Notes: generated by a model not told the origin, from the letters alone. A DNA stretch of 60,387 bases from an uncultured bacterium (GCA_903930455.1 CAIYYT010000070.1:1-60387), one strand, 5' to 3'. Positions 1 through 60,387 are shown, counted from the stretch's first letter. A program made the numbers and translations.

Positions 1-119
1 AAGCAATCTGCGCGCCTGCATCGGAAGAGCGTAAATCGAGATTGCTTCGTTGTGCTCCACACCCTACATCACCTCTCCGCACTCCTCGCAATGACACGGT
101 CTGGGCTTTTTCAACAGTC
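1..119. repeat. Palindromic REP/RPE-like element (5'-truncated by the window edge) followed by an IS-type terminal motif
   Basis: Inverted pair AAGCAATCT (1-9) / AGATTGCTT (39-47) and end motif CTCGCAATGAC (85-95), typical of GTCATTGCGAG...CTCGCAATGAC palindromic elements. TTTTTCAACAGTC (107-119) resembles IS5/IS1182-type ends. Confidence 0.6.
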
Positions 120-229
120 ACATAAAGCGATTTGTCGCCCGCACGAAAATGCTGTTGACAGGCAAGGGGCGAATTAACGTACATGGTGGGTGCAGAGAAG
201 GACAGAGACGTACTTCCGGAGCGTTACGA

Positions 230-661
230 GTGCCGTGTAACAATCTAGTTGAGCAGATTCGAATCACTCTTGATGACCGGGACCGCTTGACCGGTTACCG
301 ATTTATTAAGCAGACTTGCAGGCAAGATGTTGGTGCGCGTTCGCTTCTGACCGAGTTTTTTCTCGGCCTAAGTGTCGAGGAGCTGCTTGCCATCGACAGC
401 GAGCGTTTGTTTGCAGTTTGCCGACCCGAGGACGATGTCAGTCGTTTTTTGCATCTCAAGCATCTGTTTGCGATCCAAGCCGTGCTGGAAGTCTACACAG
501 GTCACTCAAGTGGTGCAGGTAACTCCCCTTGCACTATTGCCGAAATCGGAGATGATCGGGGACAGGTTGTTATTGACGCCGACATTGATGTTGGGTTGGT
601 GACGGATAAGATCAAAGCCTGTGCCGGCTGTGGAAGTGACCTGCCGTCTTTTGAAGTGTAA
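230..661 (+). CDS. Hypothetical Cys-containing protein with C-terminal CxxC
   Basis: ORF 149..661; likely start is GTG at 230 after GGAG (218-221). Contains PCNN, QTC, LKH and CAGC motifs. Confidence 0.6.
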   Translation: MPCNNLVEQIRITLDDRDRLTGYRFIKQTCRQDVGARSLLTEFFLGLSVEELLAIDSERLFAVCRPEDDVSRFLHLKHLFAIQAVLEVYTGHSSGAGNSPCTIAEIGDDRGQVVIDADIDVGLVTDKIKACAGCGSDLPSFEV

Positions 662-709
662 TGAAGACTCGAATCTGCGGTCTTTGTTCGCAGCTCAAGA
701 GCCTGCCAA

Positions 710-1288
710 CTAAAGCAGCGACAGAAAATATTGCTGGAACTTCGCTGATTTCGTCAATTCCGGATGGAATGCCGTCGCGATAACCTTTCCCTGTTGCACG
801 ATCACCGGTTCCTTGCGGCACTTGCCGAGCACTTGTACACCTTCGCCGATCGAGGACACTTTCGGTGCGCGGATAAACACCATCTCCAGCTTCTGATTCT
901 TGCCGTTGACTGTAAACTCGCCGTCGTCAACGAATGAATCAAACTGCCTGCCGTAGCCGTTACGATCCACAGTAATATCGAGCAGACCAAGCGGAGTAAG
1001 ACCGGGGTCGTTTTCAACTTGAGTTGCCAGCATGATCATGCCGGCGCAGGTGCCCCAAACCGGTTTTTTCGTAGCGAATTCCTTGATCGGATCGGCGATC
1101 TGCTGCGATTTGATGAAGCGGTCAATCACTGATGACTCACCGCCGGGAATGACGAGGCAGTCGATATTTGCCAGTTGCCAGCTTGATTTTACCAACTGCG
1201 TAAGGCAGCCAAGTTTGGCAAACACTTCCTGATGTTTGGCGAAATCTCCCTGAAAGGCCAGAATGCCAACCCAAGGTCTCGCTTTCAT
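710..1288 (-). CDS. pdxT: PLP synthase glutaminase subunit PdxT
   Basis: [28 protein letters not shown] and FHPE motifs; ATGA overlap with pdxS. Confidence 0.97.
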
Positions 1289-2163
1289 CGATACTGTAGC
1301 TGTTCGTCCTTGGGTATCTTGCTGATCTCCAAACCTGGCATCGCCTCACCAAGCGAACGCGACGCTTGTAGCACGATCGCCGGATCATCATAGTGGCCGA
1401 CTGCAGTCACTATGGCCTTCGCTACCACTTGTGGATTGGAGGACTTGAAAATGCCAGAGCCGACAAACACTGCCTGTGCACGCAGCTTCATACAAAGCAC
1501 TGCGTCAGCAGGTGTGGCAATTCCACCGGCGGCAAAATTCGGCACCGGCAGGTCGCCAAGTTGCGCCGTCTTCTTCAGCAGTTCCATCGGTACCCGCATT
1601 TCCTTGGCGAGTTTTTTCATTTTCTCTGAGTTAAGTTTCTTCAGAGCGGCAATCTCGCCATAGATCATTCGCAGGTGTCTGACCGCCTCGACAATATTGC
1701 CCGACCCGGCTTCGCCCTTGGTGCGAATCATAGCTGCCCCTTCGTTGATGCGACGCATCGCCTCCCCGAGATTACGGCAGCCGCAGACGAACGGAATCTT
1801 GAAGGGATGTTTTATGATATGGTTTTCTTCATCGGCGGGAGTGAGCACTTCCGATTCGTCGATGAAATCAACTTTCAGTTCCTGCAGCAATTCGGCTTCA
1901 GCGAAGTGTCCGATACGGCATTTAGCCATCACCGGAATCTGCACCACGCGCTGAATTTCTTCAATTTTTTCAATTGCCGCCATCCGGGCGACACCACCGG
2001 CCTTGCGGATATCCGCCGGCACCCGCTCGAGCGCCATTACCGCCACGGCGCCGGCGTCCTCGGCGATCTTCGCCTGCTCGGCGTTAGTGACATCCATAAT
2101 CACGCCACCTTTGAGCATCTCCGCCAAACCGACCTTCAACTGATAGTCTTTATCTGCTAACAT
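1285..2163 (-). CDS. pdxS: PLP synthase lyase subunit PdxS
   Basis: [35 protein letters not shown] and [12 protein letters not shown] motifs. ATG at 2163 follows GAGGT (ORF track starts at 2190). Confidence 0.97.
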
Positions 2164-2366
2164 CGCAAACCTCGCCTTCTCTGACTCCAACTAACACCCT
2201 GCCCAATGATAATACGCAATATCAGGCACCCGGGGCTGCGCAAAACAGTTTGCGCAACAACCCAATTTACACTGTCGGATTTCCAAAGGCAAGGGGAGAA
2301 CTTGGGTTGTATTACGAACCATACCTGTCAGGATTTCCCCAAGACTCCGAAGACACCGGTATTGGC

Positions 2367-2395
2367 TTGACAGTCTTGTAGCAACTGACTATTCT
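2367..2395 (+). promoter_or_regulatory. Sigma70-type promoter of the M16 peptidase pair
   Basis: TTGACA (2367-2372), 17 bp spacer, TATTCT (2390-2395). Confidence 0.7.
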
Positions 2396-2465
2396 GCACC
2401 TTCAAATGACGACGAAGGAAGTACAACTTATTGAACATTCACTAAAATCCTCAAAGGAGCGGATC

Positions 2466-4259
2466 GTGGAGAGACGCATATTGTATGCAGTTTTCGTTTG
2501 CGTGATGATGACTTTCGCCGCTACGGTTCCTGCAGTCGCACAGACAATTGATGCCAAAGAGTACAAACTCGATAATGGCATGCAGGTGCTGATGGTAGAG
2601 CGGCACGATGCCCCGACAGTTATGGCTTCAATTTTCGCCCGGGTCGGTTCGGCGAACGAAGTTCCGGGTATTACCGGCATTTCGCATCTATTCGAGCACA
2701 TGATGTTCAAGGGAACCGAGACGATCGGGACAACCGATATCAAGCGCGACCTTGAAGTGATGGCTCAGCTTGACTCGCTGCGGGTGCTAATGCGGGCTGA
2801 AGAACGAACCATGCGTGAGGAATTGCGCCGGGGAAAGATCAAAGACATGCTCGATCCCGAGGCGAAGACTCCTCGTTATCGAGAAATCGAAGTTGTATTT
2901 GACAGTCTTATTCTCGAAGAGCGCAAATTGATCATCAAAGATCAACTTGATGAACTGTACACCAAGAACGGCGGCTATTTCCTGAACGCCTTTACATCTC
3001 AGGACATGACCGGATATTTTGTGCGTCTTCCCAAGAACAAGATGGAATTGTACATGTGGCTGGAGTCTGATCGTTTTAGCCATCCGGTTTTCCGGGAATT
3101 CTACTCCGAGCGAGATGTTGTCCGTGAGGAGCGTCGTCTAAGTTTGGAGTCGACGCCGACTGGACTGATCGAAGAGGATTTCAGCGCCATGTTCTGGAAG
3201 TCTTCATCATATCACTGGGAGGTACTCGGTTGGCCTTCCGATCTGAACGCGATTACTCGTGAGCAGGCCGATTCGTATTTTGGCACTTACTATGCGCCCA
3301 ACAACTTGACTATGATCCTCGTGGGCGATTTGAACCCTGATGAAATGATCAAGATGGTCAAGAAGTATTTCGAGCGCATTCCGCGTGGCAAAACGTCTCC
3401 TCCTGATGTCGTGACTCTCGAAGAGGCGCAGTATGGAGAAAAGCGGATGATTGCCGAAGCGGAAACCAGCCCGACGGCGGAAATCCAGTACCACACGGTG
3501 GCCTGGAAACATCCGGACAGCTATTCGTTGGAAGTGTTGGGTGGTATCATGGGCGGCAAGACCGGTCGGCTATACAAGAAACTGGTTGAGGAGAAGGGTA
3601 TTGCCAAGAGTTCAGGTGGTGGTGGGGGGGGACCGATGGGGGGGGGAGGTGGCCAGGCGGTGGATGCCTCTCAGGATTCGCGTAAGTACGCCGGAGCATT
3701 TGAGATATCCGCTGAGGGAATCTCAGGCGCCAAACCCGAGCAATTGGAAGCAGCAATTTACGAAGTCATCGATGAGTTGCAGAAAAATCCTGTGCCCGAG
3801 GACGAATTGCAGAAGGTCAAGAACCAGCTACGCGTGCAGAGCATTCGCTCCATTGACTTCATGTCGGGAATGGGTATTCTGTTTTTCCTTGGCGACAATG
3901 CCGCCAAGGGGGACTGGACCGAAGCCAACAACGGTCCCAAGAAATGCGATCTGGTAACCGCCGCCGACGTTCAGCGCGTGGCCAACACGTATTTCGCTAA
4001 AAATCAGCGAAATGTGCTGCTTATCAATACTAAAGTGGAATCTGCTGCCGGTGGTGAGGGTGGTGAGGATCCGCAGTTTACTCAGGCCGTGCAGATGGTC
4101 AAGTCGATGAAAGACCCAGCCAGACTTGAGAAAATGATCGGAATGTTCTCCATGCAGTTGGACAATGTTAAAGACCCCAAGGACAGATCTCAAATGGAGA
4201 AATTGCTGAAAATCGCCAACGATAAACTCAAAGAACTCAAGGCCGCCAAGGACAAATAG
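2466..4259 (+). CDS. Secreted M16 (pitrilysin/PqqL-like) zinc peptidase, catalytic subunit
   Basis: HLFEHMMFKGT inverzincin motif, NAFT, ERDVVREERR, signal peptide. GTG at 2466 follows AAAGGAG (ORF track starts at 2406). Confidence 0.92.
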   Translation: MERRILYAVFVCVMMTFAATVPAVAQTIDAKEYKLDNGMQVLMVERHDAPTVMASIFARVGSANEVPGITGISHLFEHMMFKGTETIGTTDIKRDLEVMAQLDSLRVLMRAEERTMREELRRGKIKDMLDPEAKTPRYREIEVVFDSLILEERKLIIKDQLDELYTKNGGYFLNAFTSQDMTGYFVRLPKNKMELYMWLESDRFSHPVFREFYSERDVVREERRLSLESTPTGLIEEDFSAMFWKSSSYHWEVLGWPSDLNAITREQADSYFGTYYAPNNLTMILVGDLNPDEMIKMVKKYFERIPRGKTSPPDVVTLEEAQYGEKRMIAEAETSPTAEIQYHTVAWKHPDSYSLEVLGGIMGGKTGRLYKKLVEEKGIAKSSGGGGGGPMGGGGGQAVDASQDSRKYAGAFEISAEGISGAKPEQLEAAIYEVIDELQKNPVPEDELQKVKNQLRVQSIRSIDFMSGMGILFFLGDNAAKGDWTEANNGPKKCDLVTAADVQRVANTYFAKNQRNVLLINTKVESAAGGEGGEDPQFTQAVQMVKSMKDPARLEKMIGMFSMQLDNVKDPKDRSQMEKLLKIANDKLKELKAAKDK

Positions 4260-4277
4260 GGTAAGCGTCAAAGGAGA

Positions 4278-5792
4278 ATGAACATGATTAGACAATACAG
4301 ATTGCTGTTCAGCCGGTCGATGACGATTGCCTTGATTGCGGTATTCGCCATCGTTCTGTCCTCTGCCTCTGGAATACTGGCAGACAAGATCGTAGACCAT
4401 CCCGACAAACTGAAATATGAGGAATTGAAATATCAGCCGCCTAAACCGGATGGCTACCGACATACATTGAAATGCGGTGTCACCGCTTATGTGGTGGAAA
4501 ATCCGGTAGTTCCGACTTTCGAATTGACGATTTTTATTCGAACCGGTTCCATCTACGAACCGGTGGAAAAAGCCGGATTGGCGGATCTGACCGGTTACCT
4601 GATGCGCAATGGCGGTGTTCAGGGAATGACCGCCAAGCAACTCGACGAACGGCTTGCTTACCTTGCCGGAGAAATCTCAGTCAATATCGGCGACTCGCGG
4701 GGTCGGGCCAGCCTATTTTGTCTGTCGAAGGACGTCGATGAAGGACTGGGGCTGCTGAAGGAGATCTTGCATACTCCGGTTTTCGATCAAGAGGCGCTTA
4801 CTCGCTACCGTGGGGATGTTCTCTCGGAAATGGAGCAGCGCAATTCCTCAGCGTCCGCCATTGAATCACGCGAGTGGCAGTTCCTAATGTATGGCGACCA
4901 TCCCTCCACGATTCCATTCCGTCAGACGGAACAATCGATTAATTCGATTACCCGCGACGACTTGATCGCTTTCCACCAGAAGTACTTCTTCCCGAAAAAC
5001 TTCATCCTTGCCGTTTCGGGAGATTTCAAGACCGCTGAGATTCTGACTAAGCTGGACAACATGCTTAGCGACTGGCCTGATCAGCAGTTGAATCTTCCAG
5101 CTATATCCGACCAGATTCCCTCTCCCAAGCCGGGCGTTTATATGATCAAGAAGGAAGATGTCAACCAGTCGCGCATCCGGGTAGGACATATTGGCGTCAA
5201 GCGGGATATTCCCGATCAGTATGCTCTGATGGTCATGAACGATATTCTTGGCGGCGGTGGTTTTAATTCGCGGATTGTGCGCCGGGTGCGCTCCGACGAA
5301 GGTTTGGCCTATAACGCCGGCAGTATGTTCGATCGTCCGGTTCTGTACCCGGGTACCTTCCAAGCATGGTTCCAAACCAAGCACGCTACTGCGGCATTCG
5401 GTACCAAACTGATTGTCGACGAAATCAAGCGTATCCGCGCCGAAAAATGCGACGCGGAGATAGTCGAAAATTCCAAAGCCAGTTTCATCAGCGACGTGGT
5501 CAATCCCTTCGCCAGCAAGAACAGTATTGTCAATACGTTCGCGGACGATGAATACACCCATCGCCCCGATGATTATTGGCAGAACTACACGAAAAACATG
5601 AAAGCCGTAACGCCGGATGATGTACTGGCCGTGGCGCAGAAATACTTGCATCCGGATCAGTTGGTGTTCCTGGTCATCGGTGATACGGAGGCCGTGCAGA
5701 AAGGATCGGATAAACACAACGAACGCTTCTCTGATTTTGGGCAAATCACGATCATACCGTTGCGTGACCCAAAAACCCTACAAATTAAGTAG
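4278..5792 (+). CDS. Secreted M16 peptidase, non-catalytic subunit
   Basis: M16 fold motifs (EKAGLADLTG, ILGGGGFNSR, VRSDEGLAY) without HxxEH; signal peptide; AAAGGAG RBS. Confidence 0.9.
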   Translation: MNMIRQYRLLFSRSMTIALIAVFAIVLSSASGILADKIVDHPDKLKYEELKYQPPKPDGYRHTLKCGVTAYVVENPVVPTFELTIFIRTGSIYEPVEKAGLADLTGYLMRNGGVQGMTAKQLDERLAYLAGEISVNIGDSRGRASLFCLSKDVDEGLGLLKEILHTPVFDQEALTRYRGDVLSEMEQRNSSASAIESREWQFLMYGDHPSTIPFRQTEQSINSITRDDLIAFHQKYFFPKNFILAVSGDFKTAEILTKLDNMLSDWPDQQLNLPAISDQIPSPKPGVYMIKKEDVNQSRIRVGHIGVKRDIPDQYALMVMNDILGGGGFNSRIVRRVRSDEGLAYNAGSMFDRPVLYPGTFQAWFQTKHATAAFGTKLIVDEIKRIRAEKCDAEIVENSKASFISDVVNPFASKNSIVNTFADDEYTHRPDDYWQNYTKNMKAVTPDDVLAVAQKYLHPDQLVFLVIGDTEAVQKGSDKHNERFSDFGQITIIPLRDPKTLQIK

Positions 5793-5812
5793 AAGCAACC
5801 ACTGAAGACGTG

Positions 5813-5850
5813 AAAAGAAAAGCCCTCACAGCCGTGAGGGCTTTTCTCTT
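5813..5850. terminator. Bidirectional intrinsic terminator
   Basis: AGAAAAGCCCTCAC-agcc-GTGAGGGCTTTTCT hairpin with A/T tracts between convergent genes. Confidence 0.85.
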
Positions 5851-5907
5851 GGATTGGGCGGGCAAATTTCCTTGCCTGTTTACCCGAAAATTCTATTACT
5901 GATCCCA

Positions 5908-6615
5908 CTATTTCAATAGCAGCATCTTCCTGGCTTCGACATAATCGCCGACCTGCAAGCGATAAAGGTATACTCCCGAGGAGACCGTTTCCCCGTTCAT
6001 GTCCTTTCCGTCCCAAGTGGTCCGGAAAGCGCCGGCCGGAAGGCTACCTGTGACGAGGTTGGCAACTTCCTGACCGACGATATTATATATCTTCAGACTC
6101 GCGAACCCGGGGCGGGGCAAGGCAAAGCGAATTACAGTAGATGGGTTGAATGGGTTCGGATAGTTCTGAGCCAGCATGTATTCTTTGGGAATAAGTTGAT
6201 CCACGTCCTGCTCGACAGCAACTATCAGCGATGGAGTGAAATTGTTACCGCTACCGCTTGTGTCTGCCCGGACATTGACAAAAACCCGCTGGGTTGGGCT
6301 GAACACGCAACCGCCTCTGGATGGTGTTAGCGTGCCGGACCAGCTATACGGGACAGCAAACGAGTAGGCGCCATTCCCGCTGGCAATCACGACAGTGTCC
6401 GGCGTTCCATAAGTCAAAGTCGCGCCCGCTACACCGGCGGTGCCGGAAATCGTGACTACTGACGTATTGGCCAGCGTTACGGTTACTGTGATTGTGGCTG
6501 ATGTCGCGCCAGTTGCAGTTTGGAAAAACGTTCCGCCCGCAGAAGGCAGCAGCGAAACCGGTATGATTATTGCCATGGCGGCCACTGCGATCGATGTTGC
6601 CAGGATTCGACTCAT
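5908..6615 (-). CDS. Secreted protein: putative donor strand, one beta-sandwich repeat and a FlgD-Ig/T9SS type-A C-terminal domain
   Basis: Signal peptide; C-terminus QNYPNPFNPST...WDGKD..G..VSSGVYLYRLQ..RKMLLLK. ATG at 6615 follows GAGGA (alternative start 6627). Confidence 0.85.
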   Translation of the reverse strand: MSRILATSIAVAAMAIIIPVSLLPSAGGTFFQTATGATSATITVTVTLANTSVVTISGTAGVAGATLTYGTPDTVVIASGNGAYSFAVPYSWSGTLTPSRGGCVFSPTQRVFVNVRADTSGSGNNFTPSLIVAVEQDVDQLIPKEYMLAQNYPNPFNPSTVIRFALPRPGFASLKIYNIVGQEVANLVTGSLPAGAFRTTWDGKDMNGETVSSGVYLYRLQVGDYVEARKMLLLK

Positions 6616-6639
6616 ATTAATCCTCATTCGCCCATCTTT

Positions 6640-7557
6640 CTATTTAATCGAGGCGTAGACTCTCGAATAGACCCCTGCACTGACTTTTTCGCCAACGACA
6701 TATGCATGGATGATGAACATAAATCGCTTGCCGCAATACTCCGTTCGCTCAGAAAAGTCAAGATACACTCGCACTTCCTTTGTTCCGTATGGCGGGAGAA
6801 CGAACTCATTCTCGCTGAACCTTAAGTAGGAAGCATCGGGAGCATCTTCGTATCCTTCAGTGAGCGCGGTTACCGAATTGCTTACCGTCAAGCTGCGTAA
6901 CCGCAACAATTGTTCATGTTCACTGTGGTTAGATACTGTCAGAACCGAACCCTTTCGGGTTTCCGGATCATAGATCGTCCCCAGTTCTACATCATCCAAA
7001 AACATCTTCTCCGGATTCAGCACAAGCTCGACGCTGGCATCGGAAGACTTGACTATCTCATTTACCGGTGCTTTCGTGGCGTCGGTAGTGAAGATTATCC
7101 TGGATTTCAGCCCTAAACCTAAAGACATCGCACGGCCTGCGAGAGCCACAGTATGAGACCAAATCGCTACCTGATACTTTTTCCCGAGGTACCGATTTTC
7201 GTCCGGGATGGACAGTGTAATGTCCGATAGAGCAATCTCGTCTGGGCCCAGCACAAAGGTGTCCTGGCTCAGCTTCAACCATGAAATGTCCGGAATCGGG
7301 CTTGCGCCCTTCTTCAACTCCGAACTGTCCGGTGACAGAATATCCATTTTCAAAGCCACACTATCGTCGCAGTCATTGGTGACGCCCAGACGCAGGTTCG
7401 CCAACTGCTTCAAGCTGTAGGTCTGGCCCACCTGCAGGTTCTCGACAACTACTTCACCCAACCCGGTGCTCAGCCCTCCCGCTTGCAGGGGGGTGGCAAC
7501 AACGAGTGTCAGGACAAATAGCCAGGCAGTTGCAAATCCATTTGATGCGATTTTCAT
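6640..7557 (-). CDS. Secreted two-domain Ig-like protein, PapD/DUF916-like putative chaperone
   Basis: Signal peptide ending LQA. Two internally similar domains (PDISWLKLSQDTFVLGPDE / PDASYLRFSENEFVLPPYG, then YLGKKY / YCGKRF). AGGAG RBS. Confidence 0.65.
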   Translation of the reverse strand: MKIASNGFATAWLFVLTLVVATPLQAGGLSTGLGEVVVENLQVGQTYSLKQLANLRLGVTNDCDDSVALKMDILSPDSSELKKGASPIPDISWLKLSQDTFVLGPDEIALSDITLSIPDENRYLGKKYQVAIWSHTVALAGRAMSLGLGLKSRIIFTTDATKAPVNEIVKSSDASVELVLNPEKMFLDDVELGTIYDPETRKGSVLTVSNHSEHEQLLRLRSLTVSNSVTALTEGYEDAPDASYLRFSENEFVLPPYGTKEVRVYLDFSERTEYCGKRFMFIIHAYVVGEKVSAGVYSRVYASIK

Positions 7558-7638
7558 TTTGTGTTCTCCTAAAGAAATAAAGCAGAGATTCCGATTCTCC
7601 GCTTCTTCTTCTCACAATCCGCCTCGTTGCCGATCAGC

Positions 7639-8199
7639 CTAGCTGCCCGCTGTTATTGTAACCGTGATAGACCTCTGCGCTAAAGTTGTCGAGGTTGCAG
7701 GCGCTTCTAACTGCAACCACAAATTCCGGTTTGCGGTCGTCAGAACGGAGGCGCCACTTTGCCCGGCAGTGCCGTTGCCGAAGTCCGTGGCAGTGCATGC
7801 TGTCGGAATTGTGGTCAGCACATCCTCGGCACCGAAAGTGGCTCCCGGCGCTGCAGTGCTAAACATGGCGCTTAATTGATATTCATTCAAATTTGCGGGG
7901 TTTCCTACGGTCCAACCCGCAGGGGTAGTCGCGGACGTCAGGCTCAGCGAATACGTCTCAGTGCCTTCGCCATCATTATTAACTACTATCGCTGTTCCCG
8001 AAACAGTCGTGCTCCCCAACGCCAGTGGTGTTCCGACAGTACCAAAAGCGACTAGTCCGCCACTCGTCACATTTACACTAACGCCCGAAAGAGTCACGGT
8101 GACAGTGACGTCGGCGGTCCCGGCGGCCTGAACAGGCGACACCCACAATACCGCTACCAGAGCAGCCATTGCGCACATTGATGAAAATACAGTCTTCAT
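7639..8199 (-). CDS. Secreted Thr/Ala/Gly-rich pilin/WxL-like fibre subunit
   Basis: Signal peptide ending PVQA. Mature N-terminus AGTADVTVTVTL, internal VVNNDG..ETYSLSL, GWTV and NLWLQL, C-terminal ITVTITA strand. ATG at 8199 follows GAAGGA (ORF track starts at 8352). Confidence 0.7.
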   Translation of the reverse strand: MKTVFSSMCAMAALVAVLWVSPVQAAGTADVTVTVTLSGVSVNVTSGGLVAFGTVGTPLALGSTTVSGTAIVVNNDGEGTETYSLSLTSATTPAGWTVGNPANLNEYQLSAMFSTAAPGATFGAEDVLTTIPTACTATDFGNGTAGQSGASVLTTANRNLWLQLEAPATSTTLAQRSITVTITAGS

Positions 8200-8341
8200 T
8201 TTTCCTTCATCCCTTTTGATGGTTCTTGGTTGTGTCATTTTGGTGAGTGATAAAGAAGCAGTTTTCATTCTTTCTCCGTCCCTTTTCTTAATGGTCCTTG
8301 ATCTTATCTTCCTTGAATAGTCACAGTTCCCCTTGGTTCTA

Positions 8342-8368
8342 TTATCGGTCAATAGTCGCTAGATTTCA
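8342..8368 (-). promoter_or_regulatory. Sigma28 (FliA/SigD)-like promoter
   Basis: Minus strand TGAA-N15-ACCGATAA versus consensus TAAA-N15-GCCGATAA. Confidence 0.45.
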
Positions 8369-8585
8369 GGTGAGTCTCAGATTCCTGTTGCCAGTACTGA
8401 GCAGAAGTCACCATTAGGATCGAGGAGTATCGATTTTGGGACAAAGTAGTCGTCGGTGTTTCAACGCGAAACCAATTGACGGCGATGATGGGGCCATCAG
8501 GGGGCTAAGAGCGTAGGTGGCGTGACTGGTTCCGTGATAAGAAGCTGCCGTTCGAGGTGAACGAGTTGTGACCGTTCTGGCAGTC

Positions 8586-8623
8586 AAAAAACCGGGCGGA
8601 CAGATTATTTGGTCTGTCCGCCC
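8586..8623 (-). terminator. Intrinsic terminator after the 9518..8646 gene
   Basis: GGGCGGACAGA / TCTGTCCGCCC 11-bp stem followed by a T6 tract on the minus strand. Confidence 0.8.
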
Positions 8624-8645
8624 AGATATCGTATCAAGAAAGCCA

Positions 8646-9518
8646 CTATTTCATTAGCAGCATTTTTTTGGTCTCAGCATAATCACCCGCTTGCAGGCGA
8701 TAGAAGTACACTCCCGAGGAGACTGTCTTGCCGTTCATATCCGTCCCGTTCCAAGTGGTCCAGAAAGCACCGGCGGGAAGGGTACCTACGAGGAGGTCAG
8801 CAACTTCCTGACCGACGATATTATAAACCTTCAAACTTACAGAAGCCGCTCTGGGGATGGCAAAGTGAATCAATGTCGATGGGTTGAATGGATTCGGACT
8901 GTTTTGCCCAAGCGAGTATTCCTGGGGAATGCCAGTGCCCAAGTCCTGCTCGACATTGAGAATGAGTGATGGGGAAAAATCGTTGGTGTCTGTGCTCATC
9001 AAGACATGGGCGAAATCCAGAGTATCCGGAATAAAAGTAAAGCCGGTCTTACTCGGCGTTAGCGTGCCGGTCCAATCGTACGGGGCAAAGAAAGAATAGT
9101 CCCCGCTCCCATCGGCTGTCACCGTTGTGTCTTCACCTGTTCCATAAGTCAGGACTGTGCCGGCCACGCCGGCGTTGCCGGAGATAGTGACTGAATCAAT
9201 CAGGAAATCGTTGCCGCTTGAGCTCGCTCCGACACTGATAAAGACCCGATGGACTGGGCTGAAGACGTAACCGGCTTTGGACGGCGTTAGCGTGCCGGAC
9301 CAGCCGTCCAGAACTTGGAATGCATAGTCGCCAGTCGTCGAGTCGGCGACTATTGTCTGCAGCGTTCCATCGAAATAGGTCAAGGTCGTTCCGGGCGAAC
9401 CGACGATACCGGCGTTGCCGGAAATGGTCATGTGAGCCAGTGCTGAAGTGAAAGACAGGCACACAACTGCGATGGCCAGAACCGCGATTCTGGTGAAATC
9501 ACTTTTGCGATTTCTCAT
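8646..9518 (-). CDS. Secreted protein: two beta-sandwich repeats and a FlgD-Ig/T9SS type-A C-terminal domain
   Basis: Two TISGNAG...GTLTPSK..F.P repeats; C-terminus QNSPNPFNPST...SGVYFYRLQ..KKMLLMK. ATG at 9518 follows GAGGAGG; paralogue of 5908..6615. Confidence 0.88.
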   Translation of the reverse strand: MRNRKSDFTRIAVLAIAVVCLSFTSALAHMTISGNAGIVGSPGTTLTYFDGTLQTIVADSTTGDYAFQVLDGWSGTLTPSKAGYVFSPVHRVFISVGASSSGNDFLIDSVTISGNAGVAGTVLTYGTGEDTTVTADGSGDYSFFAPYDWTGTLTPSKTGFTFIPDTLDFAHVLMSTDTNDFSPSLILNVEQDLGTGIPQEYSLGQNSPNPFNPSTLIHFAIPRAASVSLKVYNIVGQEVADLLVGTLPAGAFWTTWNGTDMNGKTVSSGVYFYRLQAGDYAETKKMLLMK

Positions 9519-9604
9519 AATCAGATTCCTCCCTCTCTGAGATATTCTGAGTCTCTCTATCTTTAGGAACTTTGCCCCCTTTATGCCTATGCGCAACTTC
9601 TACA

Positions 9605-9631
9605 GTATCGGCAGCCCCAGACATTTATTGA
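9605..9631 (-). promoter_or_regulatory. Sigma28 (FliA/SigD)-like promoter
   Basis: Minus strand TCAA-N15-GCCGATAC. Confidence 0.5.
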
Positions 9632-9957
9632 CGCTTCGCTAGAATAAGTGGTAACCTGATGATTGATAATAGGTAATGAGCTTGAGCAGCCAGGGTTTCT
9701 GCGGATCTGGCGCTTTGGCATGATCAAAACCGGACACGCGAATGTCCGGTTCTGCTTTCGATTTCGTCAGGGGGCAAACACTTGCCACAGGGACGAGGGT
9801 AGTGCCGCCTTAGCCTTCGCTCGGTACCTACGGCCAAATCTAGGTTTGGGTGAAGCATTCGTCTGGCAGCGCCAGCAGCTACAGAACCTGACAGCGCACG
9901 AATTCCAAATTCTTGCGTGCGCTGGAATGGCCTGAGCGTGCCTATGACAACCCGATT

Positions 9958-12198
9958 TCATTCATCCCAGTCAACGTCAAGCTTCTTGCCGATATCCTCG
10001 AAAATCGACGTGATGCGTTTTTCCATGGCAATGCGTCTTGCCTTTAGATTGCTCTTCTTAACGTCTATGTCGCGCAACTGAATATGGAACCTCAAACTCT
10101 GTGAGGTACCCGACGGTCTGATTGTCAGGTGATTGAAATCATCCCCAAAGAAGAAGCGAATGCCTTCATCTGGGAAACCGAAAGTGGATGGATCGTCCGG
10201 ATTGTATCCCTGCGTGTAGCCATGCTGGATATCGTACTTGCCGGTCTTGTAGACTTCGAACTTGGTGGCTTTTAGATCGGCGAACTTGACCGTCTTCCCA
10301 GCCTTGACCAGATCCATCAGCGCTTCGGCCTTATGTATCACTTTCATCTTGGTCGAGCGTCCCTCGATGCCTTCATATTGGCCATAAACCGGCGCCGGGC
10401 GATAACCGGTGCGGATCAGTCCGATGCCCGGATCGAGGTAGAGCTTTTCATCAACTAATTCCACAATCGATTTACCAATCGACTTGGCATAGGCAAGCAC
10501 TTCCACAAGCAGAATCGCGGCGAAGATTCCATCCTTATCGCGGACATGGCCGTGCGCGCCCATTGACATGTCGTCCTTGGGTTTGCCCCCAAGAATGCTG
10601 AATCCGTTGGACTGTTCCAGAGCGGCTACGTTGATCGTTGCTCTGGGAGTCAGGTTCTTGAAATCGTAAATCGTCCAGTAGATGTCTTTGGTTATCGGTT
10701 GATCTTCCCAGACGCGCTGAACGGCGGCTGCCAACTGCGCAAAGCCGACCCAGGTTTTAATCCAGGGGATGCCATACTTATCGCACAGAAGTGGCATGAC
10801 GTCGGTCGTTGTGTGTGATTGCACGAAGAAATACTTGCCGAAATCAGTCTTCGCTGCCTTCATCTTCTCCATCCGATACCAGAGCAAAATCGACCAGGCC
10901 GTATCGGCGTCCAGCAACGTATGGTCAGCGCCATAGATCTCGCGGTGGCTTCTGGGTACGGGCACAACCACGCCAACCCGGTCAGCATCGGGGTCTGTGC
11001 CGATCAACATATCGACCTCGGCAAACTGCTTTTCGCCGAATTCTTTGATATATTCGGTGACCGCTTTTTTGGCTGCGAACTTATCCCCCGGATCAGGTTG
11101 TTGGTAGACCTTCTTCCCTTTGGGGCTTTTAAGATCATCAAATGCCGGAAACATCCCGTCAATCGGATTCATAACCGAGATGATATCGAGCTTGTCAATC
11201 TTGAGCGCCTTCACTAATCGTGGCACGGCATCGCGCCCAGCGCCGTTGTACGCACAGAACGCCAGATGCATCTTCTTGGAGTAGCGCTCCACCAGCTTGG
11301 GATCAAGAATAAATGACTTGATCTGCTGGAAGTGCTTCTGATGCATATTGAACGGCTTGCCGGTGTAGTTGTAGTAGCTGACACCCTTCAATCGGCTGCT
11401 ACCACCAAGGAACTCAAGTTGTTCGATGGAGGTATCTTCGAGGCGCGTCTGGTGAATTTCATCAAATCCGGTCTTGCCGATGAACTCGGTCAAGATCAAT
11501 CGTCGTTCGCTGACCGAAAACTGCGAACCGTTGCCGCAGGAGAGCTTGTAACCATTGTAGCGCCGATCATTGTGACTGGCCGAGAGGAGGATACCCATAT
11601 CAGCCTTCACAGTCGGAATGGCGAAAGTCACTTCGGGATAGGGGACAACATCATCAAAGAGATAGACCTTTAGTCCGTAGTAGATGAACACCTCGGCGAC
11701 GATTTTGGCAAAATCCCTTCCACGGATACGGCTGTCATAGCCGATCACCAGCGATTTGAAACCCCGTTGGTTGGCGAACTTGGCGATGGCCGCCGATTTC
11801 TGCATCAGCACGATGTCGTTTATCGTGTTGGGTCCGCGCAAAAACGGCGCATCGATTCCCTGATCGCGCAGCAATTCCAACTCCCAGTCCGAGATCGCGG
11901 CGCGCCCACGGATACCACCGGTGCCGAATTCAACTTCAGTAAAGAACGCTTCGTTAAGATCATCCCAACGATTGGCGAAGATTGCCGCGAAAATGCCCCG
12001 TTTGGCGTTTGGGGATATGCGGGTTAGGTCTGGTGACTCCATCCAGCGACACAGATTTCCGAAAACACCGACCGGCGAGATCGCCTTCTCATATATCAAT
12101 CGGTCAACCGAACCGGATTCAAACTGCCTCTTGAGAAAACTGTTGATTTCGTTTTCGGTGTCCTGCCTAATCGCTTGCCAGATTGTCATTTCGTCCAT
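9958..12198 (-). CDS. Phosphoglucomutase/phosphomannomutase (alpha-D-phosphohexomutase)
   Basis: EFGTGGIRG, phosphoserine loop SASHN..YNGYK, metal loop DPDADR, RDKDG and IRPSGT motifs. Confidence 0.92.
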   Translation of the reverse strand: MDEMTIWQAIRQDTENEINSFLKRQFESGSVDRLIYEKAISPVGVFGNLCRWMESPDLTRISPNAKRGIFAAIFANRWDDLNEAFFTEVEFGTGGIRGRAAISDWELELLRDQGIDAPFLRGPNTINDIVLMQKSAAIAKFANQRGFKSLVIGYDSRIRGRDFAKIVAEVFIYYGLKVYLFDDVVPYPEVTFAIPTVKADMGILLSASHNDRRYNGYKLSCGNGSQFSVSERRLILTEFIGKTGFDEIHQTRLEDTSIEQLEFLGGSSRLKGVSYYNYTGKPFNMHQKHFQQIKSFILDPKLVERYSKKMHLAFCAYNGAGRDAVPRLVKALKIDKLDIISVMNPIDGMFPAFDDLKSPKGKKVYQQPDPGDKFAAKKAVTEYIKEFGEKQFAEVDMLIGTDPDADRVGVVVPVPRSHREIYGADHTLLDADTAWSILLWYRMEKMKAAKTDFGKYFFVQSHTTTDVMPLLCDKYGIPWIKTWVGFAQLAAAVQRVWEDQPITKDIYWTIYDFKNLTPRATINVAALEQSNGFSILGGKPKDDMSMGAHGHVRDKDGIFAAILLVEVLAYAKSIGKSIVELVDEKLYLDPGIGLIRTGYRPAPVYGQYEGIEGRSTKMKVIHKAEALMDLVKAGKTVKFADLKATKFEVYKTGKYDIQHGYTQGYNPDDPSTFGFPDEGIRFFFGDDFNHLTIRPSGTSQSLRFHIQLRDIDVKKSNLKARRIAMEKRITSIFEDIGKKLDVDWDE

Positions 12199-12369
12199 GG
12201 TTATTTCGTCCTCAATTCATATACCAGAAATGTGCATCCGAGCGCATGTTGTGATCTCATCATTCAGTTGAGAAAACTATGATGTGGTGGATAAAATTAC
12301 AAGCAAACAGTTTGATAGGTAGCAGACACTGGCAAGATGGACGAGCAGCCGCAATGCCCTCAGCTACTG

Positions 12370-12768
12370 TTACTCCAGCTTTTTCGCAACCGCCATCAAC
12401 TTGTCTCTAACAATCTTCGCGTGTTGCGCCAAACCCTTATTGCCGGTCGATTCCATCGCTATCACCGGATCAATAAATGCGATGTTCGTGCCACCCTTAT
12501 CATTCTGATACACGATAACGTTGCAGGGGAGTAGCGAGCCGACCTCAAGTTCCAGCCCGAGCGCCTCGTGTGCAATCTTGGGATTGCAGGCGCCGAGAAT
12601 CAGATAGGGCCGGAAATCGACATCGATCTTTTTCTTCAAAGTGGCAGCAACATCAATCTCGGTGAGAATACCGAAGCCCTCCTGCTTCAGGAGTTCCTCG
12701 ATCTTCTGGCGCGCTTGGGGGACCGTCATTTTGGTCTCGACGCCAAATGTATAGTCAGTATTGTACAT
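12370..12768 (-). CDS. DUF302 family protein
   Basis: GFGILTEIDV, PYLILGACNP and LLPCNVIV motifs; GGAGG RBS. Confidence 0.9.
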   Translation of the reverse strand: MYNTDYTFGVETKMTVPQARQKIEELLKQEGFGILTEIDVAATLKKKIDVDFRPYLILGACNPKIAHEALGLELEVGSLLPCNVIVYQNDKGGTNIAFIDPVIAMESTGNKGLAQHAKIVRDKLMAVAKKLE

Positions 12769-12818
12769 AGTCACTGCCTCCTGTGCTTCGACTATCCAAT
12801 CACGAATAGATGCAGCTT

Positions 12819-13985
12819 CTAGATTGCGGCGAAGCCAACGTCAATTGCCTTCTTCAAATCCTCGTACGCCTCTATACCAACCGAAATGCGAATCAGGCCA
12901 TCAGTGATACCAATTGCTTCACGACGCTCCTTCGGTATCGCGGCGTGTGTCATCATGGCTGGATGCTCAATCAGCGATTCCACTCCGCCAAGCGACTCAG
13001 CTAGTGCATAGAGCGGAACCAGTTCGAGAAACTTCAGCGCCGTATTCAGTCCACCCTTGATCTCAAAACTGATAATACCTCCCCCCAGGCGCATCTGACG
13101 CTCTGCGATCTTCTTCTGTGGATGCGAATCAAGTCCCGGATATATCACACGTTCGACTTTGGGATGTTGCTCCAGATACTGTGCCAATTGCAGCGCATTT
13201 TCGCATTGTCGTTCTACCCGCAGTGCCAGCGTCTTGACGCCACGCATTGTCAAAAACGCATCAAACGGCCCCATGACAGCGCCGGCCGCGTTCTGATGGA
13301 ACTTCATTCTCTCGTAGTGAGCATCGTTTGAAGTCATCACGACACCTCCAACGGTGTCGGCATGACCGGCTATATACTTGGTCACCGAATGCAAAACGAT
13401 ATCGGCACCCAAGTCGAGTGGCCGCTGCAGGAACGGTGTTGCAAACGTGTTGTCTACAAGCAGAATCAGCTTGTGGCGGCGAGTCAGTGATGAAATTGCT
13501 CTGATCTCGGTAATCTTCAGCAGCGGATTAGTCGGTGTCTCGATCCAAACCAGTTTGGTGTTGGGTTTGATCGCCGCTTCCACACGATCAGTGAAAGTCG
13601 AATCGACGTAAGTGAACTCGATGCCGTAACCGGCATAAACATGGTTAAACAGTCGTGGTGTTCCGCCATAAAGATCATCCGAAGCGATCACGTGGTCACC
13701 AGCCTTCACCAGCGACAGTACATTTGTCATCGCGGCCATTCCTGACGCGAAACAGAGTCCGTACTTTGCTCCCTCCAGCGATGCCAAACAGACCTCCAGC
13801 GCGCTACGGGTTGGGTTGTTTGTGCGTGAATACTCGTAGCCTTTGTGTTTGCCGACGGCTTCCTGAACGTAGGTGGAAGTCTGATAGATCGGAAAGGTTA
13901 TTGCGCCGGTAGACGGGTCGGGATCTTGACCGGCATGAATTGCATTAGTCTCAAACTGGTGTTCGGCGGGATTATACTTTTTCAA
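12819..13985 (-). CDS. Cystathionine gamma-lyase/gamma-synthase (Cys/Met PLP enzyme)
   Basis: YSRTNNPTR, ETPTNP, DNTFATP, HSVTKYIAGH (PLP Lys) and AESLGGVESL motifs. Position after CBS favours the gamma-lyase. Confidence 0.93.
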   Translation of the reverse strand: MKKYNPAEHQFETNAIHAGQDPDPSTGAITFPIYQTSTYVQEAVGKHKGYEYSRTNNPTRSALEVCLASLEGAKYGLCFASGMAAMTNVLSLVKAGDHVIASDDLYGGTPRLFNHVYAGYGIEFTYVDSTFTDRVEAAIKPNTKLVWIETPTNPLLKITEIRAISSLTRRHKLILLVDNTFATPFLQRPLDLGADIVLHSVTKYIAGHADTVGGVVMTSNDAHYERMKFHQNAAGAVMGPFDAFLTMRGVKTLALRVERQCENALQLAQYLEQHPKVERVIYPGLDSHPQKKIAERQMRLGGGIISFEIKGGLNTALKFLELVPLYALAESLGGVESLIEHPAMMTHAAIPKERREAIGITDGLIRISVGIEAYEDLKKAIDVGFAAI

Positions 13986-15358
13986 CTCTGTGCTCCTGCT
14001 AAATAATCGATCAAATCTATCTTGGTCAGGATACCGACCAGCTTCTTGTTGTCAACGGCGAAAACCACGTCGCAATTCCCCTTGGAAAACATCTCGGCCA
14101 GCCGACTCACCGGTGTCTGCAAGCTTATAGTATGATACTCGGTTTCGATCGCTTCGCGGATCGGGTTAGAGGAGGAGTGCTTGCCGGAGACCAGCATGGC
14201 CAGCAGATCAGACTCGCGAATCAGACCAACCAGTTCATCGTTTTCTAGCACCGGCAACTGCGAAATGTCATGTTGCTTCATTTTGTCGATCACGGCCAGC
14301 ATTGAATCGCCAGCCGCCGCGCTGAAGATCGGCGCGTTACCTTTGCGATTTAACATCTGCTGTACGCTTCCCAGATCGGGGCGATCGTCAAGAAATCCCC
14401 AATCGCGCATCCATTCATCCGAAAAGAGCTTGGACAAATAGCGCGTGCCGCTGTCGGGAAGAACTACAACTATCCGTTTGCCCGGTCCCGCCTTCTTGGC
14501 CACTTGCAGCGCACCCCAGACGGCGGCGCCGGAAGAACCCCCGGTAAACATTCCTTCCTTGGTAGTGAGTTCGCGCGCAGTGCGAAAACAGTCTTTGTCG
14601 GTGACTTGAATCATATCATCAACAATCGAGAAATCCATCGCCTGCGTAATCATGTCTTCGCCGATACCTTCAACCTTGTACACCTCCGGCAGTCCCGGCT
14701 TGCCGGTCTTGAAGTAGTCATAAAAGACCGACCCGTATGGATCGACAGCGACGATTTGGACTTTGGGGTCTTGCTCCTTCAAATATCGACCCGCGCCCGA
14801 CAACGTTCCCCCGGTGCCGATGCCGGCGACAAAATAGTCGATGCGTCCTTCCATATCCTCCCAGATTTCCGGCCCGGTCAGCTTATAGTGCGCCTCGATA
14901 TTTTTGGGATTGTGATACTGATTCAGGTAGAACGATCCGGGTGTCTCGCGGTGAATTCGTTTGGCAGTTTCGTAGTATGACTCCGGGCTGTCGGCGGGGA
15001 CATTGGTCTTGGTAACAACCACTTTGGCGCCGAAGGCTTTGAGCAGGTTAATTTTTTCATCAGACATTTTGTCCGGTATCGTGAAAATCGTTTTGTAGCC
15101 CTTCACCGCAGCCACGATCGCGACGCCAACTCCGGTGTTGCCCGATGTATTTTCCACGATCGTGCCCCCCGGCTTCAACTCGCCGCGTCGCTCGGCATCC
15201 TCAATGATATATTTCGCCATGCGATCTTTGATCGATCCGCCCGGGTTCAGGAATTCAAGTTTGGCATAAACCTCGGCAGCGCCTGCCGGTACCATTCGTT
15301 TCAATTTTACCAGCGGCGTATTGCCGATCGCTTGTAGGATGTCGTTCACTTTGGCCAT
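13982..15358 (-). CDS. cbs: Cystathionine beta-synthase with C-terminal CBS domains
   Basis: KLEFLNPGGSIKDR, TSGNTG, GIGTGGT, EGIGED and PDSGTRYLSK motifs plus a CBS pair. ATG at 15358 follows GAGG. Confidence 0.9.
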   Translation of the reverse strand: MAKVNDILQAIGNTPLVKLKRMVPAGAAEVYAKLEFLNPGGSIKDRMAKYIIEDAERRGELKPGGTIVENTSGNTGVGVAIVAAVKGYKTIFTIPDKMSDEKINLLKAFGAKVVVTKTNVPADSPESYYETAKRIHRETPGSFYLNQYHNPKNIEAHYKLTGPEIWEDMEGRIDYFVAGIGTGGTLSGAGRYLKEQDPKVQIVAVDPYGSVFYDYFKTGKPGLPEVYKVEGIGEDMITQAMDFSIVDDMIQVTDKDCFRTARELTTKEGMFTGGSSGAAVWGALQVAKKAGPGKRIVVVLPDSGTRYLSKLFSDEWMRDWGFLDDRPDLGSVQQMLNRKGNAPIFSAAAGDSMLAVIDKMKQHDISQLPVLENDELVGLIRESDLLAMLVSGKHSSSNPIREAIETEYHTISLQTPVSRLAEMFSKGNCDVVFAVDNKKLVGILTKIDLIDYLAGAQS

Positions 15359-15595
15359 TCTCAACCTCAATAACGCTTGTCGTTGCTCCTGCCGAAGCCA
15401 TCGGGAGAGTTTACATTCTGTTTTGACACAGGATGACTCGATGCCTCGGTTTGCAACGAAAGTAGATTTACATAGTCTGGTTTATCGCTTTCCCGGAATG
15501 CAGATACGCTATTCTGCAAACCACGAGGAAAGCGACCAGAACCGTTAGTTGCCTCGTTCCACCCTTTGCCCTATTTTGGGGCGAAGGAGATACGT

Positions 15596-16351
15596 ATGGT
15601 ACGTGTGAAAGGGTTGTTTGGCAAGACCGCATTGATAACCGGCGCGGGACGCGGAATCGGTCGCGCAACGGCTATGATGTTCGCCGAGCAGGGGGCCGAT
15701 CTCATTCTGATTGCGCGCACGGCTCTGCAACTGGACGAAACGGCCACACTCTGCAAAACCATCAACAGTGGCGTTTGTGTTTTGTCTGTCCCCACTGATC
15801 TGGCCGACCTGAAGCAAATTGACCGGTTTTTTGAATTGGCAAACGAGCGCCGCATGACAGTCGATATCCTAATCAACAACGCGGCTGTTTTTGCGGCCGG
15901 ACGTTCCCGCGAGTTTCCTGTCAACCAGTTCCAACATCTGCTCGACATAAATCTGCTCGCCCCCTACTACCTATGTCAGAGAGTTATACCAATGATGGAC
16001 CAGAAGCGCGGGGGGACAATCGTCAATGTTTCCTCGCTCTCCGGCTGTTTCGGAACGACCAAGTTCCCCGGTTTTGGCGCCTATAATATCAGCAAATACG
16101 GTCTCTGGGGACTTACTGAGATTCTCGCTTTGGAAAACAAAGAGTACAACATCCGGGTCAACCAAATCTCATTGAGCGGCGTCGACACGCAAATGTTCTT
16201 AGAAGCTGCACCCCCCGGTGTCAAAGCCGATTTGACACCGGAGCAAGTTGCCGCCGAGATTCTGTATCTTGTCTCGGACGAATCCGCCCCCAGAACCGGT
16301 GGTAATCTGATACTGGATGGCAAGTCCCGCCGATGGCAGTCAGATGATTGA
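15596..16351 (+). CDS. Short-chain dehydrogenase/reductase
   Basis: TGAGRGIG, INNAA and YNISK motifs. ATG at 15596 follows AAGGAG. Confidence 0.92.
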   Translation: MVRVKGLFGKTALITGAGRGIGRATAMMFAEQGADLILIARTALQLDETATLCKTINSGVCVLSVPTDLADLKQIDRFFELANERRMTVDILINNAAVFAAGRSREFPVNQFQHLLDINLLAPYYLCQRVIPMMDQKRGGTIVNVSSLSGCFGTTKFPGFGAYNISKYGLWGLTEILALENKEYNIRVNQISLSGVDTQMFLEAAPPGVKADLTPEQVAAEILYLVSDESAPRTGGNLILDGKSRRWQSDD

Positions 16352-17240
16352 CATTGAGCGGGCGCATAAGATTCCCGCTTCGAGGCGATATTTCAATATC
16401 TCCGTCATCTGGATTTTCTACCGCAGCGCTGTCTTGCGACTTCTCTATTGGTTACGCGTCCCGCACGAACTGGTTACTCTCGCTTCAATCGGGTCCGGGT
16501 TATTCTCGGCTGTGATGTTCTATCAGGGTAGCCTGATTCCCGCCGCTGTGCTTCTGCACCTGAAGGATGTTCTCGACGCGTGTGATGGTGGATTGGCGCG
16601 TCTGACCGATAGAGGACATCTAATCGGCAGATATCTCGACTCGCTCGGTGACTTTCTGGTGCTGGCCTCGGTGGTGATTGCCATCTCCCTGCACGCCTAC
16701 TCGTTAGGTCAACAGCATTATCTTGTTTGGGGGTTGGCAGCCCTATTTTCGATTTTCATCCAGTGCTCCTTCTTCAATTTCTACCAGATCGCATACGTCG
16801 AGCGATATGGGATCAACTCACTTAACTCCAAACGGGATGAAAGCGGTCGTGACGATCTCGATGTCGGCGCTTTATCCGGTCCGTCAAGACTCCTTTTGAA
16901 ACTGCTGCGGTTCGCATATATTGTAGTGTATAGTTGGCAGGACAAGCTTGTGGCGGCGGTAGACAACGCGCTGCTAAAACGGTGCGTCATCTGCCCCAAA
17001 AGAGATTGGTACGGAGACAAAGCGCTGATGGTACTGCAATCCCCCTTGTGTTTCGGCACTCACATTTTTGTCTTGATTGTATGCGCCTTGCTGGGGCGGC
17101 CACAGTACGGACTGATTTTTGTCGTCATAGCCATGAACCTTTATCTGCTCTTTGTGTTGTATTATCGCAGAAATCACTTCCTCAGACGGTTACCGCAACT
17201 CGGACCCGATGCCGAGGTCGTGCAAGGCAAGGAAATATGA
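16344..17240 (+). CDS. CDP-alcohol phosphotransferase family membrane protein
   Basis: Signature D-VL-DACDGGLAR...GRYLDSLGD; several TM segments. Confidence 0.88.
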   Translation: MIDIERAHKIPASRRYFNISVIWIFYRSAVLRLLYWLRVPHELVTLASIGSGLFSAVMFYQGSLIPAAVLLHLKDVLDACDGGLARLTDRGHLIGRYLDSLGDFLVLASVVIAISLHAYSLGQQHYLVWGLAALFSIFIQCSFFNFYQIAYVERYGINSLNSKRDESGRDDLDVGALSGPSRLLLKLLRFAYIVVYSWQDKLVAAVDNALLKRCVICPKRDWYGDKALMVLQSPLCFGTHIFVLIVCALLGRPQYGLIFVVIAMNLYLLFVLYYRRNHFLRRLPQLGPDAEVVQGKEI

Positions 17241-17644
17241 AGACTACGATTACCAAGCGCGTTACGTTTTGTGCCGGTCACCGGCTTTTCAATCCCCAAT
17301 TTAGCGATGAGAAAAATCTGATCGTATTCGGTGAGTGCGCCAATCCCAACGGACACGGCCACAACTACGTGCTTGAAGTCAGCGTCACCGGCGCGGTTGA
17401 TCCTGAGACCAGTATGATCATCAGTCTTAAGGATCTCAAGGCCATAATCGATTCTGAGATCGTGTCGCGCATCGATCATAAGAACTTGAATCTAGACGTT
17501 GACTTCCTGCGGGGTCTGATTCCAACCACGGAGACGCTTGCCAACAAGATCTGGGAAATTCTCGACGCCCGCTTTGGTGGTGGAATGTTAGCCAAGATCG
17601 TTCTCTGGGAATCGGAAAATAACCGCTTCGAGGTGACGAGATGA
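17237..17644 (+). CDS. 6-pyruvoyl-tetrahydropterin synthase (PTPS/QueD family)
   Basis: FCAGHRL, FGECANPNGHGHNY, IDHKNLN, PTTE and LWESENN motifs. ATG at 17237 overlaps the upstream stop. Confidence 0.92.
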   Translation: MKTTITKRVTFCAGHRLFNPQFSDEKNLIVFGECANPNGHGHNYVLEVSVTGAVDPETSMIISLKDLKAIIDSEIVSRIDHKNLNLDVDFLRGLIPTTETLANKIWEILDARFGGGMLAKIVLWESENNRFEVTR

Positions 17645-17708
17645 CTACGACTCGCAAAGTCAGGCGAAGAACATTCCGGCTACGTTCTTGCACATTGGAG
17701 TTGGCGAA

Positions 17709-18554
17709 ATGAAAGACATACAGAGCATGCCCGACTATCGCAATATCAAGATTGATAAGGTCGGCATCAAAAATCTCAAACTGCCTGTGGTAGTGCAGGA
17801 TCAGAAGAATGAAACGCAGACGACGGTTGCGGATGTCAATTTCTATGTCGACTTGCCGCATCAATTCAAAGGCACTCACATGAGCCGGTTCGTGGAAATC
17901 CTAAATGATTACCGCGACAAAGCCATTGACATCTGTCGCATCGAAGAAATCCTGCAGACAGCGCGCAAGAAACTCAAAGCCGAGAAGGCGCATCTGGAAC
18001 TGACATTCCCGTACTTTATCGAAAAGAAAGCGCCGGTATCGGGCGCCTTGGGATTGATTGATTACAACTGCACGATTTCGGCGGCACTCAACGGCAATGA
18101 CAAAGTCGACTTGCTGCTGACCGTGCGGGTTCCGGTGACCTCTGTTTGTCCTTGTTCGAAGGACATCTCCAAGTATGGCGCGCACAATCAGCGTTCGCTC
18201 GTGACTCTCTCCGTGCGCTACAATGAATTCATCTGGTTGGAAGAACTGATCCGCGTGGTCGAAGAAGAGGGCTCGTGCGAGGTCTTTTCGTTGCTCAAGC
18301 GCGAGGACGAAAAATACGTCACTGAAACCGCGTATGAAAATCCGGTATTTGTCGAAGATATTGTCCGTGGTGTAACCGAGAAACTCTCTCGCGATCATCG
18401 CATTGACTGGTTTACCATCGAGTCGGAGAATCTGGAATCGATTCACAACCACAACGCTTATGCCTTGATCGAACGCAACCTTAAGGCAGACCGCGTCACG
18501 CCGGACAGCAAGAAGACATCACGCGTAGAAAAGGCGTCCCCAAGCAAACCATGA
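17709..18554 (+). CDS. folE2: GTP cyclohydrolase IB
   Basis: KGTHMSRF, TSVCPCSK, GAHNQRS, LKREDEK, NPVFVED and ESIHNHNAYA motifs. Confidence 0.95.
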   Translation: MKDIQSMPDYRNIKIDKVGIKNLKLPVVVQDQKNETQTTVADVNFYVDLPHQFKGTHMSRFVEILNDYRDKAIDICRIEEILQTARKKLKAEKAHLELTFPYFIEKKAPVSGALGLIDYNCTISAALNGNDKVDLLLTVRVPVTSVCPCSKDISKYGAHNQRSLVTLSVRYNEFIWLEELIRVVEEEGSCEVFSLLKREDEKYVTETAYENPVFVEDIVRGVTEKLSRDHRIDWFTIESENLESIHNHNAYALIERNLKADRVTPDSKKTSRVEKASPSKP

Positions 18555-19273
18555 ACCGAGTTGCACTGATTACGGGAAGCTCCCATGGATTGGGGCTGTC
18601 CACAGCCATCGAGCTGCAAACTCGTGGCTTTGATCTGCTGCTTGTCGCCAGAGAGCCGCAACTATCGGATAGCGTTTATCAGCGGTTGACCAACAATACT
18701 CGCGTAGAATATCTCTCCGGCGATATCACATTATCAGCCACGGCTGGGCAACTTGCGGCAGCCTGCCGCCAGAAATTTGGGCACCTGGATTTGCTGGTAA
18801 ACAATGCCGGGATCTTTCTGATGGGGTCTATCGAAGAGTTTGATGAGCAAGCGTGGGACAAGATTCTCGCTGTCAATCTCAAGGGGGCGTTTTTGGTGAC
18901 CAAAGCGCTGGTTGGCTTGCTCAAAGAATCCAAGGGTCAGATCGTTTTCATCAACTCGGTTGGTGGCCAGGTCGGACTCAAGAACCTGTCTGCCTACGCA
19001 GCATCGAAATTTGGCCTGCGCGGATTCGCCGACTCGCTACGATTAGAACTGAAACCATTCGGTATCAGGGTTACTTCGATCTATCCTCACGCCATGAATT
19101 CCGCCGGCGATTTGATCGCGCCTGACGATCCCAAACGTTGGACACAAATCGAAACCGGTGATGTCGCCCGTTTGATCGGTGAAGTTGCTGATACCGCCGA
19201 ACACGTCCAGATTCCCGAAATTACGATCTACCCCCGATCGACCGAGATTTCGAAGCGAGAAAGCTCAACTTAA
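18551..19273 (+). CDS. Short-chain dehydrogenase/reductase (candidate pterin/sepiapterin reductase)
   Basis: TGSSHGLG, VNNAG and YAASK motifs; ATGA overlap with folE2. Confidence 0.88.
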   Translation: MNRVALITGSSHGLGLSTAIELQTRGFDLLLVAREPQLSDSVYQRLTNNTRVEYLSGDITLSATAGQLAAACRQKFGHLDLLVNNAGIFLMGSIEEFDEQAWDKILAVNLKGAFLVTKALVGLLKESKGQIVFINSVGGQVGLKNLSAYAASKFGLRGFADSLRLELKPFGIRVTSIYPHAMNSAGDLIAPDDPKRWTQIETGDVARLIGEVADTAEHVQIPEITIYPRSTEISKRESST

Positions 19274-21345
19274 TCTCCATTCGAATGGCGCAGCAGGCGC
19301 AGGCTGTTGAATATTACGATCAGCGAGGCTCCCATGTCCGCTGCAACCGCCATCCAGATTGTGGAATATCCCGCCAGAGCCAAACCGAGAAAGATCACTT
19401 TGATCGCGAAAGCGAAGATGATATTTGTCTTGATGAGCGCGACTGTCCGTTTGCCGAGTCGGAACAAATGCGGGAGATTGCTGATGCTGTTGCCGAACAG
19501 AACCACATCGGCGTGCTGCGCCGGGATATCGTTGCCAAGCCGGCCTATCGCAATCGAAACATCAGAACCCGACAACGCCACCGCGTCGTTGATCCCGTCA
19601 CCCACCATGGCGACATTGTCCCCAAGATCACGCAGTCGGTCGTATTTTTCTTCCGGCATCAGTTGACCCACTCCGAAGTCAAGTTGCAGCTTGGCACGCA
19701 GCGTCTCAATGATCTCTCGGCGATCCCCCGACAAAAGACCGACCGACTCAAATCCCTGTTCGCGCAGTTTCGAGATCGTAATTGTCGTTTCTGGTCGCAA
19801 CTCGTCTTCGAATCCAAAACGCGCCAGCATTCGACCATTGCAAACCAGGTATGAGCTTTCCTTTTGCGGCTGAGTTCCGCGATCGTCGCTGTTCAAAAAC
19901 TCGATTCCCCCAAAACGGTATAGCCGCCCATCAATATGCCCTTCGACACCAAAGCCGGCGACCGATCTGAGATCGTCAATTGACAGCAATTGCAATCCCT
20001 TCAATGAAGCCGCATTCCTGATCGCCTTGGCCACCGAATGGTTGGATATCCGCTCCAGCGATGCTGCCATTTGAAGCGCCTCATCCTGATTGAGGCCGTC
20101 TAAACATTCAATCTGACCAAGCTGTAATGCACCGGTAGTCAAGGTGCCGGTTTTGTCAAAGGCGATTTTTCTTGCCTGTGCCAGCCGTTCAATCGCGTCG
20201 CCCCCTTTGATTATCGCCTTCATTCTTGAGCCGGCTGCTAACGCGGCTGTGACTGCTACCGGCGTAGAGATCACCAGTGCGCAGGGGCACGATATCACCA
20301 AGAACACCAGTGCTCGATAGAACCACACATCAAAAGCCCCGTCAAACAGTAACGGCGGGAGCACGGCCACGGCCACAGCCAAGGCCACCACGATGGGAGT
20401 ATAGATGTGCGCGAAGCGGTCAACAAACCGCTCAAGTTTGGCTTTGCGTTCGGCAACCTCGCCGACCATGCGCAGGATCTTGCCGATGCGAGAGTCTTTG
20501 AGAGGCGCCGTTACCTGAATTTCAATGTAGCCCTCGAGATTGACCGATCCGGCATAGACGTCGTCCCCTTCGGCCACCTGCTGTGGTTGTGCCTCGCCTG
20601 TCAGGGAGGATAGGTCAAGCGCCGAGTTTCCGGAATCGACCCGACCGTCCGCCGAAATCTTCATTCCTTCTCTTACTACTACGATATCTCTCGTCTGCAG
20701 CGACTCCGGTGTTACCGCCAGAACGGAGTTGCCTTGTTTGAGTAACGCCTGACCGCTTGTGAAATCATGAAGGTCGGTGAGACTGCGAGAGAATTTCCAG
20801 AGAGAGAATGATTCCAATAGATTCGCCGCGCCGAAGAGCAACACGACCACAACTGCTTCATCGAGTTTGCCGATCGCCACCGCACCAATCACTGCCAACG
20901 ACATCAGAGTGTTCATGTCGATGCGCTTGTGACGGAGACCGATTGTAGCCTTCTTGACAATCTCCCAACCGCCGACGGCAATGGCAGCATAGATCAGAAT
21001 GCGACCAGTCACCGTGAGATGCGCCAGGTGTTCTACTGCCAGTCCGAGCAGAGTTAGACCCAGTGCGATTGAGATTAATGTCAGCAGTGTTCTCGAAAAG
21101 GGAAGACTTCTCCGTGCGGAAGAACTCTCATCGGCAAATTTGAAATGCCCGAGTCCTTCAATGCGATTCCTTAGATCGTCACTCTGAATCGTGTCTTGAT
21201 CGAAAGAATAATAGATGCGGCTATTCAAGAAGTCGATGCGAGCGCCTGAAACGCCTTCAATCCGCCGGATCTCATCCTCCGCCGTTCGGGCGCAGTTGGG
21301 GCAGTCAATCTGCGTTGTGGCGGCTTCAATCCGCAACGTCGCCAC
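19270..21345 (-). CDS. Heavy-metal P1B-type ATPase (ZntA/CadA-like)
   Basis: N-terminal DCPNC metal-binding domain, LTGE, SCPCAL, DKTGT and GDGIND motifs. Confidence 0.93.
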   Translation of the reverse strand: MATLRIEAATTQIDCPNCARTAEDEIRRIEGVSGARIDFLNSRIYYSFDQDTIQSDDLRNRIEGLGHFKFADESSSARRSLPFSRTLLTLISIALGLTLLGLAVEHLAHLTVTGRILIYAAIAVGGWEIVKKATIGLRHKRIDMNTLMSLAVIGAVAIGKLDEAVVVVLLFGAANLLESFSLWKFSRSLTDLHDFTSGQALLKQGNSVLAVTPESLQTRDIVVVREGMKISADGRVDSGNSALDLSSLTGEAQPQQVAEGDDVYAGSVNLEGYIEIQVTAPLKDSRIGKILRMVGEVAERKAKLERFVDRFAHIYTPIVVALAVAVAVLPPLLFDGAFDVWFYRALVFLVISCPCALVISTPVAVTAALAAGSRMKAIIKGGDAIERLAQARKIAFDKTGTLTTGALQLGQIECLDGLNQDEALQMAASLERISNHSVAKAIRNAASLKGLQLLSIDDLRSVAGFGVEGHIDGRLYRFGGIEFLNSDDRGTQPQKESSYLVCNGRMLARFGFEDELRPETTITISKLREQGFESVGLLSGDRREIIETLRAKLQLDFGVGQLMPEEKYDRLRDLGDNVAMVGDGINDAVALSGSDVSIAIGRLGNDIPAQHADVVLFGNSISNLPHLFRLGKRTVALIKTNIIFAFAIKVIFLGLALAGYSTIWMAVAADMGASLIVIFNSLRLLRHSNGD

Positions 21346-21348
21346 TGC

Positions 21349-21717
21349 TTACTCACCCTTTTCCTTGGCATGGTCAAGACCCTGCTTGATAAGGGATGTG
21401 ATATGGTTATCGTCGAGCGTGTAGAATGCCATTTTGCCTTCGCGCCGGTATTTCACGATCCGCAGAGACCGCAGGAGTCGCAATTGGTGCGATACTGCCG
21501 ATTCGGAGATGTTCAGCATGCCGGCAAGATCACAGACGCACAACTCACTCTCAGACAAGAACATGCATATCTTGAGACGGGTCGGATCGGCAAGGACTCC
21601 GAATATCTCCGCCAATCCAGACACTATCTTATTGTCATGCTGTGACTTAAGAAGAGCAGTGACCAATTCATGGTTCACATATTTGATCTGGCAAGTATCG
21701 TCTTCATTTTGATTCAT
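21349..21717 (-). CDS. ArsR/SmtB (CadC-like) metalloregulator
   Basis: LADPTRLKI, ELCVCDL, SAVSHQLRLLR and DDNHI...DH motifs. ATG at 21717. Confidence 0.93.
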   Translation of the reverse strand: MNQNEDDTCQIKYVNHELVTALLKSQHDNKIVSGLAEIFGVLADPTRLKICMFLSESELCVCDLAGMLNISESAVSHQLRLLRSLRIVKYRREGKMAFYTLDDNHITSLIKQGLDHAKEKGE

Positions 21718-21726
21718 ACAAACACC

Positions 21727-21769
21727 TGAGCAATCGTTCAACTATAATACGTAGTCGGCATTGTGTCAA
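21727..21769 (-). promoter_or_regulatory. Sigma70 promoter with adjacent ArsR/SmtB operator
   Basis: Minus strand TTGACA (21769-21764), 17 bp, TATAGT (21746-21741), immediately followed by the imperfect palindrome TGAACG-AT-TGCTCA (21727-21740). Confidence 0.8.
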
Positions 21770-21927
21770 CAGGAATTTAGTCATATCTCGACTCAGAAAA
21801 GTGCCCAGAAGTGGCTTCCGGCTTACGCATTGACAAATCCAGAAAATGGCATAGATTGGTCAAGGTCTCGCCTGCAAATGGCCTTGTCGTTGAACCATAT
21901 AGGGATCTCGGACGTATAAGGAATACT

Positions 21928-22602
21928 ATGAACTCCCGTGGCGTCGTGCTTGCCTCTCTGACGTTCTTGATTGCGATCGCTGTGTCGGCTTATGGGGCTG
22001 ACATTGCCGACAACGTCGCCATTGCGAGGCTCAAATACCCGGGTGGTGGCGACTGGTACTGGGGATCGTCAGCATTGCCCAACCTGACCACGTTTATTCG
22101 GCAGAACACCAATCTCCCGATTGCCAAGGAAGAAGTCAGGGTCGATCTTTCCGACCCGCAGCTGTTCAACTATCCCTTTCTTTATATGACCGGACACGGC
22201 AACGTCAATTTTCGCGCCGAGGATATCGAAGTCCTACAGAAATATCTCACCGCCGGAGGGTTCTTACTCGCCAATGATTCCTATGGCTTGAAGAAGGCAT
22301 TTGTCCGCGAGATGAAGAAGCTGTTTCCCGATCAGGAACCGAGGGAGATTCCGTTTAATCATGGGATTTTCGATTGCTACTACAAGTTTCCCAATGGCTT
22401 GCCGAAAATTCATAAGCACGACGGCAAACCGCCACAGTTGTTCGGCTGGTTCGTCGGCGACCGGTTGGCGGTGGTGCTGACCTTTGAATCTGACATCGGC
22501 GATGGTTGGGAAGACCAGCAGGTACACAACGACCCTCTGGAGAAGCGGGCTGAGGCGCTACAGATGGGAACCAACGTACTGGTCTGGGCATTGATGCATT
22601 AG
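21928..22602 (+). CDS. DUF4159 family secreted protein
   Basis: ARLKYPGGGDWY, YPFLYMTGHG, GLPKIHKHDG and DIGDGWED motifs. ATG at 21928 follows AAGGA. Confidence 0.88.
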   Translation: MNSRGVVLASLTFLIAIAVSAYGADIADNVAIARLKYPGGGDWYWGSSALPNLTTFIRQNTNLPIAKEEVRVDLSDPQLFNYPFLYMTGHGNVNFRAEDIEVLQKYLTAGGFLLANDSYGLKKAFVREMKKLFPDQEPREIPFNHGIFDCYYKFPNGLPKIHKHDGKPPQLFGWFVGDRLAVVLTFESDIGDGWEDQQVHNDPLEKRAEALQMGTNVLVWALMH

Positions 22603-22604
22603 GA

Positions 22605-25600
22605 ATGAACATGAATCCAAAACTGTCTCTACAATATCTGACCGGCCGGCTTAACCATCTGCGGAATTTCATTCTTCTGACCCATTTTGGATCTGGTGTC
22701 GCGTTGATTCTGTCGGCGCTGGCGGTCTTTCTTTTCGTTGGCTTTCTCTTCAATGCCGCCTTCTTCCTGACGGTCGCTTTCAGAATCATCTTTGTTTCTC
22801 TGGCGGCGATTGCGGTGGTGGCGTTGTTTGTCCATACCATTTTCTGGAAGATTCTTACTCGACCAAATACGGAGTCGGTCGCGTTGCAGGTGGAAAAAAG
22901 CTACCCCGAACTACAAAACCGGTTAATCGCCTCGTTACAACTCGAACGCAACTTGCAGGAAAATCGCGAGGGGTTCTCGACCGATATGATACAGGCGATC
23001 ATCGGCCAGTCCGAGCAAATGTGCCGCGGTATTGATTTCCACAAGTCGGTCGACAGGAAACCGCTGCGACGCGGTCTACGCTATTTCGGTTCCTCGGCGT
23101 TAGCGATCCTGCTTCTTGCCGTGCTATTTCCCGGTGCTTTCAATGAGTCGGTCTATCTCTTCAGTCATCCGACCGTGGAAGTTCCGCGCAATCTGAGCTA
23201 TTCGCTTGAGGTTCTCCCCGGCAGCATCGAGATCGCGAAATTCTCGACGATCAAAATTCAGGCATCATTGCGCGGAAAATCGCTTCCAGAAGGGGCTACC
23301 TTGTATTGGCAGTATGAAGATGGTCCGGTCAAGACCGAGGAACTCGCCAAGGAGGCATCTGCCGCAGGTATTGGCGCGCATTTCAATCTGAGCGACACCG
23401 CCAAGTTCGCGTACGACTTCCGTGAAGTCAAAAAATCATTCGACTACTGGGTATCTGCCGGCGAAGTTAAGTCACCTGTCTACACGATTACCGCCGTCGA
23501 CAAACCGCGCGTAATCGACATCAAGCTGACCTATACCTATCCGTCATACACCGGTCTGCAGCCGCTCGTCGTGGACGAAAACGACGGCAATATTTCGGCG
23601 ATCAAGGGAACTCGCGTCAAGATTGAGGCCTCGGTCAACAAGACGGTGGTCGTTGCGTCATTGCAGTTTGGCAGCGGTCAATCGGAGAAACTTGATGTCT
23701 CCAAGCAGAAGCTAAGCGGCGGTCTGACGGTGACTGATAACGGCACCTACCACATCACCGTCAAGGACGAACTCGGCAACGAGAATCCCGATCCCATTGA
23801 GTATCGCATTGAATCGATAGCCGATCTTTCTCCCGAAGTGGATCTCTTTTCTCCCGGCGTTCCCGTCGAACTGGGCGACGACATGGCGCTCAAACTCGGA
23901 TTCAAGCTGTTCGATGATTTTGGTTTTTCCTCGGTCAATTTGATCTACCGCATCTTCACGGTACCGGGGGAGACCTTTGAAAAAAAGACGGCGCTTGTTT
24001 TCGACAAGAAGGCCGGTCGCAATTTCGAAATGGCCTATCCCTGGGACATGGGCGACATCGGGCTGGAGCCCGGTGGTTGGGTCGAGTACTACATCGAGGC
24101 CTTTGACAACGACAATATCTCCGGACCCAAGCGGGGCGTGTCGCAGACGCTGACCGCGCGATTGCCTTCTCTGCAAGAGCAGTTTGCATATCTGGATGCC
24201 GAGAGCGATTCGCAGATCACCGATCTGGAGAAACTGAAGACGGCGCAAGAGGAACTGCAGCAGAAAACCGAGAAGCTTCAGGAAGAGTTGATGAACAACA
24301 AGGAGCTCAACTGGGAGAAGAAGCAGGAGATTCAGAAGTCGGTTCAGTCGCAGCAAAACGTTCTCGATGCCATGAAGAAGGTTGGTGAGCGGTTGCAGGA
24401 TATGCAGGACAAGATGGAGAAGAACGACATGACGTCACTCGAGGTCCTGCAGAAGCTACAAGAGATCCGCAAGCTCTTCGATCAGGTTGCTACTCCGGAA
24501 ATGAAAGAGGCCATGCGCAAACTGCAAGAGCAGATGGATAAGATGACGCCGGAAGAGATGCAAAAAGCGGCTGAGGACATGAAACTCTCACAGGAGGAGT
24601 TGAAACAGCGTCTCGATCGCACGATCGCGCTTCTCAAGATGTTACAATTGCAGCAGAAGATGGAAAACATGATGCGGCAGTTGGGGGATCTGATCAAGCA
24701 GCAGGAAGGCGTCAATAAGCAAACGGGTTCCTCCGAGTCCAGCCAGTTACCGCAACTGGCGCCCAAGGAAGAGCAGAACCAGAAAGACTTCGAAAACCTA
24801 CAGCAGCAAGCCAAGGAGCTTGAGGAAATGCTGCAGGAGCAGAAGCTCGATCAGAATGAAGCAGCTCAGAAGTTCACGCAGTCACCGAAAAACTCCAAAG
24901 CCGGCGAGAAGATGCAGGCCATGACTCAAGGTTTGCAGACAAAGGACAAACAGAGTTCAGAGCAAAAGGGCGAATCGGCTCTCGACGACCTCAAGCAGCT
25001 ACAGAAAGAAATGGAGGACTCTAAGAATTCCTTCAACTCCGGCATGGGCGAGCAGTCGGCGGAAAAGATGAAGGGGGCGGCGAACGATGTGCTCTACGTC
25101 TCGGACCAACAGGAGAAAGTGTTTGATCGAGCCGAAAACTCGGATCCGACCTCCCCGCAACTGCAGCAACTGGCTGCCGAGCAGCAGGCGTTGCAGAAGA
25201 CGCTGCAATCACTGGATACGAAACTGAAGGATATCTCGAAAGAATCCCCCTTCTATTCGCAACAGATTGACAAGCTGATGAAGCAGGCGCGCGAGGCCAT
25301 GGATCAGTCGACGCAAGGACTGATGGAACGCAATGGTTCGAATGCCATGCGTTGCCAGAAAGATGCCATGTTCTCACTCAATCAAGCCGCCAACCAACTA
25401 ATGCAATCGATGCAAAGCCAGAAACAGTGTTCCAACGGCAGTTGCTCAAGCCAGAATATGTTTAAGAAGATGAACAAGCTGTGCAACAGTCAGAAGCAAG
25501 TCAATCAGCAATCATCCTCGATGTGCCAGAACCCGAAGCCGGGACGTGTCGACAAAGATGGCATGGGGCGTCTCGCCGCTGAGCAGGAAGCTGTCCGCCA

Positions 25601-25991
25601 GGGTATCGGCGATTTACAGCGCGAACAGGGAACTCGTAAAGAAATCCTCGGTCGGCTGGACGAACTTGGCAAAGAGATCAAGAAGGTCTCGGAAGATATT
25701 GAAGGTGGCACTCTTAACGAAAACACGCTTCGCCGCCAGCAGCAGATCTACTCGCGCATGCTGGATTTTCAGCATTCCCTACAGCGGCAGGATTTCTCCG
25801 AGGACCGCAAGGCTGAGACCGCGCAGGACATTCTCCGGCAGTCACCGCCGTCGCTACAGTTCAACGCGCAGAGCAAGGATAGCTATCAGGACCGCCTGCA
25901 AAAATACCTTAACGAGGGCTACCCGCCGGAATATGAGGAACTGATCAAAGAATACTTCAAAGCGATCAATAACGGTCAACCGGAGAAATGA
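22605..25991 (+). CDS. DUF4175-like membrane protein with Ig-like domains and a long Q/E/K coiled coil
   Basis: Three N-terminal TM segments, YPSYTG, DDFG, AFDNDNISGPK, a long heptad region, and C-terminal YPPEYEELIKEYFK. Confidence 0.8.
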   Translation: MNMNPKLSLQYLTGRLNHLRNFILLTHFGSGVALILSALAVFLFVGFLFNAAFFLTVAFRIIFVSLAAIAVVALFVHTIFWKILTRPNTESVALQVEKSYPELQNRLIASLQLERNLQENREGFSTDMIQAIIGQSEQMCRGIDFHKSVDRKPLRRGLRYFGSSALAILLLAVLFPGAFNESVYLFSHPTVEVPRNLSYSLEVLPGSIEIAKFSTIKIQASLRGKSLPEGATLYWQYEDGPVKTEELAKEASAAGIGAHFNLSDTAKFAYDFREVKKSFDYWVSAGEVKSPVYTITAVDKPRVIDIKLTYTYPSYTGLQPLVVDENDGNISAIKGTRVKIEASVNKTVVVASLQFGSGQSEKLDVSKQKLSGGLTVTDNGTYHITVKDELGNENPDPIEYRIESIADLSPEVDLFSPGVPVELGDDMALKLGFKLFDDFGFSSVNLIYRIFTVPGETFEKKTALVFDKKAGRNFEMAYPWDMGDIGLEPGGWVEYYIEAFDNDNISGPKRGVSQTLTARLPSLQEQFAYLDAESDSQITDLEKLKTAQEELQQKTEKLQEELMNNKELNWEKKQEIQKSVQSQQNVLDAMKKVGERLQDMQDKMEKNDMTSLEVLQKLQEIRKLFDQVATPEMKEAMRKLQEQMDKMTPEEMQKAAEDMKLSQEELKQRLDRTIALLKMLQLQQKMENMMRQLGDLIKQQEGVNKQTGSSESSQLPQLAPKEEQNQKDFENLQQQAKELEEMLQEQKLDQNEAAQKFTQSPKNSKAGEKMQAMTQGLQTKDKQSSEQKGESALDDLKQLQKEMEDSKNSFNSGMGEQSAEKMKGAANDVLYVSDQQEKVFDRAENSDPTSPQLQQLAAEQQALQKTLQSLDTKLKDISKESPFYSQQIDKLMKQAREAMDQSTQGLMERNGSNAMRCQKDAMFSLNQAANQLMQSMQSQKQCSNGSCSSQNMFKKMNKLCNSQKQVNQQSSSMCQNPKPGRVDKDGMGRLAAEQEAVRQGIGDLQREQGTRKEILGRLDELGKEIKKVSEDIEGGTLNENTLRRQQQIYSRMLDFQHSLQRQDFSEDRKAETAQDILRQSPPSLQFNAQSKDSYQDRLQKYLNEGYPPEYEELIKEYFKAINNGQPEK

Positions 25992-27829
25992 CAATCGTCA
26001 GAAATCTGAGTTTCATAGTGGCGGCCGCATTTCTGCTTGCCGCGTGGCGGCCGTCTGTCGCGCAAACGCCACAGGATTTGCAGCGTCTCAAAGTCATGGA
26101 GACGATGATTTACACCGGCAATTGTGCTGAGGTTGTCGATCAGTTGCGCGATCAGGCGCAGAAGTATCCTCGAAGCATTCAGGTGTATGTTTTGCTCAAG
26201 AATGCTCTCATTTGCAACAAGGAACTTGACTCGGCGCTTTTGGTGCTTGATTACCTGACCAAGATCTCGCCTGAGCCAATGCTGCGCTTTACATATTATC
26301 TTGATATCGCCGGTGTCTACCTCAAGAAGGGCGAGACCGAAAAGGCCGGGCAGCAACTGCAAACGGCGTTGGCCCTCGCGCCCAACAATCCACAGACCTA
26401 TGAACAGGCATCGAATATTTACACTGGAAATGGCTACTACGCTGACGCCGTGAAGATGCTTCAGGATGGTCGCAAGAAATTCGGTAGCCCTGTGCTCTTC
26501 GCCAAACAGCTTGGGCAGCTCTACGAAATTCTGCGCAACTACGGTGATGCTGCGCGGGAATATTTCGAGTTGCTGGCGCACGACACTACCAGTGAAGTGT
26601 TCGTCGCCGGGAAAATGAGTGAACTGATCAGACTTGATTCTGACGAAGGTTTCGAAACCGGCTTGAAAGACGCGCTGACGGAAATTGCCAAGCAGAATCC
26701 GAAGAACAGTGATGCACACCGATTTTTCGGCGACCTCTTGATGTCGCAGGGCAAGTTGGATGAGGCATTCCAGCGGTTCCGACTGGTCGATTCGCTGAAC
26801 AATGGGGAGGGCAAGAGCATTCTCTATTTTGCCGCCGTGGCTCGCGACAATGGCAATCATGGGGTTGTCGAGAAGGCCTGCGATTACTTGATTACGCGTT
26901 ATCCGCAGTCACCATTTCGGATTGCTTCCCGCTTTGTTCTGGGCGCTTCCTATTATGATGAAAAACGCTATAACGATGCGCTCGCGGTTTACGACCAGAT
27001 TGCCAGACAATCACAGTCTGAGCGCGACGTCACTCAGGCGATATTTGCTTCGGGCCGCACCAAGTTGGACGGTCTGCATGATGCCGCCGGCGCACTGACT
27101 CTGTTTGATCGCCTGATGAAAGACTACCCGCAAGCGGCAGTTTCGGTGACGGCTAGAATTACCGCCGCCGATTGTCATCTGGCGCTCGGTCAAGCCACTG
27201 TTGCGGACTCGCTGTATGCAGCCGTGTTGCCACAGCAGCTTCAGCACGCAAATCAGGAGGAGTTGCTGTTTAAGCAAGCGGAATTGCAGTTCTATCTGGG
27301 TAACTTCCAGCAAGCAAGGGATGCCTATGGCAGAATGATGAATGCTTTTCCCAAAAGCGTTTATGTTAACGACTGTCTGCGGCGGATAATGCTGATCAGT
27401 GAATATCCCGGTATGGACGAAGCCACCCTGCACATTTATGCCGAGGCCGCATACGCCAAATATCGATTTGACTACGATTCGTCGCAGGTGCTATTGGACA
27501 GACTTAAGGAGCGTGAGAGCGGATCATTAACTGAGATCGCCTGGTATGATGCCGGCATTATTGATTGGGAATTGGGAAAGACGGCGGAGTCGTTGGGTCA
27601 ATTTGACTCGTTGATCGTCCGTTTTCCAGAGAGTTTCTATGCGCCGCTGGCGCTTGAATGCAAGGGTGACATCTTCGCTGATGTCAACCGCGATTGTTCG
27701 CAGGCCAAAGCCACCTACGAATCGGTTTTGATGAAATACCCCACGAGCTTGAATCTCGAGAATGTGCGGAAAAAACTACAGCGCGTAGAACGCGTTCTCT
27801 GCACACCCCCCGAAAAACCGAAGTCTTAG
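25988..27829 (+). CDS. Secreted tetratricopeptide-repeat protein
   Basis: Signal peptide; repeated helical units ending YPQS/FPKS/FPES/YPTS; ATGA overlap with the upstream gene. Confidence 0.85.
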   Translation: MTIVRNLSFIVAAAFLLAAWRPSVAQTPQDLQRLKVMETMIYTGNCAEVVDQLRDQAQKYPRSIQVYVLLKNALICNKELDSALLVLDYLTKISPEPMLRFTYYLDIAGVYLKKGETEKAGQQLQTALALAPNNPQTYEQASNIYTGNGYYADAVKMLQDGRKKFGSPVLFAKQLGQLYEILRNYGDAAREYFELLAHDTTSEVFVAGKMSELIRLDSDEGFETGLKDALTEIAKQNPKNSDAHRFFGDLLMSQGKLDEAFQRFRLVDSLNNGEGKSILYFAAVARDNGNHGVVEKACDYLITRYPQSPFRIASRFVLGASYYDEKRYNDALAVYDQIARQSQSERDVTQAIFASGRTKLDGLHDAAGALTLFDRLMKDYPQAAVSVTARITAADCHLALGQATVADSLYAAVLPQQLQHANQEELLFKQAELQFYLGNFQQARDAYGRMMNAFPKSVYVNDCLRRIMLISEYPGMDEATLHIYAEAAYAKYRFDYDSSQVLLDRLKERESGSLTEIAWYDAGIIDWELGKTAESLGQFDSLIVRFPESFYAPLALECKGDIFADVNRDCSQAKATYESVLMKYPTSLNLENVRKKLQRVERVLCTPPEKPKS

Positions 27830-28071
27830 ACTCCTGTTTTGGCAAGTCCGCGCGTAAACTCTTTCAAGTCCTTTTCCAGTTTCTCAATACGGGCGATGTA
27901 TCCTTCGGTGATGCGAAGACGCATCTTGGTAGTTGTCCGCACCAGCAGCCCGAGTGATACAAGCATAAAGAGTACGGAATTGACTTGCCGAAATATATTC
28001 CCGTAGTTGTACAACGTGTCGAGAAATGCGGCAATGCCTAGCCCGAAAAGTATGGTGCACCATGTCAGCAT
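27826..28071 (-). CDS. Small membrane protein (2 TM plus short coiled coil)
   Basis: ATG at 28071 follows GAGG; MLTWCTILFGLGIAAFLD...SVLFMLVSLGLLV. Confidence 0.65.
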   Translation of the reverse strand: MLTWCTILFGLGIAAFLDTLYNYGNIFRQVNSVLFMLVSLGLLVRTTTKMRLRITEGYIARIEKLEKDLKEFTRGLAKTGV

Positions 28072-28159
28072 CGAAACCTCACACTTAAAATAGTTGATCT
28101 GAGAAGAATATTTGTTATATTCATCGACCGATTGGGAGAATAAATAACTGAGGACGATC

Positions 28160-30703
28160 TTGAACGACTTCATACAGAAAGCAACAACCGATCTCACTAA
28201 CAAGCTATTCGGCGCCGCCGTTTTTCTGATCTCACTGGTTGTCTATCTGCTTACGGTACAGCACACCATCCCACTGTGGGACTGCGGGGAATTTATCGCC
28301 TGCTCCGCAACGCTGGGTATTGCCCACCCGCCGGGAACGCCGCTGTTCCTGCTCATCGGACGTCTGGCTACCTTGCTTCCGTTTGTCAGTGATGTCAGTT
28401 ACCGCATCAATCTTCTTTCCGCGTTTTCCAGTGCCGCCGCTGCAACCGCGGGCTATGTGGTTGCGGTACGTCTGCTGTTCTTTCTCCCGGGTGTCGCTGA
28501 AGATGCCCTCAAGAAAGTCGGCGTCTATTTCTGCTCCCTCATCGGCGCTCTGTTGTTTGCGTTTGGTCGCACGCAGTGGTCAAACTCCGTTGAGGCCGAA
28601 GTCTATTCGCTGTCGATGCTGCTAATCTTCCTGCTCGTCTGGTTCGCACTCCGTTGGTATGACCAGCGTGAGATTTCGGGCGCCAATAAGTATCTGATTC
28701 TAATTGCCTACCTGGGTACACTGTCAGTCGCCTTGCATCCGACCGTCTTCCTGGTCATGCCGGCTATCTTCGTTTTTCTGATCTTGGCCGATCGCTCATT
28801 GCTCAAGGACCTACGCGTCTGGATTTCTGGTATCGTCCTTTTCTGGGTGATGGTTGACGTTTCCCAGTATTTTACGCTGCTCGCGGTCTGGTTGGTCATT
28901 TCGCTTGGCTTCTATCTGGCCAAACGCTCCCGTGCATGGCTGCTGCCGCTCGGTCTGGCAATCGCCGCGGTAGCCGGTTTCTCCGTGCATGCCTATATTC
29001 CGATTCGCGCGGCCGAGCGTCCGAGTATCAATGAAAACGATCCCCAGACTTACGACCGCTTTATCCGATATCTCGAACGCAAGCAATATGGTCAGGAGTC
29101 CATGTTCTCCAAAATGTTCCATCGCCGAGCCAGTTGGTCTCACCAGTTGGGGGATTTCCCACGCATGGGCTTTGGCGGATTTCTGGTCGCTCAATTCGGC
29201 ATGTCCGGCGTCTTCTTTGCGATACCGTTGGTACTGACGTTGATTGGCATCATTAGTCTGATCAAATGGAAATGGAAGGTCGGAGTTTTTATCGTACTAC
29301 TCCTGTTCATTTGTACGATCGGTCTGGTGTTATACATGAATTTCGCCGATGGTTCGCAGATAGAGGCAATGACCGGCAATGACAAGCTGGAAGTACGCGA
29401 CCGTGATTACTTCTTTACACCGGGGTTCATTCTGATCGGACTCTATATCGGCATGGGTCTGTTTGTAGTGCTGAATTTCCTGACCAAATTGGTCGGGCAG
29501 CAGCGCGCCAAGCTGGTGACCTATGCTGTCTGCATCCTGGGGCTACTCATGCCACTCTCGGCTGTGATGGCGAATTTCCAATGTAATGATCGCTCCGATC
29601 ACTATCTGGCCTACGACTATGCCTACAATTTCCTGATGTCGTGTCCGCAAGATGCGATTTTGTTCACCAACGGCGACAATGACACCTTTCCGCTTTGGTG
29701 TCTGCAAGAGGCATACGGCATTCGCAAAGATGTCAGGATTGCCAACCTGTCGCTGATTCAGACCGACTGGTACGAGATGCAGTTGAAGCATGAGATGGGA
29801 GTGCCGATTTCGCTCGAAGATAATCAGATGCTGTGGGTAGAAGTGCCCGAGCCGCGCGTCCCAGGTGGCATCATTTATCGCCCAAGAGTGCCCTATGTTG
29901 ATCGTCTCCGCAGTGGCTGGGAGCACCCCTTGATGTCATTTCAGGATGACTCTACCGGACAGGTAGTCAGCGTGGCCGATCAGATGATTGAGAACATTAC
30001 TATTACCAATCGATGGAAGTATCCGATTGTCTTCGCCAACGGATATCCCCCCACGGTCAGATTCCCGCTGGCTGACCATGTCCGTCATCGCGGTTGGGTG
30101 GACGAGATCGTGCCGGAACCCAGTAAGGGCACTTGGGATGTCGAAACAACCATGAATCTGTTCACAAATACATTTCGGGCTCGGGAGTTGAACAACCCGC
30201 GTGCCTACCGCGATGAAGTTGCGACTACTCTGCTCATCGGTTCGGCGCAAATGACGATGGAGTTCTGCGATTTTCTTGACAGTCGCGGCGACACCGTAAG
30301 GAGTCAACAAGTGGCGGACTTGGTGATCAAGCAAACTCCTGAATTCTGGCAAGCATACGACAGGAAAGCGCGCTACCTGAAGCTTACGCCGGCGCAGAAG
30401 GATTCGATGTATGCCAACTATTTTGTTTATCTTGACAGTCTGATGGCGACCAACCCCGACAACTATTACTACCACCAGTACAAGGCGTTGGTCCTGCAGT
30501 ACAACGGCAAGGGTTCCGAAGCGATTTCAGAAGCGGAGAAAGCCTACGAAATCAATCCGGCGATTTCGGTAACTTACCGGACACTGATCAACATCTATGT
30601 CCTCAATGGTCGACGCGAAGATGCGATGCGCGTCTCTCGCGATTTCCTGCGCACCAATCCCGGTGATCCTACCGCTCGAGCGGTTGCTGCCGGCAGATTC
30701 TAA
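28160..30703 (+). CDS. DUF2723 / TMEM260-like (GT-C) glycosyltransferase with C-terminal TPR
   Basis: WDCGEF, HPPGTP, EAEVY, VRDRDYFF and FTNGDNDTFPLW motifs; many TM helices. Confidence 0.88.
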   Translation: MNDFIQKATTDLTNKLFGAAVFLISLVVYLLTVQHTIPLWDCGEFIACSATLGIAHPPGTPLFLLIGRLATLLPFVSDVSYRINLLSAFSSAAAATAGYVVAVRLLFFLPGVAEDALKKVGVYFCSLIGALLFAFGRTQWSNSVEAEVYSLSMLLIFLLVWFALRWYDQREISGANKYLILIAYLGTLSVALHPTVFLVMPAIFVFLILADRSLLKDLRVWISGIVLFWVMVDVSQYFTLLAVWLVISLGFYLAKRSRAWLLPLGLAIAAVAGFSVHAYIPIRAAERPSINENDPQTYDRFIRYLERKQYGQESMFSKMFHRRASWSHQLGDFPRMGFGGFLVAQFGMSGVFFAIPLVLTLIGIISLIKWKWKVGVFIVLLLFICTIGLVLYMNFADGSQIEAMTGNDKLEVRDRDYFFTPGFILIGLYIGMGLFVVLNFLTKLVGQQRAKLVTYAVCILGLLMPLSAVMANFQCNDRSDHYLAYDYAYNFLMSCPQDAILFTNGDNDTFPLWCLQEAYGIRKDVRIANLSLIQTDWYEMQLKHEMGVPISLEDNQMLWVEVPEPRVPGGIIYRPRVPYVDRLRSGWEHPLMSFQDDSTGQVVSVADQMIENITITNRWKYPIVFANGYPPTVRFPLADHVRHRGWVDEIVPEPSKGTWDVETTMNLFTNTFRARELNNPRAYRDEVATTLLIGSAQMTMEFCDFLDSRGDTVRSQQVADLVIKQTPEFWQAYDRKARYLKLTPAQKDSMYANYFVYLDSLMATNPDNYYYHQYKALVLQYNGKGSEAISEAEKAYEINPAISVTYRTLINIYVLNGRREDAMRVSRDFLRTNPGDPTARAVAAGRF

Positions 30704-30867
30704 TTGATATTTGTGAGACCGCTTGGGCGGGCGTTGCCAATTCTATGCTGGACAGTTGCGAAATCGAATGCGCGTCGCCGAGTCGTTGCTTCAACGGGGC
30801 ATGTTTTCGCAACCGCTGGCATTCGCTAGGAATACTCAAGCTTTTGTGGAGTTGCACGTATTAAGAC

Positions 30868-31734
30868 ATGCTATGGCTGATTTACATACTTGGCGTTCTC
30901 ATCTTCGGATCGACCTGGGTCGCAATGAAGATCGGTTTGCAGGCAATGCCACCGTTTGCGGCTGCTGTTGCCAGAAGTATCCTGACTTTTGTAGTGTTCT
31001 TTGTGGCATTCCGGCTCTGGCGCTTTCGCTTTCCTCCAAAAAAGAATATCCGACGTGATTTTTTTCTGGCGGGACTCATGCTCTATGGCGTCAGCTTTGC
31101 TTTGCTCTACTGGGGACAAGAGCGCATCGACTCCTCCATGTCAGCCATCCTCTATGCCACCATGCCGCTCTTTACCGGAATCTTCGCTCATTTTATGGTT
31201 CCCGCAGAGCGACTAACACTTCGGGTGATCTTTGGTTTGGTGATCGGCTTCGCTGGTACAATTCTGCTTTTTGCGGGCAAACTAAGTCTATCTGGCACGA
31301 TCTTCGGCATGCTGGCCATGGTGCTCAGCTCCTGCTGTTGTGCGTGGGCGACCGTCAAAACCAAACGTGACCTGCACGAAATCAAACCCAGCGCACTGGC
31401 GATCCTGATGCTGCCAGCAGGCCTGATCGTGCTTATCCCCTGTCTGGCGATCTTTGAAACACCGGAACGATTCTGGATGGATGCCAAAGGCGCCGGCTCG
31501 GTGATCTATCTTGCCATCTTTGGCGGAGGCATTGCCTTTATCATCTGGTTCTACCTGCTCAAGCGTCTTTCCGCTGTCGCTGCCTCGATGATGACTTTGC
31601 TTGAACCGCTGGTGGCGTCGTTTCTGGGGTATCTGATCCTCTCGGAATCGTTCGACAAGTACTTCTTCCTCGGAGGCACGCTAATACTTATGGGTGTGCT
31701 GACAGTAACACTACAAAAGCGACAGATCGCCTAA
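30868..31734 (+). CDS. EamA/DMT family transporter
   Basis: FGSTW, about 10 TM segments, LLEPLVA..LGYLILSE. Confidence 0.9.
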   Translation: MLWLIYILGVLIFGSTWVAMKIGLQAMPPFAAAVARSILTFVVFFVAFRLWRFRFPPKKNIRRDFFLAGLMLYGVSFALLYWGQERIDSSMSAILYATMPLFTGIFAHFMVPAERLTLRVIFGLVIGFAGTILLFAGKLSLSGTIFGMLAMVLSSCCCAWATVKTKRDLHEIKPSALAILMLPAGLIVLIPCLAIFETPERFWMDAKGAGSVIYLAIFGGGIAFIIWFYLLKRLSAVAASMMTLLEPLVASFLGYLILSESFDKYFFLGGTLILMGVLTVTLQKRQIA

Positions 31735-31746
31735 CGTCCGCCGTTC

Positions 31747-32160
31747 TCAGCTACCGAGAGTTTCTCTAATTCTTATTAGACATCCCCTGGGATTGCCTCT
31801 TAGTTGGTGCTCCCAGAGTCGGATCACGGTCCATCCGCGTTTTCTGAGGGTCCTTGACACTAAGCGATCGCGTTTGCGGTTTGCTTCGATTTTGGTGGTC
31901 CAGAATGACTTGTGTGTCGCAGGTACTCGGCGACACTTACGACATCCATGCCAGAAGCACCCATCCACGAAAATGGCGACCTGTTTTTGATCAAAGACGA
32001 AGTCGGGTTTACCATAGATATCTGCCGCGTACACCCGCCAGCCCCTTAGCCCCGAGGCCGCTAGCCTTGCGCGTAAACGCCATTCCGTTGATCGATTACC
32101 TCGGTTACGGATTGACGCCATGACTTCGGAACGCTTCTTTATGGAAAAAACATCTGGCAC
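31747..32160 (-). CDS. vsr: Very-short-patch repair endonuclease
   Basis: DVFS..KRSEVMASIR, GKPDFVF, FVDGCFWHG, FW..KI..N..RD and GWTVIRLWEH motifs. Confidence 0.93.
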   Translation of the reverse strand: MPDVFSIKKRSEVMASIRNRGNRSTEWRLRARLAASGLRGWRVYAADIYGKPDFVFDQKQVAIFVDGCFWHGCRKCRRVPATHKSFWTTKIEANRKRDRLVSRTLRKRGWTVIRLWEHQLRGNPRGCLIRIRETLGS

Positions 32161-32166
32161 TAGAGG

Positions 32167-32730
32167 CTACGTCGTTGGCTCAAATTTCTTCTTGAGTTCG
32201 AGAAATATGAGACGCTGGTCGCTTCTTGGAAGGCGACGGATGGTTCTGATCACACTCAAAGTATTGGGAGCGGGTGGAACTACCAGATTGCTGCGGCCTT
32301 CCTTGCAGTTCCTGCAGAAAACTCTCAGGTTCTCGTCGATGGTTGGCCCGCGCCGATCGTCATGATCGATGTGGAGCGTTATCTTGCGGCCAGGGTGGTA
32401 GGGATCGGGATCCGAGGGCGTCACCCCGCACATCGAACAGATCAAGCCGTCACGTTCAATTATCCTCGTACGCTGCGCTTTGTCGATTCTGAGGGCTAAG
32501 CGCGGTTCACGTTTAAGACTCACCAGTAAGTACTCATTAGGTTTCAAGTCGGGCCTGTCCCTACGAGAAAGTATTTGCATCCCCTCATCGTTTCGCAACT
32601 CCCGTATTCTCCTTTGGAAGTCTCTGATCTTGGCAATCCGAGCGATTTGCTCGGTTGTGACTATTTTGCCGACCTTGCCTTCAAGAAACTCCCTGATCTT
32701 GTCTCTCGCGCCTATGTTAGATCTTTTCAA
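32167..32730 (-). CDS. HNH endonuclease with N-terminal wHTH-like domain
   Basis: [36 protein letters not shown]. Probable TTG start at 32730 overlapping the DUF2075 stop (ORF track starts at 32766). Confidence 0.8.
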
Positions 32731-34693
32731 AACCGATTTCTTCCAAATACTTGAAAGTAGAATCATAAAACTCGTGTTTGCGTGTCAAGTCATCTGAGTC
32801 CCCTGATGGGACGACAATCACCATTCCCTGTCTGGCACGAGTTAGAAGAACACGGTAAGCATTCTTCAGGTAAACTTGACGTTCTTGCTTTCTGATGCGA
32901 TTCCAATGGCTTCCGACAAAAGAGAAGTGATCCCATCCTCCTGGGGTATAGCGAAAATCGGCATCCCAGGTGACACATGCCCAATCTAACTCAAGTCCCT
33001 GGACCTGAAACTCCGTGACAACATCCTCAAGGAAATAGGAGGAGCGGACGTCGTCTTTCCCGTCAAGAAACCAATGAATTGGATCGACTGGCGATTTCAC
33101 ATCTATTGCATGTGGCTTCAATCGCTCCGCCTGGGAAGAGACTACAATGCCGTAGCGCTCAGACCCACGCGCCTTTTCTTTGAGCCATTGCTTTGCCTTG
33201 TTGAGATCGCGGGTTATCACAATGGGGTATTTACCTTTCACGTTTGTCAACGTCGTGCGTGCTTCATCTAGCTTCAAATCAAGCAGTTGTTTGACCAGTA
33301 AAGAAACATGCTCGGCGCGAAAAGAACGCATTGAAACAGAAAGATGTAATTCGTCCTTGTTGGTAACAATTGAGTGTTCTCTGACCTTCTCCAGAACTCT
33401 CTCTGCCCCATATTCACTGTCAGTAAGATGAGAAGATATGTAAATGTTCCAATTTGGATACGAACGGTTCAAAGATTCAATCCATTCGCAAATTCCTGCC
33501 TCTCCGGTGTTAATTTCTTGACCTCCACCAACGAGACAAACAACAACAGCCCAATCTGGATGACGATCGAGACAGGAGATTAAGAACTCAGGCTCAGATT
33601 TGTTGAAACTTGGCGTGTTCTTCTTAAGTCGCATAAAATTCGCTGTTTGCCGCAAATCCCACGCTCGTTGCGCTTCATCAAATAGAGCGACATGTTCAAT
33701 GGGTGGCTTCTTGAAGTCCACAAGACATTCATCACGAAAGTTGTGCACATTCTGAATGAACATCTTAACATCACTCATTGCTTCACTCTTCTTAAATTTG
33801 ACTCCTCGTTCCTTTTCGTGTCGAACTTTGTCTCGAGCTAAGGCTTCGCGAAGAATAGCAACAAGCGGGCCATTGCCTGAAAGAAAAACACTGTAAAGAT
33901 CACTATCTTTGTCAATATGCTTTGTCGCTATGTTGAGTCCAACTAAAGTCTTGCCTGCACCTGGGACGCCGGTGACAAAACAGATGGCTTTGTGCGACTT
34001 CTCTCTTGAAAGGCGAATGATTTCGGAGACTGCATCAGATGTTGCGCTGAGATTGATTGCGCTTGCGTCACTTCGAGAGATTTCGCTTACGGAATGGCCA
34101 TTGTACAATGCCATTGCCGCCTCGATGATTGTTGGAGTTGGTTGGTATCTTCCGGTTTCCCACTGAGTTGGGTTAATCTCGTCGCTATTGGCAAAGCACA
34201 AAACATCTGTGATTACTTGTTTGAGCAATTCCCCGTTGCATTTTATCGGAAAGAGCATTCTGTCATTGTGTGGAGTAGTAGAAATTGTTGTAGAAACATT
34301 CCTCGCTTTGGTTGCTATTAATACTGGAGCAACAAAGTGCTCGTGACTTGTCTCGTGAAAGTTTTTCAAATCGAGTGCATAGTCAAATACTTGGTCTATT
34401 GCGTGTGACGGAAATTCACTCTCGCCCACCTTAAACTCAAGGACAAATATAGTCGAGCCAGTAATGACTACAACATCAATTCGTCTTCCCATACGTGGAA
34501 TTGAGTATTCAAAATAGACCGAGCCTTCATGAGGTCGTAATGCCTTCTTGAGGATGTCAATTTCCTCTAGCCATGCGTCTCGTTGAGTCTGCTCCAAAGC
34601 GAAATCGTTACTTCGCACAAGTCTGCCGAGTATCTCATTTGGTGCTGCTTTTAGAAAATCGGTGATTGTGTCAGAATAATACTCTCGTTTCAT
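32717..34693 (-). CDS. DUF2075 (Schlafen group-3-like) nuclease-helicase
   Basis: N-terminal RRIDVV...VLEFK nuclease-like motif, Walker A GVPGAGKT, Walker B FDEAQR, QGLELD and [12 protein letters not shown] at 34693. Confidence 0.9.
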
Positions 34694-35028
34694 ACTGATC
34701 TTCAAGACTTGGCCTGTTATCTCCCCTGGTAAACAACAAGACGGGTTCGCAAGGTGTGATTCTTCTTCTTTGCTTCCATTTCTTCGAAACCGAATTCTCA
34801 CTGATTGTCGGCTACAACTATCGCACATTCCCGTCCTGAATGCAAGCTCAGTTTTCTTTGCACCCAGCGGGTAGTTGAAACATTCCCTTCTCCCTTCCGT
34901 ATTCTGTTCGAAGTGGGACGGCGGCGAAAATGATTGTCCCGCTCGGAAAAAGGTTTTGATATCGGCTTTGAGTGCCGTAGTCTTAGAATGTTGCAGTCTA
35001 GGAATGTGACAGTACAAAGGAGAAGACA

Positions 35029-35646
35029 GTGAAAATCGTCGGTATAGTCATAGGTGTATTGCTGCTGGTGGTATTGATCATCGGTGGCGTAATCTGGTCA
35101 GGCCGCGGAGGGTTGATTGAGCGCTCCCAGGCGGTCGACGAAAAATGGTCGCAGGTGCAGAATGTGTACCAGCGACGCTTCGATCTGGTGCCGAACCTGG
35201 TCGCCAGCGTCGACAATTTCATGGAACGCCAGCAGAAGACTCTGACTGACGTTATCGCCATGCGCCAGCGCGTGCTCGATCTCAAATCCTCCGCACAGTC
35301 AGCGCTTTCACAGCAGAATCCGGCGATGCTGGATTCGCTGTCTGGAATGCTGTCGAAACAGTTGAATTCCTACATCAACGTTGTCGTCGAGCGCTATCCT
35401 GAGATCAAAGGTGAGCAGATGTATTCTGATCTGCTGACGCAACTTGAAGGCACGGAAAATCGCATTGCGCAGGAACGCCGCACCTTCAACGAAGCCGTGC
35501 GTAGTTACAACACCTATCGCCAGAAGGGTGTCAGCGCTTTGATTGCCGGGTCTATCTTTGGTTTCCCATACGAAAAGCAGTTCTTCGCCGCCGTCACGGA
35601 AGCGCAGCAGGCGCCAAGCGTCAAGCAATTGCTCGAGAAGAAGTAG
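35029..35646 (+). CDS. lemA: LemA family protein
   Basis: [27 protein letters not shown] and LEGTENRI motifs. Confidence 0.95.
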
Positions 35647-35658
35647 GTAGCCATTAAA

Positions 35659-36387
35659 GTGAAGCGACTCGCCCTTATATCGCTCTTTCTAATTGCCGCA
35701 GTCTCGGCATACGCTCTTGACGTGCCGCCGTATCGCTCGCCTGTTACCGATCTCGGCGGAGTGTTGAACGATCAGCAGCGTCAGCAACTTGAGCAGAAGA
35801 TTCTCGACTATCGCACACAGAGCACGAACGAGATTGGTGTCTTGATCGTCAATAGCCTTGAAGGCGACGATATCGAAAACTACGCCCACGATGCCTACGC
35901 AAAATGGGGAATTGGCAAGAAGGGCAAGGACAACGGCGTGTTGTTTGTGATGTCGGTCGCCGACCGCAAGGCACGTCTTGAAGTCGGTTACGGACTGGAG
36001 GGCGAACTCACCGACTTGGAAAGCGGCCGCATTGTCGCACGAAATTCGCCGATGGCTTCCGCTTTTCGCGCAAATGACTACTATGGCGGCGTCGACGCCG
36101 TTATCGACGGCATAATTCAGGCCATTGGCGGTGAATATGATCCACCCCAAAGCGAGAACGCTGGTGGCCACAATCCAATTCCCTTTGCAGTCGTCATGAT
36201 AATCGCAGCCGCGATTTTTATAATGAGAATCTTCGGTGGCGGAATGCGAGGCGGTTTCCGCGGACCTTTTGGCGGTGGTTGGGTAGGTGGCGGTTTATTT
36301 AGTGGAGGCAGTGGCGGTGGTGGTGGAGGCGGTTTCAGCTTTGGTGGTGGTTGTTCCGGTGGTGGTGGCGGCAGCGGCGGCTGGTAA
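35659..36387 (+). CDS. TPM-domain protein (YgcG-like) with Gly-rich tail
   Basis: WGIGKKGKDNGVL, LEVGYGLEG, C-terminal GGFSFGGG..GGGSGGW. Confidence 0.92.
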   Translation: MKRLALISLFLIAAVSAYALDVPPYRSPVTDLGGVLNDQQRQQLEQKILDYRTQSTNEIGVLIVNSLEGDDIENYAHDAYAKWGIGKKGKDNGVLFVMSVADRKARLEVGYGLEGELTDLESGRIVARNSPMASAFRANDYYGGVDAVIDGIIQAIGGEYDPPQSENAGGHNPIPFAVVMIIAAAIFIMRIFGGGMRGGFRGPFGGGWVGGGLFSGGSGGGGGGGFSFGGGCSGGGGGSGGW

Positions 36388-36401
36388 GAAGGATAAGGCA
36401 G

Positions 36402-37037
36402 ATGGCAACATTAGTTGATAAGTATTTTTCGGAAGGTGACCTCAAGCAGATCACCGAGGCGGTCAAGGCCGCCGAACTCAAGACCTCCGGCGAAATCGCT
36501 ATTATGATCGCGCCGCACTCCAGACATTGGCTCGTTGATCGCTGGTTGTTCTCTGCCGCGCTGGGGATCGTTTTCTCGCTGGTCTCGCTCTATCTTACGC
36601 GCGAAAGCAATTGGGGGACTTATTACAACTTCACCCAGGCTGCTCTCTGGGGGATCATCGGTTTCCTCATCGGCTACTTCGGCATCAATCTCTGGTTCAA
36701 ACGGCTCTCCGCACGTCACAAGGCTGTCTGGAAGAATGCGTTGAGACACTTTGCCAAACTGCAACCAACGCGCGGTCACACCGGTGTACTGATTTTCATC
36801 TCAGTGGACGAAAACGAAGTGGCAATCGTTGCCGACAAAGCCATCGCCGAGAAGCTCGATCAGAACTACTGGCAATTGCCACACGGCATGATCGAGAAAG
36901 CCATGCAGAAGGGATGCCACGCCGAAGGTATCATCGAAGCAATCGCTGAGATAGCCAACCAACTGGCGCAATTTTTCCCGCGCGAGGCGGACGACATCAA
37001 CGAACTCCCGGACGCCCCGGAAATCGTCGATCTATAA
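36402..37037 (+). CDS. TPM-domain membrane protein
   Basis: AELKTSGEI, TGVLIFIS, IVADKAI and DINELPD motifs; third gene of the lemA cluster. Confidence 0.9.
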   Translation: MATLVDKYFSEGDLKQITEAVKAAELKTSGEIAIMIAPHSRHWLVDRWLFSAALGIVFSLVSLYLTRESNWGTYYNFTQAALWGIIGFLIGYFGINLWFKRLSARHKAVWKNALRHFAKLQPTRGHTGVLIFISVDENEVAIVADKAIAEKLDQNYWQLPHGMIEKAMQKGCHAEGIIEAIAEIANQLAQFFPREADDINELPDAPEIVDL

Positions 37038-37160
37038 TTCCCCGGAACCCAATTTAGCTCTTTTTGGTATCATGAACATGATCATGGCCAGCACCGATGT
37101 TCGGTGATGGCGCATCTTGCATAGGGAGAGCCTGTTACCAGAAAGAGGACAGGAGGTATT

Positions 37161-37874
37161 ATGACACGGTATCTGACCATTCTGCTTGTGGCTCTGTTCG
37201 CGATCGCGTCGCTGCCGCACGGGGTAACGGCAGAGGATCGCAAGCTTTCGCCGATGGACTCGGACACTATCCGAACTGCCCCTGGACAAGGTCCGGGCTT
37301 CTTCGTTGAAGAGGATGCCTGGGTCGAGTACATGGATGAGCAGGTGCACGAGCAGTATTTCGTGCAGGCACGTGAAGCGCTGGCTAAAAACGACAAGAAA
37401 GAAGCAGCCCGAAACCTGAAATTCGGAGTTCTCTACATGCGCATGGAAGGCGGACGAGCTTCGAAGGAAGCCAAGCCGATTCTCAAGCAGTCAGAGTTGA
37501 CTCTTAAGCACATGGTCGACGGTCTGAAGTCTGGAACCGCGCCTACACTGACCACGCTCGACAGTGCTTATGCGCGCGCCAACTACTCACTGGCCCTACA
37601 TCATTATCTGAAGGCCAAGGAAAACTGGGTTGATCGAGCCTCCAACGTGGTTGGCCACGATCTCAAAGCGGCTGCTAACGAGCTACAGTTCGCGATCGTC
37701 TGGAGCGGCCAGACGCTTTCCCAGAGCACCAAGCAGACTCTCTATGACGTTGTTGTTGTGGGAGAGGCAATGGCAGACAACAGTGACTACACCAATGACG
37801 AAGTTGACAAATCAATCGCAACTATGGGTCAACAAGTTGACCTTGTCGGCAAAAACCCCGCGTTCGCCAAATAG
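37161..37874 (+). CDS. Secreted helical hypothetical protein
   Basis: AGGAGG RBS, signal peptide, two similar helical halves (AREALAK..KEAARNLK / AKENWVD..VVGHDLK). Confidence 0.75.
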   Translation: MTRYLTILLVALFAIASLPHGVTAEDRKLSPMDSDTIRTAPGQGPGFFVEEDAWVEYMDEQVHEQYFVQAREALAKNDKKEAARNLKFGVLYMRMEGGRASKEAKPILKQSELTLKHMVDGLKSGTAPTLTTLDSAYARANYSLALHHYLKAKENWVDRASNVVGHDLKAAANELQFAIVWSGQTLSQSTKQTLYDVVVVGEAMADNSDYTNDEVDKSIATMGQQVDLVGKNPAFAK

Positions 37875-37935
37875 GCGCGCAAATATGGCGCGAATAATGC
37901 TATTCGCGATGTCAAAGAGCTAGCGGGCCTAGGCA

Positions 37936-38098
37936 GTCAGCTCCCGCAGGCGGATGGTTGGCCTGTTTGACCTTGGGTTCCCGATCGTGTTTTGATAGTA
38001 GTATCGCGCCGATGTAACAAGCCTGGATTCCCGCCTGGCTGATCCGTCAGCAAAGGATTCCTGACGGTGCGCAAAAGACCGAAGCGGTTTTGACCTAC
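37936..38098. repeat. Decayed palindromic (REP/dRS3-like) elements
   Basis: CTGGATTCCCGCCT (38023-38036); CCGTCAG/CTGACGG hairpin (38044-38067); minus-strand GTAG-led hairpin GTAGGTCAAAACCGCTTCGGTCTTTTG (38098-38072). Confidence 0.45.
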
Positions 38099-38139
38099 TG
38101 CGGGATCAAGTCTGTGCAAGATCGAGGACACCGACAAGA

Positions 38140-38934
38140 CTAATAGAAGAGCGGAACTGTTGTTCTGAGACGGAATTCAAGAGCTGACGCCTCAAACACT
38201 CTTGGCATCGGCGGCTCCGGGTTCAATGTCGGTTCCGGTTCCCACGTCTGGAACCCGAAAAATAACAATCTCACTTCAAGGTGCAGAGAGGCAGCCAGTC
38301 CAAAATCTCGACGCACGCCTGCTCCTATTCCAACGGCACCCACACTGGTCACACCGCCGAGTTGGTGCAGTTCGAATCCCGGACCGTAAACATGCATGTC
38401 ATTGGATTTGTATTCTCCAATCCCAAGGGAAAAGAGGAAATATGGCAGAAACGGCTTGTCGACCCAAACAGGACTCAGTTCGACTTGCAGAGAGCCGAAC
38501 AGCAATCTTGATTCTCCACCAGTGCATTGTGTGCCGGCGGGAGAGATTTCCAGACTGCGCACAATAGCTTCGGGGTCCGCTGGATATTTCGAGTAATCGA
38601 GAATCACATTGAAAAGCGCGGCCATCGAATGGTTGCTTCTGATCCGTGGCCGATATGCGATCCCGGCTGAGTAGTTGATGCCACTCTTAGCGTTTGTTCG
38701 GAACCACTGCGGCGAGATTGGAAGGCTGAGACCAATTCCTGCTGAGATCCCGCCCCACGCGCCCGCTAGAATTTTCGAATCACTTTCGACCTTTGTCCGT
38801 TTGAGCAGAGGCGGTGGAGTGTGTTCTGCTGCACGGAGCCCGGACACCCAGAATAGGACTGTCAAAATTGACCCCGCAATTGCCAGAGCACCGAGTCGCA
38901 ATAGTCTCTCTTGTATTCTCTCCTCCTTTGGCAT
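38140..38934 (-). CDS. Putative outer-membrane beta-barrel protein
   Basis: Signal-like N-terminus, alternating beta-strand patterns (LPYFLFSLGIG, GIGAGVR, LHLEVRL), aromatic C-terminal FY. Confidence 0.6.
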   Translation of the reverse strand: MPKEERIQERLLRLGALAIAGSILTVLFWVSGLRAAEHTPPPLLKRTKVESDSKILAGAWGGISAGIGLSLPISPQWFRTNAKSGINYSAGIAYRPRIRSNHSMAALFNVILDYSKYPADPEAIVRSLEISPAGTQCTGGESRLLFGSLQVELSPVWVDKPFLPYFLFSLGIGEYKSNDMHVYGPGFELHQLGGVTSVGAVGIGAGVRRDFGLAASLHLEVRLLFFGFQTWEPEPTLNPEPPMPRVFEASALEFRLRTTVPLFY

Positions 38935-39130
38935 TCAAAGCCAGTGACCCCAATCATTCAGTTCTGCGGGTCGAAGCCGCCTCGCTCTAGACATCCCCTC
39001 CCTTTCCCCTGCTTCCGAACCCAATTTTGCTGAAGATCATTTGTAGAGTACTCTGTCTGTTTGCCGCTGTCAAGCCCATTTGCCGCGTTTCAGAAGTCGT
39101 ACACTCTCCCCGAGGGCAAATGAAAATTTG

Positions 39131-39250
39131 GTAGCCCACCCAGCGGGTGGGGGTTGCATTCAATCTACGCGCTGAATAATGCTGGGAATTCGAACTCGGC
39201 TGCTTTCGAAGGCATCTCGTTGCACCTGTCGTCTTCTGGTAGTAGGCTAC
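39131..39250 (+). repeat. REPIN-like element, copy 1
   Basis: Starts GTAGCCCACCCAGCGGGTGGG and ends GGCTAC; interior aligns with 39838-39978. Confidence 0.75.
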
Positions 39251-39341
39251 CGGCCAACGGGGACGGAATTTCCCGAAAGACAAAGGCCGCCCTCGATCAA
39301 GGACGGCCCTCTTATGAACTATTGGTTGGTGCCTGAGATAC

Positions 39342-39653
39342 TTATGCCCACTTCTTGACGGCGGCAGCAATCGCGGGACCACCTTTCTCAAGATCCTGCG
39401 GAAGCATTACCGGGATGATTTCAATATCCGCATGCAGCCAAAGAAACAATGGCTCGGCAATGGCCGGTATTTGTGAGGCATCATCCATATTTACCACGAG
39501 GTAAGCGCCCCGCTGTCCATTCACGGTCGTGAAATACGCATTCTCGGCCTTTATGTCTGTCAGAAGCTGCTTCATTTTTGATCCAAATTGGGGATCACTC
39601 AGAGCCTCGTTTCCTGCGTCATTCGAAAACGAGAATTTCACCAGGAATTTCAT
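39342..39653 (-). CDS. Small DUF3303/GYD-like alpha/beta protein
   Basis: MKFLVKF...AYFT..NGQRGAYLVVNMDDASQIPAIAEPLFL..ADIEIIPVM; AAAGGA RBS. Confidence 0.8.
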   Translation of the reverse strand: MKFLVKFSFSNDAGNEALSDPQFGSKMKQLLTDIKAENAYFTTVNGQRGAYLVVNMDDASQIPAIAEPLFLWLHADIEIIPVMLPQDLEKGGPAIAAAVKKWA

Positions 39654-39790
39654 TAGGTCGTCCTTTCTGTTATAGAGTAAAACGGTCTACTTATGCTCTT
39701 ATACGCAACCCGCTCCAAAGGTTGCAAAGGAATTTAGCTTTTGTGAAAAAGGCCGGAGGAAAAGGGCCTCGTAGATCAAGCCTTGATGTT

Positions 39791-39830
39791 GCGGCAGGTC
39801 TTAGCTCGCCTTGCGAGCGTGACCTGCCGC
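39791..39830. repeat. GC-rich nested palindrome (second REP-like type)
   Basis: GCGGCAGGTC / GACCTGCCGC perfect 10-bp arms around GCTCGC-ctt-GCGAGC. Confidence 0.6.
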
Positions 39831-39837
39831 TCAGCCA

Positions 39838-39978
39838 GTAACCCACCCAGCGGGTGGGTTTTTCATTAAATCGACACGCTGAATAATGCAGGGAATCCGG
39901 ACATCGGCTGCTATCGACGGTTATCTCACCGCACATTCTGCAGCCGTAGTCATGGAACTCACCCGCTGGGTGAGGTAC
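39838..39978 (+). repeat. REPIN-like element, copy 2 (both inverted REP ends intact)
   Basis: GTAACCCACCCAGCGGGTGGG ... CTCACCCGCTGGGTGAGGTAC inverted termini. Confidence 0.8.
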
Positions 39979-40335
39979 AAAGTGAGGTACAAGTGTGGTC
40001 GTCAGCAGCGCACATAGACGCGGTGGTCAGACACAAGACACAGCCAGCGAAGAAAAACCCACCCGACGCAAGGCTTTGGGTTGGGTACACAGTTTCAATC
40101 TTCTATATTTTACGGGAATAAAACGCTTGAGAGTTTGTATTAGGGGGTGGCAGTACTGGATAGCAGGGAAATTGTTAGGGCGAGATGGGTTTGCCTCGTC
40201 CTCCGTCCCGCCGTGCTTCTATTAGTTAGGACGCGCATCGGAGACACATACGTGAGACGCTGTGTGAGTCTTGAGGAGGTGAGTTTGTAGATCGGGTTCC
40301 CAGTGAAGCGCAGAACCCGACTTACTTGGCTATTC

Positions 40336-40364
40336 TTGACAAACAAATCGTCACAATGTACACT
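40336..40364 (+). promoter_or_regulatory. Sigma70-type promoter
   Basis: TTGACA, 17 bp, TACACT upstream of the DUF4139 gene. Confidence 0.7.
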
Positions 40365-40429
40365 CTGTTCTGATATCACGCAGTGTCTGCAGAGTTCGAT
40401 GCAATTATATCATGGAAGGAGGAACCTGT

Positions 40430-41794
40430 ATGAGAAACGTTTGCCTCATCATCGCATTGCTGCTATCGGCAACCGTCGCTGGCGCCCAAGAAGTCTCCAT
40501 AACGATTTACAATCAGAACTTCGCACTTATCAAAGAGCATCGCGTGCTCGATATTGGAAAAGGGATCGATACGGTCTACATAAAGGGGGTCGCAGCAACC
40601 ATCGATCCCACATCCGTGCTTCTAGAGCAGAAAGAAGCCGTGTCAGGAGTAGTGTTCGGCCAACAGAGCTTCAAGTTTGATCTTCTGTCCAAAGATGCAC
40701 TTTTGGGGAAACTTGTTGGCTCTCCGGTGAAACTGGTTACCGGCACTGGAGAGACTATGAGAGGATTGCTACTTGGCTACACAATGAATGTACCGGAGGG
40801 TATCTTCTTACGAACCGACAATAATGAAATCAAACTAGTAAATTATCCCTCGCTCGTGTCAGTCACATCTCAAATCGGCGAGAACTCTCTTGTCGCTGAG
40901 CCTACTCTTTCCTGGATCGTTTCCAGCCAGACCGAACGGAAATGCGACATAGAGATCAGCTATCTCGCCGACGAGATCGGCTGGCTGGCGCAATATGTCG
41001 CTCTACTCGACCAGGACGGAAAATCTATCACAGTATCAGGTTGGGCTTCTGTGGGCAACCATAGTGGAAGGCCATACGAGAATGCCAGAGTCAAGCTGGT
41101 CACCGGCGACGTTTATTACGGAGGCAAGCCTAAGTTGGGGGGACCTGTAGTGTATAATATGATGGCAGTGAGCGCGTCTCGTCTTGATATCCAGCAGCGT
41201 AGACCTCTATTTGAATACCATCTCCTAGCCTTAGAGAAACCGATCACACTGGAACAGAACGAGACCAAACAGCTGTCATTAATGCTCCCCACGACTGTGC
41301 CGGTTGTCAGATCATATCATTATGACATCGATCCGCAAAACACCAGTGTTGATGTGCTGGTCTCGTTCGAGAATTCCAAAGCTAATAATGTAGGATTTCC
41401 ACTACCCGATGGCAAAATTCGAGTTTATCAAAGAGATACCGACGGATCACGCGAATTCCTGGGTGAAGACAACATGAGCCATACGCCTGCAGGCGAAGAG
41501 GTGCAAGTCCGCGTAGGTAGCGCCTTCGATATACTCGGTGAAACCGAAATAGTCGCGTCTAAGGGATCCAAAAGCTCTGACGAGCGCGAGGAGTCTTACA
41601 AATGTACTTTGCGCAATCGCAAGAACGAGCCGGTCAGAGTAATCGCCACCTATGATCCCGGCTACTACTTTCAAGTGCCGGAAGTTGTTGAGAGTAGTAG
41701 TCCGTATACAAAACGTGGTGCGAAACACGATTTCACTGTCGACGTGCCAGCCAATGGAACTGCAGAATTGACTTTCCTTGTGAGAACGAGATAG
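40430..41794 (+). CDS. DUF4139/DUF4140 family secreted protein
   Basis: ITIYNQNFALIKEHR, IDPTSV, SYLADEIGW.A.Y, LFEYHL, GFPLPDGKIRVY and FLGED motifs. ATG at 40430 follows AAGGAGG. Confidence 0.88.
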   Translation: MRNVCLIIALLLSATVAGAQEVSITIYNQNFALIKEHRVLDIGKGIDTVYIKGVAATIDPTSVLLEQKEAVSGVVFGQQSFKFDLLSKDALLGKLVGSPVKLVTGTGETMRGLLLGYTMNVPEGIFLRTDNNEIKLVNYPSLVSVTSQIGENSLVAEPTLSWIVSSQTERKCDIEISYLADEIGWLAQYVALLDQDGKSITVSGWASVGNHSGRPYENARVKLVTGDVYYGGKPKLGGPVVYNMMAVSASRLDIQQRRPLFEYHLLALEKPITLEQNETKQLSLMLPTTVPVVRSYHYDIDPQNTSVDVLVSFENSKANNVGFPLPDGKIRVYQRDTDGSREFLGEDNMSHTPAGEEVQVRVGSAFDILGETEIVASKGSKSSDEREESYKCTLRNRKNEPVRVIATYDPGYYFQVPEVVESSSPYTKRGAKHDFTVDVPANGTAELTFLVRTR

Positions 41795-41844
41795 TCTTTC
41801 GTGCCGTCTGAGGGCGTTGACATGACTCCCTTCGTCGCGGCATA

Positions 41845-41888
41845 GAAAGAAGAAGGTCAGGACCACTCGGTTCCGACCTTCTTTTCTC
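41845..41888. terminator. Bidirectional intrinsic terminator
   Basis: AAGAAGGTC...GACCTTCTT stem with flanking A/T tracts between convergent genes. Confidence 0.7.
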
Positions 41889-41906
41889 TGTGATGGAATT
41901 ATTTCA

Positions 41907-44234
41907 TCAGCACCTATTATACCCACACCCTCTGCACGTCACGCAGCCGGAGTCATGCTCAAGCTTGGTGCCGCAGTCGGGGCAGACATCGCCGTAGTTG
42001 GATTCGCGTTGGTAATGCTTGCCGTTGCCGAAATGCTTTTTCAAGACCATGCTGATCGCATCCGGAATCGACTTGATCAACTCCCCGTTTTGGAATAGCG
42101 GCGATTCACCACCAATACCAGCAAGCTGCTCGATAATCGCTTCGACCGGCACGCTCGCTCGCAATGCCAACGAAATCAACCGGCAGATCGCCTCGGTGTC
42201 GGCCATCGTCGACCAACCCGATTTGCCGATCTGCGCGAAGACTTCAAATGGCTTGTCGTCTTTGCTATTGATCGTGATGAACAGATTGCCATAGCCGGTG
42301 CGAATGCGTTCGGTGATACCGGCCAACACATCCGGTCGGGCCTCGATCCGCTTGGCGCCGGATAAAGCTGGTGCCACCGTGGGAGCCGCCACGACTTTGG
42401 GTGGTTCGGGTATAAGTTCTAACTGCGGTGTCTCTTCCGGTTTAGCGGGCGTTGCGCCGGTTTTGCCGGTAGACAATACTTGCATCGGACGCGAACCGTC
42501 CCGATAAATGGTCACCCCCTTGCAGCCAAGTTCATAGGCGTACCAGTAGGCGTCATAAACATCCTGTTCGGTAGCGGAGTTATCCATGTTGATCGTCTTG
42601 GATACCGACGAATCACAATTGCGCTGGAACACTGCCTGCATCCGGATATGCTCTTTCGGACTGACATCAGCAGCAGTGACAAACAGGTCGCGCACGTCGG
42701 CGGGGATTTCCTCGAAATTCTTTAACGAGTTGTCCAGCGCGATTCGTTCCATTAATTCCTGACTGTAGAACCCGCGCTGCTTCGCGATCTTTTCGAACAA
42801 AGGATTAACTTCGACCAGCTTCGTGTTGTCCATGACATTGCGGACATACGACACGGCGTAGTAGGGCTCGATCCCCGATGAACAAGCGGCAATGATCGAA
42901 ATCGTGCCGGTCGGCGCGATCGTCGTCACTGTGGCATTGCGCATAGAGACACCCTCTGCGGCAAAGCGCGAGTGTTCCCAGTTGGGGAATTTGCCGCGCG
43001 TCTTGGCCAGCTCGCTGGATTGGATATGCCCTTCGCTGTTGATAAACTCCATCAATTTTTCACCCAGCCGGAATGCTGCTTCACTGTTGTATGGCACGCG
43101 TAGCTTGACCAACATATCAGCCCAGCCCATCACTCCCAAACCGACGCGCCGATTTTTCAGCGTCTGGCTTTCGATCTCCGGAATCGGATATTTGTTCGCG
43201 TCAATAATATTGTCAAGGAAGTGTACCGTGTTCTTGACCAACCGTGCCAGCTTGTCCCAATCTACACCATGTTCGGGATTCTGTTTGGGATCATAATCGT
43301 GCGGGAACTCGTCCACCACCATTTCGCCAAGATTGATTGAACCAAGATTGCAGGAATCGTATGGCGGCAACGGTTGTTCGCCGCACGGATTTGTCGCTTC
43401 GATAACTTCATAGTCAGGGCAGGGTGCCTGTTGATTCATCCGATCGATAAAAATGACTCCCGGTTCTCCGGTCGACCAGGCATGTTTGATAATGCTATTG
43501 AACACCGTCGGCGCATGCTTGGTGATCACCTCACCGTTGACAATATACTCTTTGCCGGTACGCGGATTGATTAGCGCATAATGCCGGTTCTCTTTTACCG
43601 CCTGCATAAACTCGTCGGTGACGGCGATCGAGATATTGAAATTGGTGATCTGCGTGACGTCGTCCTTGCAGGAAACGAATTCATCGATATCGGGATGATC
43701 CACTCGCAGGATACCCATGTTGGCGCCGCGTCTGGTGCCCCCTTGCTTGACGGCCTCGGTTGCGGCATTAAAGACTCGCATAAACGAAACCGGCCCGGAT
43801 GCCACGCCGGAGGTGGACGCCACCACCGAATTGCGCGGACGTAGACGTGAGAATGAAAATCCGGTGCCGCCGCCAGATTTGTGGATCAGCGCCGCATGCT
43901 TGATGGTCTCAAAAATCTCTTCCATCGAGTCGTCGACCGGCAAAACAAAACAAGCGGAGAGCTGTCCCAACGGACGACCGGCGTTCATCAACGTCGGCGA
44001 ATTAGGCATAAACTCCAGATTGGCGACCATCTGGAAAAACTCATCAGCACTCTGCTTGATTTGCTCATCGGTGACACCGTAGTTCTTGTCGGGTAACGAC
44101 ACGGCATCGGCGACACGCCGGAACAATTGCTCGGGCGTCTCGATTATCTGTCCCTCGGCATCCTTGGCCAGATAGCGGCGCTCCAGTACTCGCAGCGCGT
44201 TTTCGGTCAGTGTCCTCTTGGCGTATCCCTGCAT
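41907..44234 (-). CDS. nrdJ: Class II (adenosylcobalamin-dependent) ribonucleotide reductase
   Basis: PNSPTLMNAG, QLSACFV, GGTRRGANM, TNPCGEQP, CNLGSINL and TIAPTGT motifs; C-terminal CPDC/CRGC..C. Confidence 0.95.
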   Translation of the reverse strand: MQGYAKRTLTENALRVLERRYLAKDAEGQIIETPEQLFRRVADAVSLPDKNYGVTDEQIKQSADEFFQMVANLEFMPNSPTLMNAGRPLGQLSACFVLPVDDSMEEIFETIKHAALIHKSGGGTGFSFSRLRPRNSVVASTSGVASGPVSFMRVFNAATEAVKQGGTRRGANMGILRVDHPDIDEFVSCKDDVTQITNFNISIAVTDEFMQAVKENRHYALINPRTGKEYIVNGEVITKHAPTVFNSIIKHAWSTGEPGVIFIDRMNQQAPCPDYEVIEATNPCGEQPLPPYDSCNLGSINLGEMVVDEFPHDYDPKQNPEHGVDWDKLARLVKNTVHFLDNIIDANKYPIPEIESQTLKNRRVGLGVMGWADMLVKLRVPYNSEAAFRLGEKLMEFINSEGHIQSSELAKTRGKFPNWEHSRFAAEGVSMRNATVTTIAPTGTISIIAACSSGIEPYYAVSYVRNVMDNTKLVEVNPLFEKIAKQRGFYSQELMERIALDNSLKNFEEIPADVRDLFVTAADVSPKEHIRMQAVFQRNCDSSVSKTINMDNSATEQDVYDAYWYAYELGCKGVTIYRDGSRPMQVLSTGKTGATPAKPEETPQLELIPEPPKVVAAPTVAPALSGAKRIEARPDVLAGITERIRTGYGNLFITINSKDDKPFEVFAQIGKSGWSTMADTEAICRLISLALRASVPVEAIIEQLAGIGGESPLFQNGELIKSIPDAISMVLKKHFGNGKHYQRESNYGDVCPDCGTKLEHDSGCVTCRGCGYNRC

Positions 44235-44399
44235 AAGCTCTCTCTCCCTCTATGAAGCAACTGCGTGATGAAAGGGACTATTTAGTCAGATCGTCGTAGC
44301 TTCCTTGCATATTAACGTTCCAACGGCCCCGTCGGAAATCACATTTGTAAACTCTCGCGCCGTGTAAGTCTGTCCTCTCCGGGTTGCGGCGCGGGGGGC

Positions 44400-44428
44400 A
44401 GGTTAGCGGAATGTCAGAAATGTGTCAA
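44400..44428 (-). promoter_or_regulatory. Sigma70 promoter of nrdJ
   Basis: Minus strand TTGACA, 17 bp, TAACCT. Confidence 0.65.
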
Positions 44429-44446
44429 ACATAAAATTTTGAAAAA

Positions 44447-44495
44447 ACACAATATGTAGTATCAACAACGACTTACCCGCCACAATATATACGCA
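44447..44495. promoter_or_regulatory. Tandem NrdR boxes
   Basis: ACACAATATGTAGTAT (44447-44462) and CCACAATATATACGCA (44480-44495) match acaCwAtATaTwGtg and lie 33 bp apart upstream of nrdJ. Confidence 0.8.
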
Positions 44496-44673
44496 TTCTG
44501 GTATAAGCCTGCTTGTGCCAGTCTTCCGGCAATTCCCAAGTTTGTGAGAGAGAATCGATTGCGGGAATTGACGGAATCGGTCATGGCATTATCGACTCTC
44601 GGAGAATCATGTTGACATCCATGTTTGAGTAAGAGAAGTTGCTCATATCTTACGAACCGGAGGTTTGCTAGCG

Positions 44674-45003
44674 ATGACTTGCCCGTTGTGCCTTAAGACG
44701 GCGATGCCTTTCTCGAGATTCCTATTCGTGATCGACCAGCGCTCTGTGAGTTGCGGCCACTGCGGCGAGCAATTGCGACTCTCACCGAGATGGTCTCGCA
44801 TCTGGTGGACTTCACTGATTGTCGGCTGCTTAGTCGCATTGGCGTCGATTATTCTGAGGCGTATAATTGGCTGGGGTCTCTGGACGAATGTGGCAGCGTT
44901 GATTGTGATTGCCGCTGTCGCCAATTGGTACTTCTGGCGCTCTGCCATCTATGAAGCGAAATCCGAAATCTCTCGGCCAGCTGCAGACTTAGAATTGCCT
45001 TGA
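44674..45003 (+). CDS. CxxC-x20-CxxC zinc-ribbon membrane protein
   Basis: CPLC, exactly 20 aa, CGHC, then two TM helices; GGAGG upstream. Confidence 0.75.
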   Translation: MTCPLCLKTAMPFSRFLFVIDQRSVSCGHCGEQLRLSPRWSRIWWTSLIVGCLVALASIILRRIIGWGLWTNVAALIVIAAVANWYFWRSAIYEAKSEISRPAADLELP

Positions 45004-45049
45004 CAAAGCCGTCCTTCTCGGGCTAATTGCCCGATTGGAGGAAAGCGTA

Positions 45050-45724
45050 TTGTCAATCAAAGACGGAGTTCTAAGGGAGCAGCTTTGCCAAGTCGGTAAG
45101 TTGCTTTATGAAAAGGGGTTAATTGCCGGAACACAGGGGAATCTCTCCTGTCGGGCTTCTGACGGGCAGATCTTGATCACGCCAAAAGGCGGTTGTAAGG
45201 GCATGCTGCAACCGGACGACATCGTGCTAATCAGTTCCTCTGGCATACCGGTTGATCCCGAGCAGACTCCATCGTCCGAATATCGCATTCATTTGCACGG
45301 TTATAAGCGCCGCGAGGATTTCCAGGCAGCCGTGCATGCGCATCCGTCGTATGCAACCGCCTTTGCTCTTGGTGGCGTTATGCTCGATATCTCCGAGCTT
45401 CCGGAAGGGCGCGCCAATTTTGGCGAGATACCTTTTATAACCTATGCTGAACCGGGGACGCAGGACTTGGCCGATCGGTTGGGGAATCTGGTCCTCGGCT
45501 ATCATACGTTTTTGCTGGAAAACCACGGCGTCATGTCGTTTGGATCAAACCTGATGGAGGCTTTCTTCCGTGTAGAGATGGCTGAACAGATGGCCAAGAC
45601 GATCTATCTCTCGCGTGTGCTCACCGATGTCTCTCTGGTGTACGAAGAGGGCGCTTTTGCCGATGATGACGAGATCTTTGGCGAAGATGAATCTGAATTC
45701 CATCCTCCAAGAGGCAACGGATGA
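45050..45724 (+). CDS. Class II aldolase/adducin family protein
   Basis: GNLS, ITPKG, PSSEYRIH, VHAHP and LENHG motifs; acidic tail. TTG at 45050 follows GGAGG. Confidence 0.9.
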   Translation: MSIKDGVLREQLCQVGKLLYEKGLIAGTQGNLSCRASDGQILITPKGGCKGMLQPDDIVLISSSGIPVDPEQTPSSEYRIHLHGYKRREDFQAAVHAHPSYATAFALGGVMLDISELPEGRANFGEIPFITYAEPGTQDLADRLGNLVLGYHTFLLENHGVMSFGSNLMEAFFRVEMAEQMAKTIYLSRVLTDVSLVYEEGAFADDDEIFGEDESEFHPPRGNG

Positions 45725-46902
45725 AGATCACTAAGCGCGTGGTGGTAAGTGCTGCCGAGCGAATTCAGCAATTGCCCGCGCCGTTTCTGAGTGAACTACA
45801 GGGATTGTGTAAGACTCTGGAACGCCGGGGTAAAGAGATTGTCGATCTCGGCAAATACGCCATCCATGTGCCCCTTGCTACGCAGATGTCTGCTAGTCCC
45901 TCCGATGGGACAGCCATTGCGAAAACCTTCGCCGACTACCTTGCGCTCGAATATCAAATCGAAATTGATCCGATGCAGGAGATTCTGCTCGTGCCGGGAA
46001 TCCGTGCCGCGCTGCTCTTAACCACGGCGCAATTTGTAGACGCGGGTACGACTTGTCTTCTTCCTGATCCCGGCTACGATGCCTACCGCAAACTGGTATT
46101 GCTCTTTGAAGGCAAACCGCGCAGTTGCCCGGTCTATCAACGCAATGACTACCTGCCGAATCTTGAGCAGTTCGACCGGATCGCTTCCAGGTCACCGCGT
46201 TTGTTGTTCCTGACCTCGCCGCACAATCCCACCGGCGCCGTCTGTGATGAAAACTTCTATTCGCGTTTGCAGCGGCTGGCTGCCGATGCGAATATTCTTG
46301 TTGTCGCCGATTCTTCATACGCCCTTTCGTATTCCGGCAATTTTCGGCCACCGTTGTTCTGCCAATCGCGCAAACGGCTCCGCCTCGGTATCGAGATGTT
46401 CAGCTTCTCCACTAATCTGGCAGCGCCACAACTGAAACTCACCGCAATCGTCGGTCGCAAACGCATGATCGACCCCTTGGCGACGCTGGCGCGTTCACTT
46501 GGCCTGCTTCCTAGCGCGCCGTTGCTGACTTATGCGGCTCCCTATTTTGCCTCTGCGGAATCACTGGCGAATCATATTGCTCGCTGCCGAGAAGAGATCA
46601 GCTTGCGCATGAATGTTATCGTCGAGGCGCTCCAAAGTGCCGGCATCGAGTTTTACCCTGCATTTGGCGCAGGTTTTGTCTGGGTCAAGTTGAGACGCGG
46701 ACGGTTGTCAGTCAGCTTTGCGCGTGGATTGCTGCGTCATCGGGGCATTCTTGTTACGCCCGGCACTGCATTTGGCGAGGAAGGTGAGGGCTGGATCAGA
46801 ATTGCAGCCAATGTTGAATCCGACAGACTGCGGGAAATCATGACTGCTCTGGTACGCGCCTACCAGCCGATCAAATCACGTTTGCACCGGAGAACCGACT
46901 GA
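45721..46902 (+). CDS. Class I/II aminotransferase fold (DapL-like) lacking the PLP lysine
   Basis: PDPGY, PHNPTG, DSSY and PGTAFG..GEGWIR motifs, but SFSTN at the SxSK position. Confidence 0.8.
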   Translation: MKITKRVVVSAAERIQQLPAPFLSELQGLCKTLERRGKEIVDLGKYAIHVPLATQMSASPSDGTAIAKTFADYLALEYQIEIDPMQEILLVPGIRAALLLTTAQFVDAGTTCLLPDPGYDAYRKLVLLFEGKPRSCPVYQRNDYLPNLEQFDRIASRSPRLLFLTSPHNPTGAVCDENFYSRLQRLAADANILVVADSSYALSYSGNFRPPLFCQSRKRLRLGIEMFSFSTNLAAPQLKLTAIVGRKRMIDPLATLARSLGLLPSAPLLTYAAPYFASAESLANHIARCREEISLRMNVIVEALQSAGIEFYPAFGAGFVWVKLRRGRLSVSFARGLLRHRGILVTPGTAFGEEGEGWIRIAANVESDRLREIMTALVRAYQPIKSRLHRRTD

Positions 46903-47261
46903 TGGATGTCATCAGACTGAAGAATATGACTTTCTACGGCTATCATGGCGTCAGCGCCGCCGAAAAAGAGACCGGTCGACGATATGAAGTCGATTGTGAT
47001 CTGCACCTTGATCTCACGCTGCCTGCCAAGACTGACAAGCTGTCGGATACGGTGAACTATGCACAGGTTTATAGCATTGTCGAGGATGTCTTGAACGGCA
47101 AGCGCTATTCCTTGTTGGAGGCAATTGCCGCGGATATCGCCGGGCGAGTCTTGCAACTCGACCATATCAGAGGAGTTGTAGTCAGAGTGAGAAAAATGAT
47201 TCCTCCGATACCGGGGAATCTCGATCATATCGAAGTTGAAATTCAGCGAGGGAGGGAGTAG
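46902..47261 (+). CDS. folB: Dihydroneopterin aldolase
   Basis: FYGYHGV..EK..G, DKLSDTVNY, LLEAIA and VRK motifs. Confidence 0.95.
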   Translation: MDVIRLKNMTFYGYHGVSAAEKETGRRYEVDCDLHLDLTLPAKTDKLSDTVNYAQVYSIVEDVLNGKRYSLLEAIAADIAGRVLQLDHIRGVVVRVRKMIPPIPGNLDHIEVEIQRGRE

Positions 47262-47753
47262 GCTATCAGCATCTATCTTTCTTGCGGTTCCAATCTCGGT
47301 GACCGAGTTGCCAACATCCAACATGCGTTGGAGCAACTTCAGGACAACGGCGACGTAACAGTCCTGAGGCGGTCGGGTTATTATGAAACCTCGCCGGTGG
47401 AAAACACCGACCAGCCATTTTTCATTAACGGCGTGATCGAAGTTGATACTCGGCTGTCATCTCGGCAGCTTTTGGACAAGATCAAGGTTGTTGAAGCACT
47501 CTTTAATATGCAGCTAAGAATTAACAAGGGCCCTCGTGTGATCGATCTGGATATCCTTTTGTACGGCGATGAACACATCGATTCCGACCAGCTTCAGATT
47601 CCGCATCCCGCCATCTGCCGACGCAAATTTGTATTGGTGCCATTGCTGGAAATCGAACCGGACGCGCTTTGTCCGGTCGATCATCGTCGGTATGATGAAT
47701 GTCTGGCGCTACTAAACGACCCATCACAGAAGGTGGAAATCTATCATGGATGA
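47262..47753 (+). CDS. folK: 6-hydroxymethyl-dihydropterin pyrophosphokinase (no canonical start; in frame with folB)
   Basis: IYLSCGSNLGDR (47271 onward), YETSP, GPRVIDLDIL, IPHP and RKFVLVPL motifs. The frame is open from 47262. Confidence 0.9.
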   Translation, partial: AISIYLSCGSNLGDRVANIQHALEQLQDNGDVTVLRRSGYYETSPVENTDQPFFINGVIEVDTRLSSRQLLDKIKVVEALFNMQLRINKGPRVIDLDILLYGDEHIDSDQLQIPHPAICRRKFVLVPLLEIEPDALCPVDHRRYDECLALLNDPSQKVEIYHG

Positions 47754-48408
47754 TCGCTTTTCCCATCTTCGCTATGTCGCCGTCGACGGTCCGATCGGCG
47801 TCGGCAAAACAACCTTCTGCCGCATCCTGGCCGACCGCATCGGCGGACATCTGGTGCTGGAAGAGGCGGACAAGAATCCGTTCTTGAAAGATTTCTACCG
47901 CGACCGCAAGCGTTACGCTTTACAGACGCAGTTTTTCTTTCTGCTGTCGCGTTATGCCCAGCAGAAGGAGTTGATCGAATACGATCTCTTCAAGAAGAAA
48001 ATAGTCGCCGACTACACTTTCGAGAAGGATTTCCTATTTGCGCAATCCAATCTCACGGAAGACGAACTCTCACTATACAAACAGGTCGCAGAGTTGCTAA
48101 AGAAGAATCTCCCAAAACCGGATTTGGTTGTATTCCTGACGGCATCGGTGGAAGTGCTTACGGCGCGAATTAAGAAACGCAATATCACTTACGAACGGAA
48201 TTTCGATGCTGAATACCTGACTTCAGTCGTGGAGGCGTATAATCATTACTTCTTTCACTATAACCGGACCCCGCTCTTGGTGATCAAGACGGATCAGTTG
48301 GATTTCGTCGAGAACTCAAATCATCTTGATGAGATCTTCACTCAGATCGCCGAGATGCGTCAAGGGACGCGCTATTTTACGCGCGGGGACGAAATGCTGG
48401 GGTTGTAA
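47746..48408 (+). CDS. Deoxynucleoside kinase (dCK/dGK family)
   Basis: DGPIGVGKTT, NPFLKDFY, QFFFLLSR and PDLVVFL motifs. Confidence 0.92.
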   Translation: MDDRFSHLRYVAVDGPIGVGKTTFCRILADRIGGHLVLEEADKNPFLKDFYRDRKRYALQTQFFFLLSRYAQQKELIEYDLFKKKIVADYTFEKDFLFAQSNLTEDELSLYKQVAELLKKNLPKPDLVVFLTASVEVLTARIKKRNITYERNFDAEYLTSVVEAYNHYFFHYNRTPLLVIKTDQLDFVENSNHLDEIFTQIAEMRQGTRYFTRGDEMLGL

Positions 48409-48409
48409 A

Positions 48410-49222
48410 ATGGCTGACACACGAGACAAAATCACGACACTTTCTTTTACGCACATGAAGAAGAAGGGCAAGAAGATTGTCTGGCTGACGGCTTATGACT
48501 ATTACACGGCCCGCGCGCTTGACGATGCCGGTGTTGATGGCATATTGGTCGGTGACTCGTTGGGCATGGTCATCTACGGCAAGAAAGATACGCTCTCCGT
48601 CACGATGGAAATGATGCTGCCTCATACGGAAGCCGTTAGCCGCGCTGTACAACACGCCTGCGTCATTGGCGATATGCCGTTCATGTCATGTCAGACTTCC
48701 GATGCTGACGCCATCCAAAACGCCGGCCGCTTTCTGTCCGAAGGCGGCGCCTCCGGTGTCAAGTTGGAAGGGGGTATTGAGATGGCGGCGCGTATTCGCA
48801 GGATCACCGAAATCGGTATACCGGTAATGGGGCACATCGGTCTGACGCCACAATCGATCAACAAGTTTGGTGGTTACAAGGTGCAGGGCAAGACCGACCA
48901 GGCCAAAAATTACCTGCTGGAATCGGCGCTGGCGTTGCAGGAAGCCGGCTGTTTCGGCATGGTGCTGGAGGCAATCAAGAGCGACATCGCCCAGAAAATC
49001 AGTCAATCGTTGGAAATCCCGACTTTCGGCATCGGCGCCGGTAGCCTCACGGATGGTCAGATCATCGTGACCAATGATATCGTCGGCGCCTGCGGCGATT
49101 TTGCGCCCAAATTTGTACGGCGATATTTCGATCTCGGAGCCAAGTTGCGCGAGGTCGCATCTCAGTTTGCCGCCGATGTTCGCAGCGGCAACTATCCAAG
49201 TGAATCAGAAAGCTACGGCTAA
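48410..49222 (+). CDS. panB: Ketopantoate hydroxymethyltransferase
   Basis: LTAYD, LVGDSLGM, DMPFMS, VKLEGG and GHIGLTPQS motifs. Confidence 0.97.
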   Translation: MADTRDKITTLSFTHMKKKGKKIVWLTAYDYYTARALDDAGVDGILVGDSLGMVIYGKKDTLSVTMEMMLPHTEAVSRAVQHACVIGDMPFMSCQTSDADAIQNAGRFLSEGGASGVKLEGGIEMAARIRRITEIGIPVMGHIGLTPQSINKFGGYKVQGKTDQAKNYLLESALALQEAGCFGMVLEAIKSDIAQKISQSLEIPTFGIGAGSLTDGQIIVTNDIVGACGDFAPKFVRRYFDLGAKLREVASQFAADVRSGNYPSESESYG

Positions 49223-49225
49223 GCC

Positions 49226-50074
49226 ATGCAGATTGTTCGCTCCGTGGCGCGGATGCAGAAACTGGCGCTCAAACTGAAGAAACAAGGCAAGACGATTGCC
49301 TTTGTTCCCACCATGGGCGCGCTGCACAGAGGACACTTGGAACTGGTCAAGAGAGCCTGCAGGATGGCCGACATCACCGTTGTCTCGATATTCGTCAATC
49401 CGACACAGTTTGCACCGCACGAGGACTTCAGTCGCTATCCGCGTAACCTCGCGTTGGACTGCAAGTTACTACGTCCGTCGGGTGTCGATATTGTCTTCCA
49501 CCCGCAACCACATGACGTTTATCCGGCAGGGTTTGACACGTATGTCGTCCCTGAGAAAATTGCCGCGATTCTTGATGGAGAATTCCGCCCGACGCATTTC
49601 AAAGGCGTTGATACTGTTGTGCTCAAATTGTTCAATATGGTTCAGTCCGATTTTGCCATTTTCGGCAGAAAAGACCTCCAGCAATCAGTCGTAATCAAGC
49701 AAATGGTCAAAGATCTGAATGTACCGGTAAAGATCGTGGTTGCGCCGACAGTGCGGGATGCCGATGGGCTTGCATTATCGTCCCGAAATACGTATCTTTC
49801 TATGGATGCGCGCTGGCGAGCGCTGACAATATCACGTTCCCTGGTTGCGGCTCGGCAATTGGTTCTATCTGGTGAACGTAATGCCGCGAAAATCAGGAAC
49901 TTTGTCCGTCGTCAACTCGTTAAAGATGCGGAAGCCGATGTGGACTACGTCTCGGTCGCGGACGCCGAAACACTAGCGGAACTGAGAGAGATTTCGGGTA
50001 GAATCGCCATCAGCCTCGCATGTTGGATAGATGGCGTGCGGCTGATCGACAATATTGTGCTGAAGGTTGGATAA
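49226..50074 (+). CDS. panC: Pantothenate synthetase
   Basis: VPTMGALHRGH, SIFVNPTQF, RPTHFKGV, FGRKDLQQ, GLALSSRN and RLIDN motifs. Confidence 0.97.
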   Translation: MQIVRSVARMQKLALKLKKQGKTIAFVPTMGALHRGHLELVKRACRMADITVVSIFVNPTQFAPHEDFSRYPRNLALDCKLLRPSGVDIVFHPQPHDVYPAGFDTYVVPEKIAAILDGEFRPTHFKGVDTVVLKLFNMVQSDFAIFGRKDLQQSVVIKQMVKDLNVPVKIVVAPTVRDADGLALSSRNTYLSMDARWRALTISRSLVAARQLVLSGERNAAKIRNFVRRQLVKDAEADVDYVSVADAETLAELREISGRIAISLACWIDGVRLIDNIVLKVG

Positions 50075-50075
50075 G

Positions 50076-50426
50076 ATGCTGCTGCAAATGTTCAAGTCGA
50101 AAATCCATCGGGCTACAATCACCGATGCTAACCTTAAGTATGAAGGCTCGTTAGAACTTGATCCCGAGTTAATGATGGCTGCCAACATCCTTGAGGGCGA
50201 GAAAGTGCAAGTCGTCAATGTTGCCAATGGCGCCCGATTTGAAACTTACACGATTAAGGGCAAGCCCGGCAGCGGCACGGTATGTCTAAACGGCCCGGCA
50301 GCTCGTTTGGGGCAGGTTGGCGATGAAGTTATCGTCATCACCTATGCCCTTTTAAGTCCCGAAGAAGCCCAGAAGTTTACACCGACAATCGTCAAGGTAG
50401 ACAAGAAAAACCGACCCCTCCGTTGA
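50076..50426 (+). CDS. panD: Aspartate 1-decarboxylase
   Basis: KSKIHRAT, YEGS self-cleavage site, NGARFETY and NGPAAR motifs. Confidence 0.97.
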   Translation: MLLQMFKSKIHRATITDANLKYEGSLELDPELMMAANILEGEKVQVVNVANGARFETYTIKGKPGSGTVCLNGPAARLGQVGDEVIVITYALLSPEEAQKFTPTIVKVDKKNRPLR

Positions 50427-51172
50427 AAAAATTCCAACATATCATCGCAGTCGTGCTTGCCGCCGGCAAAGGCAAACGGATGAAGTCTGAGTTGCCCAAA
50501 GTCCTGCAACCAATTGCCGGCAGGCCGCTAATCACGTATCTGACTGACACCCTTAAGTCGCTGGGGCTGAAACAGATTGTGCTGGTTGTCGGCCACGGCC
50601 GCGAACTGGTGCAGAGGCTCTATGAAGGGACGGACGTTGCCTTCGCAGTGCAGCATGAGCAGAAGGGCACCGCCGACGCTGTTAAATCCGCCCGTGAATA
50701 TTTCCACAAGCTGGACGGCGGAGTACTTGTCATAACCGGTGATGTTCCGTTGTTGCGATGCGAGTCGCTGGCCCGGTTGATTGACGAACACATCCAACAC
50801 GGCAACGTGGCGACGGTACTGACTTCAACGCCGCCGGATGCCACCGGCTACGGACGCATTGTACGCGACAGCGATGGCAAGGTAAAGAAAATCGTGGAAC
50901 AGGCCGATTGTACTAACGAAGAACAGAAGATTAGAGAGATCAATACCGGCATCTTCCTTTTCGACGCCCCATCACTTGATGCCGCACTGGACGAGGTTGA
51001 TCGCAATAACACTCAAGGTGAATACTACCTGACTGATGTGGTACAGATTCTGCTGCGTGAAGGCAAAACAACCGGGGCCGTAGTCCTGGACGACTATCGC
51101 GAGGCGCTGGGCGTCAACTCCGCGGAGCAGCTTCAGGAACTCGAAGCGATATTTGTTGAATTAAAACGTTGA
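50423..51172 (+). CDS. GlmU-like uridylyltransferase, N-terminal domain only
   Basis: LAAGKGKRMKS.LPKVL, GTADAV, GDVPLL, GYGRIVR, EINTG, QGEYYLTD and GVNS motifs; no hexapeptide-repeat domain. Confidence 0.88.
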   Translation: MKKFQHIIAVVLAAGKGKRMKSELPKVLQPIAGRPLITYLTDTLKSLGLKQIVLVVGHGRELVQRLYEGTDVAFAVQHEQKGTADAVKSAREYFHKLDGGVLVITGDVPLLRCESLARLIDEHIQHGNVATVLTSTPPDATGYGRIVRDSDGKVKKIVEQADCTNEEQKIREINTGIFLFDAPSLDAALDEVDRNNTQGEYYLTDVVQILLREGKTTGAVVLDDYREALGVNSAEQLQELEAIFVELKR

Positions 51173-51212
51173 CAATAAATTGGGCAAAAGATAGATTCAA
51201 GACGTATAAGCA

Positions 51213-51731
51213 TTGAGACTTGCAGGAGATCTGATTATTAAAACATTGCTGTATATAGCGAGCCTCGCGGTTGCGCTGTTGCTGCTGACGAATGTTGCTT
51301 TTGCGGCTGACACCCTGGTCAAACAGGGAACTGCCAGTTCCATCGGTACATCGACGCTTTCCAGTGCCAGTCCGCGACCGATATTCTCTCTCCTTGATCC
51401 GTCGCGCTTGCACATGACCCAGAGCTACAATCTGAGTTATGCCTCCGGCGCCGGGCAGGGAAAGATGATCGGGATGTATATCAACCAGATAGACTATCAG
51501 TTCGCCAAGCCGTTGCGGGTGTCGTTTGCAATCGCCTATCTTCATCAACCCCAGGGACTATGGGGCGCCAGCACTCAAATTGGCGGCAACAAGCTCTTGC
51601 CGAGCTTCCGTTTGGATTGGCAGCCGTCCCGGAATCTTCGTTTCATCCTAAATTACGAGACGCGTTCGCCCTATCAATTGTATTCCAATTCACCTTTTGG
51701 GAGGTATGAGTCCATTTTTGAAGACCGGTAA
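51213..51731 (+). CDS. Secreted hypothetical protein (beta-rich)
   Basis: Signal peptide ending AFA; LLDPSRLHMTQSYNLSY...Y.NQIDYQF...LDWQPS. Start uncertain. Confidence 0.7.
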   Translation: MRLAGDLIIKTLLYIASLAVALLLLTNVAFAADTLVKQGTASSIGTSTLSSASPRPIFSLLDPSRLHMTQSYNLSYASGAGQGKMIGMYINQIDYQFAKPLRVSFAIAYLHQPQGLWGASTQIGGNKLLPSFRLDWQPSRNLRFILNYETRSPYQLYSNSPFGRYESIFEDR

Positions 51732-51783
51732 CGGTGAAGTTCATTCCCCTTAAGCTTGATGCCTCAAAACAGACTGAATAGAC

Positions 51784-52305
51784 TTGAAAGCAGACCGGAG
51801 CAAATCCAAGGCGGCTAAACCGAAAGCGGGAAGCCGAATCATAGACTTCCTACTCATCGTCATTTCGTTGGCGGTGTTGGTGTTTATCGGCTCGTTTGCA
51901 CTGAAATACACACAAGGGGAGTCGGCGCCGGCGGCGCCACAGGGGCAAACACCCAACAACCAATCGTCGGTGTCTATTTCGCTGCGCATGCAAGTGCTCA
52001 ACGGCTGCGGCACGCCGGGAGTGGCTGGCCGGTTCGCCAAGTATTTGCTGGATGCGGGAAAGCCGGACTTCGCGATTGACGTTATCGACGAAAGGAACTT
52101 CGGTTCCTTCAAACAGGAGAAGACGACACTTATCGCTCGCAGAGCCGGCAGTCCGGTGGTGGAGCGCTTGGCGATGAAACTCGGATTGTCCCCGGAGCAA
52201 GTGACTTACAAGGAACTGGAAGATAACTTTTTGGACATAGACTATTCTCTTGTCGTGGGCTCAGACTATGACAAGTACTTGTCACGCTCCGTGGGCAAGA
52301 ATTAA
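51784..52305 (+). CDS. LytR C-terminal domain membrane protein
   Basis: One TM segment, then QVLNGCGTPGVA and LVVGSDY. Confidence 0.88.
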   Translation: MKADRSKSKAAKPKAGSRIIDFLLIVISLAVLVFIGSFALKYTQGESAPAAPQGQTPNNQSSVSISLRMQVLNGCGTPGVAGRFAKYLLDAGKPDFAIDVIDERNFGSFKQEKTTLIARRAGSPVVERLAMKLGLSPEQVTYKELEDNFLDIDYSLVVGSDYDKYLSRSVGKN

Positions 52306-52338
52306 CCTGATCAAGGAGAGGCAGACAGAAACTCGTTA

Positions 52339-52683
52339 ATGACTTCTCATGAGTTGGCTCACAGAATTGCTGATCTTGCGTTAGACAAGAAGGCTCTCGA
52401 CATCAGAATACTCGATCTGAGTAAACTTTCGTCGGTGTGTGACTACTTTGTGATTTGTTCCGCCGATGCTGATGTTCAGGCCAAGGCCATCGCCGACCAT
52501 ATCGCCGAAGAGTTGGAAAAAGGCGGTGAACGCTTCTGGCATCGTGAGGGCTACGGATCATTGCGTTGGGTTTTATTGGATTATGTTGATGTCGTTGTAC
52601 ACGTTTTCGTGCGGGAGGTTAGAGATTTCTACGGCTTAGAGGATTTGTGGGGCGACGCTCCGACTGAAGAAGTCGCCGCCTGA
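52339..52683 (+). CDS. rsfS: Ribosome silencing factor
   Basis: DKKALDI, DYFVICS, WVLLDYVDVVVHVF and FYGLEDLW motifs. Confidence 0.96.
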   Translation: MTSHELAHRIADLALDKKALDIRILDLSKLSSVCDYFVICSADADVQAKAIADHIAEELEKGGERFWHREGYGSLRWVLLDYVDVVVHVFVREVRDFYGLEDLWGDAPTEEVAA

Positions 52684-52761
52684 CCTCTCTCAACACCCGC
52701 GGGGGCTGGTAACCAAGAGAAAATTCAAAATATCTATACTATTCGGAAAGGACTCACGAAT

Positions 52762-54009
52762 ATGGACATTGTCGAACTTAAATCGAAGACTATCGCCGAG
52801 CTACTTAAGCATGCGGAGGAATTGGAAATTCCCGGTGTGTCCGGTCTGCGCAAGTCCGAGCTGATTTTTAAGATTCTCGAAGCCAAGACGGAGAAGGATG
52901 GTCTGATCTTTGGTGAAGGAGTACTGGAAATTCTCGATGAAGGCTATGGTTTCCTCCGTTCGGCTGACTACAACTACCTGCCGGGTCCGGATGACATTTA
53001 CGTTTCACCGTCGCAGATCAAACGGTTCGACCTGCGCACCGGCGACATTATCTCCGGTCAGGTGCGCCCTCCGAAGGAATCCGAGCGCTATTTTGCGCTA
53101 CTCAAGATCGAGGCGGTCAATTTCGAGAATCCGGAAATTGCCAAACACAAGATTCTCTTCGACAACCTGACGCCGCTATACCCCAACGAGCGCTTTCATC
53201 TGGAAACGACGCCGGAAGAAATCACCACGCGGGTGTTGGATCTGATGTGCCCGATCGGCAAGGGTCAACGAGCGCTGATCGTGTCACCGCCCAAAGCCGG
53301 TAAGACCATCATTTTGCAGAAACTCGCCAATTCCATCACCACTAATCACCCCGAATGCAAGCTGATCGTGCTATTGATCGACGAGCGCCCGGAGGAAGTC
53401 ACGGACATGAAACGTTCGGTCAAGGGGGAAGTCGTGTCATCGACATTCGACGAACCGGCGGAACGGCACGTACAGGTTGCCGAGATGGTGTTGCAGAAGG
53501 CCAAACGCTTGGTGGAGCATCAGCATAATGTCGTGATTCTGCTCGACTCGATCACCCGTCTGGCGCGCGCCCACAACTCAGTGGTACCGCATTCCGGCAA
53601 GATCCTTTCCGGTGGTGTCGATTCCAACGCCCTGCAGAAGCCGAAACGCTTTTTCGGCGCCGCCCGCAATATCGAAGAGGGTGGTTCACTTACCATCATC
53701 GGCACGGCACTGATCGAAACCGGCTCCCGTATGGACGAAGTCATTTTTGAGGAATTCAAAGGCACGGGTAACTCCGAAATCGTGCTTGACCGGCGTCTGG
53801 CCGATCGACGCATTTTCCCGGCAATGGATATTAACCGTTCATCGACGCGTAAAGAGGAACTGCTACTCGAAGCGACCGAACTATCGCGCATTTGGATTTT
53901 GCGCAAGTTCCTCGCCGACATGAACTCCATCGAAGCGATGGAATTCCTGCAAGACCGGTTAAAAAAAGCCAAGACGAACAAGAAATTCCTGGATTCGATG
54001 AAGGATTAG
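52762..54009 (+). CDS. rho: Transcription termination factor Rho
   Basis: [42 protein letters not shown] and EEFKGTGN motifs. Confidence 0.99.
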
Positions 54010-54392
54010 GGGACAGTCTCGTCGGCGGGAGAGCTGTGAAAAGAGGATTGGAGCGTGGCCTGGCCGACCAGAACTACTAACCGATTGCACTTTGAAGACT
54101 CGGATCACAGGCGATTCGAAGATCGCTTGTGCGCGGCGTACGTCCCCGTGCGCCACTTACTGCCATCAAATCCGCCTCCTCAATCCCGGAACAATTCCGC
54201 ACCTGCCGCTGTTGTATCTTGTGACAACGATTGATCCAACAACGGAACTGGAGTCGGAATACAGATATGAGAACGCAGACGATATCTTCCGACCCAGTTC
54301 TTCGTTTTTTGGCTCAAAATAGCTAAGCGATTACAAGACAACGAGTTGACCACAGGGAATCATGAAAAATTAGGCCTGATCGAAAGAATCAC

Positions 54393-54421
54393 TTGCCAAC
54401 AGCAGACCCTCGGAGTATAAT
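54393..54421 (+). promoter_or_regulatory. Sigma70 promoter of rpmE
   Basis: TTGCCA, 17 bp, TATAAT. Confidence 0.8.
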
Positions 54422-54459
54422 ATTCAGCTAATGTGATTGAGTTTAGGAGTGTGATTTAA

Positions 54460-54714
54460 GTGAAACCAGAAATTCATCCCAAGTATGTCAAGGTGATGGT
54501 CAAGTGCGCCTGCGGGAACGAGTTTGAGACTCGCTCTACTATCGGCAAGGCCCTTTCCATCGACATCTGCTCAGCCTGTCATCCGTTTTTCACCGGCAGA
54601 CAGAAGCTGATCGACACCGCCGGTCGCGTCGACAGATTCCGGCGCAAGTACGCCAAGCTTGATGCGGCGAAGGCCGAAGCGAAAGCCCAAGAGCAGCCCA
54701 AAGCCGATAGCTAG
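54460..54714 (+). CDS. rpmE: 50S ribosomal protein L31 (Zn-binding type)
   Basis: [23 protein letters not shown] and GRVDRF motifs. Confidence 0.97.
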
Positions 54715-54729
54715 CTCAGATAATAGTAG

Positions 54730-54770
54730 AATGGCAGGAGTGGCGAAATCTACCCCTGCCATTTTGTATT
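54730..54770 (+). terminator. Intrinsic terminator after rpmE
   Basis: AATGGCAGG...CCTGCCATT stem followed by TTGTATT. Confidence 0.7.
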
Positions 54771-54882
54771 TGGGCTGAAACGCAAGCTGAGAATACCGCT
54801 CAATGAATCCGTAACATGTTTGGCGTTTGCAAGGCTTCAGCATTATTATGGGCAAGAGTAAATAGACAATCAGAGGACAGCC

Positions 54883-55830
54883 ATGTCAGACTTTCAGGTT
54901 GGTGGTCAGGCAGTTATAGAAGGGGTAATGATCCGATCCGAGACGCACATTGCAACTGCGGTGCGTCGGGCGGACAAGACGATACTGGTCAAGACCAAAC
55001 CATACACCCCGCTTTCGAAGCGCGTGAAAGCGTTCTCCTGGCCCGTCCTGCGTGGATTTGTGGCGCTCTTCGAAATGATGGGCATCGGCATTTCCTCGCT
55101 GAATTTCTCCGCCGAGACCGCCGGTCAAGATATCGATCTCCAGAATGGCAAAGAGATTACTGAAACCAAATCGAACACACTCCTGTTGATTCTCAGCGTC
55201 GTCTTCGCCCTCGGTGTCGGTGTTGCCTTCTTTTTCTTTCTACCGCTTTGGATCGCGTCGCTGTTTGGCGTTCAGAAGGACGCTCTTCTGTTTAATCTGG
55301 TCGCGGGTGGAATCCGGGTGACGATGTTTGTCATCTATGTCTGGATCCTGACCCTTTTCAAGGATTTTCGGCGCATTTTTGAGTACCACGGTGCCGAGCA
55401 CAAGACGATCTGGGCTTATGAAAAGAAAGAGGAAGTTACGGTAGAGAATGCGAGCAAGTACACGACGCTTCATCCTCGCTGTGGCACTTCATTTATCTTG
55501 ATCGTCGCGCTTTTTGCTATCCTCATTTTTGCCATTGCCGATACGATTTACCAGCTAAATGCCGGTCACCCGCCGCAACTATTCGTACGCTTCGGGGTTC
55601 ACTTGGCGCTGTTGCCTCTGGTCTCGGGGGGATCATACGAGTTGTTGAAGCTTTCCGGAAGAACTCGGGACAACCGTATCACCAAGTTCATGATCAAGCC
55701 GGGACTTTGGCTGCAACTAATCACTACGAAAGAGCCGAGTGCGGACCAGCTTGAAGTCGCAGTCGTCGCCGTGCGCGCATCGCTGGGTTTGCCGCAGAAT
55801 GTCGAAGTGCGGGAGTTGGCTGATGCTTGA
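54883..55830 (+). CDS. DUF1385 family membrane protein
   Basis: [26 protein letters not shown] and PGLWLQ..TTKEP motifs. Confidence 0.93.
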
Positions 55831-56908
55831 TCTCGTCAAATCCGTCGAAGACAAGCTGAACAAACTCTCGCAGGAACTGTCCGATCCCAAGGTGATCTCC
55901 GACAATCGTCTGTTCACCAAGCTTTCCCGAGAACACAAGGACCTGACCGAGGTGGTCACCGTTGGACAGAAATACCGCAAGCTCTTGACCACGATTGGAG
56001 AGGCACGCAAAATTATCGCTGATGCAAACGACCCGGACTTGATTCCACTGGCTGAGCAGGAGCTACAGCAATCCGAGACCGAGTTGGAGCCAATTGAAAT
56101 CAAGCTCAAGCTGTTGTTGTTGCCGCGCGATCCGAATGACGCCAAGAATGTAATTGTCGAAATCCGTGCGGGCACCGGTGGTGAGGAAGCGGGCTTGTTT
56201 GTGGCTGACTTATTTCGGATGTATTCGCGCTATGCCGATACCAAAGGTTTCAAGGTAGAGTTGTTGAACTCCAGCCCGACTGGTGTCGGCGGACTTAAAG
56301 AAGTCATTTTCTCGGTTACGGGGGAGAACGTCTTCTCCGATTTGAAATACGAATCAGGAGTTCATCGTGTTCAGCGGGTGCCTGCTACGGAAGCATCGGG
56401 CAGAATCCATACCTCGGCGGCGTCAGTTGCCGTGTTGCCGGAGGCTGACGAAGTCGATATTGCCATCAGTCCGGAAGACCTGCGCATCGACGTGTTTCGT
56501 TCGTCCGGCCCGGGAGGTCAATCCGTCAATACGACCGACTCGGCGGTGCGAATCACCCATATTCCAACCGGAACCGTGGTATCATGCCAGGATGAGAAAT
56601 CACAGCTAAAGAACAAGAACAAGGCCATGAAGGTTCTCCGTGCGCGTCTGCTCGACCACGCAGTGGCTGAGCAACAGGCGAAAATCGCCTCGGCGCGCAA
56701 GACGATGGTGGGGTCGGGTGATCGGTCGGAAAAAATCCGCACCTATAATTACCCCCAGAATCGTGTCACAGACCATCGCATTAACCTGACATTATACAAG
56801 CTTACCGATGTATTAGCAGGCGATCTGAGTGAATTCATTGCAACCCTGCATTCCAAAGATCAGGAAGAAAGACTCAAGAAGGCTGGAGAACTTGCGGAGG
56901 TGAATTGA
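55823..56908 (+). CDS. prfA: Peptide chain release factor 1
   Basis: [19 protein letters not shown] (PxT) and GPGGQSVN motifs. ATG at 55823. Confidence 0.97.
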
Positions 56909-57774
56909 AACTCGTCAAAGTATTTCTCTCCTTCCTGTTTACGCTGCTTCTCTTCTGGATTACGCCCCGATTTACTCAACAGACACAACAGCGGGATTAT
57001 TTCGATTCCGAAGCTGAACGGTTCCTGATCGACCACGATGCAGTCAACCGACACTCTATTGATGACGATCCCGAGGTCACCGCTTGGGTAACCACACCTG
57101 CTGACACGTCGTCCTATCTACTTAAACTGCTCTATCGAAACGAGTCAGATACAAGCCATCTGGTTAAACTGATGGGTCAGGTCGCCGGAAGTTATGACCT
57201 GCATTCGACGACCGTCCCACACCTGCTTAAGGGGCAATCATACTATTATCATCTCGAGCTAACTACCAATGAGGGGAGACAGATCACCCGCATCCCCGAA
57301 GAACCGGGGCGGGAAATTCGTCTCTATTTCGAAGGTGCGCCCGGACTAATTCTCTGGGCAGTTCACGTCGGACTGATGTACCTCGCCGCCATGTATGGAT
57401 TCCTTTCGTTTTTCGATGCGGTCACACTGCATCGCGGCGAACGCAAGCTCGGCAAACTATCACACAAAGTGTTCATGGTAGCTCTCTTCCTGCTCTTCGG
57501 TGGCTTGGTAGCTGGCGCGTTAGTGTCGAGAAGCCGTTTCGGCTATTTTTGGGGCGGCTGGCCAATCGGGGCCAACCAGGCGCACAGCATGATCGAAATA
57601 CTGATCATCTACTGGCTCGCGCTACCGGTATTGTTCAAAGGTACCCTGTTTCGATTCAAACCGGAAAAGAACATTGTCTCCGCTGGCGGCGCAGTCGCCT
57701 TGACTTTGATCGGTGTTCTATTTATGATTGCCGTGTATCTGACTCAGGACCTGTTTGTAGGAATACCTTTGTGA
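56905..57774 (+). CDS. Hypothetical membrane protein (extracytoplasmic beta domain plus 4 TM)
   Basis: N-terminal hydrophobic segment, YYYHLE-containing soluble domain, C-terminal TM helices with WGGWP; overlaps both neighbours by 4 nt. Confidence 0.75.
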
Positions 57775-59216
57775 TCGAAAACGCTCGGCAGATTGCCGAC
57801 CTGATGCGCAAGTTGACCGCAAAATCATGCGAACATGCGCACTTGCGAGTAGAGCAGATCGAATCCGAGCGGCTGTCGACGTCATCGCAGAAAACCAATC
57901 CAGTCGAGAAGTCGGTGTCGACCGGCTTCGCCGTGCGGGTTCTTAAGGACGGTTCCTGGGGATTTGCAGCTTCCTCCAAGTTTGATCCTTCCGAATACGA
58001 GCGGGTGATCAAGCTGGCCATCGCGATTGCCGACGCTTCGCGCAAGGTCAACAGTCACAAAGTCGAGTTTGCGGAGCCTTCGGTAGGAGAGAGAAAGTAT
58101 GAGACCCCTCTCGAATCTGATCCCTTTGCGCTTCCTTTCAAGGATAAGCTCGATCTTTTGCTGCACTGGGAGGACTTGATCCACGCCAACCCCCAGATCA
58201 ATTCCAGTTCGACCTTTCTTGATTTCCGTCGCCATACGAAACTGTTTTTCTCCAATTCCGGCAGTGCGATCACGCAGGTGCTGACTCACACCGGCGCCGG
58301 TGTAACCTGCGGAATTACCAAGAGCCGCCGCGAACAATATGAAAGATCGTTTCCCACTTCATCTGGCCAGTTTGTCAGCGGCGGATTTGAAGCGATTGCG
58401 AAATTCGGCATTGAGGACAAGATCGAACGGTTGACATCGGAAGCGGTCGCTCTGATGACCGCCGGCGAGTGTCCAGCCAAAACCACGACCATTATTCTGT
58501 CACCTGATCTGGCGTCATTGCAGGTGCACGAGTCGATCGGCCATCCGCTTGAACTTGATCGCGTCTTTGGCTCGGAGCGCAATTTCTCCGGTACCAGCTT
58601 TGCGACGATAGACAAATTGAACAAGCTCAAGTATGCGTCTGACATCGTCAATGTCTACAGTGATCCGACGTATACCGGCGGTCTGGCAACGTACTTGTAT
58701 GACGACGAAGGTGTCGCTGCGAGCCGGGTGCCACTGATTCAGAAAGGCATGCTGGTCGGCTATCTCAGTTCGTTCGAGACAGCCGCGCGCATCGGGCTAC
58801 CATCCTCGGCAGCGGCGAGAGCTGACGGTTGGGGGAGCATCCCGCTGGTGCGAATGACCAATCTAATCCTTGAGCCGGGTAATCAGAAATTTGCCGACAT
58901 GCTTGCAGAGGTTGATGACGGCATCTATATCGAAGGCGTTTCATCCTGGTCGATTGATGATAACCGCGATAATTTTACATTGAGCGGCGAAGTCGGCTGG
59001 GAAATCAAGAATGGCAAACTCGCAGGTATGATCAAGTCACCGAGTTACTCCGGCAACACCGTCCAGTTCTGGAATAGCTGCGATTCAGTTGGCAGTAAAG
59101 ATGACTGGGTTCTCTGGGGTACCCCGAACTGTGGCAAAGGTGAACCCGGGCAAAATGCGCGTACGGCTCAGGGCGCAGCCTATTTACGATTCCGCAATGT
59201 GAAGGTGGGAGCATGA
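57771..59216 (+). CDS. tldD: TldD metalloprotease subunit
   Basis: GFAVRVL..GSWGFAAS, VHESIGHPLELDR, YDDEG, RMTNL and NCGKGEP motifs. GTG at 57771. Confidence 0.93.
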   Translation: MIENARQIADLMRKLTAKSCEHAHLRVEQIESERLSTSSQKTNPVEKSVSTGFAVRVLKDGSWGFAASSKFDPSEYERVIKLAIAIADASRKVNSHKVEFAEPSVGERKYETPLESDPFALPFKDKLDLLLHWEDLIHANPQINSSSTFLDFRRHTKLFFSNSGSAITQVLTHTGAGVTCGITKSRREQYERSFPTSSGQFVSGGFEAIAKFGIEDKIERLTSEAVALMTAGECPAKTTTIILSPDLASLQVHESIGHPLELDRVFGSERNFSGTSFATIDKLNKLKYASDIVNVYSDPTYTGGLATYLYDDEGVAASRVPLIQKGMLVGYLSSFETAARIGLPSSAAARADGWGSIPLVRMTNLILEPGNQKFADMLAEVDDGIYIEGVSSWSIDDNRDNFTLSGEVGWEIKNGKLAGMIKSPSYSGNTVQFWNSCDSVGSKDDWVLWGTPNCGKGEPGQNARTAQGAAYLRFRNVKVGA

Positions 59217-60387
59217 TTTCCCAAGATCAAGCGTTGACGCTTCTCAAAGCCGGACTCGTCGCTTCAACCGCAGACCAAACCGAACTGGTGTTAATCGGCG
59301 AAGATTTGAGTCTCACGCGCGTGGCCGAGTCGCAGATTCACCAGAACATGTATCGCTCCGACACCAACGTTTATATACGAGCGATCAAAGACAAGCGAGT
59401 TGGTATCACCTCCACCGGTGATCTAAGCGTGGAAGCCGTCAAGCGCGCAGTAAAGGATGCCTGTGACATTAGTCTGCTAATGCCCGTTGATGAGCAATTT
59501 GTCTCGCTGCCAACAGCAAAATCCTCGGACAAGGTAAATACGTATTTCAAAGACACCGCCGAAAACTCCCCTCAGCAGCGTGCCGATGCGGTCAAGAAGA
59601 TCATCGACAGGTGCTCAAAGGCGGACTTGTTGGCGGCCGGTGCCTATCGCAATTCAACCGAGACCGTCGCCGTACTGAACTCACTCGGTATTGAGCAGTT
59701 CAATATTAGCACCAAGGCAGAACTCTCAATGACCGTCACCGGCAATCGAGATAACGCTGGCTGGAGCATCGGATACGATCGCAGCGTAAAGAATATCGAT
59801 GTTGATGCGCTGGCGGCCACGGCGATCGACAAGGCGCAGAGATCAGTTGACCCGATCGCGTTCGAGTCCGGTCATTATGTCGTGATTCTGGAGCCGGCTG
59901 CCGTCGGACAACTGCTCTTATTTCTGGCCTTCATGGGTTTTGGGGGCAAGACGCTGTTTGAGAAACGATCCTTTATGTCCGGCAAGATTGGTGAGAAAAT
60001 TTGCGGTGACAACATGACGATCACCGAAGACCCGTTTAATCCTCTGATGCTTGGTGTGCCTTTTGACTACGAGGGTGTTCCCCGCAAACGTGTTCCTTTA
60101 ATCGAAAAGGGCATTGCGAAGGGGGGAGTCTACAACTCGTATTACGCCCACCTTGCAGGCGTTGAGTCAACCGGTCATGCACTGCCACCGAACAATAGCT
60201 TCGGGCCCTATCCCAAACACATGATTATGGATGCCGGCACGACGATACTTGCGGAAATGGTCAAATCTACCGCGAAAGGTGTATATATCACCCATTTCTG
60301 GTATGTCAATTACCTGAATCCCATGAAGACGATGGTTACCGGCACTACGCGTGACGGCACGTTCTTAATCGAAAACGGTACTGTCAC
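59213..60387 (+). CDS. TldE/PmbA partner subunit (3'-truncated by the window edge)
   Basis: ATGA overlap with tldD and open to the window end. LTRVAESQIHQN, VILEPAAV, FDYEG, STGHA and TGTTRDG motifs; no HExxxH seen. Confidence 0.88.
   Translation, partial: MISQDQALTLLKAGLVASTADQTELVLIGEDLSLTRVAESQIHQNMYRSDTNVYIRAIKDKRVGITSTGDLSVEAVKRAVKDACDISLLMPVDEQFVSLPTAKSSDKVNTYFKDTAENSPQQRADAVKKIIDRCSKADLLAAGAYRNSTETVAVLNSLGIEQFNISTKAELSMTVTGNRDNAGWSIGYDRSVKNIDVDALAATAIDKAQRSVDPIAFESGHYVVILEPAAVGQLLLFLAFMGFGGKTLFEKRSFMSGKIGEKICGDNMTITEDPFNPLMLGVPFDYEGVPRKRVPLIEKGIAKGGVYNSYYAHLAGVESTGHALPPNNSFGPYPKHMIMDAGTTILAEMVKSTAKGVYITHFWYVNYLNPMKTMVTGTTRDGTFLIENGTV

Follow-up and report, generated by a model that had tools for sequence, protein, structure and literature searches.

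In two-membrane bacteria, pili built by donor-strand exchange are held to depend on an outer-membrane usher. How such a fibre might be capped, exported and held at the surface without one is the question raised by a minus-strand operon (8199..5908) in a 60,387-nucleotide stretch of DNA (hereafter the window; GCA_903930455.1, CAIYYT010000070.1:1-60387) from an uncultured bacterium with a Zixibacteria-type genome. The operon encodes a putative pilin of 186 aa, a protein of 305 aa and a protein of 239 aa that carries a T9SS C-terminal sorting domain (CTD). A sequence-only reading had proposed that the N-terminal strand of the pilin is repeated at the mature N-terminus of the CTD protein, which would plug this strand into the last pilin, in the manner of PapH-type subunits, and tether the fibre through its CTD. 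We put the probability that the operon encodes a donor-strand fibre made without an usher and ended by the 239-aa protein at roughly 0.6. On the structural models, the pilin would be an Ig-like domain that is incomplete and leaves its N-terminal strand free, and the 239-aa protein a base subunit with a donor strand and no acceptor groove.

Gene products and secretion machinery

The features of the operon and of the gene preceding it are collected in Table 1. The mature pilin begins with AGTADVTVTVTLSGVSV (17 residues at 8074-8124, minus strand), in which a V-T-V-T core is invariant, or nearly so, across the aligned pilin family. Residues 1-16 have no secondary structure in the AF2 monomer, where they show block mean pLDDT values of 52 and 71. 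The best fold matches of the pilin are donor-strand fibres, the TasA fibre 8aur among them, all of them weak (Foldseek E at least 0.01, VIA Z at most 7.3); there was no Foldseek match at E <=0.001 and no VIA match at Z >=8, and donor-strand fibres, although enriched in these lists, appear there at scores that are common for the search tool. Neither the pilin nor the 305-aa protein matched a pilus or chaperone family in Pfam and NCBIfam (the best match was a sub-threshold fn3_5), and their profiles found only chance matches among all solved chains (E at least 0.05), with no pilus or chaperone chain. Across the window's genome, the pilin search returned a single match at E <=1, the pilin itself. 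Weak matches to the pilin profile also arose in four other genomes (G140, G144, G147 and G150); the one whose locus was retrieved (G147, locus L050) belongs to a separate cluster of DUF4402-type small proteins and was rejected.

Table 1. Positions and bases of the features of the operon and of the neighbouring paralogue
Feature	Position	Strand	Basis
Paralogue of the CTD protein: leader, two repeats and CTD, no donor strand	8646..9518	-	translation, Pfam/NCBIfam, BLASTP
Terminator-like hairpin of 13 pairs (9 G-C) with a trailing T run, separating the paralogue and pilin genes	8592..8625	-	hairpin scan
Pilin signal peptide, 25 aa, ending VQA	8125..8199	-	read from translation; leader and cleavage context common to 29 aligned homologues
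Pilin N-terminal extension, mature residues 1-17, presumed donor strand	8074..8124	-	AF2 monomer, family alignment
Pilin body, beta-sandwich with open groove	7642..8073	-	AF2, mean pLDDT 83.7
Last strand of the pilin, predicted to pair with the incoming strand	7642-7671	-	co-fold
Weaker hairpin of 10 pairs (4 G-C), separating the pilin and chaperone-like genes	7579..7605	-	pattern match only
305-aa secreted protein, two PapD-like Ig domains, candidate chaperone	6640..7557	-	AF2, pLDDT 87.5
CTD-protein leader, about 30 aa, cleavage site approximate	6538..6627	-	translation; kept in 18 orthologues
Pilin-like donor strand in the CTD protein (mature residues 10-26)	6460..6510	-	co-fold, alignment, hhalign
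Middle domain, one copy of the repeat present twice in the paralogue	6208..6456	-	BLASTP
T9SS type A C-terminal sorting domain	5911..6171	-	TIGR04183, Pfam FlgD_ig

The 305-aa product is a different case with respect to fold. Its first domain resembles the WxLIP structure 9i1y (Z 11.8, rmsd 2.6 over 120 residues), and its second the chaperone YadV (Z 11.7, rmsd 2.2 over 103 residues), followed by SafB, EcpB, CupB2, CsuC, FaeE and PapD (Z 9.7-11.3); Foldseek placed the protein against FimC, PapD and Caf1M at about 1e-7 (FimC 1.1e-7). Because eukaryotic PapD-like domains score equally high, these matches show fold and not function. At the level of sequence, Pfam gave no PapD_N or PapD_C match at E <=1, and a search of the solved chains with the profile of the protein returned no chaperone up to E 10. 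It has 148 sequence homologues and belongs to a family with at least 957 cluster representatives, all those listed being at 1e-44 or better; the names of the 120 close homologues listed go no further than “hypothetical protein”. The protein has no C-terminal transmembrane helix and ends in a beta strand (model residues 269-278), and a hydrophobic tail is absent from the 40 aligned members of its family. It is probably a periplasmic chaperone that would keep the pilin groove open.

The third product (6627..5908, minus strand) reads GATSATITVTVTLANTSV at 6457-6510. Both segments singled out by the sequence-only reading are thus present on the minus strand, with adjusted limits: the range 8086-8124 covers the first 13 of the 17 pilin residues, and 6469-6507 the inner 13 residues of the segment in the CTD protein. 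The sorting domain scores above cut-off with TIGR04183 (35.8 bits against 23, residues 156-236) and with Pfam FlgD_ig (38.3 bits against 27). From residue 58 onwards, it shares 64% identity with the product of 9518..8646, along the latter's second half (BLASTP E 5e-82), which bears out the claimed paralogy; in that paralogue, the leader runs directly into the repeat and the donor strand is absent. The middle domain matches no Pfam family at E <=0.01 and is missing from the minimal orthologues described below.

The paralogue is probably on a separate transcript from the pilin operon, and a terminator-like hairpin stands between the two. The weaker hairpin inside the operon is possibly an attenuator, of a kind for which the scan yielded 7 sites against 4.3 expected in shuffled sequence.

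Beyond the operon, the window's genome encodes PorU (725.4 bits, cut-off 420) and SprA (515 bits summed, cut-off 200), together with at least 34 ORFs bearing a CTD motif. The best PorV match reaches 89.6 bits against a cut-off of 250, and one PorV fragment adjoins porU at a contig end. The usher family PF00577 has no match at E <=0.001 in this genome, which is rated 100% complete, and the E. coli control was positive; further, the conserved module contains no usher-sized gene in the related loci that were retrieved (L032-L049 and L051-L080).

A predicted donor-strand complex

The sequence-only reading had proposed co-folding the strand with an N-terminally truncated pilin, and this prediction came out in its favour. 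With the pilin deprived of its extension, the CTD protein deprived of its CTD and the alignments left unpaired, three runs gave ipSAE values of 0.92, 0.91 and 0.91, against 0.01 for the best of three unrelated natural proteins swapped in as controls. The mark used is reached, in the calibration of the tool, by 58 of 80 solved complexes and by 2 of 110 mismatched pairs, although passing it may reflect likeness to donor-strand complexes, which are common among solved structures. The test is also partly circular, as the pilin's own strand had been removed and the strand of the partner is nearly identical in sequence. At least 92% of contacts were common to the runs, and the pLDDT of the partner was at least 82. 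In the predicted complex, the strand alone forms the interface: the CTD protein touches the pilin with residues 10-26 only, and the pilin contributes residues 14-36 and 148-160. Specifically, the strand is predicted to pair antiparallel with the last strand of the pilin (153:18, 155:16, 157:14) and parallel with pilin residues 25-27 (25:18, 27:20); the antiparallel placement corresponds to canonical donor-strand geometry.

The predicted binding mode suggests a route by which the fibre could be ended and exported. The pilins would polymerise, their grooves held open beforehand by the chaperone-like protein. At the cell-proximal pilin, the strand of the base subunit would occupy the groove where the G strand is missing, so that no further subunit could join at that end. 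The CTD of the base subunit would then be the single T9SS sorting signal at the C-terminal end of a non-covalent chain, and could let the whole assembled chain leave through SprA. PorU would subsequently remove the CTD, leaving the fibre either attached to the surface, perhaps covalently, or released. The base subunit would act last, as a terminator, rather than first, as a nucleator, and its CTD may serve as a tether or for export only.

The comparison with PapH made by the sequence-only reading holds for this logic and fails for the anatomy. PapH and FimI donate their N-terminal strand to the last rod subunit, are not extendable and end growth cell-proximally, and each is a full pilin domain to which both chaperone and usher bind. 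The CTD protein has no acceptor domain and no pilin-like domain, and the genome-wide pilin search, which returned only the pilin itself at E <=1, gave no full-pilin terminator of the PapH type.

The predicted geometry is silent on timing, and the same strand in the same groove would also suit a nucleator or an export adaptor, which would engage the first pilin that the chaperone releases and seed a chain growing outwards from there, much as TapA stands at the start of TasA fibres, or carry one or a few CTD-less subunits through the T9SS. We regard this as unlikely, if a serious alternative. A CTD is lacking in the pilin, in the tip-like proteins of related loci and in the chaperone-like protein, and an usher is absent, so the strand protein is the only visible link to the secretion system; TapA, in addition, acts at both initiation and anchoring according to the accessible part of the Elr preprint (bioRxiv 10.64898/2026.10.17.759780). 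Weighing against it, chaperone-usher and Elr pili grow, as far as that part of the preprint describes them, at the groove end through an incoming N-terminal strand, and such growth stops at a strand that has no groove to follow it. Were the fibre to grow from its free N-terminal end, chaperone-subunit complexes would have to be present at that end, wherever it lies.

Similarity and conservation of the strand

If the repeated strand were a coincidence of composition, a T/V-rich stretch serving as an ordinary beta linker of T9SS cargo whose gene chanced to lie close to that of a beta-rich secreted protein, no strand would be donated. The counts in the window's genome speak to this in part. Among the 6,978 six-frame ORFs of at least 100 aa in the 3.77-Mb genome, 2 match the pattern [VIL]T[VIL]T[VIL]T[VIL], namely the pilin and the CTD protein of this operon, and the latter is the sole carrier of this strict 7-mer among the 34 CTD-motif ORFs. 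In the best ungapped 9-mer comparison with pilin residues 1-17, the CTD protein is likewise the top non-self ORF of the 6,978, with a score of 33 (genome median 16, 99.9th percentile 29). The next scores, 32, 31 and 31, fall to three long beta-rich ORFs, two of which have a CTD motif, and the presence of long CTD proteins scoring 32 and 31 elsewhere in the genome favours coincidence. In a profile-profile comparison, the N-terminus of the CTD protein aligned with that of the pilin (hhalign probability 75%, E 2.5e-5). Taken by itself, the similarity of the two sequences lies in the extreme tail with a thin margin and would not be decisive, so the weight falls on operon position and conservation.

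These were followed through the window and 30 related loci, in which the order of pilin, chaperone-like gene and strand protein is conserved and the gene after the chaperone-like gene could be read in 29 of 31. A strand, recognised by eye as a run with four alternating hydrophobic positions, is present in that gene in all 29, and TIGR04183 scores above cut-off in 22 of the 29 products (the window's and 21 of the 28 others). The co-conservation of the two strands, which the sequence-only reading had named as a check, was thus found; the absence of the similarity from orthologous loci, which would have told against that reading, was not. Most strand proteins are minimal orthologues of 152-215 aa, consisting of leader, linker, strand, 5-16 residues and CTD, and all 19 aligned proteins that share the architecture of the window's protein have retained the strand. 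At one locus, the strand is carried by a protein of 1876 aa in which a CTD was not detected. Since the repeats of the paralogue occur without the strand, and leader and CTD are not separated by any domain in most orthologues, the strand is not part of a domain of its own protein, the possibility that would have undone the proposal. The idea that a SLIVAVEQD-type stretch before the CTD, and not the N-terminal strand, corresponds to the strand of the minimal orthologues was rejected because the strandless paralogue carries this stretch too and many unrelated CTD proteins of the genome share a similar acidic element.

Coincidence could also appeal to that element, a short V-x-V-D/E-D/E-like sequence which precedes the CTD in many such proteins of the genome, and to the lack of cognate-specific covariation. 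Specifically, the pilin N-terminus of the same locus was the best partner of the strand in 1 of 24 loci (ranks 1-18, with one row, L052, from a wrong-frame ORF), in a test whose power is low because the pilin N-terminus is almost invariant across the phylum. However, the element common before CTDs differs from the strand and is acidic, and the window's protein has both, separately, with the acidic one just before the CTD; the strict motif is confined to two operon partners; the strand recurs in 29 of 29 loci, among them some whose strand protein has it immediately after the leader and shows no CTD; and the co-fold scored 0.91 against 0.01. Coincidence is, on these grounds, very unlikely.

The type of tail on the strand protein tracks the machinery of the host. 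All 5 of the genomes sampled for CTD-type loci have PorU above cut-off, against 0 of 5 Omnitrophota genomes. Four Omnitrophota loci could be read, and three of them show no CTD on the strand protein; the fourth (L076), cut at a contig end, shows only a weak CTD-like match. A cap that acts in the periplasm to limit premature or excessive polymerisation, as an inhibitor comparable to FimI of type 1 pili whose CTD just disposes of the capped product outside, would match the presence of a donor strand without an acceptor. The Foldseek list of the 305-aa protein has an entry titled as assembly inhibitor FimI bound to FimC, which shows, at the level of its title, that capping subunits of this kind exist. 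Such a cap is the least probable of the explanations, as the pairing of strand and CTD in 22 of 29 loci and the host-tracking tails fit localisation better than disposal.

Tip-like proteins are encoded upstream of the pilin in 13 related loci, and combine a variable N-terminal part, in one case DUF2341 and Laminin_G_3, with a C-terminal pilin-like domain that, in several alignments, begins past the position of the donor strand. A tip adhesin made of a variable N-terminal part and a C-terminal domain of pilin type belongs to the Elr/WxL pilus; in the window and in its genus, no tip-like protein was found.

Relation to known fibre systems

The closest known system is the usher-free, chaperone-guided Elr/WxL pilus of Enterococcus faecalis, described in a preprint (bioRxiv 10.64898/2026.10.17.759780, Oct 2026) whose accessible text confines it to Bacillota (48 of 4,698 genera) and, on a term search, does not mention the T9SS. 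As far as that text goes, the parts list matches, including a chaperone of two Ig domains and the lack of an usher, whereas the host here has two membranes. The same source (bioRxiv 10.64898/2026.10.17.759780) presents ElrB, on the basis of an AlphaFold prediction, as a terminator with a donor strand and an LPxTG signal. Like our base subunit, ElrB is small and would combine a donor strand, no acceptor domain and a terminal signal for a sortase-type enzyme, but the signal is LPxTG with a membrane helix there and a T9SS type A CTD here. Further, 96.7% of WxL chaperones have a transmembrane helix in the account given there (bioRxiv 10.64898/2026.10.17.759780), in contrast to the 305-aa protein. 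The operon proteins have no Pfam match at E <=1 to WxL (PF13731), the domain carried by Elr/WxL pilins, or to DUF916 (PF06030) and DUF3324 (PF11797), the two families of the chaperone there; the first domain of the 305-aa protein nonetheless superposes on WxLIP, as given above. In a protein atlas, the nearest named clusters were WxL for the pilin (0.82, below the lead threshold) and WxLIP for the 305-aa protein (0.85, at lead level only).

Other fibres share single aspects. With chaperone-usher pili, the operon has in common a predicted strand antiparallel to the last strand of the acceptor, as in donor-strand exchange, and it differs in the lack of usher and PapD_N/PapD_C matches. TapA of Bacillus subtilis, on the available text of the preprint (bioRxiv 10.64898/2026.10.17.759780), is likewise an accessory protein that makes a strand-type contact with the fibre subunit, TasA, and ties the fibre to the cell, but that system has no PapD-like chaperone and no sequence relation to it was found. 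The type V anchors Mfa2 and FimB of Porphyromonas gingivalis are, in the accounts accessible to us, base subunits that stop elongation and anchor strand-exchange fibres in a T9SS-bearing lineage. Type V pilins are lipoproteins that are activated by proteolysis and donate C-terminal strands, and their anchor stays lipidated. Here, by contrast, the leaders lack a lipobox cysteine (VQA-AG), the donor is N-terminal and the anchoring signal would be a CTD; the FimA/Mfa Pfam families have no match at E <=1 in the operon proteins. Finally, the strand protein resembles ordinary T9SS type A cargo in its Sec leader and C-terminal TIGR04183 domain, but its orthologues are mostly a linker and one beta strand before the CTD, and the passenger would be a separate, non-covalently bound chain.

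We found no precedent for T9SS export of a CTD-less pilin in the literature searched, and a title-level search outside subscription journals returned type V pili and reviews, with no report of a CTD-bearing donor-strand protein.

Implications

Our results suggest that a donor strand joined to a T9SS tail is an undescribed way to cap, export and anchor a fibre in a two-membrane bacterium without the customary assembly pore in the outer membrane. The operon would follow the same logic as the usher-free Elr/WxL system, here in a lineage that is uncultured and has two membranes, and a T9SS tail would take the place of LPxTG. A broader scenario, which we offer tentatively and would not yet bet on, extends this to Zixibacteria and their relatives. 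Donor-strand exchange would take place in the periplasm, primed by a PapD-like chaperone, and end with a strand-only base that carries a single T9SS CTD; the whole chain might then be exported via SprA and fixed to the surface by PorU, the T9SS thereby replacing the usher. Strand and sorting signal would form a portable module whose tail, be it LPxTG, a CTD or another, is exchanged to suit the cell envelope, and these fibres and WxL pili might belong to one ancient family.

If the proposed reading is true, the T9SS could export non-covalent protein chains that bear one sorting signal, and strand-only anchoring would be a general device, adaptable to the envelope at hand. It would also give a function to a chaperone-like family of at least 957 cluster representatives.

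Locus organization

Our computational results suggest that the 239-aa protein is a T9SS-linked base subunit that caps the pilin groove, a reading to which we assign a probability of about 60%. On the minus strand of the window lie four secreted-protein genes: the 290-aa gene with its terminator-like hairpin, then, past a 390-base gap, three closely spaced genes (for a 186-aa protein here called the pilin, a 305-aa and a 239-aa protein). No Pfam family was found for the 85-aa repeat of the 290-aa protein. The operon flanks are ordinary housekeeping genes (M16 peptidases, a phosphoglucomutase-family enzyme), and candidate division Zixibacteria is the source-record name of one pilin homologue and several 305-aa homologues.

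Minus-strand features at the pilin locus
Feature	Position	Strand	Description
290-aa protein	9518..8646	-	leader, two copies of 85-aa repeat, T9SS C-terminal domain
strong terminator-like hairpin	8625-8592	-	3' of 290-aa gene, upstream of operon
pilin gene	8199..7639	-	186 aa
chaperone-like gene	7557..6640	-	305 aa
CTD-protein gene	6627..5908	-	239 aa

Between the pilin and chaperone-like genes, a pattern match places a minus-strand hairpin with a T-rich tail (7579-7605), which might reduce read-through and keep pilin output high relative to chaperone. Elsewhere, the window encodes a 1128-aa DUF4175 protein (22605-25991), where AT skew spikes at 0.297 (24-26 kb bin), and a Schlafen-group-3-type helicase domain protein (32717-35017; E 1e-82), where GC is the window's lowest (0.477).

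A strand shared by the pilin and the 239-aa protein

The mature pilin begins with AGTADVTVTVTLSGVSV (8074-8124), and the corresponding stretch of the 239-aa protein is GATSATITVTVTLANTSV (6457-6510). This confirms the sequence-only reading, which had noted the repeat across the inner 13 residues of each stretch and had taken the 239-aa protein for a paralogue of the strand-less 290-aa protein; the two are 64% identical from residue 58 onward (second repeat plus CTD). Of the whole genome's 6,978 ORFs of at least 100 aa, just two contain [VIL]T[VIL]T[VIL]T[VIL], namely the pilin and the 239-aa protein. When these ORFs are ranked by their closest 9-mer to the pilin N-terminus, self excluded, the 239-aa protein comes first (score 33). 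At the sequence level, and taken alone, the similarity is real but modest, because the runners-up, three long beta-rich ORFs (two with a CTD motif), score 32, 31 and 31. The two N-termini are also paired by hhalign (probability 75%, E 2.5e-5). Strand proteins resemble the N-terminus of their own pilin no more closely than those of other pilins, ranking it first in 1 of 24 loci (ranks up to 18; one row drew on a wrong-frame ORF), a result that indicates neither co-evolution nor its absence, because this N-terminus is almost constant across the phylum.

That the strand plugs a pilin, as had been proposed, is supported in silico. Specifically, pilin residues 14-161 and residues 1-115 of the mature 239-aa protein (strand plus middle domain), each with its own alignment, co-folded with a score of 0.91 (runs 0.92, 0.91, 0.91) versus 0.01 for the best control, where the controls were unrelated natural proteins rather than scrambled strands, a nearly identical strand had been taken out of the pilin beforehand, and donor-strand-type complexes are abundant among solved structures. 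Of 80 solved complexes in the calibration, 58 reach the mark, as do 2 of the 110 mismatched pairs; these counts hold only roughly here because own alignments were supplied. At least 92% of contacts were common to the runs, partner pLDDT was at least 82, and only partner residues 10-26, the strand, touched the pilin, lying antiparallel to pilin residues 153-157 and parallel to 25-27. By textbook Ig topology, the strand in this model occupies the slot of the absent G strand, oriented as in donor-strand exchange.

Folds of the pilin and the chaperone-like protein

Searches among 1,326 candidates returned 59 pilin homologues at E 0.001 or better, none with a Pfam domain and with "hypothetical protein" as the sole source name; 24 of the phylum's 285 genomes contain a match to the pilin profile. 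Both the V-T-V-T core after the leader and the C-terminal T-V-T-x-T-A strand are invariant or nearly so in an alignment of 29 pilins. The AF2 model (58 rows: the window and 57 of the 59 hits, without P0001, which is identical, or P0021, a 113-aa fragment; mean pLDDT 83.7) has a beta-sandwich body, with residues 1-16 at low confidence and lacking secondary structure. With this model, Foldseek gave no match at E 0.001 or better, its top rows (E about 0.01) being CfaB, the TasA fibre, FimG, Csu pilins and archaeal bundling pili, while VIA gave Z scores of 7.3 or less (TLP-1b 7.3, bundling pilus 7.1, Csu 6.8, CooA 6.7), fibre subunits being interspersed with generic PapD-like domains. These model-based searches are compatible with a donor-strand subunit rather than proof of one.

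The 305-aa protein is the best-conserved operon member, with 148 homologues at an E-value of 0.001 or better; its cluster representatives number 957 at E 0.001, 609 at 1e-10 and 269 at 1e-30. It has a leader and no membrane helix, and its AF2 model (40 rows, pLDDT 87.5) comprises two beta domains. For the first (1-135), the top superposition is with Enterococcus faecium WxLIP (Z 11.8, rmsd 2.6 over 120 residues). The second (150-279) overlays chaperone-usher chaperones at their first domain, led by YadV (Z 11.7, rmsd 2.2 over 103 residues) and followed by SafB, EcpB, CupB2, CsuC, FaeE and PapD. Foldseek lists FimC, PapD, Caf1M and WxLIP at about 1e-7, outranked by eukaryotic PapD-like (ASH) repeats, and a Pfam scan matched neither PapD nor DUF916.

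Conservation across related loci

The last 87 residues of the 239-aa protein form a T9SS type A sorting domain (TIGR04183, 35.8 bits, cut-off 23). Residues 31-150 matched 23 proteins, of which 18 were aligned with the window (setting aside a near-identical sequence, a fragment and the three 290-aa paralogues); the strand is kept in all 19 rows. More tellingly, in the window and 30 loci found via the 305-aa protein, the gene after the 305-aa gene was readable in 29 of 31 (one locus ends too soon, one is disrupted), and by-eye reading found a run with four alternating hydrophobic positions in 29/29; this check on co-conservation, proposed with the sequence-only reading, came out as predicted. 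TIGR04183 exceeds its cut-off in 22 of these 29; the other seven are three contig-end cuts, three Omnitrophota proteins without a CTD and one 1876-aa protein. The alternative that the strand belongs to a domain of its own protein finds no such domain in most CTD-type orthologues, which at 152-215 aa are only leader, linker, strand, a few residues and CTD. In the window's genus, one repeat copy of the paralogue is inserted between strand and CTD.

Several loci differ in their partners. The 1876-aa protein (L081, 87-5717, on a complete Zixibacteria-labelled chromosome of the same genome as L037/L070) has the strand directly after its leader, with no Pfam or NCBIfam hit and no CTD detected. Omnitrophota-labelled records (L076-L080) keep the order tip-like, pilin, chaperone-like, with a single-domain chaperone-like protein (150-160 aa) and a next gene beginning with a leader and pilin-like strand; PPC domains (L076) or an RHS/YD repeat (L078) lie downstream of the strand, and in L079 an SpvB-domain gene (4794-5900) comes next. 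Eight loci (L054, L058, L062, L064, L066, L069, L071, L073) are titled Ignavibacteria, Alphaproteobacteria, Puniceispirillum or Microgenomates, and a genome search places at least three on contigs of the window's own class; we claim no cross-phylum spread from these titles because they may be unreliable as taxonomy. A separate cluster, L050 (G147:C43), holds six small DUF4402-type proteins with N-termini weakly matching the pilin profile, then 313-aa and 861-aa genes, the latter with just sub-threshold SdrD_B and CarboxypepD_reg hits.

Thirteen related loci have, ahead of the pilin gene, one whose product combines a variable N-terminal part (DUF2341 plus Laminin_G_3 in one) with a C-terminal pilin-like domain, which in several alignments begins past the donor-strand position; such a tip-like gene is absent from the window's genus. 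In the window's genome, rated 100% complete, PorU scores 725 bits and SprA a summed 515 bits, PorV-like proteins stay below the cut-off, at least 34 ORFs have a CTD motif, and no usher is matched. PorU exceeds its cut-off in 5/5 sampled genomes with CTD-type loci and 0/5 Omnitrophota genomes (completeness of these not given).

Discussion

The closest known system is the Elr/WxL pilus. There, ElrD/C pilins carry N-terminal donor strands, ElrE is a DUF916/DUF3324 chaperone, ElrA, the tip, has its WxL domain at the C-terminus, and the 13-kDa ElrB, a donor strand plus LPxTG, is the AlphaFold-predicted fibre terminator; the system is reported in Bacillota only (48 of 4,698 genera), and a term search finds no mention of T9SS (bioRxiv 10.64898/2026.10.17.759780). 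The window's operon follows this logic, but sequence-family tests do not place it in that system. Here the chaperone-like protein is soluble, and a T9SS CTD replaces LPxTG. PapH and FimI have the role proposed for the 239-aa protein but are themselves whole pilins. Type V anchors share that role and the lineage but differ in chemistry.

On the reading we favour, the operon would make a donor-strand fibre whose base subunit, the 239-aa protein, offers a strand only; it would fill the groove of the last pilin and supply the assembly's only T9SS signal. As far as the sequence goes, this protein may act last or first, and the fibre may be anchored or released. In P. gingivalis and Flavobacterium, the T9SS exports cargo of multi-Ig plus C-terminal CTD form, and PorU removes the CTD, the product then being attached to the surface. 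Read from N- to C-terminus, the proposed chain of tip, pilins and base would resemble one long multi-Ig cargo ending in a CTD.
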